Assembly: GCA_016928375.1 (NCBI GenBank)
Contig: JAFGKX010000138.1
Coordinates: 1 to 26,339 of the forward strand
Direction: 5' to 3'
Length of the DNA: 26,339 nt
Source: Candidatus Omnitrophota bacterium
GTDB lineage: Bacteria > Omnitrophota > Gorgyraeia > JABMRG01 > JAFGKX01
Part shown: positions 1-26,339 of the stretch, piece after piece
Layout: the number at the start of each line of letters is the position of its first letter
Numbering within the stretch: the stretch's first letter is position 1
Notes under the pieces: generated by a model
Databases searched by the model: none
Seen by the model: only the letters and a program-made list of their open reading frames with translations
What the model was told of the DNA's origin: nothing
Made by a program: the position numbers and the translations under genes

Positions 1-2
1 AG

Positions 3-1493
3 GCAACAAAGGATGCAGGAGAAATCGCCGGATTAAAAGTGCTGCGCATAATAAATGAGCCTACTGCCGCGTGCCTTGCGTACGGCCTGGAAAAATCCCA
101 GAAGGAACAAAAAATAATGGTTTTTGATTTGGGCGGCGGAACCCTGGATGTAACTATTATGGAAATGGCTCAGGGGGTATTCGAAGTAAAATCCACATCC
201 GGCGATACGCAATTGGGCGGCACAGATATGGATAATACCCTGATAGATTACATTGCAAATCAATTTAAGCGCGAGACAGGCGTTGACTTAAAAAACGATA
301 AAATGGCTATGCAGAGGCTGCGTGAAGCTGCGGAAAAAGCGAAAGTTGAACTGTCATCAACCCTGACAACGGATTTAAACCTGCCGTTTATTACCGCGGA
401 TTCTTCAGGCCCGAAACACCTGACCATGTCTTTGACGCGTGCAAAATTGGAAGACCTTATTTCGCCTATAATAGAAAAATGCCGCCACCCGATAGAGCAG
501 GCGCTCTCAGACGCAAAGCTCAAATCCTCGGATATAGACCGCGTTATTATGGTTGGCGGGCCGACGAGAATGCCGGTTGTCCAGAAATTCGTGGAAGATT
601 ATGTAGGAAAGAAAATTGAGCGCGGCGTAGACCCTATGGAATGCGTGGCAATGGGCGCAGCCATACAGGCCGCTATCATGAAAGGCGAAGCAAAGGATGT
701 TTTATTGCTTGATGTTACGCCGCTTTCACTCGGAATAGAAACACTCGGAAGCGTATTCACCAAATTAATAGAAAGAAATACCACTATACCTACTAAGAAA
801 AGCCAGATATTCTCAACAGCCGCGGATAACCAACCGGCAGTTACAGTACGCGTTCTGCAGGGTGAGAGGCAGATGGCCAATGATAATGTAGAGCTGGGAA
901 GGTTTGACCTGGTAGGCATACCGCCTGCGCCAAGAGGCATTCCGCAGATCGAAGTAAGTTTTGATATAGATGCCAACGGTATAGTGCACGTAACCGCAAA
1001 AGACTTAGGCACAGGCAAGGAGCAGTCCATACGCATAACAGCGCCTAAAAAACTTTCAAAAGAAGAAATAGAAAAAATGGTTAAAGAGGCTGAAAAATTT
1101 TCCGCTGAAGACACCAAGCGCAAGGAACAGGTCGAGATAGTAAATCAGGCAGATACCCTTGCTTACGCGACCGAGAAAGCGCTTAAAGAATACGGCGACA
1201 AAGTAAATCAATCGGAGCGCGCTGACATAGAAGCAAAGCTGAATGACTTAAAAAGCGCCATTAAAGATAACAACACCGACAGAGTCAAAAAATCTATGGA
1301 TGAGCTGACGAAAGCGTCGCATAAACTCGCGGAAGAAGTCTATAAGCAGGCGCAGGCAAAACAGCAGGGCCAGCAGGCACAAAGCGCGCCGGGGCAGGAG
1401 CAGGCTTCGGAAAATAAAAGCCAGAACACAGAAAAGCAAAAAGACAAAGATGACATTATCGACGCTGATTATAAAGTAGAAGATGATAAGTAA
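3..1493 (+). CDS. dnaK: Chaperone DnaK (Hsp70), 5'-truncated by the window edge
   Basis: The frame is open from base 3 ([23 protein letters not shown]), so the track's start at 39 is an internal GTG. Hsp70 motifs: [22 protein letters not shown]-equivalent [42 protein letters not shown]. Acidic tail [10 protein letters not shown]. Confidence 0.99.
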
Positions 1494-1505
1494 CCAATAA
1501 TTTTG

Positions 1506-1607
1506 TGCTGAGGGGCAGCATCGTTCATCAAGCGGGTGGAGCGCCCCACCGCCCGCAACGTTAGTGAGGACGGTGGGGCTGTTCAAAGACAGGGCCCGCA
1601 AGTGAAC
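1506..1607. repeat. Structured dnaK-dnaJ spacer with nested inverted repeats
   Basis: Perfect 9-bp stem GCCCCACCG (1543-1551) / CGGTGGGGC (1571-1579). It is enclosed by GCGGG (1532-1536) / CCCGC (1595-1599) and GTTCA (1523-1527) / TGAAC (1603-1607). A separate small hairpin TGCTG-agggg-CAGCA lies at 1506-1520. Confidence 0.7.
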
Positions 1608-1637
1608 CAGAAAAACCCCAAGGTCGGTATAAACATT

Positions 1638-2801
1638 ATGTCAACTAAACGTGATTACTACGAAATATTAGGCGTTAAAAAAAACGCCAGCCTTGATGAA
1701 ATAAAAAAGGCTTATCGCCAGCTTGCCATGCAGTATCATCCGGACAGGGTGCCGCAGGAGCAGAAAAAAGCTGCGGAGGAAAAATTCAAAGAAATTTCCG
1801 AGGCGTACGCTGTTTTATCCGATGCGCAGAAAAGAGCCCTCTATGACCAGTATGGGCACTCCGGAATAGACCAGAAATACGCATATGAGGATATATTCAA
1901 GGGCGCTGATTTTAACAGCGCTTTTGAAGGCATGGGCGATTTTGGATTCGGCGGAAGCTTGTTTGAGGATATTTTTAGCGATCTCGGTTTTGATATATTC
2001 GGTACGCGGACGCGTTCGCGTTCAAGAACCAAAAGGGGCAGCGATTTACAGGTTGCAGTCGATATTACCCTGGAAGAAGCTGCTGCGGGCGTGGAAAAAA
2101 CAATCACGCTACCGCGTTATGAACCGTGCTCCGTATGTTCTGGGAGCGGCGCGAAACCTGGTACAAAAAAACTCAGCTGTCCGCAATGCAGGGGTTCCGG
2201 GCGCGTTGTAATATCAAGCGGTTTTTTTCAGATGGCTCAGACCTGTCCGAAATGCCGCGGAGAAGGCGCTGTAATACAAACTCCATGCACCCAATGCCGC
2301 GGAGAAGGCAGGGTGAAAGTAACCAGAAAAATTAAAGTGCAAATTCCGCCGGGCGTTGATTCAGGCTCAAACTTAAGAGTGCACGGAGAAGGCGAGGCGG
2401 GAACCGCAGGCAGGGGCAATTTATATGTTGTTATCGAGGTTATGCCGCATTCGGTGTTCGAAAGGCATAATAATGATTTATTGACGCGCATAGAAATAAG
2501 CATAAGCAAGGCGATACTGGGAGCGGAAGTAGAAGTGCCTACGCTAGCTGATGGAAAAGTAATTATGAAAATACCTCCGGGCACGCAAAGTAACAGGATA
2601 TTCCGGTTAAAAAGCAAAGGTATGCCGGATCTGCATAGCAGAAGGGCCCTTGGCGATGAACTTGTCAGGGTGAATGTCAAGATTCCCGATAATTTAAGCA
2701 ACGAACAAAAGCGCTTAATAGAGGAATTCGCCAGGGTTTCGGGTGAGCAAATAAATTCAAAATCAGGTTTTGCGGATAAAATAAAAAAAGCATTTAAATA
2801 A
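1638..2801 (+). CDS. dnaJ: Chaperone DnaJ (class A), 387 aa
   Basis: J-domain starting [13 protein letters not shown] with HPD motif, G/F-rich linker, four CxxCxGxG repeats and C-terminal substrate-binding domains. Start moved from 1536 to ATG 1638 because the extra 34 codons merely translate the palindromic spacer. Confidence 0.98.
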
Positions 2802-2811
2802 AAGTAGCAAT

Positions 2812-3108
2812 ATGCCGACATACGAATACAGATGCGATAAATGCAAAAAAACATTCGAGGTTTTCCAAAGCATAAAAGCAAAACCCATAAATAAATGCCC
2901 TGCCTGCTCTTCGCCGGTTAGAAAGCTTATCAGCGCGGGAGGCGGTATTTTATTCAAAGGTTCAGGTTTTTATACAACAGATTATCGAAGCAAACAATAT
3001 AAGGAAAAGCAAAGCAAGGAAAAATCCGGCAGTATAACCTGTCCAAAAACAGGCCTGCCTGCCGATAGGCATGGAAAATCCGCGGATTGCTCATCATGCA
3101 AAGGATAA
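2812..3108 (+). CDS. FmdB-family zinc-ribbon protein (putative regulator) with Cys-containing C-terminal tail
   Basis: MPTYEYRCxxC...CPAC zinc ribbon followed by the family-typical FKGSGFYTTDY segment. Confidence 0.9.
   Translation: MPTYEYRCDKCKKTFEVFQSIKAKPINKCPACSSPVRKLISAGGGILFKGSGFYTTDYRSKQYKEKQSKEKSGSITCPKTGLPADRHGKSADCSSCKG
3054..3074. repeat. 21-nt palindromic element, in-frame within the FmdB-family gene
   Basis: CCTGCCTGCCGATAGGCATGG. The first 11 nt are identical to the intergenic copy at 6014-6034. Both derive from the perfect palindrome CCTGCCTGCCGGCAGGCAGG. Confidence 0.75.
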
Positions 3109-3111
3109 AAA

Positions 3112-4395
3112 ATGGCAAAAATAGCACCTTTTAGCGGAGTAAGATTTAATACCAAAATAACAGGCAGTTTAGCGAAAATAGTGTGCCCGCCTTATGATAT
3201 TATCAATAAGCAGCAAAGAACCGCATTCATGAAGCAATCTAAGTATAATGCGGTTTATATAGAACTCCCGCAGGGAACAAATAACCACGAAAGGCACAGA
3301 AGGGCAAAACAGCTGATTGACAAGTGGCTTGATGATAACATTTTAAATTGGGACGAAAAACCGTCTTTATATATTTATACGCAGGAATTTAAAATAGGCA
3401 AGGCCCTGAAGAAAAGGCTTGGGTTTATTTCTTTGCTTGAAATAGAAAGCGATAAAAAAATACTGCCGCATGAAAAGATATTTAATAAATTCAAATTCGA
3501 AAGATTCAATCTTATGAAAGAAACCAAAGCCCACATAAGCCCGATATTCTGTATATTTGATGATAACGGCAAAAAAGCAGAGAGCGCTATTTTAAAAGCG
3601 CTTAGCAGTAAAAAGCCGGTATCGGATATCTGCGTAGACGGAATAAGGGAAAAGCTATGGAAAATAGATGACGTAAAATTTATAAATAATCTTAAAAATA
3701 TTATGAACAATAAAAAAGCCTTTATTGCCGACGGGCACCACCGCTTTCAGGCATCCGCGCGTTTAAGGGATTACATGAAACAGAAGTGCGGCCCTTTAAG
3801 CAAAAAACAGCCATACGATTACACTCTTTGTTATTTCGTTAGTATGCAGGATAAGGGCCTTGTTGTGCTGCCCACTCACAGGGCTGTAAAAAATATTCCT
3901 TCCGGGATTACAAAATCTGTGCTTGTAAAAAAAATGTCGCAGTATTTTAACGTTTTCATAGCGCGTAGTAAAGATGAATTAGTAAGCAAAATGGAAACAA
4001 CGTTTAAAGCCAGGCGGCATGCGTTTGGATTCTTTTTCGAAAACAGGTATATATTGGCAGTGCTCAAAAATGAAAGCATCATAAAAAATATAGGCGCAGA
4101 TGAAAATTGCCTTGCCTGGAAAAAACTCGATGTTTCGATACTCCATTATTTTATACTCCCAAAAATCCTTAAAATAAAAGAAAAATTTAAAGGCAGCCGC
4201 AATATCTATTACTATAAAGGCAAGACCGAAGCTATAAAGAGAGTGAAGGCAAAAGAGTTTAAAATGGCGATATTTCTTAACCCTACCAGAATAGAAGAAG
4301 TGTCGCAGGTAGCTAAAGCCGGCAATAAAATGCCTCATAAATCCACCTATTTCTATCCCAAATCCACCACAGGCCTTGTGATACATAAGTTCTAG
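3112..4395 (+). CDS. DUF1015 family protein (ParB/Srx-like nucleotide-binding motif)
   Basis: N-terminal APFxGVRF...CPPYDII, ILPHEK, FIADGHHR motif and C-terminal MPHKSTYFYPK are characteristic of DUF1015. Confidence 0.88.
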   Translation: MAKIAPFSGVRFNTKITGSLAKIVCPPYDIINKQQRTAFMKQSKYNAVYIELPQGTNNHERHRRAKQLIDKWLDDNILNWDEKPSLYIYTQEFKIGKALKKRLGFISLLEIESDKKILPHEKIFNKFKFERFNLMKETKAHISPIFCIFDDNGKKAESAILKALSSKKPVSDICVDGIREKLWKIDDVKFINNLKNIMNNKKAFIADGHHRFQASARLRDYMKQKCGPLSKKQPYDYTLCYFVSMQDKGLVVLPTHRAVKNIPSGITKSVLVKKMSQYFNVFIARSKDELVSKMETTFKARRHAFGFFFENRYILAVLKNESIIKNIGADENCLAWKKLDVSILHYFILPKILKIKEKFKGSRNIYYYKGKTEAIKRVKAKEFKMAIFLNPTRIEEVSQVAKAGNKMPHKSTYFYPKSTTGLVIHKF

Positions 4396-4400
4396 CTGTC

Positions 4401-4442
4401 GGCAGGAATTCCGTTCTTTTTTCTCTTGATTATATTCCTGCC
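4401..4442. repeat. 9-bp perfect inverted repeat with 24-nt spacer (possible terminator or operator)
   Basis: GGCAGGAAT (4401-4409) / ATTCCTGCC (4434-4442), followed by TTTATGTT. It starts 6 nt after the DUF1015 stop codon. Confidence 0.6.
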
Positions 4443-4455
4443 TTTATGTTATTAT
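4426..4455 (+). promoter_or_regulatory. Putative sigma70 promoter with extended -10
   Basis: TTGATT (4426-4431), an 18-nt spacer, then TG-n-TATTAT (TG 4447-4448, hexamer 4450-4455), 25 nt upstream of ATG 4481. A second TATAAT lies at 4471-4476. Confidence 0.55.
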
Positions 4456-4480
4456 ATGCCTTACACTAAATATAATATAT

Positions 4481-5122
4481 ATGATTGAAGCCGTTTATGA
4501 TAATATAAAGAAGGCAATATTTGCCGGAAACATTCCTGAAATTCCCACCCTGGTACGCCAGGCCTTATCAGATAAAGCTTCACCGGAAGACATATTAAAT
4601 AAAGGCCTTATTGCGGGTATGGCAGTTGTGGGTGAGAAGTTCAAGGCCAATGAGATATATGTCCCGGAAGTGCTTATTTCCGCAAAGGCTATGCACGCCG
4701 GCCTGGATGTATTAAAGCCATTTCTGGAAAAAGCCGGAGTTGCCTCAAAAGGAAACATTGTAATAGGTACTGTCAAGGGAGACCTGCACGATATAGGGAA
4801 AAACCTTGTATCTATGATGTTTAAAGGCGCGGGTTTTTCTGTAACAGACTTGGGTATAGATGTTCCGCCTGAAAAGTTTATAGATGAAGCTGTCAGGAGC
4901 AAAGCGCAGGTCATGGCGATGTCAAGCCTTCTTACCACTTCCATGCCTTCCATGAAAGCGACAATGGACCTGCTGAAAAAAAGAGGCCTTGTTGGTAAAA
5001 TAAAAACAATAATCGGCGGCGCTCCGGTAACACAGAAATACGCCGATGAAATACAAGCAGACGGATATGCGGACAACGCTTCCTCTGCCGTAGATAAAGC
5101 AAAGGAGTTGTTGGGATTGTAA
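4481..5122 (+). CDS. Stand-alone cobalamin-binding corrinoid protein (MtaC/MttC/MetH B12 module type)
   Basis: Four-helix cap domain (LIAGMAVVGEKF...YVPEVL). Base-off/His-on motif GDLHDIGKN (DxHxxG), followed by SSLLTT and IIGGAPV. Confidence 0.93.
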   Translation: MIEAVYDNIKKAIFAGNIPEIPTLVRQALSDKASPEDILNKGLIAGMAVVGEKFKANEIYVPEVLISAKAMHAGLDVLKPFLEKAGVASKGNIVIGTVKGDLHDIGKNLVSMMFKGAGFSVTDLGIDVPPEKFIDEAVRSKAQVMAMSSLLTTSMPSMKATMDLLKKRGLVGKIKTIIGGAPVTQKYADEIQADGYADNASSAVDKAKELLGL

Positions 5123-5979
5123 TGGCTATATTCGGAAAACCTAAATACACGATAGTAAAGCCTAAAAAATTCAAGCAGCAGAGGAAAAAAGATATACCGG
5201 ACGGCCTATGGACAAAGTGCGAAGACTGCGGCGAAATAATCTACAATAAAACTCTTGAAGAAAATCTCAAAGTCTGCCCTAAGTGCAATTACCATTTTAT
5301 AATAAACGCCTATGACCGCGTAGCCATGCTTACGGATAAAGGCACTTTCAATGAACTGGACAAGGATATGTCTTCAGGCGATCCGCTTGAATTTGCAGGG
5401 CCTAAGACTTATAAAGAAAAGATAAAACAAGACCAGGAAATAACCGGTATGAAAGAAGCCGCGATATACGGCACAGGGGAAATAGACGGTAAAAAAATAG
5501 TTTTGGTAGTGACTGATTCCAGGTTTATCATGGGTTCTATGGGTTCGGTAGTAGGCGAGAAAATAACCAGGGCTATTGAACTGGCCACAGAAAAGAAAAT
5601 ACCGGTTATCATCGTATCCGGCTCCGGCGGCGGCGCCCGTATGTATGAGGGCATATTTTCCCTTATGCAGATGGCCAAAACTTCTGCCGCACTGTCAAAA
5701 TTAAATAAAAGCGGCAATATGTTCATATCCGTGCTTACGCATCCTACAATGGCAGGTATTCTGGCAAGTTTCGCGTCCTTAGGCGATATCATTATGGCAG
5801 AGCCTAAGGCGCTAATAGGTTTTACAGGGCCGAGGGTAATAGAGCAGACCATAAAGCAGAAACTGCCTGAAGGGTTTCAGCGTTCGGAATTTTTGCTTGA
5901 ACACGGTTTAATAGATATGATTGTTCCTAGGATTCACATGAAAGAAACAATATCCAAACTTATCGGATATTTAGCGTAG
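5122..5979 (+). CDS. accD: Acetyl-CoA carboxylase carboxyltransferase beta subunit
   Basis: GLWTKCxxC-x15-CPKC zinc finger, FIMGSMGSVVGEKI, SGGGARMYEG, IGFTGPRVIEQT, FQRSEFLLEHG. TAATG overlap with the upstream gene. Confidence 0.97.
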   Translation: MAIFGKPKYTIVKPKKFKQQRKKDIPDGLWTKCEDCGEIIYNKTLEENLKVCPKCNYHFIINAYDRVAMLTDKGTFNELDKDMSSGDPLEFAGPKTYKEKIKQDQEITGMKEAAIYGTGEIDGKKIVLVVTDSRFIMGSMGSVVGEKITRAIELATEKKIPVIIVSGSGGGARMYEGIFSLMQMAKTSAALSKLNKSGNMFISVLTHPTMAGILASFASLGDIIMAEPKALIGFTGPRVIEQTIKQKLPEGFQRSEFLLEHGLIDMIVPRIHMKETISKLIGYLA

Positions 5980-5980
5980 C

Positions 5981-6053
5981 CCCTCGCTAATAATAAGTCC
6001 TCGCACTTGCTCGCCTGCCTGCCGGCAAGGCAGGGACTTAAGTAATGCTCGGG
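5981..6053. repeat. Three-layer nested palindromic element
   Basis: Outer arms CCC-TC-GC (5981-5987) / GC-TC-GGG (6047-6053). Inner TAAGTCC-TC-GC-actt-GC-TC-G...GGACTTA (5994-6040). A 21-nt palindrome sits in the inner right arm. Confidence 0.7.
6014..6034. repeat. 21-nt near-perfect palindrome (CCTGCC family)
   Basis: CCTGCCTGCCGGCAAGGCAGG, which is the perfect 20-nt palindrome plus one extra A. Confidence 0.85.
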
Positions 6054-6054
6054 A

Positions 6055-6077
6055 CAAAATTTGTAAAACAAATTTTG
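6055..6077. promoter_or_regulatory. AT-rich perfect inverted repeat abutting the ribosome-binding site (operator-like)
   Basis: CAAAATTTGT-aaa-ACAAATTTTG. Its last base is the first G of the Shine-Dalgarno GGAGG (6077-6081) of the ABC ATPase gene. Confidence 0.5.
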
Positions 6078-6088
6078 GAGGCTTAAAA

Positions 6089-7192
6089 ATGGCACAGGTT
6101 AGCTTGCGTAACGTTAGCAAGATGTTTACGCCGAATTCATACGCGGTAAAAGATTTTAATCTCGGCATAGAAAACAAAGAATTTCTTGTCCTGGTAGGGC
6201 CTTCCGGATGCGGAAAATCCACGACGCTTAGGATGATAGCGGGGTTAGAAGAAATTTCTTCGGGAGAGATTTATATAGGCGACAGGTTAGTGAACGATAT
6301 TCCCCCAAAGGACAGAAACATTGCCATGGTATTCCAGAATTACGCGCTTTATCCGCATATGACTGTTTACGAGAATATGGCATTCGGGCTTAAATTAAGA
6401 AGATTGCCTAAACAGGAAATAGATCAGAGGGTAAGAGACGCTGCCGAGGTGCTTAGTATTACCAAGCACCTTAATAAGCGCCCGAAAGAACTCTCCGGAG
6501 GCGAAAGGCAAAGGGTCGCGGTTGGAAGAGCCATAGTCAGAAAGCCTCTGGTGTTTTTATTTGATGAGCCTTTAAGCAACCTGGATGCAAAAATGCGCGT
6601 TCAGATGAGAACAGAGATCAACAAGCTTCATATAAAACTTCAGACAACCATGATATACGTAACACACGACCAGGTAGAGGCCATGACCATGGGCACCAGG
6701 ATAGTTGTTATGAAGGACGGTATAATACAACAGATAGACGACCCGATAACTCTTTACGATAATCCCACCAACAAATTCGTAGCAGGATTTATAGGCTCTC
6801 CGCCGATGAATTTCATGAACGGGCTGCTGATAAAGAAAGACGGAAAATTCCATTTTAATGAAGGCAATTTTTCTGTCAGGGTAAACGATGATATGAGGGA
6901 TAGCCTTGCCCCGCATCTGGACAAAGAAGTTATTTTCGGAATAAGGCCCGAAGATATATATGACAGGTTGTTTGCCCAGGGCGCTTCCGAAGATAACGTA
7001 ATCACCTCCACCTGTGAAGTATATGAACCCATGGGCGCGGAGGTATTCTTACACCTTAACAGCGGTAAACACACGTTTATCGCGAGAGTAGGCGGCCACG
7101 ACAGGCCTGCTGTCAATCAGGACCTTGAGATGGTGCTCAACATGAGTAAAGCTCATTTCTTCAATGCTAAAACAGAAAAGGTAATCATATAA
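6089..7192 (+). CDS. Carbohydrate ABC importer ATP-binding subunit (MalK/UgpC/MsmX family)
   Basis: Walker A GPSGCGKST, VFQNYALYPHMTV, signature LSGGERQRVA, Walker B FLFDEPLSNLD, H-loop YVTHDQ, FVAGFIGSPPMNF and C-terminal TOBE region. SD GGAGG at 6077-6081. Confidence 0.96.
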   Translation: MAQVSLRNVSKMFTPNSYAVKDFNLGIENKEFLVLVGPSGCGKSTTLRMIAGLEEISSGEIYIGDRLVNDIPPKDRNIAMVFQNYALYPHMTVYENMAFGLKLRRLPKQEIDQRVRDAAEVLSITKHLNKRPKELSGGERQRVAVGRAIVRKPLVFLFDEPLSNLDAKMRVQMRTEINKLHIKLQTTMIYVTHDQVEAMTMGTRIVVMKDGIIQQIDDPITLYDNPTNKFVAGFIGSPPMNFMNGLLIKKDGKFHFNEGNFSVRVNDDMRDSLAPHLDKEVIFGIRPEDIYDRLFAQGASEDNVITSTCEVYEPMGAEVFLHLNSGKHTFIARVGGHDRPAVNQDLEMVLNMSKAHFFNAKTEKVII

Positions 7193-7251
7193 ATTTCCGC
7201 CGAAGGCGGATTCGCCTGCGGCGGAAAAAATTTAGCCTCCGGCGGAAATTT
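7191..7251. repeat. Cluster of three 15-nt palindromic units within 11-bp terminal inverted repeats; may act as terminator
   Basis: Units TCCGCC-gaa-GGCGGA (7196-7210), TTCGCC-tgc-GGCGGA (7211-7225) and TTAGCC-tcc-GGCGGA (7232-7246). Outer AAATTTCCGCC (7191-7201) / GGCGGAAATTT (7241-7251). T-rich run downstream. Confidence 0.8.
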
Positions 7252-7261
7252 TTAACTTTTT

Positions 7262-8650
7262 ATGTATCCTCAAAACTATAAGATTATACGTATTGCCGCA
7301 GCGATAATACTTTTTGTAATCGCCATTTTTATTTTAAAAATCGCCGTGCCTTATGCATTTATACTGATGACGCTCTCGCTGCTTATGATATGGCAGGGCG
7401 GTGGGCCTTTTGCGGGACTGGTGCTTTTTTTCATCAGCATTCCGTTGATTATTTTTGCATCCTATATTACAAAAAGCCATATATATAATTTCCAAATACT
7501 GATAATGCTTGCTGCAGCCGTGCCTTCCCATTTATTTTATAAAAAAGCAACAGCAGGGCTGCTTGATAAAAACAAAGAATCGGAAAATATTCAGGAACAG
7601 CACAATATTATAAGCAGTCAGACGGCTAAAGACAGAGAACTTACGCAGGCTTTGCTTAAGAAACTGGACAGGTATAATAAGCTCAAAGGCCTGGGCGAGG
7701 TCTTTAACACAAAGCTCTCGCTTAAAGATATATATAATATAATAACAGAAAAATCCTTTGAAATAATAGGCAAGGCAGATGAGGCGAAACTATTTATTGT
7801 ATCCGGCGATCGGCAGAATCTTGAGGTTTGTTCAACGAAAAATGGAAAAGAAGGCAATAGCCACGCATCTGATTCTTTTAACAAATGGGTGCTTAACAAA
7901 GCTCAGCCCCTGCTTATATCGGACGCAACCAGGGATTTTCGCTTTGATTACGAAGACACGCAGCCGCAACCCGGGTATCTTTCGATAATAATAGTGCCGA
8001 TGATGATACAGCAGCGAATAATAGGGCTTTTGCGTTTAGGCAGCAGGAAAAGAGCCGGATTCTGCGAAGAAGATTTAAGGCTTCTGGATTTTATATCCGA
8101 CCTGGCAAGCGCTGCAATAAATAATGCCCGGTTGTATATGCAGACCGAGGAGCTGGCTATAACCGACGGGCTTACGGGGCTGTATGTGCACCGTTATTTC
8201 AAGGAAAGATTATCCGAGGAATTTAACAGGTGCAGGAAAAACAGCCATATGCCGCTCTCTATCATTATGCTCGATATAGACCATTTTAAGGATTATAACG
8301 ATAAATACGGGCACGCTGCCGGAGATAAAGTGCTTAAAGGCATAAGCGAGGCATTGCGTAAGCATACTATGCCAAATAATATACTTGCCCGTTACGGAGG
8401 CGAGGAATTCGTCGTATTGTTTCCGGGTGAGCCCAAAGAAAATATAATACCGGTTGCCGAAGCAATCAGAAAAAAAATCCAATCAATGATGTTTGTGCTA
8501 AGGCGGCAGGAAACGAAAGTAACGGTTTCTGTCGGAGTAGCGGGTTTTCCGCAGGATGCCGCGTCTTCCGAAGAAGAACTGCTTAAAAGAGTGGATTTTC
8601 TGTTGTATAAAGCCAAAAAAGAAGGCCGTAATAAAATATGCGTCAGCTGA
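7262..8650 (+). CDS. Membrane-anchored GAF-GGDEF diguanylate cyclase (no RxxD I-site)
   Basis: Hydrophobic N-terminal helices, coiled linker, GAF-like region (IIVPMMIQQRIIGLL...DLRLL), AITDGLTG, MLDIDHFKDYNDKYGHAAGD, ARYGGEEF (GGEEF at 8396-8410). Confidence 0.93.
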   Translation: MYPQNYKIIRIAAAIILFVIAIFILKIAVPYAFILMTLSLLMIWQGGGPFAGLVLFFISIPLIIFASYITKSHIYNFQILIMLAAAVPSHLFYKKATAGLLDKNKESENIQEQHNIISSQTAKDRELTQALLKKLDRYNKLKGLGEVFNTKLSLKDIYNIITEKSFEIIGKADEAKLFIVSGDRQNLEVCSTKNGKEGNSHASDSFNKWVLNKAQPLLISDATRDFRFDYEDTQPQPGYLSIIIVPMMIQQRIIGLLRLGSRKRAGFCEEDLRLLDFISDLASAAINNARLYMQTEELAITDGLTGLYVHRYFKERLSEEFNRCRKNSHMPLSIIMLDIDHFKDYNDKYGHAAGDKVLKGISEALRKHTMPNNILARYGGEEFVVLFPGEPKENIIPVAEAIRKKIQSMMFVLRRQETKVTVSVGVAGFPQDAASSEEELLKRVDFLLYKAKKEGRNKICVS

Positions 8651-9990
8651 TATCGATAGTTTCAATTGTTTTTATTTATACCGTTTCACTGCTTGCGGCA
8701 AACTATACGAAAAATTATTATTTTATTTTTAACCTATGCGTTATACCCCTTATAGTAAGCGGGTATTTTTTCAGCGAATTCAACAGTTTGCTTCTTGTTT
8801 CATTCTGCTGCATTTTAAATTTATCTTTTATATTCATAGAAAACGCCTCGTATGGGGCTTTTCAGAATATATTTTTACTGCTGACCTGCGTTTCGCTGTC
8901 AACTGTGATGAAAAAGGATTTTAACGGCATTAAAATACGCAAAGAAGATGAGCTCAAAACAATAGATGCCACTCTTGCATCTTTGAGGCAGGAGGCTGTA
9001 AGGGTAAAGAATTCCAGGACTATACTGGAGCATAAATCTGCTGAGATAGGTAAACTTTACCACAGCGCAAAAAAAATGGCGTCATGTTCCGGGCTCGAAG
9101 ACCTGCTGAATACTATGCGCGATATTATAGCCGATTCGCTTAAATTCAAAAAATGTGAGCTTATAACCGTTTATTATGCGCAGGACAGCGTTAAAATAGA
9201 TAAGATATATCAGATAACGAAGGAAAAAATAACGCAAGTAAACATGGTGGATTACGAAGAGGGGCTGCTTAAACTAATGCTGCGCAGAAAACAGCACCTT
9301 GTGATAGATGGCAAACAAGGCAGCGCCAACACTGAAGATTTTGCGTTTCCGGAATATCTAAATACCTTTGCGGCGTTTCCTATAATGTCGGGTGAAAAAA
9401 CAAACGCAATCCTGGCCATAGAGGAATTTGACACAGAACAAAAAGATTTATTCGCTGTTATAGCAAACCAATTTTCCATGGCCTTAGAACGCGCGAGGTT
9501 GTATGAGCTGGTGCAGGAGCTTGCCATTACTGACGGGTTAACCGGTGTATTTGTAAGAAGGCACATGCTTCAACGCCTGGACGAAGAGCTTGTAAGAGCG
9601 GCCCATTTTAATACGCGAGTATCTCTGCTTATGATAGATATAGATGATTTCAAAAAATACAACGATAAACACGGGCATTTAAAAGGGGATGTCTTGCTGA
9701 AAGAAGCAGCTGCTATACTTAAAAATGGCATAAGAGAAATAGATATAATAGGCAGATACGGAGGAGAAGAATTCTGCCTGGTGTTTCCCGATACTGATTC
9801 TAAAGGCGCGGAATTTGTCGCAAACAGGTTAAGGGAAAGCGTAAAGAGTATAGATGCAACAATTAGTGTTGGAATATCGGCATATCCGCACGATGCGGGC
9901 AACGTATCTCAGCTCATAGAGAGAGCGGATAAGATGCTTTATAAGGCAAAGCAATCCGGTAAAGACAAGGTATGTATATATGAAAAATAA
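8638..9990 (+). CDS. Membrane-anchored GAF-GGDEF diguanylate cyclase (RxxD I-site present)
   Basis: Same architecture as the upstream gene. AITDGLTG, MIDIDDFKKYNDKHGHLKGD, REID (9733-9744) five residues before GGEEF (9760-9774). 13-nt overlap with the upstream gene. Confidence 0.93.
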   Translation: MRQLISIVSIVFIYTVSLLAANYTKNYYFIFNLCVIPLIVSGYFFSEFNSLLLVSFCCILNLSFIFIENASYGAFQNIFLLLTCVSLSTVMKKDFNGIKIRKEDELKTIDATLASLRQEAVRVKNSRTILEHKSAEIGKLYHSAKKMASCSGLEDLLNTMRDIIADSLKFKKCELITVYYAQDSVKIDKIYQITKEKITQVNMVDYEEGLLKLMLRRKQHLVIDGKQGSANTEDFAFPEYLNTFAAFPIMSGEKTNAILAIEEFDTEQKDLFAVIANQFSMALERARLYELVQELAITDGLTGVFVRRHMLQRLDEELVRAAHFNTRVSLLMIDIDDFKKYNDKHGHLKGDVLLKEAAAILKNGIREIDIIGRYGGEEFCLVFPDTDSKGAEFVANRLRESVKSIDATISVGISAYPHDAGNVSQLIERADKMLYKAKQSGKDKVCIYEK

Positions 9991-10939
9991 AAAATATATT
10001 ATAGGCGCTGACATAGGAGCAACTTTCGTTAAAATAGGAGCGGTGGATAAATCAGGAAAAGTTATACGCAGAAGCAGTTTTTCTACCGGTGATTTTCCTT
10101 CGAAAAAGGAATTTATCAAGGCCCTATCGGATTGTATTAGCATTATTATAAAAAGCCTTGGCGTTCCAAAGAGCCGGATAACCGGGTTGGGTATCGGCGT
10201 GCCTGGCACTGTAGATTATAAAAACGGCATTGTTCATGGCCTTACCAACATAAAAGGATGGAAAGAAGTGCCGCTTAGAAAAATACTGCAGGGAATTTTT
10301 AAATTTCCGGTATGTATAGATAACGACGCAAATGCCTTCGCCAAAGGCGAGCTTACCTGGGGCAGCGCGCGTAACACCCGCAATGCAATATGCGTTACGC
10401 TTGGCTCTGGTGTCGGCGGCGGAATTATAATAAATGGTGAACTATACCGCGGAAGCAATTATGCCGCCGGCGAAATAGGGCATATGTGCATAGATTTAAA
10501 AGGGCAAAAATGCGCCTGCGGAAATACTGGCTGCCTTGAAACATTCGTGGGTAATGCTTATATTGTTAAGCGCGCAGTAAATCTTATAAAAAAAGGCGCA
10601 AAAACATCGTTAAAAAGCGCAGCCGCAGGCGATTTGTCGCGCATAACGCCGCAGATGATTACTGAAGCGGCCGTAAAAAACGATAAATTTTCCGTAAAAA
10701 TATGGGAAGAAACAGGCGTTTATTTAGCAATAGGGTTATCGGGCGCTGTCAATATGATTAACCCGGAAAAAATAATCATAGCCGGAGGCATTTCAAAAGC
10801 AGGGAAATTTATTTTCGCGCCTTTAAAAAAAGAACTTAAAAAACGCGCCATGAAGACTCATCTAAAAGTGCTTAAGGTAATGCGGGCCGAGCTTGCGGAT
10901 GATGCCGGAATTATCGGAGCTGCATCTTTAATTATATAA
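9980..10939 (+). CDS. ROK-family sugar kinase (glucokinase-like)
   Basis: ATP-binding IGADIGAT at the N-terminus with no HTH, so kinase rather than repressor. DNDANAFA, TLGSGVGGGII, GEIGH, Cys motif CACGNTGCLE, DDAGIIGAA. Confidence 0.93.
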   Translation: MKNKKYIIGADIGATFVKIGAVDKSGKVIRRSSFSTGDFPSKKEFIKALSDCISIIIKSLGVPKSRITGLGIGVPGTVDYKNGIVHGLTNIKGWKEVPLRKILQGIFKFPVCIDNDANAFAKGELTWGSARNTRNAICVTLGSGVGGGIIINGELYRGSNYAAGEIGHMCIDLKGQKCACGNTGCLETFVGNAYIVKRAVNLIKKGAKTSLKSAAAGDLSRITPQMITEAAVKNDKFSVKIWEETGVYLAIGLSGAVNMINPEKIIIAGGISKAGKFIFAPLKKELKKRAMKTHLKVLKVMRAELADDAGIIGAASLII

Positions 10940-10943
10940 ATAT

Positions 10944-13139
10944 ATGCTGTATAATAAAAAATATTTAATAATATCGTTTCTTGTGTGTTCGCTGATTTGC
11001 CTTGTGCATTCCGGTATTTTATTTGCGGAAGAGCTTGAAGGGCCAATCGAATGCAACGGTGACGAAATAGAATACCTGGAAGACGAAAAAAAGGTTATAG
11101 GAAAAGGCCATGTAATTATTACCTATAAAGACACAGTCCTCACATGTGATAAAGTTACGGTCTCAACGGTGACTAGAGAGGCGCAGGCAGAGGGAAACGT
11201 AAAGATAGTCCAGGGTAGTAATTATTTTACCGGAGAATCAATGACATATAACCTGGAAAAAGAGTATGGCACGGTAATGAATTTCAGGGGTTATACAGAT
11301 CCATGGTATGCCAAAGGCAATGAGGCAAAACGCACCGGCCCGGATGAATTTATAGTCAGCCGGGGTTATGTTACCACCTGCGACCGCGAAAATCCGCATT
11401 ATAGAATTGCAGCGAGAAAAGTTTTGATATATCCGAATAAAAAAGTAGTCATAAAGGATGCGACTTTCCGGGTGGGGAATGTCCCTCTTTTATGGCTGCC
11501 TATTTATGTGCATCCATTGGACGATGACCGCCCGCGCGTTACGGTTATACCCGGAAAAAGCAGCGAGTGGGGAGCGTATCTTTTAACGTCATGGCGCTAT
11601 AATTTAGATGACAGCAATAAAGGATATGTTCACCTGGATTACAGGGAGAAAAAAGATTTCGCAGGAGGCGTAGATTATCTTTATAATACAAAGACGCTAG
11701 GAAGCGGCATTGTAAAAACTTACTATACCAAGGAAAGGTCCTTAAAACGCAAACATATATATACTCCTTCAGATGAAGGCGAGCCGACTACAGAGCAGGA
11801 AAAATATCTTGCTCAATGGCGGCATAAATGGGACGCATCCAAGGATACCACGGTAACCGCCGAGTTATATAAATACAAAGATAAGAATTTTCGAAAAGAT
11901 TATTTTTTCAATGAATATGAAAAAGACAATGATCCGAAATCCTATTTATTGATTACAAAAACTCAGCCCATTTATAATTTAAGCGTACTTACCGAAAAAA
12001 GAGCTAACAGGTTCGAGGAGAGGGTTGAGAGACTGCCGGAGATAAGGCTTGAGATTAATAACACCAGAATAGGCGAAAGCAGGTTTTATTATGAAGGAGA
12101 ATACAGCGGCGTTAACCTGAATAAAAAATACCCAAGCAGCACCGATGATAATCCGGTCGCGGATATTGCCAATCACCACACAAACAGGTATGATACGTAT
12201 AATAAATTATCTTATGCGGGCAAACTTGGTTTTTTGAATGTTACGCCGTATACCGGATTAAGAGAAACATATTATCAGAGGGGCTTAAACGGAGAAGACT
12301 ACGGCAGTAATTCTCATGTAAGGGGCGTATTTTATACCGGGGTGGATATAAGCACTAAGTTTTTTAAGGTGTTCAATACTCAATGTTCGCCGCTTGGCAT
12401 GGAAATAAATAACTTAAGGCACATTATTACCCCGAGCATAAATTACAGTTATATACCACCGCCTACCACTAACAGCAGCAGCTTTTTTCAGTTTGATGAA
12501 ATAGATTCCATAGCCCGCAACAATACGGTAGGGCTGACGCTGGAAAATAAATTGCAGACTAAGCGCGGAAAACAGCAGACAGCGATTGACCTGGCGCGCC
12601 TGGGTATCAGCACAACGTATGGTTTTAAACACAATCCCGGGTCGAAGTTTCTGGATTACACAGGCGTACTTGAATTAAAACCTTATAGTTGGCTGACATT
12701 TACCTCCAACACGACCATAGACCCGCATAAACGCTACAATCATGAATGGCTTAAATATATTGGCACGGATGTTGTAGCCAGCGTAAAAGATTTCAGGCTT
12801 GGCCTTTCGCATAGTTATGTTCCGGAGCAAAATAATATAGTCGGCCAGGTAGAATGGCGTATAAACCCGCAATGGAAGATAAGGGCGTACGAAAGTTTCG
12901 ATATAAAAAGCCAGACCGGCAGCAGTAAAAAAATGCACAACCTGAAAGAACAAAGGTATGTAATAACAAAAGACCTGCACTGCTGGGAGGCTGAATTAAA
13001 TTATAATGTTTACAGAGAAAGAGGAGAAGAGATTTTATTGGTATTCAGAATAAAGGCATTCCCGGAAATTCCGTTTGAATACGGCAAAAATTATCATGAA
13101 CCGAAGAGGGGCTCTCAGGGTTCTCAAACGGTGAATTAA
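10944..13139 (+). CDS. lptD: LPS-assembly outer-membrane protein LptD
   Basis: Signal peptide, OstA-like jellyroll N-domain (AEGNVKI), VTTCD...PHYRIAA...LWLP segment, aromatic alternating beta-strands, ERLPEI, and a late HCW motif. 731 aa. Confidence 0.85.
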   Translation: MLYNKKYLIISFLVCSLICLVHSGILFAEELEGPIECNGDEIEYLEDEKKVIGKGHVIITYKDTVLTCDKVTVSTVTREAQAEGNVKIVQGSNYFTGESMTYNLEKEYGTVMNFRGYTDPWYAKGNEAKRTGPDEFIVSRGYVTTCDRENPHYRIAARKVLIYPNKKVVIKDATFRVGNVPLLWLPIYVHPLDDDRPRVTVIPGKSSEWGAYLLTSWRYNLDDSNKGYVHLDYREKKDFAGGVDYLYNTKTLGSGIVKTYYTKERSLKRKHIYTPSDEGEPTTEQEKYLAQWRHKWDASKDTTVTAELYKYKDKNFRKDYFFNEYEKDNDPKSYLLITKTQPIYNLSVLTEKRANRFEERVERLPEIRLEINNTRIGESRFYYEGEYSGVNLNKKYPSSTDDNPVADIANHHTNRYDTYNKLSYAGKLGFLNVTPYTGLRETYYQRGLNGEDYGSNSHVRGVFYTGVDISTKFFKVFNTQCSPLGMEINNLRHIITPSINYSYIPPPTTNSSSFFQFDEIDSIARNNTVGLTLENKLQTKRGKQQTAIDLARLGISTTYGFKHNPGSKFLDYTGVLELKPYSWLTFTSNTTIDPHKRYNHEWLKYIGTDVVASVKDFRLGLSHSYVPEQNNIVGQVEWRINPQWKIRAYESFDIKSQTGSSKKMHNLKEQRYVITKDLHCWEAELNYNVYRERGEEILLVFRIKAFPEIPFEYGKNYHEPKRGSQGSQTVN

Positions 13140-13162
13140 GCTATCCTGAAAGGAAAAATATA

Positions 13163-14458
13163 ATGGAAAAAATCGCGGTCATAGGCACAGGTTATGTGGG
13201 CCTGGTTACCGGAGTCTGTTTTGCTCAGATGGGCAACAAGGTAATCTGCGTCGATAACAACAAAGAAAAGATAGAAATTCTTAAAAGCGGAAAGATCCCG
13301 ATATACGAGCCGGGCCTGCTTGAAATGGCAAAAAAGAATGCAAAGGCGGGCAGGTTATTTTTTTCAACCGAGATAAAAGACGCCGTTGAATTTGCGAAAG
13401 TCATATTTATTGCCGTTGGCACTCCCCCTAAGGAAAATGGCGAGGCGGATTTATCGGCAGTGGAATATGTGTCAAAAGAAATAGCCCGGCACATGAAGTC
13501 ATATAAGCTGATAGTTGAAAAATCCACGGTTCCTGTTGAAACCGGCAGGTGGGTGGAATATACAATGAATACATTCAACAGGCGCAGAATAAAATTTGAT
13601 ATAGCGTCAAACCCGGAATTTTTAAGGGAGGGTTCTGCTATAAAGGATTTTATGCATCCTGACAGAGTGGTTATCGGCGTTAAAAGTAAAAAGGCGGAGC
13701 AGCTGCTGAAAAAGCTGTATAAACCTTTAAAGGCGAGGATAGTCGTAACCGACACAAAAAGCGCCGAAATTATAAAACACGCCTCAAATTCATTTTTGTC
13801 CATGAAGATATCTTTTATCAACACAATCTCGCGTATATGCGATGCCTGCGGCGCGGATGTGAAAAAAGTAGCAGAAGGAATGGGGCTTGATAAAAGGATA
13901 GGCCCTGCTTTTTTAAATGCCGGTATTGGTTACGGGGGTTTTTGCTTTCCGAAGGATTTATCGGCCTTTATACACATGGCAAAAACATTTAATTACAAGG
14001 CCGAGATATTGAATGCAATAGAGAAAGTAAACCATGAACAGCGGATATTCTTTGTCAAAAAAATCAAATCCGCCCTGTGGAATTTAAATAACAAAACCGT
14101 CGGAGTGCTGGGGCTGTCATTTAAGCCCAATACCGATGATATAAGGCTGGCTCCGTCTATCGATATAATAAAAATGCTGCAGATGGAAGGGGTTCGCGTC
14201 AAGGCGTATGACCCTAAAGCAGCGGAGAACGCGAAAAAGGTTTTACGAAATGTCGAATTTTGTAAAGACGCCTATTCTACGGCAAGAGGAAGCGATTGCC
14301 TGGTTATTGTTACGGAATGGCCGGAATTCAAGAATCTTGATTTAAAACGCGTAAAAAAGCTGCTTATCAGGCCGGTTATAGTTGATGGAAGAAATATGTT
14401 CGAGCCGGCAGCGATGCGAAAACTCGGATTTGACTATGTATGCATAGGAAGGAAATAA
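13163..14458 (+). CDS. ugd: UDP-glucose 6-dehydrogenase
   Basis: GTGYVGL Rossmann motif, IAVGTP, KSTVP, SNPEFLREG, catalytic GYGGFCFPKD, LSFKPNTDDIR. Confidence 0.93.
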   Translation: MEKIAVIGTGYVGLVTGVCFAQMGNKVICVDNNKEKIEILKSGKIPIYEPGLLEMAKKNAKAGRLFFSTEIKDAVEFAKVIFIAVGTPPKENGEADLSAVEYVSKEIARHMKSYKLIVEKSTVPVETGRWVEYTMNTFNRRRIKFDIASNPEFLREGSAIKDFMHPDRVVIGVKSKKAEQLLKKLYKPLKARIVVTDTKSAEIIKHASNSFLSMKISFINTISRICDACGADVKKVAEGMGLDKRIGPAFLNAGIGYGGFCFPKDLSAFIHMAKTFNYKAEILNAIEKVNHEQRIFFVKKIKSALWNLNNKTVGVLGLSFKPNTDDIRLAPSIDIIKMLQMEGVRVKAYDPKAAENAKKVLRNVEFCKDAYSTARGSDCLVIVTEWPEFKNLDLKRVKKLLIRPVIVDGRNMFEPAAMRKLGFDYVCIGRK

Positions 14459-14460
14459 AC

Positions 14461-14910
14461 ATGATAAACGGCGTAAAAATAAAAAAACTTAAAATTATTC
14501 CGGATAGCAGGGGCAGGCTCATGGAAATATTGCGCTCTGATGATAAAATATTCAAGAAATTCGGCCAGGTGTATATGACTACCGCAAAGCCCGGTGTGGT
14601 AAAAGCGTGGCACTGGCATAAATTGCAGACAGATAATTTTACCTGCGTCTTTGGTAAAATGAGGCTTGTTCTTTATGATGCGAGAAAAAATTCACCTACA
14701 TATAATAAAATCAATGAATTCGAAGTAAGCACGGAAAAGCCGGCATTGATCCAGATACCTCCGCATATCTATCACGGGTTTAAATGTATAGGCACTAAAG
14801 AGGCAATAGTCATAAATACGGTTACAAGGCCCTATAACCGCAAACATCCCGATGAGTACCGCCTGGATGCGTTTGATAACGGCATAAATTACGATTGGAG
14901 TAAACCATGA
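14461..14910 (+). CDS. Short RmlC-like cupin (dTDP-4-dehydrorhamnose 3,5-epimerase family), 149 aa
   Basis: DSRGRLME, KAWHWH, YDARKNSPTY, QIPPHIYHGF. Start moved to ATG 14461 (SD GGAAGGA upstream, 2 nt after the ugd stop). Canonical RmlC residues are only partly recognisable. Confidence 0.8.
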   Translation: MINGVKIKKLKIIPDSRGRLMEILRSDDKIFKKFGQVYMTTAKPGVVKAWHWHKLQTDNFTCVFGKMRLVLYDARKNSPTYNKINEFEVSTEKPALIQIPPHIYHGFKCIGTKEAIVINTVTRPYNRKHPDEYRLDAFDNGINYDWSKP

Positions 14911-15641
14911 GCAGCAAAGTGAAAGGGGTAATACTTGCAGGAGGCCTGGGCACAAGGCTTTATCCGCTGACTTCCATTACAAACAAACACCTTCTGCCTA
15001 TATATAACAAGCCGATGATATATTATCCTATACAGGCATTGGTAAACGCAGGCATTGAAGATATACTGCTTGTAACAGGAGGTAATAATGCGGGCGATTT
15101 CCTGCGGCTTTTAGGCAGCGGAAAGGAATTTGGTTTAAAACATATAGAATATACCTATCAGAAAGGCGAAGGCGGAATAGCGGACGCTTTAAAGCTTGCT
15201 GAAGATTTTGCCGATGGTAATAAAATAGTGGTAATCCTGGGAGATAATATCATAGAAAAATCCATAAAAACGTTCGTAGATAAATTCGCCGGACAAAAAG
15301 AAGGCGCAAGGATACTGATTAAAAAAGTTCCGGATCCTGAGCGTTTCGGCGTAGTTGAACTAAAACAGGGCAGAATAATAAAAATAACGGAAAAACCAAA
15401 AAAACCAAAAACAGATTATATTGTAACAGGCATATATATGTATGATGCGAAGGTGTTTAAAATAATAAAAACATTAAAGCCATCCAAAAGGGGCGAGCTT
15501 GAGATTACGGATGTAAACAATGAATACATAAGGCTTAAGCAGATGCATTATGATGTGCTGCTGGGATTCTGGACCGATTCAGGCACTTTTGAATCTTTGC
15601 TAAGGGCAAATAACCTTGTGGCGAGAAAAACAAAGGATTAG
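14907..15641 (+). CDS. rmlA: Glucose-1-phosphate thymidylyltransferase (short form)
   Basis: GVILAGGLGTRLYPLT...NKHLLPIYNKPMIYY, ERFGVV, EKPKKP, PSKRGELEITD, WTDSGT. ATGA overlap with the cupin gene. Confidence 0.9.
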   Translation: MSSKVKGVILAGGLGTRLYPLTSITNKHLLPIYNKPMIYYPIQALVNAGIEDILLVTGGNNAGDFLRLLGSGKEFGLKHIEYTYQKGEGGIADALKLAEDFADGNKIVVILGDNIIEKSIKTFVDKFAGQKEGARILIKKVPDPERFGVVELKQGRIIKITEKPKKPKTDYIVTGIYMYDAKVFKIIKTLKPSKRGELEITDVNNEYIRLKQMHYDVLLGFWTDSGTFESLLRANNLVARKTKD

Positions 15642-15649
15642 CTTGTATG
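15639..15649 (+). repeat. 11-nt direct repeat, copy 1 (rmlA / aminotransferase junction)
   Basis: TAGCTTGTATG = stop + CTTGT + start; identical to 16760-16770. Confidence 0.8.
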
Positions 15650-16762
15650 AAAATACCGATATTTGATATAAAGGCTCAGACGGCCCCGATAAAAAAATTG
15701 ATAAACAAGGCTATTGGAAGGGTTATAAATTCAGGGGCCTTTATTTTAGGCGATGAGGTTTCGAAGATAGAACAAAAAATAGCTGCTTACTGCAGAGTAA
15801 AATATGCTATTGGCGTATCAAACGGCACTGATGCGATATTACTTTCGCTGAAGGCCTTAGGCATAGAAGAAGGCGACGGCGTAATATGCCCTGCCTTTAC
15901 ATATTATGCTACCGCAGGCGCGATTGCGCGTTCAGGCGCTGTGCCTTTTTTCGCGGACATAGACCCGAGAACGTATAATATTTCAATAGATTCTGCGAAA
16001 AATATTTTAAAGCGCGGCAAGAAAATAAAAGCAATTATCCCCGTACATCTATACGGCCAATGCGCGGATATGGATGAAATTATCGCGTTGGCGAAAAAAT
16101 ATAATTTAAAAGTTATAGAAGACGCAGCCCAGGCATTTGGGGCAATTTATAAAGGCCAAAAATCCGGCAGTTTCGGCGATGCGGGGTCAGTAAGCTTTTT
16201 TCCTGCAAAAAACCTCGGAGCATTCGGCGACGCAGGTTGCGTGTTGACGAACAAAGCCGCCGTCACGGAAAAAATGCGCATATTGAGAAACCAGGGCGCC
16301 AGCCATAAAAATAAATATAAGCATATTATGATAGGCTATAATGCGCGGCTGGACACTATTCAGGCAGCAGTGTTATCGGTTAAACTTGATGTCCTAAATA
16401 AGTGGAATAAAAAACGCCGCGATAACGCTGAATATTATAACCGAAAACTTGAAAGTACAAACCTGGTTACTCCGTACGTGCCTTCGTATAATAAGCACAT
16501 CTACCATCAGTATGTTTTAAGGGCCCGCGGCAAAAAAGAAAAAATAGTTAAACATCTGCTTTTAAAAGGCATAGACGCAAGGACATATTACCCTATACCT
16601 TTGCATCTGCAGCCTTGCTTCAAATATTTAGGATATAAAAAAGGCGCGTTCCCGGAATCCGAAAGATGCAGCAGGGAGACATTTGCAATACCCGTATACC
16701 CCGAACTTAAAAAGCAGCAGATGGATTATATCGTTAAAACAATCAAGGAGGCGATAGCGTAG
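15647..16762 (+). CDS. DegT/DnrJ/EryC1/StrS PLP-dependent sugar aminotransferase (3-amino type, WbpE/FdtB-like)
   Basis: GVSNGTDAI, IIPVHLYGQ, IEDAAQAFG, PLP-lysine motif SFFPAKNLGAFGDAG, GYNARLDTIQAA, YYPIPLHLQ. Confidence 0.93.
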   Translation: MKIPIFDIKAQTAPIKKLINKAIGRVINSGAFILGDEVSKIEQKIAAYCRVKYAIGVSNGTDAILLSLKALGIEEGDGVICPAFTYYATAGAIARSGAVPFFADIDPRTYNISIDSAKNILKRGKKIKAIIPVHLYGQCADMDEIIALAKKYNLKVIEDAAQAFGAIYKGQKSGSFGDAGSVSFFPAKNLGAFGDAGCVLTNKAAVTEKMRILRNQGASHKNKYKHIMIGYNARLDTIQAAVLSVKLDVLNKWNKKRRDNAEYYNRKLESTNLVTPYVPSYNKHIYHQYVLRARGKKEKIVKHLLLKGIDARTYYPIPLHLQPCFKYLGYKKGAFPESERCSRETFAIPVYPELKKQQMDYIVKTIKEAIA

Positions 16763-16770
16763 CTTGTATG
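16760..16770 (+). repeat. 11-nt direct repeat, copy 2 (aminotransferase / rmlB junction)
   Basis: TAGCTTGTATG; identical to 15639-15649. Confidence 0.8.
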
Positions 16771-17760
16771 GAAACAATATTAGTGACCGGAGGATATGGT
16801 TTTATAGGGTCTAATTTTATAAGGTATATGTTTAAAAAATATAAACATATAAAAATTATCAACCTGGATAAATTAACCTATGCTGGAAATCTTAATAATC
16901 TGGCGGATATTGATAATGATAAACGCTACAAATTTATAAAAGGCGACATATGCGACGCTAAATTATTAGACAATATACTGTCGGCCGCCGACCATAAGTT
17001 TTTCACTATCGTAAATTTCGCCGCTGAAACACACGTTGACCGGTCCATAAAAAACGCATCCGACTTTGTCAGGACAAATATCGAAGGCGTAAGAACGCTT
17101 CTTGAGTCATGCAGAAAACATAAAATAAAGAAAATCCTGCATATATCTACGGATGAAGTGTATGGCGATGTGCAAAAAGGTTTTTCAAAAGAAGGGGGTG
17201 CCCTTTTACCGAATTCGCCGTATGCGGCAAGCAAAGCAGCGGCTGATTTATTATGCCTGGCATATTGCCATACTTATAAAATGCCGGTAACGATTACGCG
17301 AAGTTCCAATAATTACGGGCCATATCAATATCCGGAGAAAGTAATGCCGCTTTTTATCACTAATTTACTGGAGAAGAAGAAATTGCCGCTTTACGGCGAC
17401 GGTAAAAATATAAGGGAATGGATATATGTAGAGGACAACTGCAGCGCCATAGACTGTGTGCTTAAGAAAGGCTTATCCGGCGAAATATACAACATAGGCA
17501 GCGCTAGCCTTGTGAAAAATCTGGATATGGCAAATGCAGTACTAAAAAGATTCAAACTAAAAAGTAATTTTATAGAATACGTAACTGACAGGCCCGGGCA
17601 CGACAGAAGGTATGCCTTAAATTCCGGTAAGATAAGAAAACTGGGATGGCGCCCTCAATATAATTTTGAAAAAGCATTGAACATGACCATAGGCTGGTAT
17701 AAGCATAACAAATGGTGGTGGCAGCCGTTAAAACAAAAAGCGAATATAATAAAATGGTAG
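16768..17760 (+). CDS. rmlB: dTDP-glucose 4,6-dehydratase
   Basis: VTGGYGFIGSNF, NLDKLTYAGN, FAAETHVDRSI, HISTDEVYG, PNSPYAASK, NNYGPYQYPEK, DRPGHDRRY. Confidence 0.96.
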   Translation: METILVTGGYGFIGSNFIRYMFKKYKHIKIINLDKLTYAGNLNNLADIDNDKRYKFIKGDICDAKLLDNILSAADHKFFTIVNFAAETHVDRSIKNASDFVRTNIEGVRTLLESCRKHKIKKILHISTDEVYGDVQKGFSKEGGALLPNSPYAASKAAADLLCLAYCHTYKMPVTITRSSNNYGPYQYPEKVMPLFITNLLEKKKLPLYGDGKNIREWIYVEDNCSAIDCVLKKGLSGEIYNIGSASLVKNLDMANAVLKRFKLKSNFIEYVTDRPGHDRRYALNSGKIRKLGWRPQYNFEKALNMTIGWYKHNKWWWQPLKQKANIIKW

Positions 17761-17764
17761 GAAT

Positions 17765-19204
17765 ATGCCGAAACGCGTAGTTATACTGGGCGCCGGAATA
17801 GCCGGATTAAGCGCTGCGTGGGAATTGTCCAAAGAAGGCATTGATGTGGATGTGATAGAATCCCAGCCGTGCGTAGGGGGGCTTTGCCGCAGCATAAGAA
17901 AAAATGATTTTATTTTTGACCTGGGCGGGCACAGGTTTGTTACTAAAGATACGGCGATTTTCAATAAAATCGAAGGCTTGCTCGGAAACGATCTGATGGT
18001 AAGGCGCAGAAAAAGCGTCATTTATCTTAAAGGCAAATTTTTCGCATATCCTCCGGAATTGTATGACATATTGCGCAAGATGCGCCCCGATATTTCAGCA
18101 AGATGCGCCTTTGATTTTTTTATGGTAAAATTCGGCGCCTATTCCGGAATGCAGGATATTTCTTTGAAAAACTGGGTTTTAAAAAGGTTCGGCAGGACCA
18201 TGTACGATATTTATTTTGGCCCATATTCAAAGAAACTATGGGGCATTGCGCCGGATAAAATATCAGCGGATTGGGCAGGGCAGCGCATTTCTCTGCTTAA
18301 TATAATGGACGTTGTCCTGCGCCTGTTATCCGGAAGAAATAATTCTCCCAGGACTTACGCGCATAATTTTATTTATCCTAAAAAAGGCATAGGCCAAATA
18401 GCGCAGGCCATGGCAGAGGAAATTACTTCCAAAAACGGCAGAATACACTTAAACTCCATAGTAGAAAAAATAATTTTAGACCGGGGCCGCATCAAAAGCA
18501 TAATTTACCGGCAATCCGGCGTAGAAAAAGAGATATCCGCAGAATTAATTGTTTCTACTATGCCTCTGCCGGAGTTTATGCTAAGCATTGAGCCAAAAAT
18601 AAGCGGCAGCCAGCTGCATACTGCAAAATCTATGGCTTTCAGAGGCATTAAATTTGTTCATATAACGCTGGATAAAGAAAAAATTACCGATAATACATGG
18701 ATATATGTTCCGGAAGGAAAATATATATTTTTCAGGATACAGGACAGGAGAAACTGGAGCCCTTATGTTGTGCCCGAAGGGAAAAATGCCCTTACTTTGG
18801 AAATAGCATGCAATAAAGGCGATGATATATGGAATATGAATGATAACGCTTTGCTTAAGCGCTGCGTAAGCGGCCTGGAAAACATGGGGCTCATACGCCG
18901 TAAGGATATTTCAGGGTATTTTACGGAGAGCGCAGAACACGCTTATCCTGTATATTCACTTGGCTATAAAGAAAATGTTCAGCAAGCGTATGATTTTTTA
19001 TCCGGAATAAAAAATCTTATATCCATAGGCAGGCAGGGCCTTTACAGATATAACAATATGGACCATTCCATAAAAATGGGTTTATTGGCAGCTGATAACA
19101 TTTTGCACGATAATTGTGAACGCGATATATTCAGCGTGGCTACGGAAGATGTTATATTTGACTGGCAGCATTCAGGCTGTTGTGAAAGGGTATCAGGCAG
19201 ATGA
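17765..19204 (+). CDS. FAD-dependent oxidoreductase, UDP-galactopyranose-mutase-like / amine-oxidase fold
   Basis: GAGIAGL dinucleotide motif, GGLCRS, FDLGGHRF, YSKKLWG...WAGQRI, FFRI...NWS, HAYP, GRQGLYRYNNMDHS. Confidence 0.75.
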   Translation: MPKRVVILGAGIAGLSAAWELSKEGIDVDVIESQPCVGGLCRSIRKNDFIFDLGGHRFVTKDTAIFNKIEGLLGNDLMVRRRKSVIYLKGKFFAYPPELYDILRKMRPDISARCAFDFFMVKFGAYSGMQDISLKNWVLKRFGRTMYDIYFGPYSKKLWGIAPDKISADWAGQRISLLNIMDVVLRLLSGRNNSPRTYAHNFIYPKKGIGQIAQAMAEEITSKNGRIHLNSIVEKIILDRGRIKSIIYRQSGVEKEISAELIVSTMPLPEFMLSIEPKISGSQLHTAKSMAFRGIKFVHITLDKEKITDNTWIYVPEGKYIFFRIQDRRNWSPYVVPEGKNALTLEIACNKGDDIWNMNDNALLKRCVSGLENMGLIRRKDISGYFTESAEHAYPVYSLGYKENVQQAYDFLSGIKNLISIGRQGLYRYNNMDHSIKMGLLAADNILHDNCERDIFSVATEDVIFDWQHSGCCERVSGR

Positions 19205-20091
19205 AAATACTTATAACCGGTTCATCCGGAATGCTGGGACAGGCATTATGCAGGGAACTTGCAGCAGGGCATGAGGTTATAGGGCTTGATATCGGAATAT
19301 TTAAAATATTATCGAACATAGGCCGAGTAGATTTTTTTTTGGCAGATATTACCGATGCAAAGTTCATTATCGGTAAAATTATAGAGCGTCATCCGGACAT
19401 TATTATTCATTGCGCTGCTTATACCAATGTTGACAGTGCTGAAAAAGAAAGAACAGCGGCTAATTTGATTAATGCAGAAGGCACAAAAAGTGTTGCTGCT
19501 GCAGCAAGACAAATAAATGCGTTTTTGATTTATATCAGCACTGATTATGTGTTCGACGGCAAAAAAGATTCGCCGTATAACGAAAACGATAAACCGAATC
19601 CTGTGGGTTATTATGGAGAAACTAAATTAAAAGGCGAGATCGCTGTCAAAAACATACTTGATGAGTATTTGATTATAAGGACCAGCTGGCTTTACGGCAA
19701 AGGCGGCAGGAATTTTATAGGCGCGATACTAGATAAAGCAAAAACAGAAAAGACCATTAAAGTTGTGAATGACCAGATCGGCTCTCCGACATATGCTGAT
19801 GATTTAGCGAAAGCTATATCTTACATTATAGGCCATAGGCTATTGACCGTTGACTATCGGCTTGTTCATATTACAAATTCATGTTCATGCTCGTGGTATG
19901 AGTTCGCGAAAGAAATAATAAATACAGCAGGAATAAAAGGCGTAAACGTTGTGCCGATATTATCGCAGGAATTAAACAGGCCTGCGAAGCGCCCAAAGAT
20001 GTCTGTGCTTGATAATGGGCTCTTTCGTAAAATATATGGCAGGGGCCTGCCGCACTGGAAAGACGCTTTAAAAAGATACTTAAAACAATAG
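19201..20091 (+). CDS. rmlD: dTDP-4-dehydrorhamnose reductase
   Basis: ITGSSGMLG, HCAAYTNVDSAE, YISTDYVFDG, YGETKLKGE, VVNDQIGSPT, SWYEFA, RPAKRP. Confidence 0.95.
   Translation: MKILITGSSGMLGQALCRELAAGHEVIGLDIGIFKILSNIGRVDFFLADITDAKFIIGKIIERHPDIIIHCAAYTNVDSAEKERTAANLINAEGTKSVAAAARQINAFLIYISTDYVFDGKKDSPYNENDKPNPVGYYGETKLKGEIAVKNILDEYLIIRTSWLYGKGGRNFIGAILDKAKTEKTIKVVNDQIGSPTYADDLAKAISYIIGHRLLTVDYRLVHITNSCSCSWYEFAKEIINTAGIKGVNVVPILSQELNRPAKRPKMSVLDNGLFRKIYGRGLPHWKDALKRYLKQ
19826..19860 (+). repeat. Degenerate heptamer tandem repeat (5 units) inside rmlD
   Basis: TTATAGG CCATAGG CTATTGA CCGTTGA CTATCGG, encoding IGHRLLTVDYR. Confidence 0.55.
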
Positions 20092-20101
20092 GGGAGGAGC
20101 A

Positions 20102-21058
20102 ATGAAAGTTCTTATTACGGGAATAGCAGGCTTTGTCGGCAGCCATTTTACGGAATTTTTTCTAAAACGTAAAAATATCCAGGTATATGGCATAGAGCGC
20201 TGGAAGGCAAGTACGGAAAATATAGAGCATCTTAAAGATAAAATAGATCTTTATGACGAATGCGATATAAACGATATCGTGTCAATGCGTGATATTCTAA
20301 AAAAAACCACCCCGGATTACATAATACACCTGGCAGCGCAGTCTTTTGTGCCGACTTCATGGACCGCTCCGGCAGAAACCATAAAGACCAACATAATAGG
20401 AGAGGTTAATCTTTTTGAGGCGCTTCGAAGCCTTAAACTAAATCCCAGAATCATAGTGGCAGGTTCCTCCGAAGAATATGGTTTTGTAAAAAAAGAAGAA
20501 CTGCCGATAAGGGAGACTAACCCCTTAAGGCCTTTAAGCCCGTACGCTGTATCGAAAATAGGCCAGGATTTTTTGGGATATCAGTATTATAAAAGTTACG
20601 GCATGAACATAATAAGGACAAGGGCATTTAACCATACCGGGCCGCGCAGAGGAGAAAGCTTTGTAACATCTAATTTCGCAAAACAAATCGCTATGATAGA
20701 AAAAGGAAAGCAGAAACCGGTAATACTTGTAGGCAGCCTAAGCGCGAAAAGAGATTTTACCGACGTGCGGGATATGGTCAAGGCATACTGGGCGATAATG
20801 CAAAAAGGCGTTCCCGGAGAAGTGTATAACATATGTTCCGGCAGGACTTACGCCGTGCAGGAAGTCCTGGATATGCTTTTGTCTTTTACGAAAAAGCGCG
20901 TCACAGTAAAAAAAGACCCTGCAAGGATGCGCCCAAGCGACGTGCCGGTGCTGTTAGGCGATTGCACAAAGATGAAAAAGATTACAGGATGGGAACCGGA
21001 GATACCGTTTAAAAAGACTCTTGAGGACTTGCTTGATTATTGGCGTAGGAAACTTTAA
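20102..21058 (+). CDS. GDP-mannose 4,6-dehydratase family SDR, more like GDP-4-keto-6-deoxymannose reductase (Rmd)
   Basis: ITGIAGFVGSH, HLAAQSFVPTSW, GSSEEYG, SPYAVSK, RAFNHTGPR, SFVTSNFAKQIA, KRDFTDVRD, MRPSDVP. Confidence 0.8.
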   Translation: MKVLITGIAGFVGSHFTEFFLKRKNIQVYGIERWKASTENIEHLKDKIDLYDECDINDIVSMRDILKKTTPDYIIHLAAQSFVPTSWTAPAETIKTNIIGEVNLFEALRSLKLNPRIIVAGSSEEYGFVKKEELPIRETNPLRPLSPYAVSKIGQDFLGYQYYKSYGMNIIRTRAFNHTGPRRGESFVTSNFAKQIAMIEKGKQKPVILVGSLSAKRDFTDVRDMVKAYWAIMQKGVPGEVYNICSGRTYAVQEVLDMLLSFTKKRVTVKKDPARMRPSDVPVLLGDCTKMKKITGWEPEIPFKKTLEDLLDYWRRKL

Positions 21059-21083
21059 ATACAATTTGCCGGAGGATAACGAA

Positions 21084-22397
21084 ATGGGCAATGCGGAAAA
21101 GCTAAGGCAGCTGATAAATTCCAAAAAATCCAGAATTACGGTTATAGGCCTGGGCTATGTGGGGCTGCCGATAGCGCTGGCATTTATAAAAAAAGGCTTT
21201 TTTGTGTATGGGCTGGATAATAATACGCGCAGAATAGATAATCTGAAAAAAGGCGTATCCTATATAACGGATATACCCGACAAAGATATAAGTGTGTCCT
21301 TAAAAACAGGCAGGTTTATTCCGACATCAAAAGAGGATATTTTAAAGTTCTCCGATGTGGTTATTATATGTGTTCCGACGCCGTTACGTAAAACCAAATT
21401 ACCGGATGTTTCTTATATCGTGGATGCCACAAGGCATGTCGCCGGTTACCTTCACCCGGGGCAGTTAGTTATACTTGAGAGCACTACATATCCAGGCACT
21501 ACAAGGGATGTGATGCAGCCTATTCTGGAAAGGAAAAAACTTAAAGAAGGCAGGGATTTTTTTCTTGCGTTTTCTCCTGAAAGGATAGACCCGGGCAACA
21601 AAAAATATACCCTGGAAAATATACCCAAAGTAGTAGGAGGCGTGTCGGAAGTTTCTGGAACCCTTACAGGGCTTTTGTATTCAAAAATAATCAGGCAGAT
21701 ACACAAGGTTTCGACTGTCGAAGCAGCAGAAGTCGTAAAATTGCTTGAGAATACTTTCAGAATAGTTAATCTTGGCCTGATAAATGAATTCGCGATACTG
21801 TGCGATAAGTTGAAAATAAATGTATGGGAAGTGGTTGAAGCGGCAAAGACAAAGCCGTTTGGTTTTATGCCGTTTTACCCGGGCCCGGGCATAGGCGGGC
21901 ATTGTATCCCGGTTGACCCGTTGTATCTTTCATGGAAGGCAAAGAAAATAGGTTTTAAAACCAGGATGATAGACCTGGCATCCAGGATAAACTTATTCAG
22001 GCCGTATTATACAGCCCAAAAAGCGCAGAAGGTATTGCGCGCAGAATGCATAAACATATCCAGGGCAAAAGTGCTGATATTGGGCGTTACTTATAAAAAG
22101 GATGTAAAAGACCTTCGGGAATCACCCGCGCTGGAAATAATAAATATCCTGCAGGAAAAGAAAGCAATTGTAGATTACTACGATCCTTATATACCATACC
22201 TTAAGATAAACAGTATAAACTTAAAATCCATAAAATTAAATGCCGCCAACTTGAAAAAGTATAATTTGGTAATTCTTGTAACGGATCATTCAGGCTTTAA
22301 TTACAAATTCATATCTGAACACGCATCCATGGTACTCGACACCAGAAACGCGTTCGGCAGTCGCAGAATCAGGCAAAGCAGTATTATCAGCCTATAA
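21084..22397 (+). CDS. UDP-N-acetylhexosamine 6-dehydrogenase (WbpA/WbpO/TviB family)
   Basis: GLGYVGLP, ICVPTPL, LESTTYPGTT, FSPERIDPGN, KLLENTFR, catalytic GPGIGGHCIPVDP, DLRESP. Start moved to ATG 21084 (SD GGAGGA 21071-21076). Confidence 0.9.
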   Translation: MGNAEKLRQLINSKKSRITVIGLGYVGLPIALAFIKKGFFVYGLDNNTRRIDNLKKGVSYITDIPDKDISVSLKTGRFIPTSKEDILKFSDVVIICVPTPLRKTKLPDVSYIVDATRHVAGYLHPGQLVILESTTYPGTTRDVMQPILERKKLKEGRDFFLAFSPERIDPGNKKYTLENIPKVVGGVSEVSGTLTGLLYSKIIRQIHKVSTVEAAEVVKLLENTFRIVNLGLINEFAILCDKLKINVWEVVEAAKTKPFGFMPFYPGPGIGGHCIPVDPLYLSWKAKKIGFKTRMIDLASRINLFRPYYTAQKAQKVLRAECINISRAKVLILGVTYKKDVKDLRESPALEIINILQEKKAIVDYYDPYIPYLKINSINLKSIKLNAANLKKYNLVILVTDHSGFNYKFISEHASMVLDTRNAFGSRRIRQSSIISL

Positions 22398-22408
22398 TAA
22401 GGAGGCGT

Positions 22409-23359
22409 ATGGCGTTGTATCTTGTGACGGGAGGAGCCGGTTTTATAGGCTCCAATATCATCGAGGAACTGTTAAAACGCGGCGAGGATGTTCGCGTGCT
22501 GGACAATTTCATAACAAGTTCGCGTGAAAGCCTAGAATCTATTTCGAAGCGCGCACGGCATCATGCGCAATACAGGCTTATAGAGGGCGATATACGCTCA
22601 AAAAGCGATGTAAAAAAAGCCTTGAAAGATGTGGATTATGTGCTGCATCAGGCAGCGCTTCGTTCTGTGCCGAAATCTGTGGATAATCCGTTTTTGACCA
22701 ATGATATAAATGTTAATGGCACGCTTAATCTTCTGTATGAAGCGAAAAAAGCTAAGGTAAAGAGGCTGGTTTACGCATCCAGCTCTTCCGCATACGGCAA
22801 CACTGATAAATTTCCACAAAAAGAAAATCTTACTCCGCGCCCTATCTCGCCTTATGGAGTGTCGAAACTTGCTGCTGAAAATTATTGCACGGCGTTCTCG
22901 GATACTTTTGGGCTTGAGACAGTATCGCTGCGTTATTTTAATGTATTCGGGCCCAGGCAAAATCCGGAAAGCAAATATTCGACCTGTATACCGGCATTTA
23001 TATCCAGGATGATAAATAATAAGCCGCCTATCATAGAATGGGACGGAAAACAATCCCGCGACTTCACATATGTTTTAAATGTGGTGCACGCTAACCTTAA
23101 GGCCGCAGTTACAAAAGGTATAAGCGGCAGCGTATTCAATATAGGCTGCGGCAGCAGCATATCTGTCCTGGAGATAGTAAATATATTAAGCGAGATATTG
23201 GGTAAAGATTTAAAACCCGAATATGCGCCAAAAAGGCAGGGAGATACGCGTAAGACCTACGCTGATATAACAAAAATGGTTAAGATACTTGGCATTAAGC
23301 CGAAGGTGCGGCTTAAAGAAGGGCTTGAGAAAACAGTGAGCTGGTTTAAGGAGGTATGA
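22409..23359 (+). CDS. UDP-GlcNAc/GlcNAcA 4-epimerase family SDR (WbpP/TviC-like)
   Basis: [57 protein letters not shown]. Strong SD AAGGAGG. Confidence 0.85.
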
Positions 23360-24285
23360 ATTTGAAAGTACTAATAACAGGCGGTGCCGGATTTATAGGC
23401 TCGCATTTATGCGATTTTTTGATAAAAAAAGGTAATTATGTTATTTGTATGGATAACCTTATTACCGGGAAAAAAGACAACATAAAGCATCTTTTGAAAA
23501 ATAAGCATTTTAAATTCATAAAACATGATGTAGCCGAACATATAAGATTAAAAGAAAAAGTAAACTATGTCCTGCATTTTGCTTCCCCGGCCTCCCCCAT
23601 AGATTACCTCAAGTACCCTATAAAAACGCTTAAAGTCGGCTCTTTAGGCACCCACAATGCGCTGGGTGTGGCAAAAAAATGCAAAGCTAAATTTTTACTT
23701 GCGTCCACATCTGAGGTTTATGGCGACCCCCTGGTAAACCCGCAGCCTGAAAGTTACTGGGGAAACGTAAACTGTACCGGCCCGCGAGGCGTATATGACG
23801 AAGCAAAACGTTTTGCGGAGGCAATAACCCTGGCATACCACAGAACACACGGCATAAATACGAAAATAGTGCGTATATTCAATACGTACGGCCCGAGGAT
23901 GAGAAAGCATGACGGCAGGGTAATACCGGCTTTTATAGACCAGGCATTGAACAATAAGCCCATTACAGTTTACGGAGACGGCTTGCAGACAAGAAGTTTC
24001 TGCTATGTGTCGGATATGATAAATGGTATTTATAAACTTATGAATTCGCGGTTTAATGACCCTGTAAATATCGGCAACCCCAATGAAATGACTGTGCTGG
24101 AACTGGCGAAAAGAATAATAAAACTGACAAGATCAAAAAGTAAAGTAATATATAAACCTCTGCCCGCGGATGACCCGAAAGTCAGAAAGCCGGATATTGC
24201 GAAAGCAAAGGTAGAGCTTAAATGGCAGCCGGAAATAAACCTGCAAACAGGCCTTACGAAAACAATAGGATGGTTTAGTGATTAA
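23356..24285 (+). CDS. uxs: UDP-glucuronate decarboxylase (UDP-xylose synthase)
   Basis: [73 protein letters not shown]. Confidence 0.92.
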
Positions 24286-25303
24286 TTTGCCATATAGAAA
24301 AGATTTAGAACATGATTTGTCCGGCAAACAAATTATGATTACAGGCGGACTTGGCATGCTTGGCAGCACACTGGCCCATGAACTTGTAAGGTATAATGCA
24401 AAAGTGACCATAGTAGACGCATGCATAGAACCTTACGGCGCTAATATATTCAACGTCCAGGACATAAGAACCTTAGTTGATGTAAATGTTGTAGATATAC
24501 GCGATAGAGAAGCCATGAAATTTTTAGTCAAAGACAAAGATATAATTTTTAATTTTGCAGCACAGGTTAGCCATAATGATAGCATAAATGATCCTTTTTT
24601 CGATGCGGATATTAATTATATTGGGCACTTGAATATGCTTGAAAGCATAAGAAAGTATAATCCGCGCGCGAAAATACTTTTTTCAGGTTCCCGTTTACAA
24701 TTTGGCCAGATTGAAAAAACGCCGGTAAATGAAACGTGTCCCTTAAGGCCCAAGACTCCTTACGCGCTTAATAAAACCGCAGCGGAGAATATGTACGCAT
24801 ATTATTATGCAGTTCATGGTATTCCCTGCGTTATTTTTAGAATATCAAATTCCTATGGAATACGTTGCCAGATGAAGCATTCTAAATATTCCATAGTTAA
24901 TTATTTTATAAGGCAGGCCATGGAAGATAAGGATCTTGTTGTCTTTGGAGACGGAGAACAAATACGCGATTATATCTACGTTATGGATTTAGTTGAAGCA
25001 TTTCTGCTTGCCGCGGCTAATAATAAAGTAAACGGTGAAACCTTTAATGTCGGCAGCGGCGTAGGGTCTAAATTCAAAGATATGGTAAAGAGTGTCGTTG
25101 ATATTGTTGGAAAAGGCAAGATAAAGCATGTTCCGTGGCCGGAAAATTATTTAAATGTTGAAACGGGAAACTATATTGCTGACATATCAAAAATACGCAA
25201 ATTGCTAAATTGGAGCCCAAGATCAAATTTATCGGAAGGTATCAGGGGCACTTATGAATATTACCAAAGATACAAAGAGTATTATTTTAAAGATATGGCA
25301 TGA
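24278..25303 (+). CDS. NAD-dependent epimerase/dehydratase (extended SDR), substrate unknown
   Basis: [24 protein letters not shown] catalytic YxxxK, RDYIYV, FNVGSG. GTG start overlapping uxs by 8 nt. Confidence 0.85.
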
Positions 25304-26339
25304 GTAAAAAAGCCGCGAATTTATGTTTATTTATTCTGGTTCTTTTTGTGGTATGCCCGGTTCTATGCGAGCTGTTTATACGCGCCGGAATATTTTTTAA
25401 TGTAAAAAGTTTTAGAAACCCCGCCTTATACGCGGATTGTTATTCCGATGACAACTACTGGAAACTGCAGCATACGTGGCAGGGGCAATGGAAATTTCCG
25501 GGCAAGGACCTGATAGACCCTATTTTAGGGTGGATACCGAAACCCGGCAAGAATAACTCTCTGGGCATAATAATTGACCCTGCGCGCAGCATAAATTTTC
25601 TTGGTAAAACAGTTTTATGTTATGGCGATTCTTTTATCGCGGGTAATACAGAGATAAAAGACAGGATACCGCAAAAGCTGCAGGAGCTTTTGCCTGATTG
25701 CAATGTGTATAATCTCGGCGTAGGCGGTTACGGGCTTGATCAGATATTTCTTCGTTTCAAAAACACGCACGCCTATTTCAGGCAGCCCGTAGTTGTGATT
25801 GGTATTCTCACGACTGATTTAGACCGCAGCATATTAACCATACGCACAGGACCTAAGCCGTATTTTACGATAAAAGAAGGCATGCTGGTTCTTAAGGGTA
25901 TTCCTGTTGCCCAAGACCCTGAAGCATGGCTTAAAAATCATCCGCCGCGCATAAAGAGTTATTTTTTCGCTTTTATAAACAGGCTGCGGTGGATAATCAG
26001 GGCTAAGGGCAATAAGAGAGAGTTTATATATCTGCAGGGGCTGGCGTATAAGCAAAAACAGAAAAAGGAAATTAACAGGCTTATTTTAAAGTCTATCGCG
26101 AAAGAAGCAAGGAAAAACAATCTAAAGCTTTTATTTGTTATCTTTTATGATGCCGAAGAACTTCACAAAAATGACTGGAGAAGCGTTTTTCTGAAAGAGG
26201 AATTTACGGGATTAAGAACCGATTTTTTGGATATAAAAGATGTGCTGTTGAAAGATTCCATGAATACTTCAAGCAGCACAAGCAGTTATTATCTGGAAGA
26301 AGGGCATTTAAATGAAAAGGGCAACAGGGTTGTTGCCCG
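25300..26339 (+). CDS. Membrane-anchored SGNH/GDSL-family protein (acyltransferase or esterase), 3'-truncated; absent from the ORF track
   Basis: Hand translation from ATG 25300 (ATGA overlap) is open to the window end. [28 protein letters not shown] forms a TM anchor. Block I YGDSF (25621-25635), block II NLGVGGYG, block V EEGHLNEKGNRVVA (His at 26305-26307). Confidence 0.85.
   Translation, partial: MSKKAANLCLFILVLFVVCPVLCELFIRAGIFFNVKSFRNPALYADCYSDDNYWKLQHTWQGQWKFPGKDLIDPILGWIPKPGKNNSLGIIIDPARSINFLGKTVLCYGDSFIAGNTEIKDRIPQKLQELLPDCNVYNLGVGGYGLDQIFLRFKNTHAYFRQPVVVIGILTTDLDRSILTIRTGPKPYFTIKEGMLVLKGIPVAQDPEAWLKNHPPRIKSYFFAFINRLRWIIRAKGNKREFIYLQGLAYKQKQKKEINRLILKSIAKEARKNNLKLLFVIFYDAEELHKNDWRSVFLKEEFTGLRTDFLDIKDVLLKDSMNTSSSTSSYYLEEGHLNEKGNRVVA

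Follow-up and report, generated by a model that had tools for sequence, protein, structure and literature searches.

Closest described systems

REP, BIME and REPIN elements, with their RAYT transposases, are the described repeats to which the elements of the present locus come closest (Bertels and Rainey, 2011 (PMC3116915); Di Nocera et al., 2013 (PMC3733652)). One superfamily of REPs, tagged with CGTC, "apparently lack a dedicated transposase", and REPs within larger palindromes and within ORFs have been reported (PMC3733652). Two further groups are of relevance: Rickettsia palindromic elements (RPEs), which are in-frame palindromic repeats in conserved genes giving short peptide loops, and transcribed bacterial MITEs such as Correia/NEMIS, ERIC, RUP and BOX (PMC3733652).

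The window considered here (26,339 nt) makes up one entire contig in a Candidatus Omnitrophota MAG of 1.24 Mb that is assembled into 161 contigs. Members of the Omnitrophota are abundant and uncultured, and their genomes are small, with genes packed tightly. In the window we distinguish the repeats S, B, P and D; the literature searched contains no description of them, and they seem to be undescribed in print.

Like REP, BIME and REPIN elements, the repeats of this genome include short GC-rich extragenic palindromes that occur in many copies, form mosaic clusters at gene ends and inverted doublets (D), lie mostly between co-directional genes, and belong to several families in one genome that also holds RAYT-like genes. 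A family located outside the window (family A) resembles the CGTC-tagged superfamily, in that CGTC is followed by an AT-initiated stem, and its dimers form inverted doublets like those of D. On the other hand, S, B, P and D carry neither a GTAG nor a CGTC tag, and no RAYT gene flanked by them was found. Whereas many described REP families are limited to one or a few species, P, D and A are near-identical across the phylum, and A and a variant of P also occur in other phyla. Further differences are a nesting of hairpin modules that reaches three levels, and the strand-specificity of B, which carries the SD of its downstream gene.

In-frame palindromic insertions in FmdB, carB and leuS recall RPEs, and are absent from the orthologs examined (some leuS orthologs contain other insertions). 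However, these insertions are far shorter (21–30 nt), the modules are mostly intergenic and nested, and the sequences seem to be unrelated to RPEs. B and S are similar to transcribed MITEs in their size of about 70–130 nt, in adjoining coding sequences, in being probably co-transcribed, and in their stable folds. Unlike in MITEs, the orientation of B and its distance to the start codon are fixed. When the copies of B and of S are aligned together with adjoining sequence, no duplicated flank that would indicate a target-site duplication is seen, and in this assembly, whose contigs break at repeats, neither IS-matching terminal inverted repeats nor an IS with ends matching B or S was found. The SDR repeats of Nostoc, attributed to Elhai et al. 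in 2008, are reportedly mobile-looking repeats of 21–27 nt, too small for MITEs and obscure in mechanism, and are said to turn up inside other repeats as well as at hairpins. By this description they belong to another phylum and have other sequences, and the modules found here are perfect palindromes.

Repeats in the spacers of the window

Exactly four spacers within positions 1543–7251 are longer than 60 nt, and each of them has inverted repeats, as the original prediction had stated. Spacer 1 (dnaK–dnaJ, 1494–1637) holds element S, spacer 2 (4396–4480) a unique inverted repeat and a promoter-like site, spacer 3 (accD–ABC, 5980–6088) element B with a nested P, and spacer 4 (between the ABC gene and the next gene, 7193–7261) the D cluster. 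All four fold better than shuffled sequences (z = −4.5, −3.6, −3.2 and −3.7, respectively), with 0–1 of 200 shuffles as good. The predicted lack of GC-rich palindrome clusters after 7.3 kb is also borne out, the spacers there being at most 25 nt long and containing zero short multi-copy repeats.

The same prediction had listed at least four unrelated palindrome families of 15–37 nt, smaller than typical MITEs. Several unrelated families do coexist, but the hairpin of spacer 2 belongs to none of them. The proposed size is true only of P (20–21 nt) and D (doublet of about 34 nt), whereas the "GCCCCACCG" and "CC-TC-GC" types are not separate units but portions of the larger, MITE-sized structured elements S and B. 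A "CCTGCC type", meant to join the hairpin of spacer 2 with the palindrome at 6014–6034, is not supported, the former having no second copy in the genome. This hairpin (arms 4401–4409 and 4434–4442, 9 bp with a 24-nt loop) has its 3′ arm inside the promoter-like site at 4426–4455. In two relatives (G001 and G003) the counterpart of this site in the alignment is the promoter that precedes the B12-binding gene. Its single copy and the overlap with a conserved promoter rule it out as a member of any repeat family.

At five sites of the window, S, B, P and D are missing from every orthologous locus examined, some relatives carrying other palindromes instead. We consider it quite probable that the region represents five separate, lineage-specific insertions of non-coding hairpin repeats, REP/BIME-like and, within genes, RPE-like, which spread non-autonomously. 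Relatives in GTDB begin at the family level (AccD 79–81% identical), and a scan of metagenome contigs for near-identical strains yielded a best AccD identity of 71%. Among sequencing reads the region was present in the source sample only, as Logan contigs, in which neither alternative alleles nor transposition intermediates were seen; one of these contigs breaks off at 6010, a few bases before the nested P begins (6014), as contigs are expected to do at repeats. RNA sequenced in that study does not include the organism.

Element S

Element S (1501–1634, plus strand; self-BLAST and covariance model R2, 142 bits) is a nested, rod-like palindrome of about 130 nt (−59.7 kcal/mol, z −4.5) that fills the dnaK–dnaJ spacer. 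In 3/3 genomes of the same family this spacer lacks S and measures about 0–5 nt. Self-BLAST and model R2 yield 7 copies in the genome itself; from the rest of the class S is nearly absent, model R2 matching just 3 of 150 further genomes. The inner hairpin of S, i.e. the "GCCCCACCG type" (1540–1582, plus strand; arms 1543–1557 and 1565–1579), is an optional module: it is lacking in the S copy on contig C144, and its loop carries an extra CCGCC-GTA-GGCGG hairpin in the S copies of C13 and C63. Provisionally, we take the ORFs 3′ of the S copies to be dnaJ and, probably, rarA, icd and mreD. Because these ORFs read as unrelated and S is nearly confined to its own genome, a role as riboswitch or heat-shock element is rejected.

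Element B and the nested palindrome P

Element B (5978–6085, plus strand), delineated by alignment A1, its consensus fold and model R1, consists of an 87-nt core and a nested P. In this element a long hairpin, interrupted and closed by a conserved 13-nt loop, has the "CC-TC-GC" arms as its basal stem and is followed by a small hairpin (arms 6055–6064 and 6068–6077) and by GGAGG at 6077–6081, 7 nt ahead of the ATG at 6089. Model R1 identifies 27 copies in the genome itself and B-like elements in 25/151 genomes (control 0 or near 0), with the architecture being kept across the class. The accD–ABC spacer is without B in 11/11 relatives, and in 7 of these it is about 15–30 nt long. Most orthologous sites of the other B copies lack the element as well. 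Two orthologous genes, however, carry B in two genera, each site holding the variant of its own genome; because two sites are common to another genus, not all B copies are recent.

Palindrome P is present in B as a 21-nt variant with one extra A (6014–6034), at the 3′ edge of the apical loop. Element nesting, proposed from this locus, is confirmed by B copies elsewhere in the genome that are without the palindrome (9 of 17 aligned copies at the apical-loop position), and copies of B with and without P occur in two subfamilies and at two positions. Class-wide B copies are without P, and hence we regard the P-less form as the ancestral state; secondary deletion of P is unlikely, since B in other genomes of the class lacks it. 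P entered B at least three times, and the composite of B and P was copied afterwards to five loci. Loop contents are exchanged at one position, which in B is taken by P or else by a hairpin resembling D, and at which S has either of two loops. P is nested in families A and D and in a tRNA fragment, too.

A degenerate 21-nt P (3054–3074, or equally 3052–3072, plus strand), which has a 12-mer and AGGCA in common with P, lies in frame in an FmdB-like zinc-ribbon gene. It encodes the 7 residues GLPADRH, missing in 13/13 orthologs, in agreement with the one in-frame coding insertion originally noted. The genome contains about 33 copies of P, and at 1 mismatch or less P occurs in 124 of 301 sampled Omnitrophota genomes (reversed control 0).

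The D cluster and in-frame D doublets

The D cluster (7194–7251) begins 2 nt 3′ of the stop codon of the ABC ATPase gene and comprises units at 7194–7210, 7211–7227 and 7234–7251. It corresponds to repeat component 2 of the self-BLAST, with a match to the doublet pattern at 7197–7224 and a fold z of −3.7. The doublet is a near-perfect 28-nt palindrome of two hairpins, i.e. an inverted doublet of the REPIN type. In the genome itself D forms 14 repeat regions, 8 of which are strict doublet matches, and the doublet occurs in 65/301 Omnitrophota genomes (control 0 or near 0). The orthologous spacers in three relatives (G001–G003) are without D and hold other, unrelated palindromes. Two D doublets lie in frame in genes: the one in carB adds 10 residues that are missing from 9/9 homologues, and the one in leuS adds about 10 residues, at a site that is uninterrupted in 5 of 9 orthologs and holds different insertions in the other 4.

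Repeat population of the genome and the phylum

A genome-wide population of REP-like elements, as originally proposed, is indeed present: short repeats at 3 or more copies amount to about 15 kb and occur in 68 of the 254 spacers of at least 60 nt. P has 17 matches per strand in the genome versus 0 for the reversed control, and the 10-mer CCTGCCTGCC has 65 occurrences versus about 1 expected from base composition. Based on greedy ORFs as gene calls, by which coding and intergenic figures are approximate, 64% of the short-repeat bases fall within the 6% of the genome outside ORFs. Element copies are found at unlinked loci, and the sites of modules are predicted single-stranded loops, junctions of stop codon and SD, D-loops of tRNA fragments, and in-frame positions in genes. 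The suggested targeting of hairpins or gene ends is in line with this, as families nest in hairpin loops and occupy gene ends.

Family A was detected in 140/301 Omnitrophota genomes (control 0 or near 0), its arms consisting of constant boxes that flank hypervariable hairpins. P, D and B probably belong to a mosaic pool of nestable hairpin modules common across Candidatus Omnitrophota, with S being almost confined to one genome.

Functional RNA or mobile DNA

The strongest rival to non-autonomous spread holds that the elements are mainly functional RNA modules under selection, rather than selfish DNA, acting as leaders, stabilisers, or in processing, translation coupling or termination. B would then be a cis-acting 5′ leader setting translation or stability of the downstream gene, and D hairpins directly behind stop codons would act on the 3′ end of the cistron before them. 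Much of the structure of B fits such a role. The element is always oriented with the downstream gene, lying between co-directional genes in 17/17 copies examined; 22 of 27 copies terminate in an SD with the ATG 6–10 nt downstream; and the small hairpin often has a UUCG-type loop. The consensus fold (alignment A1) comprises 22 pairs, 10 of which display compensatory changes, and the sense strand has 16 G.U pairs as compared to 7 A.C mismatches. The class-wide architecture, the presence of B upstream of two orthologous genes in two genera, and the exact conservation of 20–28-nt modules across the phylum, together with the strict orientation of B, also fit selection for a function of the RNA or DNA. 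The D cluster starts 2 nt past a stop codon, and a connection with translational control has been described for E. coli REPs lying within 15 nt of such a codon (PMC12306157).

However, most orthologous sites are without the element, and there is no match in Rfam: a search of Rfam 15 with window positions 1–8000 at E up to 1 returned zero matches, and one with twenty repeat copies returned chance-level hairpin matches and one neighbouring tRNA only. The genes downstream of B, which we take from their N-termini to include rplL, glnA, argG, fba, gcvH, ribH and hup, have no common pathway. Moreover, identical modules occur in coding regions, in tRNA fragments and in each other, a distribution that function by itself does not readily explain. 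We consider it rather unlikely that RNA function is the main explanation. Function and mobility of the hairpin elements are not mutually exclusive. Under the preferred reading, B, which extends from near the upstream stop codon to the SD, would be tolerated at least, and is probably used as an intercistronic 5′ leader.

A possible mobilising enzyme

Under the preferred reading of non-autonomous insertion, the elements would be copied and pasted via single-stranded hairpin intermediates, would insert into exposed loops and gene junctions, and would be co-transcribed thereafter. An enzyme would act in trans, a RAYT-like Y1/HUH nuclease being the obvious but unlinked candidate. RAYT genes flanked by the same palindromes, for which the original prediction proposed to search, were not found. 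Three RAYT-like proteins are encoded in the genome (contigs C57, C99 and C76; one exceeds the NCBIfam cut-off), but none of the genes adjoins S, B, P or D, a linkage that could be missed in this fragmented assembly. The gene on C57 has CTAACCWGGTTAG palindromes on its flanks, that on C99 a 35-nt inverted repeat, and that on C76 adjoins family F. Y1 genes are present in 240/301 genomes of the phylum. No P was found within 1.5 kb of Y1 genes at 34 loci fetched from ten other genomes and, with the three loci of the source genome, P is ruled out as a RAYT-flanking REP at 37 Y1 loci. Among 20 listed genomes without Y1, P is present in 3, as compared to 41% overall (judged by eye). A Thermodesulfovibrio MAG of unstated completeness with 200 family A arms gave zero Y1 matches.

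Alternatively, the modules may spread and become homogenised without a dedicated enzyme, by quasi-palindrome correction (template switching in replication, or ectopic gene conversion from one hairpin to another), through which the loops of existing hairpins would acquire modules of other loci. That neither transposase linkage nor target-site duplications were seen is consistent with this, as are the exchange of modules at fixed loop positions in B and S and the constant boxes around hypervariable hairpins in the arms of family A. The B sites of two genera, each with the variant of its own genome, are what concerted evolution predicts. Yet such a process poorly explains a first arrival at sites without a hairpin, such as the 0–5-nt dnaK–dnaJ spacer or the coding sequences of FmdB, carB and leuS, and it leaves unexplained why distant classes have identical 20-nt modules and why the phyletic distribution is patchy. 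We regard spread without an enzyme as improbable.

A further reading, in which the hairpins would be common intrinsic terminators, inverted repeats arisen by chance or MAG assembly artefacts, is extremely improbable. For S, B, P and D it is already refuted in large part, and it stands only for the unique repeat of spacer 2 near a T-run and a promoter. Several repeat families do sit at contig ends among the 161 contigs, but the same sequences occur in more than 100 independently assembled genomes with reversed controls of 0 or near 0, the folds beat shuffles, and the terminator scan called none on the plus strand of spacers 1, 3 and 4, the sole terminator-like call in the spacers being weak and on the minus strand (7210–7196).

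Implications

Returning to insertion as the preferred reading, we tentatively propose a linked pair of ideas, which is possible rather than probable: B may be a mobile intercistronic leader cassette, and P, D and the arms of A may spread across phyla (Omnitrophota, Nitrospirota and Planctomycetota) independently of RAYT by targeting hairpin loops. If so, B would represent a novel kind of "plug-in" module for translation initiation, present throughout a class of Omnitrophota, that could enter operons between genes without polar damage and then act as RNA leader. Spread of this kind would explain near-identical 20–28-nt palindromes over huge phylogenetic distances. Mobility without a linked RAYT would point to an unrecognised route for moving very small DNA, and if B works as a leader, a phylum without genetics would possess a post-transcriptional module of wide distribution.

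In the genome studied here, nestable hairpin repeats occupy about one quarter of the longer intergenic gaps, and some lie inside essential genes. The repeats could be used as strain markers. They also break MAG assemblies, and yield spurious N-terminal extensions and small "hypothetical proteins", such as the LPAGRQA and IASSLALLAMT peptides.

Repeat load of the genome and gene layout of the window

The present data show that at least four families of hairpin repeats underwent insertion, nesting and re-copying in this Candidatus Omnitrophota genome. The MAG, of which the window is one entire contig (C40), comprises 1.24 Mb in 161 contigs (41.6% GC, 90% completeness, 2.9% contamination), and the best named relatives of the AccD encoded in the window are Candidatus Omnitrophota MAGs. 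K-mer counts and self-BLAST display a genome rich in short repeat families, with 370 repeat regions and about 15 kb at three or more copies; 64% of those bases fall outside ORFs, a portion amounting to 6% of the genome, and 68 of 254 spacers of at least 60 nt are affected. The window reaches three or more copies only at 1566-1623, 5977-6087 and 7195-7228.

Every gene in positions 1-8000 lies on the plus strand. Read from ORF translations alone, the genes are dnaK (to 1493), dnaJ (1638-2801), an FmdB-like zinc ribbon gene (2812-3108), a DUF1015-like gene (3112-4395), a gene for a B12-binding protein (4481-5122), accD (5122-5979), an ABC ATPase gene (6089-7192) and a further gene from 7262, past which packing is tight (spacers <25 nt). 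All four spacers longer than 60 nt (spacers 1 to 4, at 1494-1637, 4396-4480, 5980-6088 and 7193-7261) contain inverted repeats and fold better than their dinucleotide shuffles (z = -4.5, -3.6, -3.2 and -3.7, respectively). A simple terminator scan found no plus-strand terminators in spacers 1, 3 or 4.

Several further families of the genome have no copy in the window. Family C consists of three CCCGCACCTTTT units, whereas E and F measure 90-130 nt and lie at contig ends. Family Q, with about 12 copies, is about 90 nt long and has a nested TTCGCC-GAA-GGCGAA hairpin. Peptides derived from the repeats (LPAGRQA and IASSLALLAMT, for example) artificially lengthen ORF calls on many contigs.

Elements S and B

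Spacer 1 holds element S (approximately 1501-1634), which folds as a nested rod and is homologous to six other loci of the genome. The GCCCCACCG hairpin of the original prediction does exist, but it is an inner module of S rather than a unit of its own, and it is missing from the copy on contig C144. Copies on C13 and C63 carry a further CCGCC-GTA-GGCGG hairpin in the loop of this module, which amounts to three nesting levels. On a provisional ORF reading, the genes 3' of the S copies are seemingly unrelated in function. Of 150 other genomes in the class, only 3 gave a match to the covariance model of S. Since dnaK and dnaJ are separated by about 0-5 nt in three genomes of the same family, the 144-nt spacer represents an insertion.

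Element B, which in spacer 3 carries a nested copy of palindrome P, is an 87-nt unit composed of a long interrupted hairpin with a conserved 13-nt closing loop, a small hairpin, frequently with a TTCG loop, and a GGAGG motif. BLAST finds 17 copies in the genome and a covariance model 27. An ORF-opening ATG lies 6-10 nt past the Shine-Dalgarno motif (SD) in 22 of these 27; the others have palindrome P (see below) between B and the SD (two copies), another insert (two) or a tRNA gene downstream (one). Co-directional genes flank B in all 17 copies examined, and in 10 of the 17 the upstream stop codon overlaps the first base of B or is at most 11 nt away. Among the genes that follow B, as judged from their N-termini, are rplL, glnA, argG, fba, gcvH, ribH, amt, htpX and an HU-like gene. 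Selection at the RNA level, on B above all, is a live alternative to the route of spread proposed below. Compensatory double changes affect 10 of the 22 base pairs in the consensus fold, and the sense strand displays 16 G.U pairs versus 7 A.C mismatches, an excess that is suggestive of such selection without being decisive.

B is absent from the accD-ABC spacer in all 11 relatives with conserved synteny, and in 7 of them this spacer measures about 15-30 nt. Of 151 genomes in the class, 25 have multiple copies of B-like elements built on the same plan. A genome of the same family but another genus (G001) has B mainly as a 69-nt variant, and for only 2 of 10 genes do both orthologs carry B, each in its own genome's variant. 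As a separate observation, two accD-ABC spacers from related genomes (loci L007 and L014) hold unrelated palindromes or short tandem words of their own.

Palindrome P and the D doublets

P is a 20-nt perfect palindrome, CCTGCCTGCCGGCAGGCAGG, with about 33 copies in the genome including close variants, of which about 20 by our count are nested in other repeats. Its hosts are the arms of family A, the B loop, the interval between B and SD, the gap between the two hairpins of a D doublet and the D-loop of a tRNA-Arg fragment. Among the B copies, five of one subfamily contain a 21-nt variant of P and two of another the 20-nt variant; in two more, P occupies another position. At least three separate insertions of P, after which the composite of B and P was itself copied, are needed to explain this pattern. 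The P-less form is ancestral, since P is missing from the B copies of other genomes. Matches to P with at most one mismatch were found in 124 of the 301 Omnitrophota genomes sampled, with a maximum of 53 (zero for the reversed control), and P also occurs in 35 IMG/VR stretches. A Kuenenia MAG (Planctomycetota; G372, source of locus L029) has 19 copies of a one-strand T.G wobble variant. In the window, a degenerate P lies in frame within the FmdB-like gene (3054-3074) and encodes GLPADRH, an insertion absent from all 13 orthologs.

Spacer 4 consists of three hairpin units starting 2 nt past the stop codon, the first two forming a D doublet (about 34 nt). The D family accounts for 14 repeat regions in the genome; its doublet pattern is present in 65 of the 301 Omnitrophota genomes, with a maximum of 125 matches, and gave no match in G001. 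The orthologs of spacer 4 in three related genomes (G001-G003) hold other palindromes, one of them a different doublet. Both this intergenic slot and the accD-ABC one appear to have been colonised repeatedly by different families. The spacer between the ABC gene and the next gene in G001 (L006) has a ATGGTGCCWGGCACCAT doublet unrelated to the families described here.

D doublets also lie in frame in carB (C46:13024-13051, adding SARGGSAYGG; absent from all nine homologues) and in leuS (C109:6591-6618, adding SAVGGSAFGG). Five of nine leuS orthologs have no insertion at this site; the other four, all of another genus, have different insertions of their own. Partial 5' duplicates of tRNA-Val (C49:1-147) and tRNA-Arg (C121:8877-9278) adjoin the intact genes, with a D doublet in the D-loop of the former and P in that of the latter. 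The tRNA-Arg duplicate lies beyond a small ORF that by eye resembles a GIY-YIG nuclease.

Possible routes of spread

The genome has three Y1_Tnp ORFs, for each of which the NCBIfam model 'REP-associated tyrosine transposase' outscores IS200 TnpA, in one case above the curated cut-off. CTAACCWGGTTAG palindromes, which make up a small separate REP family with 7 intergenic copies genome-wide, flank the gene at C57:3490-4056; the gene at C99:4502-4984 is flanked by a 35-nt inverted repeat (TIRYT-like), and that at C76:112-810 lies beside repeat family F, where the contig ends. S, B, P and D are absent from the flanks of all three. Y1 genes were detected in 240 of the 301 genomes sampled from the phylum, and none of 34 Y1 loci fetched from ten further genomes, five of which are rich in P, has P within 1.5 kb. 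Family A, which is CGTC-tagged and whose boxes stay fixed while the hairpins between them are hypervariable, is present in 140 of the 301 genomes. A Thermodesulfovibrio MAG (Nitrospirota; G371, source of locus L021) has 200 family-A arms (GTCATTGCGAG ... GAAGCAATC) and no match to Y1_Tnp. The insertion, nesting and re-copying seen here support the core of the original prediction, but its repeat units, its inclusion of spacer 2 and its link to RAYT genes call for correction.

We hypothesize that the elements may have spread by single-strand hairpin chemistry, which would fit their preferential location in predicted single-stranded loops, at gene junctions and in the D-loops of tRNAs. Transposase-free spread via template switching is a live alternative. 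The window region was found in its source sample only, there solely as assembled contigs, and the collections searched contain no close strain of this genome. The literature searched holds no link between Omnitrophota and REP-type repeats, and the family-A box turns up there solely through chance matches in papers on unrelated subjects.

Spacer 2

The 9-bp inverted repeat of spacer 2 is unique, as self-BLAST found no second copy of this spacer in the genome. Its 3' arm falls within a TTGATT-18-TATTAT site, with which the promoters upstream of the B12-binding protein gene in G001 and G003 can be aligned. Being single-copy, with one arm in a conserved promoter-like site, the hairpin was rejected as a member of a repeat family, and we treat it as putative local promoter and terminator sequence. 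The corresponding DUF1015-B12 spacers of G001 (L006:2985-3433) and G003 (L007:3019-3519) share a conserved segment of about 330 nt that is absent from the window. This segment has no Rfam match; it carries its own promoter-like site and terminator hairpin and may be a small RNA gene.

Follow-up and report, generated by a model that had tools for sequence, protein, structure and literature searches.

The stretch of DNA analysed here (the window, 26,339 nt) is contig C40 of a MAG of 1.24 Mb, with 161 contigs, 41.6% GC and 90% completeness. At positions 2812–3108 on the plus strand it carries an open reading frame, the translation of which is an FmdB-family zinc-ribbon protein of 98 residues. In the profile search the product matches TIGR02605 (1.8e-19) and PF09723 (2.1e-16), and its orthologues are present in 57 of the 61 genomes searched, G000 included. 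The gene hosts a decayed 21-nt palindrome copy at 3054–3074, CCTGCCTGCCGATAGGCATGG, which lies in frame and encodes LPADRHG (no strand is assigned to this or to the other palindrome features of the window). The edges of the copy can be slid by 2 nt, with GG at either side. Compared with the 20-mer core of the family, CCTGCCTGCCGGCAGGCAGG, the copy shows three substitutions and one extra flanking base; aligned as a 21-mer, it shows two substitutions and one inserted T. Folded as ssDNA, it forms a weak hairpin of −4.0 kcal/mol; the core reaches −8.0. LPADRHG is read in the LPAGRQ-type frame, the same as in the coding copies of other phyla. The seven extra residues are placed between conserved cysteines in the variable C-terminal tail of the protein (Cys77...Cys93-x2-Cys96), where the insert changes the spacing from C-x8-C to C-x15-C.

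A second copy, CCTGCCTGCCGGCAAGGCAGG, is found between genes at 6014–6034. It consists of the core and one A and is nested in a larger repeat. The earlier note on this DNA stated that the two copies have their first 11 nt in common, and these are identical on inspection. It also described both as a perfect 20-nt palindrome with one additional base, which holds for 6014–6034, but not for 3054–3074, three edits away from the core. Deletion of the 21 nt at 3054–3074 preserves the frame and leaves CPKTGKSADC, as the note had it. A solo right arm, AGGCAGGCAGG, stands at 19027–19037, where a left arm cannot be recognised; it is half of a decayed copy, or else a chance match.

The core is a GC-rich palindrome in an AT-rich genome. 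Its 11-mer, with at most one mismatch, occurs four times in the window versus 0.20 expected, a number reached by none of 100 shuffles, and has 51 exact matches over the 1.24-Mb genome, both strands counted. Genome-wide the core is present in 9 perfect copies, in 31 copies within two edits and in 35 within three, 3054–3074 being among the 35, while a Markov-shuffled control genome contains no match within three edits. The motif frequency, which had been proposed as a check, is above chance in both counts, and the palindrome is a real multi-copy family. Its copies are 20 nt long in 21 cases and 21 nt long in 14, and occur as singlets or as directly abutting tandems. Their landing sites are other repeats, the spacers just 5′ of ribosome-binding sites and fragments of tRNA genes; occasionally, they also land in genes. 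Many of the isolated copies directly adjoin the ribosome-binding site (CAGGCAGGGAGG-N-ATG).

The site of the FmdB copy is empty in the orthologues. Three relatives of the same family read CPKTG-EKKDC or CPKTG-KQEGC, versus CPKTG-LPADRHG-KSADC here, and in a search of 5.8 billion proteins the nine closest homologues are all without exactly these seven residues (for example, TCPMT-------GKDADC). The nine are 57–78% identical to the query over the alignment and 60–72% identical by BLASTP; no FmdB homologue above 72% identity (BLASTP) is found in this database of 5.8 billion proteins, and the nearest named homologues are Omnitrophica MAGs, for which reason the genome is probably that of an Omnitrophota bacterium. 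The residues are missing from all 12 nearest homologues taken together, with sites of the CPKTG-EKKDC / CPMT-GKDADC type, and the empty site foreseen in the earlier note does exist. At the DNA level the relatives have ACA GGC GAA/AAG and the gene studied here has ACA GGC CTG CCT GCC GAT AGG CAT GGA AAA. Excision of the 21 nt gives back ACA GGN AAA at this site. As the closest genomes sampled are those same-family relatives, the insertion can be placed no more precisely than after the split at the family level.

Further genic copies were sought by scanning every family copy for spanning ORFs. The methionyl-tRNA formyltransferase Fmt has gained 21 nt, PWPGAYT[CLPAGQA]G, and the seven residues are missing in 10 of 10 orthologues. 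PdxJ carries two tandem 21-nt copies, RYAD[ACLAGRRACLAGRQ]AKNY, and the resulting 14 residues are missing in 15 of 15 orthologues. With the empty orthologous sites of these two genes and of FmdB, the proposal that a minimal mobile palindrome writes 7-residue peptides into proteins is supported.

For the FmdB gene one could imagine an ordinary indel, specific to the lineage and placed in a variable linker, whose likeness to the intergenic palindrome is accidental: the C-terminal tail of FmdB proteins differs in length, and at 2899–2910 this gene has CPAC codons in which 9 nt coincide by chance with the arm. However, the shuffled genome has nothing as close to the core as this copy, the palindrome match coincides exactly with the seven extra residues, and Fmt and PdxJ show the same. 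We therefore regard a chance indel as extremely improbable. The 21 nt at 3054–3074 in the FmdB gene are very likely an inserted and translated copy of the palindrome family, an old one which has in part decayed, and the repeat itself is very small and non-coding; this reading implies no single mover. The palindrome has probably been copied to new positions within the AT-rich genome, and we suggest that it moves in trans as a single-stranded hairpin by means of an enzyme that it would not itself encode. Genic copies would be translated and not removed from the RNA, the FmdB copy as LPADRHG, and frame-breaking insertions would also happen and then be purged by selection.

The precision of the insertion is seen from three unrelated longer repeats of the genome, which occur both filled and empty, with the palindrome at one fixed position. 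The first of them, type A (~80–100 nt), lies in the window at 5980–6082 on the plus strand, just 5′ of the GGAGG ribosome-binding site of an ABC ATPase gene at 6089, and is the landing pad of the copy at 6014. In the genome-wide alignment of 20 copies most type A repeats are followed by GGAGG-N-ATG. The pattern ...CTCGCACTTGCTCG-insert-GACTT... has 20 matches, of which 13 lack the insert, 6 carry it and 1 is truncated by the end of a contig; C8:2448, whose host is a variant, adds a seventh filled one, and all filled type A repeats have the insert at the identical position. The second host repeat, ...GAGCGAAGCG-insert-AAGCAATC..., is empty in two cases and filled in four, and the third, ...CCGCCAAAGGCG-insert-GATCCGCC..., is empty in three and filled in two. 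Filled and empty repeats differ by the exact block of 20 or 21 nt, and target duplication is absent. A tRNA-derived sequence likewise contains an exact 20-nt insert, GGATA-core-GAGC, without duplication.

The flank profile of 130 exact copies has no conserved positions, its sole signal being at −1 (A 40%, T 9%). The insertion is thus precise, of 20 and sometimes 21 nt, with neither target-site duplication nor a strong target motif. Targeting to hairpin junctions, first suggested by sites resembling loop/stem junctions, was rejected, as 168 reconstructed empty sites showed no stronger folding than 1321 nearby control sites (p = 0.31); the junction classes show no difference between them either. 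The arms can be read as two abutted 10-nt inverted repeats, as in a MITE, but the tRNA-derived and paralogous empty sites have no duplication, and this assignment was dropped.

The palindrome is not limited to this genome. With at most one mismatch, the 20-mer is present in 32 of 61 class-level relatives. The number per genome ranges from 0 to 35, some copies abut each other as doublets, and the reversed word, used as a control, has no match in the same 61. A scan of one genome per species yielded at least 119 stretches with the palindrome. Among the matches listed are Patescibacteria, Omnitrophota, Bacteroidota, Planctomycetota, gamma- and deltaproteobacterial MAGs, Bdellovibrionales, Thermodesulfovibrionales and Chloroflexi, and cultured Bacteroidota among them include Winogradskyella echinorum KCTC 22026, Longitalea luteola, Flagellimonas yonaguniensis and Flavivirga sp. 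The flanks of the cross-phylum loci listed are always unrelated, and the copies listed are rarer in long open frames than random positions are (~27% vs 69%). Viral contigs contribute 35 stretches with the palindrome. In the searchable literature we found no paper describing it, the string matching solely unrelated primers. The same word is present in Omnitrophota, Patescibacteria, Bacteroidota, Planctomycetota, proteobacterial MAGs and viral contigs; therefore, a conserved machinery must recognise it, and this machinery can be sought in culturable hosts.

The length of the copies depends on where they are. All four copies inside genes of this genome are 21 nt long, while elsewhere 21 copies are of 20 nt and 10 are of 21 nt. 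The enrichment of 21 nt in coding sequences, a further check from the earlier note, is found (4/4 versus 10/31; Fisher p = 0.019 by copies and 0.048 by events, with PdxJ counted once). The 20-nt copies occupy intergenic DNA, other repeats, tRNA fragments or the terminal codons of genes, and their overlap with genes is confined to the last ~9 codons: DnaG ends with ...SEPAGRHGV* and a GGDEF protein with ...SLPAGRQGV*, both through 20-nt copies. The extra base is placed in the central loop of the Fmt copy, in the left arm of the PdxJ copies and in the right arm or flank of the FmdB copy.

In other phyla the frame is kept by other routes. Insert sizes were measured here against close orthologues; sizing from PDB homologues was dropped as too imprecise for the cross-phylum copies. 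GatB of a 0.7-Mb genome shows a net gain of 15 nt, with a 20-nt copy in and 5 nt of the target lost, and RfbB of another genome has gained 42 nt, as a 20-mer nested in a 22-nt copy. Both inserts are missing from relatives of 72–83% identity. The cross-phylum copies in recognisable genes (FtsK, RfbB, GatB, ScpB-like and others) have a continuous frame and all read xLPAGRQx, and no genuine gene broken by a 20-nt copy was found among the at least 119 cross-phylum loci listed. Hence, the genic events seen are exclusively those of a net length divisible by three. The filter acts on the net length and not on a special 21-nt element, because the extra base differs in place from gene to gene and the other phyla show +15 and +42. 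The proposal that only variants of 3n length survive in genes is thus retained for the net length, without the special 21-nt element. A difficulty for the insertion reading is that a 20-nt copy has to arrive at a net multiple of three in one step in an essential gene. Reached through differing junction accidents, the net-multiple-of-three rule is a direct readout of selection filtering the insertions.

The length would be irrelevant if the element were taken out of the RNA, or skipped by the ribosome, in an intron-like or 'byp'-like manner. Some copies do lie within tRNA-like sequence, but they are found solely in fragments or duplicates, and the neighbouring tRNA is intact where it is called and of the same kind where this is checkable. 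Interruption of a working tRNA was accordingly rejected: the copy of this genome sits in a 5′ fragment of tRNA-Arg(TCT), and fragments or duplicates also hold those cross-phylum copies that were checked. Every copy in genuine genes preserves the frame, and the frame-restoring deletions (merged ORFs) yield no believable protein. We consider such removal or bypass extremely improbable, and keep to insertion with translation.

The palindrome could also be an immobile functional site, such as a protein-binding site, a terminator or an mRNA-stabilising hairpin, held in place by selection. The many isolated copies abutting the ribosome-binding site would fit this, as would the identity of the sequence across the whole class with diverging flanks (G000 and G027 show this at the locus of the tRNA-Arg fragment). 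However, point mutation cannot repeatedly build a clean 20-nt block in Fmt, PdxJ, GatB and RfbB that is missing from the orthologues, the filled and empty paralogous sites differ by exactly this block, and nested and tandem copies are known. An immobile site is thus very unlikely. Function may have been acquired after insertion.

Candidate movers include the RAYT transposases of REPs. REPs are short GC-rich extragenic palindromes of many copies, which are considered to travel as hairpins of ssDNA with the help of a Y1/HUH enzyme whose gene is elsewhere (PMC3116915, citing Nunvar 2010 and Ton-Hoang 2012). The palindrome shares with REP/RAYT systems its shortness, GC-richness and multiple copies, and RAYT-like genes in the genome. 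The RAYT/TnpA(Y1)-like transposase that the earlier note advised looking for is present in three genes, though the palindrome does not flank them. All three are PF01797 genes which match NCBIfam NF047646 'REP-associated tyrosine transposase' (cut-off 80 bits): C57:3490-4056 with 83.8 bits, C99:4502-4984 with 78.4 bits and C76:112-780 with 64 bits. The precise insertion without target duplication also fits single-strand HUH transposition. The C76 gene has at its 5′ end a related diverged palindrome, CCCACCTGCCGGCAAGCGGG (C76:806-825, 16/20 similar to the core; the other RAYT-flanking inverted repeats are unrelated), and one 21-nt copy lies 760 nt from the RAYT gene on C99.

However, the core flanks none of the three genes, copies are not clustered by them, and the RAYT contigs have no core within two substitutions. 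Among the at least 119 cross-phylum loci listed, one has a Y1 gene within 8 kb. REP palindromes reportedly have a conserved GTAG head at their 5′ side (Nunvar 2010; Ton-Hoang 2012); neither this head nor any other conserved flank is present in the 130 exact copies. Unlike the inverted doublets of REPs (REPINs), the copies are singlets or direct tandems, with the reservation that orientation is undefined for a perfect palindrome. Unlike REPs, the palindrome also has copies inside genes. Y1 genes occur in 54 of 61 relatives, whether or not the palindrome is present, and the relative G027 has four copies and no Y1 transposase. Among the relatives the palindrome copy number does not follow the Y1 count (rho 0.15, p 0.26, uncorrected for phylogeny). 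Finally, one and the same 20-mer is common to unrelated phyla, whereas REPs vary with each RAYT (PMC3116915). A classical REP element mobilised by a RAYT is thus unlikely, and for one of the three RAYT-like Y1 transposases of this genome to be the mover is similarly unlikely.

A small GIY-YIG nuclease is a somewhat better candidate. In unbiased ORF clustering of the at least 119 loci listed, a GIY-YIG family of ~85–95 residues is the top recurrent neighbour, its median distance from the palindrome being 32 nt. The sole PF01541 match of this genome, C121:8934-9191, encodes a protein of 86 residues and has the core 26 nt upstream. A GIY-YIG gene stands within 41 nt of a copy at 5 of the at least 119 cross-phylum loci listed, in addition to this genome (at the L110 locus the adjoining copy is near-exact, with two mismatches). 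Of 40 sampled GIY-YIG genes of relatives, 4 are 25–60 nt downstream of a copy, and one viral contig also has GIY-YIG beside the palindrome. The chance of this adjacency is below 1e-6. The layout is recurrent: a tRNA 5′ fragment with the palindrome in the D-arm or anticodon arm is followed by the GIY-YIG ORF and an intact tRNA. It is seen in this genome (C121, tRNA-Arg(TCT)), in G016, G027 and G060, in WWE3 and other phyla, and in a viral contig. At one cross-phylum locus the palindrome and a GIY-YIG domain are in frame within an HsdS gene. The nearest solved structure of the nuclease is UPF0213 BH0048 (1zg2; E 2.4e-4).

Chenal et al. 2025 (PMC11893778) demonstrated site-specific cleavage of ssDNA by Ssn, a family of small GIY-YIG nucleases, next to hairpin repeats of their own which are dispersed in many copies; a GIY-YIG enzyme is therefore a plausible reader of the palindrome hairpin. 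Like Ssn and its SRM (PMC11893778), the system found here has a small single-domain GIY-YIG gene adjoining a dispersed hairpin repeat; unlike it, the palindrome is on one side of the gene only, and the SRM pattern is unmatched. The published pattern (HGTCWY...) has two genomic matches versus one in the control, and none contains the core arm. The Ssn paper describes no in-frame coding insertions or tRNA-fragment cassettes, the word 'tRNA' occurring 0 times in it (PMC11893778). Copy number of the palindrome is weakly related to the GIY-YIG count (rho 0.25, p 0.057, uncorrected for phylogeny), and in G003, a single contig with 12 copies, a small GIY-YIG gene is not detectable with this query. 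Each mover candidate thus has its counter-example genome, G003 for GIY-YIG and G027 for Y1. The adjacency could also arise if GIY-YIG cassettes create neutral tRNA fragments which collect palindromes, or from selection on the cassette.

We tentatively propose an Ssn-like small GIY-YIG nuclease, of the kind encoded beside a copy here, as a possible mover; what likelihood this and the RAYT-like enzymes leave belongs to another process. More speculative and rather doubtful is that the palindrome would be the cognate hairpin of pan-bacterial, tiny Ssn-like GIY-YIG cassettes which settle in tRNA genes, and that new copies of the bare hairpin would be placed elsewhere by this nuclease or through repair of the single-strand cuts it makes. 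If true, this would be the smallest known mobile DNA, letter-identical in distant phyla and viruses, and it would add 5–14 residues to conserved, mostly housekeeping proteins.

Among known systems the behaviour of the palindrome is closest to the small dispersed repeats of cyanobacteria and the Rickettsia palindromic elements, and Ssn/SRM also counts among its nearest published analogues. The small dispersed repeats SDR4–6 of heterocystous cyanobacteria, which Elhai et al. are said to have described in 2008, are reportedly hairpin-forming and 21–27 nt long. SDR5 splits HIP1 between its third and fourth nucleotides (PMC4390886). The likeness lies in a tiny, mobile-looking hairpin repeat with precise insertion, nested in other repeats and with no known mover; self-nesting of the palindrome is seen in the RfbB copy. 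Unlike the SDRs, the palindrome has an apparently unrelated sequence, is a perfect 20-nt palindrome and has no fixed target word. It is common to many phyla and viral contigs, whereas the SDRs reportedly belong to one cyanobacterial group, and its in-frame insertions in conserved genes, with documented empty orthologous sites, are a further difference.

The Rickettsia palindromic elements (RPEs) are reportedly selfish elements, inserted in frame in genes, translated and tolerated by the protein, as Ogata et al. are said to have found in 2000. They are roughly 100–150 nt long and not known outside Rickettsia; PMC1779305 mentions them too. Like RPEs, the palindrome inserts in frame and is absent from the orthologues (FmdB, Fmt, PdxJ); unlike RPEs, it is 20–21 nt long (seven residues), mostly intergenic and present in many phyla. 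In yeast mitochondria the var1 GC cluster is a GC-rich hairpin repeat. Palindromic microsatellites are also described from Fusarium mitochondria (PMC7218506). Fungal mitochondrial GC clusters and palindromes resemble the palindrome as GC-rich hairpins in AT-rich genomes, sometimes coding, but they are organellar, longer or more variable, and of other sequence and host range. The palindrome lacks defining features of REP/RAYT, MITE, RPE and SRM.

The palindrome is among the smallest pieces of copied-around DNA known to rewrite proteins, and the size limit of 'selfish DNA in proteins' is lowered several-fold below the Rickettsia RPEs. Fmt, PdxJ, GatB, RfbB and FmdB are clean, orthologue-verified cases of a 20-nt sequence which was copied into a gene and survives as a loop of 5–14 residues. 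New here are the verified empty sites (three genes of this genome and two of other phyla) and the net-multiple-of-three rule with its routes, as well as the paralogous filled and empty sites and the negative RAYT tests. We also note that the copies affect annotation: they make spurious ORFs (PACRQAG/LPAGRQ peptides), change C-termini and break contigs.

Among the matches listed, the 20-nt palindrome, where it lies in a recognisable gene, is always read in the frame that gives the cysteine-free peptide LPAGRQ (loci L045-L136, retrieved around palindrome copies, and contigs C128, C35 and C99 of the source genome, G000). The frames CLPAGR and PACRQAG are found in the 21-nt variants of G000, in spurious open reading frames and, as PACRQAG, in a fusion of a type I restriction HsdS-like gene with a GIY-YIG domain. 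This consistent use of one frame in recognisable genes suggests that the encoded peptide is under selection.

The fusion belongs to a Thermodesulfobacteriota metagenome-assembled genome (L093:3861-4150). The GIY-YIG domain starts 41 nt after the palindrome, and both are in frame with the HsdS-like gene and placed between its two target-recognition halves. Nested palindromes occur in the gene for RfbB (dTDP-glucose 4,6-dehydratase) of another genome (L279, G062:C17). Here a 22-nt copy holds an exact 20-mer within it, and the two jointly add 14 residues. The frame is kept by both pieces together; either piece alone would break it.

In the window, the CPAC zinc-knuckle codons TGC CCT GCC TGC at 2899-2910 match the palindrome arm at 9 nt. 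This match arises by chance, a caution that an arm match of such short length in a Cys-Pro-Ala-Cys motif does not mark a member of the palindrome family.

Two longer repeats were seen in G000. The first, a two-hairpin repeat of ~80-100 nt (TCCCTCGCTAAT...CTCGCACTTGCTCG...GCTCGGGACAAAATTT...), lies at 5980-6082 of the window and in 19 other places of the genome. Most copies end in GGAGG, which is the ribosome-binding site for the gene that follows, and the repeat behaves like a portable 5' leader. The second, GTCATTGCGAGCGAAGCG...AAGCAATC, is present at C4:3587 and C15:1932 and on C104, C6, C138 and C143, with the palindrome inside four of the six copies. It looks like the head (CGTCATT...) of the NTS/SRM repeats from Neisseria, the published hairpin repeats that go with small GIY-YIG Ssn nucleases. 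It falls outside the SRM pattern as published.

The stretch C121:8900-9300 of G000 (L170:1400-1800), which lies outside the window, holds a GIY-YIG gene of 86 aa. The order is tRNA-Pro, a 33-nt 5' fragment of tRNA-Arg(TCT), the GIY-YIG gene and the intact tRNA-Arg(TCT). The D-loop of the fragment holds a perfect 20-nt palindrome, which interrupts the direct repeat that, if unbroken, could lead to loss of the cassette. The relative G027 (L223) has the same layout, with an identical palindrome and diverged flanks.

Two high-GC viral contigs (L233 and L256) carry a tRNA-Met-like sequence with the palindrome placed where the variable loop meets the T-arm, flanked by ...CATAACCACGAGG and TCGCCGGTTCGAATCC.... 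The exact palindrome is present at least six times on a single 29.5-kb viral contig, IMGVR_UViG_3300037242_000417 (L252, L259 and L260), and several of these copies lie inside a longer repeated unit in which the palindrome follows ...CCCGTAG and precedes GGGCGGCACAATCTAGCCC....

Follow-up and report, generated by a model that had tools for sequence, protein, structure and literature searches.

Layered hairpin repeats ahead of a ribosome-binding site in an Omnitrophota genome, with a 21-nt palindrome inside one of them

Results

Features of the accD-ATPase spacer

The window, i.e., the whole 26,339-nt stretch of DNA analysed in this study, is contig C40 of a Candidatus Omnitrophota genome (1.24 Mb, 161 contigs, 41.6% GC, 90% complete), and the best relatives of its accD also come from Candidatus Omnitrophota MAGs. 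All features described for it lie on the plus strand. An accD-like gene for a carboxyltransferase beta subunit (5122-5979 in the open reading frame listing; Pfam Carboxyl_trans and Zn_ribbon_ACC) ends at 5977-5979 with a TAG stop. Downstream, at 6089-7192, lies a MalK-type ABC transporter ATPase gene (Pfam ABC_tran and OB_MalK), whose Shine-Dalgarno sequence GGAGG is at 6077-6081. The space from the accD stop to this Shine-Dalgarno sequence is taken up by a copy of a repeat, here named family A (5979-6076; nhmmer E=5e-17; 79.3 bits with the covariance model R1). It measures approximately 79 nt once an insert is subtracted, and consists of a two-tier rod followed by an AT-rich hairpin.

The outer tier is formed by a 5' arm at 5979-5987 (G, a mismatched C, CCC, an unpaired TC, and GC) that pairs with a 3' arm at 6047-6055 (GC, an unpaired TC, GGG, A, and C). 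Its core arms are CCCTCGC at 5981-5987 and GCTCGGG at 6047-6053, and a further outside pair, G5979-C6055, is possible. Covariation supports this helix. The inner hairpin begins at 5994-6013 with its 5' arm (TAAGTCC, an unpaired TC, and GC), the loop ACTT, and the start of its 3' arm (GC, the TC that completes a second TC/TC loop, and G). The arm is then interrupted at 6014-6034 by the 21-nt variant of a micro-element, here named family B, which is a perfect 20-nt palindrome with an extra A at 6027/6028; the remainder of the arm, GACTTA, has been pushed away to 6035-6040. The first-pass annotation had described outer and inner arms with a common TC/TC signature and a 21-nt palindrome splitting the inner right arm. 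Every detail of this description is present in the sequence, with the palindrome at exactly 6014-6034, and its removal yields a 26-mer that is known elsewhere in the genome: it occurs at C126 and C8 with one or two mismatches, and related versions with an ATCC stem are found at four more loci.

The third, AT-rich hairpin of family A, which appears in the predicted folds, lies at 6056-6076, with the loop TAAAA in place of the usual CTTCG. The spacer as a whole, this hairpin included, is an inserted repeat directly 5' of a ribosome-binding site, a point overlooked in the earlier annotation.

Two further features in the window belong to such small repeats. A degenerate, in-frame family B copy at 3054-3074 contributes seven codons (GLPADRH) to an FmdB-type zinc-ribbon gene (Pfam Zn_ribbon_8), as judged by comparison with orthologues. 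A cluster of a third micro-family, family C (CCGCC-N3-GGCGG palindromes), occupies 7191-7251; this family has 32 copies in the genome versus 0-1 in shuffles, and one also lies inside the family A inner hairpin on contig C71.

Architecture and covariation of family A

Family A is a genuine structured repeat. An nhmmer search of the genome contigs, with a profile made from six uninterrupted copies, gave 39 matches, and the covariance model gave 38. The unit of approximately 79 nt has three parts: an outer helix (GYCCC/GGGAC with a TC/TC internal loop and a GC/GC step), an inner helix that lies beyond a symmetric internal loop and carries a second TC/TC loop, a GC/GC step and an ACYT loop, and a separate AT-rich hairpin. 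In addition to this long form, there is an outer-only form and a 65-nt form in which the TC/TC loops are stacked. Among 20 aligned copies, 94.8% of cells were paired and 17 of 25 pairs showed compensatory change (7 of 9 in the inner helix and 7 of 9 in helix 3); none of 500 shuffles reached the observed level, and slid controls were 21-50% paired. The inner stem occurs as GTCC/GGAC, ATCC/GGAT, ATGC/GCAT and ATAC/GTAT, while both TC/TC loops are unchanged in 19 of the 20 copies. Mismatches in the helices comprised 11 G.T and 11 A.C. This equality indicates that the pairing is not strand-specific, and fits selection on DNA hairpins better than selection on one RNA strand. Some copies have the third-hairpin loop in inverted form, for example, CGAAG for CTTCG.

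For the composite copy, a single long hairpin was predicted to be more stable than the nested fold, both as RNA (-38.6 versus -23.8 kcal/mol) and as DNA (-19.8 versus -10.6 kcal/mol). The lowest-energy predicted fold with family B is one imperfect hairpin of 47 nt, wherein the right half of family B pairs with the left arm and loop of its host. Thus, the nested drawing depicts ancestry and not necessarily the fold. In each of the five 21-mer hosts, the loop region is the CTTGC version, complementary to GCAAG of the 21-mer, and two of three hosts of the 20-mer have CCTG, complementary to CAGG. This match between family B and its hosts could be co-adaptation or target choice.

Several familiar identities were considered and discarded. 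In Rfam 15, no family scored above its gathering score for family A (the only hit was FourU at 13.8 bits against a threshold of 60, E = 4.6), and identity with a known RNA family was dropped. An intrinsic terminator was rejected since neither hairpin is followed by a U run: ACAAAATTT comes after the rod and GGAGG after the AT hairpin. A promoter was rejected because inspection revealed no sigma-70-like -35/-10 pair with workable spacing, and because the element abuts the mature 5' end at tRNA genes.

Placement and insertion of family A

Approximately two thirds of the family A matches are followed by GGAG, with the start codon of a long open reading frame 6-10 nt further on. The downstream genes confirmed by Pfam encode HU, L7/L12, class II aldolase, GlnA, ArgG, GcvH and lumazine synthase; some further genes, in a list that also includes Amt and ferredoxin, were identified only by inspection. 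In six cases the copy adjoins a tRNA gene: two copies run up to the mature 5' end in the sense orientation, whereas the other four belong to a diverged subfamily and follow the 3' CCA immediately, in the antisense orientation. The TGGAG that flanks these four is the complement of CTCCA in the tRNA. Taken together, positions directly before GGAG and a start codon and positions against tRNA ends account for nearly every copy. On the bottom strand, family A is preceded by CTCC or CACC at both Shine-Dalgarno and tRNA 3' sites, the CTCC of tRNA 3' ends included; the target sequences at tRNA 5' ends differ (CCGC, CAGC and CGCC). Both contexts, before GGAG and at tRNA ends, recur in other genomes.

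The accD-ATPase synteny is kept in five relatives, whose accD is 73-81% identical. The first-pass annotation had proposed a search for simpler ancestral states of this spacer in sister genomes, and such states were found: all five spacers (13, 20, 35, 66 and 115 nt) contain neither family A nor family B. At rplL, argG and fba, empty and filled loci could likewise be paired, and family A stands immediately 5' of an unchanged stretch from GGAG(G) to ATG. This stretch is common to sister genomes without the repeat, which indicates that the Shine-Dalgarno sequence is native, lies outside the repeat, and marks the landing site. None of the four empty/filled loci (accD, rplL, argG and fba) showed a target duplication. 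Judged from these genome comparisons, family A at the accD-ATPase locus is an insertion.

Of 41 genomes sampled from the class, 20 contain family A; three genomes of the same family have 17, 25 and 19 copies, and two distant ones have 34 and 39. Sister genera do not share its positions: the covariance model found one match among 22 accD, rplL, glnA, fba and argG loci of five sister genomes, and this match precedes a glnA paralogue. At fba, the copy comes after a conserved TATAAT box and is thus inside the 5' UTR. Considering that family A occupies 5' UTRs and intercistronic gaps, it is transcribed, and secondary effects on mRNA are possible. Among four public runs, assembler contigs break within the repeat and reveal no empty/filled polymorphism in the population, and the single metatranscriptome has no coverage of the spacer.

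Such placement invites another reading, in which family A is a selected cis-acting RNA leader (a processing site, 5' stabiliser or translation enhancer), family B only lengthens its stem, and copies are kept for their benefit to expression. The logic is comparable to that of the repeated RNase III sites between phage T7 genes. This reading accounts for the fixed position, 6-10 nt plus the Shine-Dalgarno sequence before start codons and always co-oriented with the gene; for the 5' UTR location of the fba copy downstream of its -10 box; for downstream genes several of which encode abundant proteins (HU, L7/L12, FBA and GlnA); and for the strong structural covariation and persistence across the class. 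It is nevertheless unlikely. Positions turn over between sister genera, in several genomes members of a diverged subfamily stand antisense after tRNA 3' ends, G.U does not exceed A.C in the helices, the third loop is inverted in some copies, Rfam holds no matching family, and family B also occurs in coding sequence, tRNA fragments and phage-like contigs.

Family B in hairpins, tRNA fragments and coding sequence

The genome contains 16 exact copies of family B, seven as the 21-mer and nine as the perfect 20-mer, in addition to many near variants and solo half-sites; neither form appeared in shuffles of the window. The inner-hairpin junction of family A is uninterrupted at six loci and holds the exact 21-mer at five. 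In the ATGC subtype of family A, two copies carry the 20-mer at this junction and one carries a decayed version. Composites of this kind involve several family A subtypes in this genome and occur at the same place in G002 and G003; one of them is in the short form. Family B also interrupts the 3' arm of two other hairpin families, and it lies three times between an AT hairpin or A-run and the GAGG or GAGT of a ribosome-binding site. The right flank of the insert mostly begins with GA or GG, and targeting could be directed by structure or by sequence.

Two other kinds of site gave precise comparisons. On contig C121, an intact tRNA-Arg gene stands beside a duplicated 5' fragment of itself, and the difference between them is a 20-mer between the D-loop and the D-stem, with no target duplication; the same D-arm junction is filled by family B in a tRNA-like sequence of an unrelated viral contig. 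In the zinc-ribbon gene, the decayed 21-nt insert corresponds to exactly seven residues that are missing in three orthologues of the same family, and two orthologues of the same order differ in length at this site. No target duplication was seen at family B sites in the source genome.

The 21-mer had been proposed to be a separate family that entered a pre-existing hairpin, and this holds: empty host hairpins exist, stand-alone copies occur in unrelated contexts, and the junction is recurrent. The search for solitary copies of the CCTGCC palindrome likewise recovered it alone in unrelated contexts, in other genomes, and in viral contigs. The composite copies do not form a clade. Over 54 rod positions, C40 shows 3 differences to two non-composites and 4-5 to other composites, while the insert is identical at 21 of 21 positions in all composites compared with it. 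This pattern suggests that a single hot spot was hit repeatedly or that family B is strongly constrained. The possibility that family B represents the joined ends of a larger insertion sequence was discarded; solo half-sites are frequent, and none brackets a gene-sized segment in the genome.

Distribution of family B

The exact 20/21-mer was found in 105 of 301 sampled Omnitrophota genomes (72 of 207 genera), at 0 to 51 copies per genome, and a reversed control pattern gave zero in every sampled genome. It also occurs in 5 of 201 sampled genomes of a second phylum, that of a Thermoguttaceae MAG, and in 35 stretches of IMG/VR viral contigs with a GC content of 38-68%. In two viral tRNA-Met sequences, it occupies the variable loop. 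On a viral contig with six copies, the genes included no transposase, and the only match was a weak one to a phage adaptor. In other genomes and viral contigs, 17 of 73 distinct copies lie in phase inside heptamer arrays, all with 6-8-nt direct-repeat flanks (7-nt in arrays); none of 14 copies in the source genome lies in a tandem heptamer array. These direct-repeat flanks could reflect a different, duplicating mechanism, or only in-phase targeting. The family B sequence was not found in the searchable literature, nor was any paper on Omnitrophota repeats.

This breadth bears on two other explanations. Nested palindromes might be made in place by replication error (template switching or quasi-palindrome correction), with no transfer between loci. 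Palindromes are prone to such events, the flipped CGAAG/CTTCG loops would be explained, and a short family A copy on contig C46 can be explained by deletion between direct GCTCGC repeats. However, exact family B sequences of 20/21 nt stand at unrelated loci in more than 100 genomes, in two phyla and in viral contigs. Local replication error therefore cannot account for family B, possibly for small variants, and as a general explanation it is extremely improbable.

Alternatively, family B could be an operator-like protein-binding or structural site that is kept for a host function and is not mobile. It is letter-perfect across the phylum, and identical in all composites while their hosts differ by 6-11%, as such a site would be. 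Nevertheless, its distribution is patchy, from none to 51 copies; it occupies tRNA fragments and heptamer arrays as well as coding sequence and other repeats; it is missing from orthologous sites in sister genomes; and it occurs in GC-rich viral contigs. A conserved host site is a very improbable explanation.

Origin of the two-tier rod

The common signature of the two tiers raises the possibility that a CTCG-type hairpin unit (a stem, a TC/TC loop and a GC pair) landed in the loop of a sister unit and so produced the family A rod. One signature is invariant in both tiers, and solitary simple units (here named U) with 3-4-nt loops exist outside family A. Two solitary units, on C84 and C132, have their own 3' hairpin, Shine-Dalgarno sequence and start codon. 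Outer-only forms of family A occur at C42 in the source genome and at L224 in G030, and the simple unit is also nested in another repeat family, D, at five loci. On the other hand, a solitary inner-type stem (TCC/GGA or TGC/GCA) is absent outside family A. The 65-nt form, found in G001, G002, G003, G008 and G012, stacks both TC/TC loops without linkers, and what separates it from the long form is symmetric blocks of 8-9 nt in both arms rather than one contiguous insert. The architecture is class-wide, so that any such event would be ancient and untraceable at the accD-ATPase locus. Self-nesting is therefore a plausible origin of the rod, with the balance of evidence somewhat against it.

The earlier expectation that hairpins of the GTCC(C)TCGC type would also occur alone was borne out in part: simple CCC/GGG units and outer-only forms do so, whereas no inner-type unit was found alone. 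Similarly, two successive insertions into hairpins had been proposed. The entry of family B into the inner hairpin of family A stands; that the inner hairpin is an inserted copy of the outer one is a possibility. The layout of outer and inner hairpin is standard in some 38 copies and in relatives throughout the class, and it is thus not an event at the accD-ATPase locus.

Candidate enzymes

Three RAYT-like genes are encoded in the genome, on C57, C76 and C99. All three match PF01797, and their scores with NCBIfam REP_Tyr_transpos are 83.8, 78.4 and 63.8 bits (cut-off 80). Their flanks contain no A, U or B. The genes on C57 and C99 are flanked by other palindromes, and the one on C76 has only an 11-nt B-like core upstream. 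No B-like sequence was found within 600-1500 nt of 30 RAYT loci of relatives and 16 C76-type loci of B-rich genomes. Y1 genes occur in 36 of 41 genomes of the class, and their presence alone thus has no discriminating power; no Y1 match was obtained for G025 and G027, two carriers of family B. Homologues of the C76 gene are present in 10 of 17 genomes with at least eight copies of family B and in 54 of 283 others (Fisher p = 0.0006, a hand-tabulated comparison that ignores relatedness). With family B missing from the flanks of the source genome's genes, of the relatives' 30 loci and of the 16 B-rich loci, no RAYT gene is tied to family A or B, and a loose association with high family B copy number is what is left. 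A parent element with A-type ends and tnpA was also sought; no Y1 gene in the source genome is bounded by A-type ends.

Discussion

The accD-ATPase spacer is probably a stack of non-coding hairpin repeats laid down by successive insertions, with the HUH/Y1 (RAYT-like) class as a possible mover. As the empty and filled sites show, the approximately 79-nt family A was placed after the accD stop, ahead of the native Shine-Dalgarno sequence that serves the ATPase gene. The 21-nt family B entered the 3' arm of its inner hairpin without target duplication, giving a product that can refold into a longer hairpin. Both elements may have been moved in trans by an enzyme acting on folded single-stranded DNA, with the insertion point set by hairpin geometry and a short G-rich sequence, 5' of GGAG, GAG or GAC. 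The recurrent landing points lie at the loop-side edge of, or within, a hairpin 3' arm and 5' of GA or GG, and copies turn over between genera. HUH/Y1 (RAYT-like) transposases, three of which are encoded in the source genome, might be the most plausible enzyme class. The rod itself might have arisen long ago, when one CTCG-type hairpin unit entered the loop of another.

A bolder and more tentative proposal is that family B moves as a bare 20-nt palindrome within genomes, between phyla and via phages, by means of an enzyme that reads hairpin junctions, and that family A is a second substrate of the same or similar machinery, aimed 5' of ribosome-binding sites and at tRNA ends. If true, this would be a mode of transposition for DNA shorter than 25 nt outside the described transposase families.

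How repeats of approximately 20 nt spread has been an open question since REP and the cyanobacterial SDRs, and the loci of families A and B are unusually clean material for it. Exact empty/filled pairs are available for several kinds of site (hairpin repeat, tRNA D-arm and coding sequence), together with one recurrent landing point in a defined hairpin. An invariant 20-mer in more than 100 genomes, a second phylum and phage-like contigs makes phyletic profiling of enzymes and oligonucleotide biochemistry feasible. Family A also matters for annotation, as it fills spacers ahead of ribosome-binding sites and beside tRNAs in many Omnitrophota, and for assembly, as it breaks contigs; several contigs in the source genome begin or terminate within a copy. 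An effect on the expression of abundant proteins is also possible.

Families A and B resemble several known systems. The SDRs of filamentous cyanobacteria were reportedly described by Elhai and co-workers in 2008 as dispersed, hairpin-forming repeats of approximately 20-27 nt that are nested in other repeats or hairpins. They are also said to be tied to tandem heptamer arrays, and their mobility to have been inferred from empty and filled sites. Family B is likewise 20/21 nt long, hairpin-forming, dispersed and too small to encode anything; it is nested in other repeats and hairpins and has empty sites elsewhere. Its tie to heptamer arrays is partial, at 17 of 73 copies in relatives and viral contigs and none of 14 in the source genome. 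Unlike the SDRs, it belongs to Omnitrophota, is exact phylum-wide, and extends to a second phylum and to viral contigs, and in the source genome it sits in the 3' arms of hairpin repeats rather than in heptamer arrays. The likeness is one of description, and the sequence is apparently different. One passage on SDRs speaks of repeats 'some 20 bp long' that 'might be mobile' (PMC2884548).

REP sequences and REPINs are short imperfect palindromes, mostly extragenic and highly repeated, that are associated with RAYT transposases (Bertels and Rainey 2011, PMC3116915). The U units, families B and C, and the tiers of family A are similarly short palindromes in many copies, mostly extragenic and non-coding; the hairpins are kept by compensatory change, and RAYT-like genes are present in the genome. 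In contrast to REP-RAYT systems, these genes are not flanked by A, U or B. The 5' tetranucleotide of the GTAG/CGTC type is lacking; copies begin with GYCCC (A and U) or CCTGCC (B), and the conserved motif is a CTCG in both arms. Furthermore, family A comprises three hairpins at a fixed position beside a ribosome-binding site, and family B is a perfect palindrome without a spacer. The passage of the same paper on insertion targets describes REP hairpins as targets of insertion sequences, IS1397 entering palindromic units, and BIME mosaics (PMC3116915). There too, hairpin repeats are preferred landing sites, which leads to mosaic, layered structures, but the newcomers are full insertion sequences with transposase genes, whereas here a 20-nt palindrome arrives.

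The Correia/NEMIS repeats of Neisseria and the ERIC repeats of enterobacteria are non-coding, 70-150 nt long hairpins between genes. They share transcripts with the neighbouring genes, can affect how mRNA is processed, carry terminal inverted repeats and duplicate their target sites. Family A is also non-coding and structured, and also lies in 5' UTRs and intercistronic gaps. Unlike these repeats and classical DDE MITEs, it has neither terminal inverted repeats nor target duplications, and unlike Correia and ERIC it stands precisely 5' of GGAG and at tRNA ends. Correia and ERIC are both named in PMC3116915. Family B differs from a classical MITE in that it shows no duplication in the source genome, and 7-nt repeats elsewhere are found only inside heptamer arrays.

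Elements derived from IS200/IS605 lack terminal inverted repeats and target duplications, have hairpins at both ends, and insert 3' of a fixed tetranucleotide. Family A shares the first two properties, and CTCC or CACC precedes it on the bottom strand; unlike these elements, it has no detected parent with matching ends, and its tRNA 5' targets vary. Rickettsia palindromic elements (RPE) are 100-150 nt long. The 21-nt copy derived from family B that is translated in frame in the zinc-ribbon gene recalls them, whereas family B itself is 20-21 nt long and mostly non-coding in the source genome. In sum, families A and B depart from the defining features of REP-RAYT and of classical MITEs, and are thus best described as repeats that work like those systems without being members of them.

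Results and Discussion

The layering of small repeats extends beyond the window. A copy of family A, the structured repeat of about 79 nt, on contig C119 (480-680) carries in its inner hairpin the CCTGCC palindrome of 20 or 21 nt that constitutes family B, and its outer 3' arm holds an extra insert of about 48 nt, which is a fourth nesting level. A similar layering appears to be present at C135:1498-1660. A composite repeat, family D (AGATTGCTTCG ... CTCGCAATGACGG), was found on contigs C19, C148, C106, C141, C2, and C159 (loci L244 and L245). Its inner modules are interchangeable; the simple CTCG-type hairpin is among them, and the 21-mer of family B is the inner module in two copies. A third micro-family, family C (CCGCC-N3-GGCGG), occurs in the window at 7191-7251 and at 32 sites genome-wide, versus 0-1 in shuffled sequences, and its palindromes are frequently arranged as head-to-tail doublets. 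On contig C71, one is lodged in the inner hairpin of a family A copy, and on C13 and C99 the 3' arm of a family C palindrome is split by family B.

Families A and B are both absent from the spacers between accD and the ATPase gene in the relatives G001 and G003. These spacers bear short direct and inverted repeats of their own (TAGCGTT twice; GTACCGTTA paired with TAACGGTAC), so small repeats seem to have settled in this gap repeatedly. In the relative G002, the spacer is 20 nt long and has the 10-mer GTAAAACAAA in common with the third-hairpin loop region of the window's family A copy (6060-6072); the shared 10-mer may be a relic of the original spacer or, in DNA this AT-rich, a coincidence.

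Family B is also found within a gene. A decayed 21-nt copy at 3054-3074 of the window lies in frame in a zinc-ribbon (FmdB-type) gene and is read as GLPADRH; exactly these residues are missing from all three same-family orthologues, and two same-order orthologues differ in length at this position. On contig C121 (8700-9420), a small putative ORF, GIY-YIG-like by visual inspection, has an intact tRNA-Arg(tct) on one side and, on the other, a 52-nt duplicate of the tRNA upstream region and 5' part, wherein the family B 20-mer is present. The locus looks like an integrated element carrying a partial tRNA copy. ARAGORN detected only 24 tRNA genes in this genome, which is rated 90% complete. Several contigs start or stop within copies of family A or B, indicating that the repeats seem to interrupt assembly near tRNA loci.

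Two of the RAYT-like (REP-associated HUH/Y1 transposase) genes, C57:3490-4056 and C99:4502-4984, have flanking palindromes of their own: the C57 gene has CTAACCAGGTTAG-type palindromes, and the C99 gene a pair of 35-nt inverted repeats. Neither set is related to family A or B, and both are candidates for the cognate REPs of these genes.
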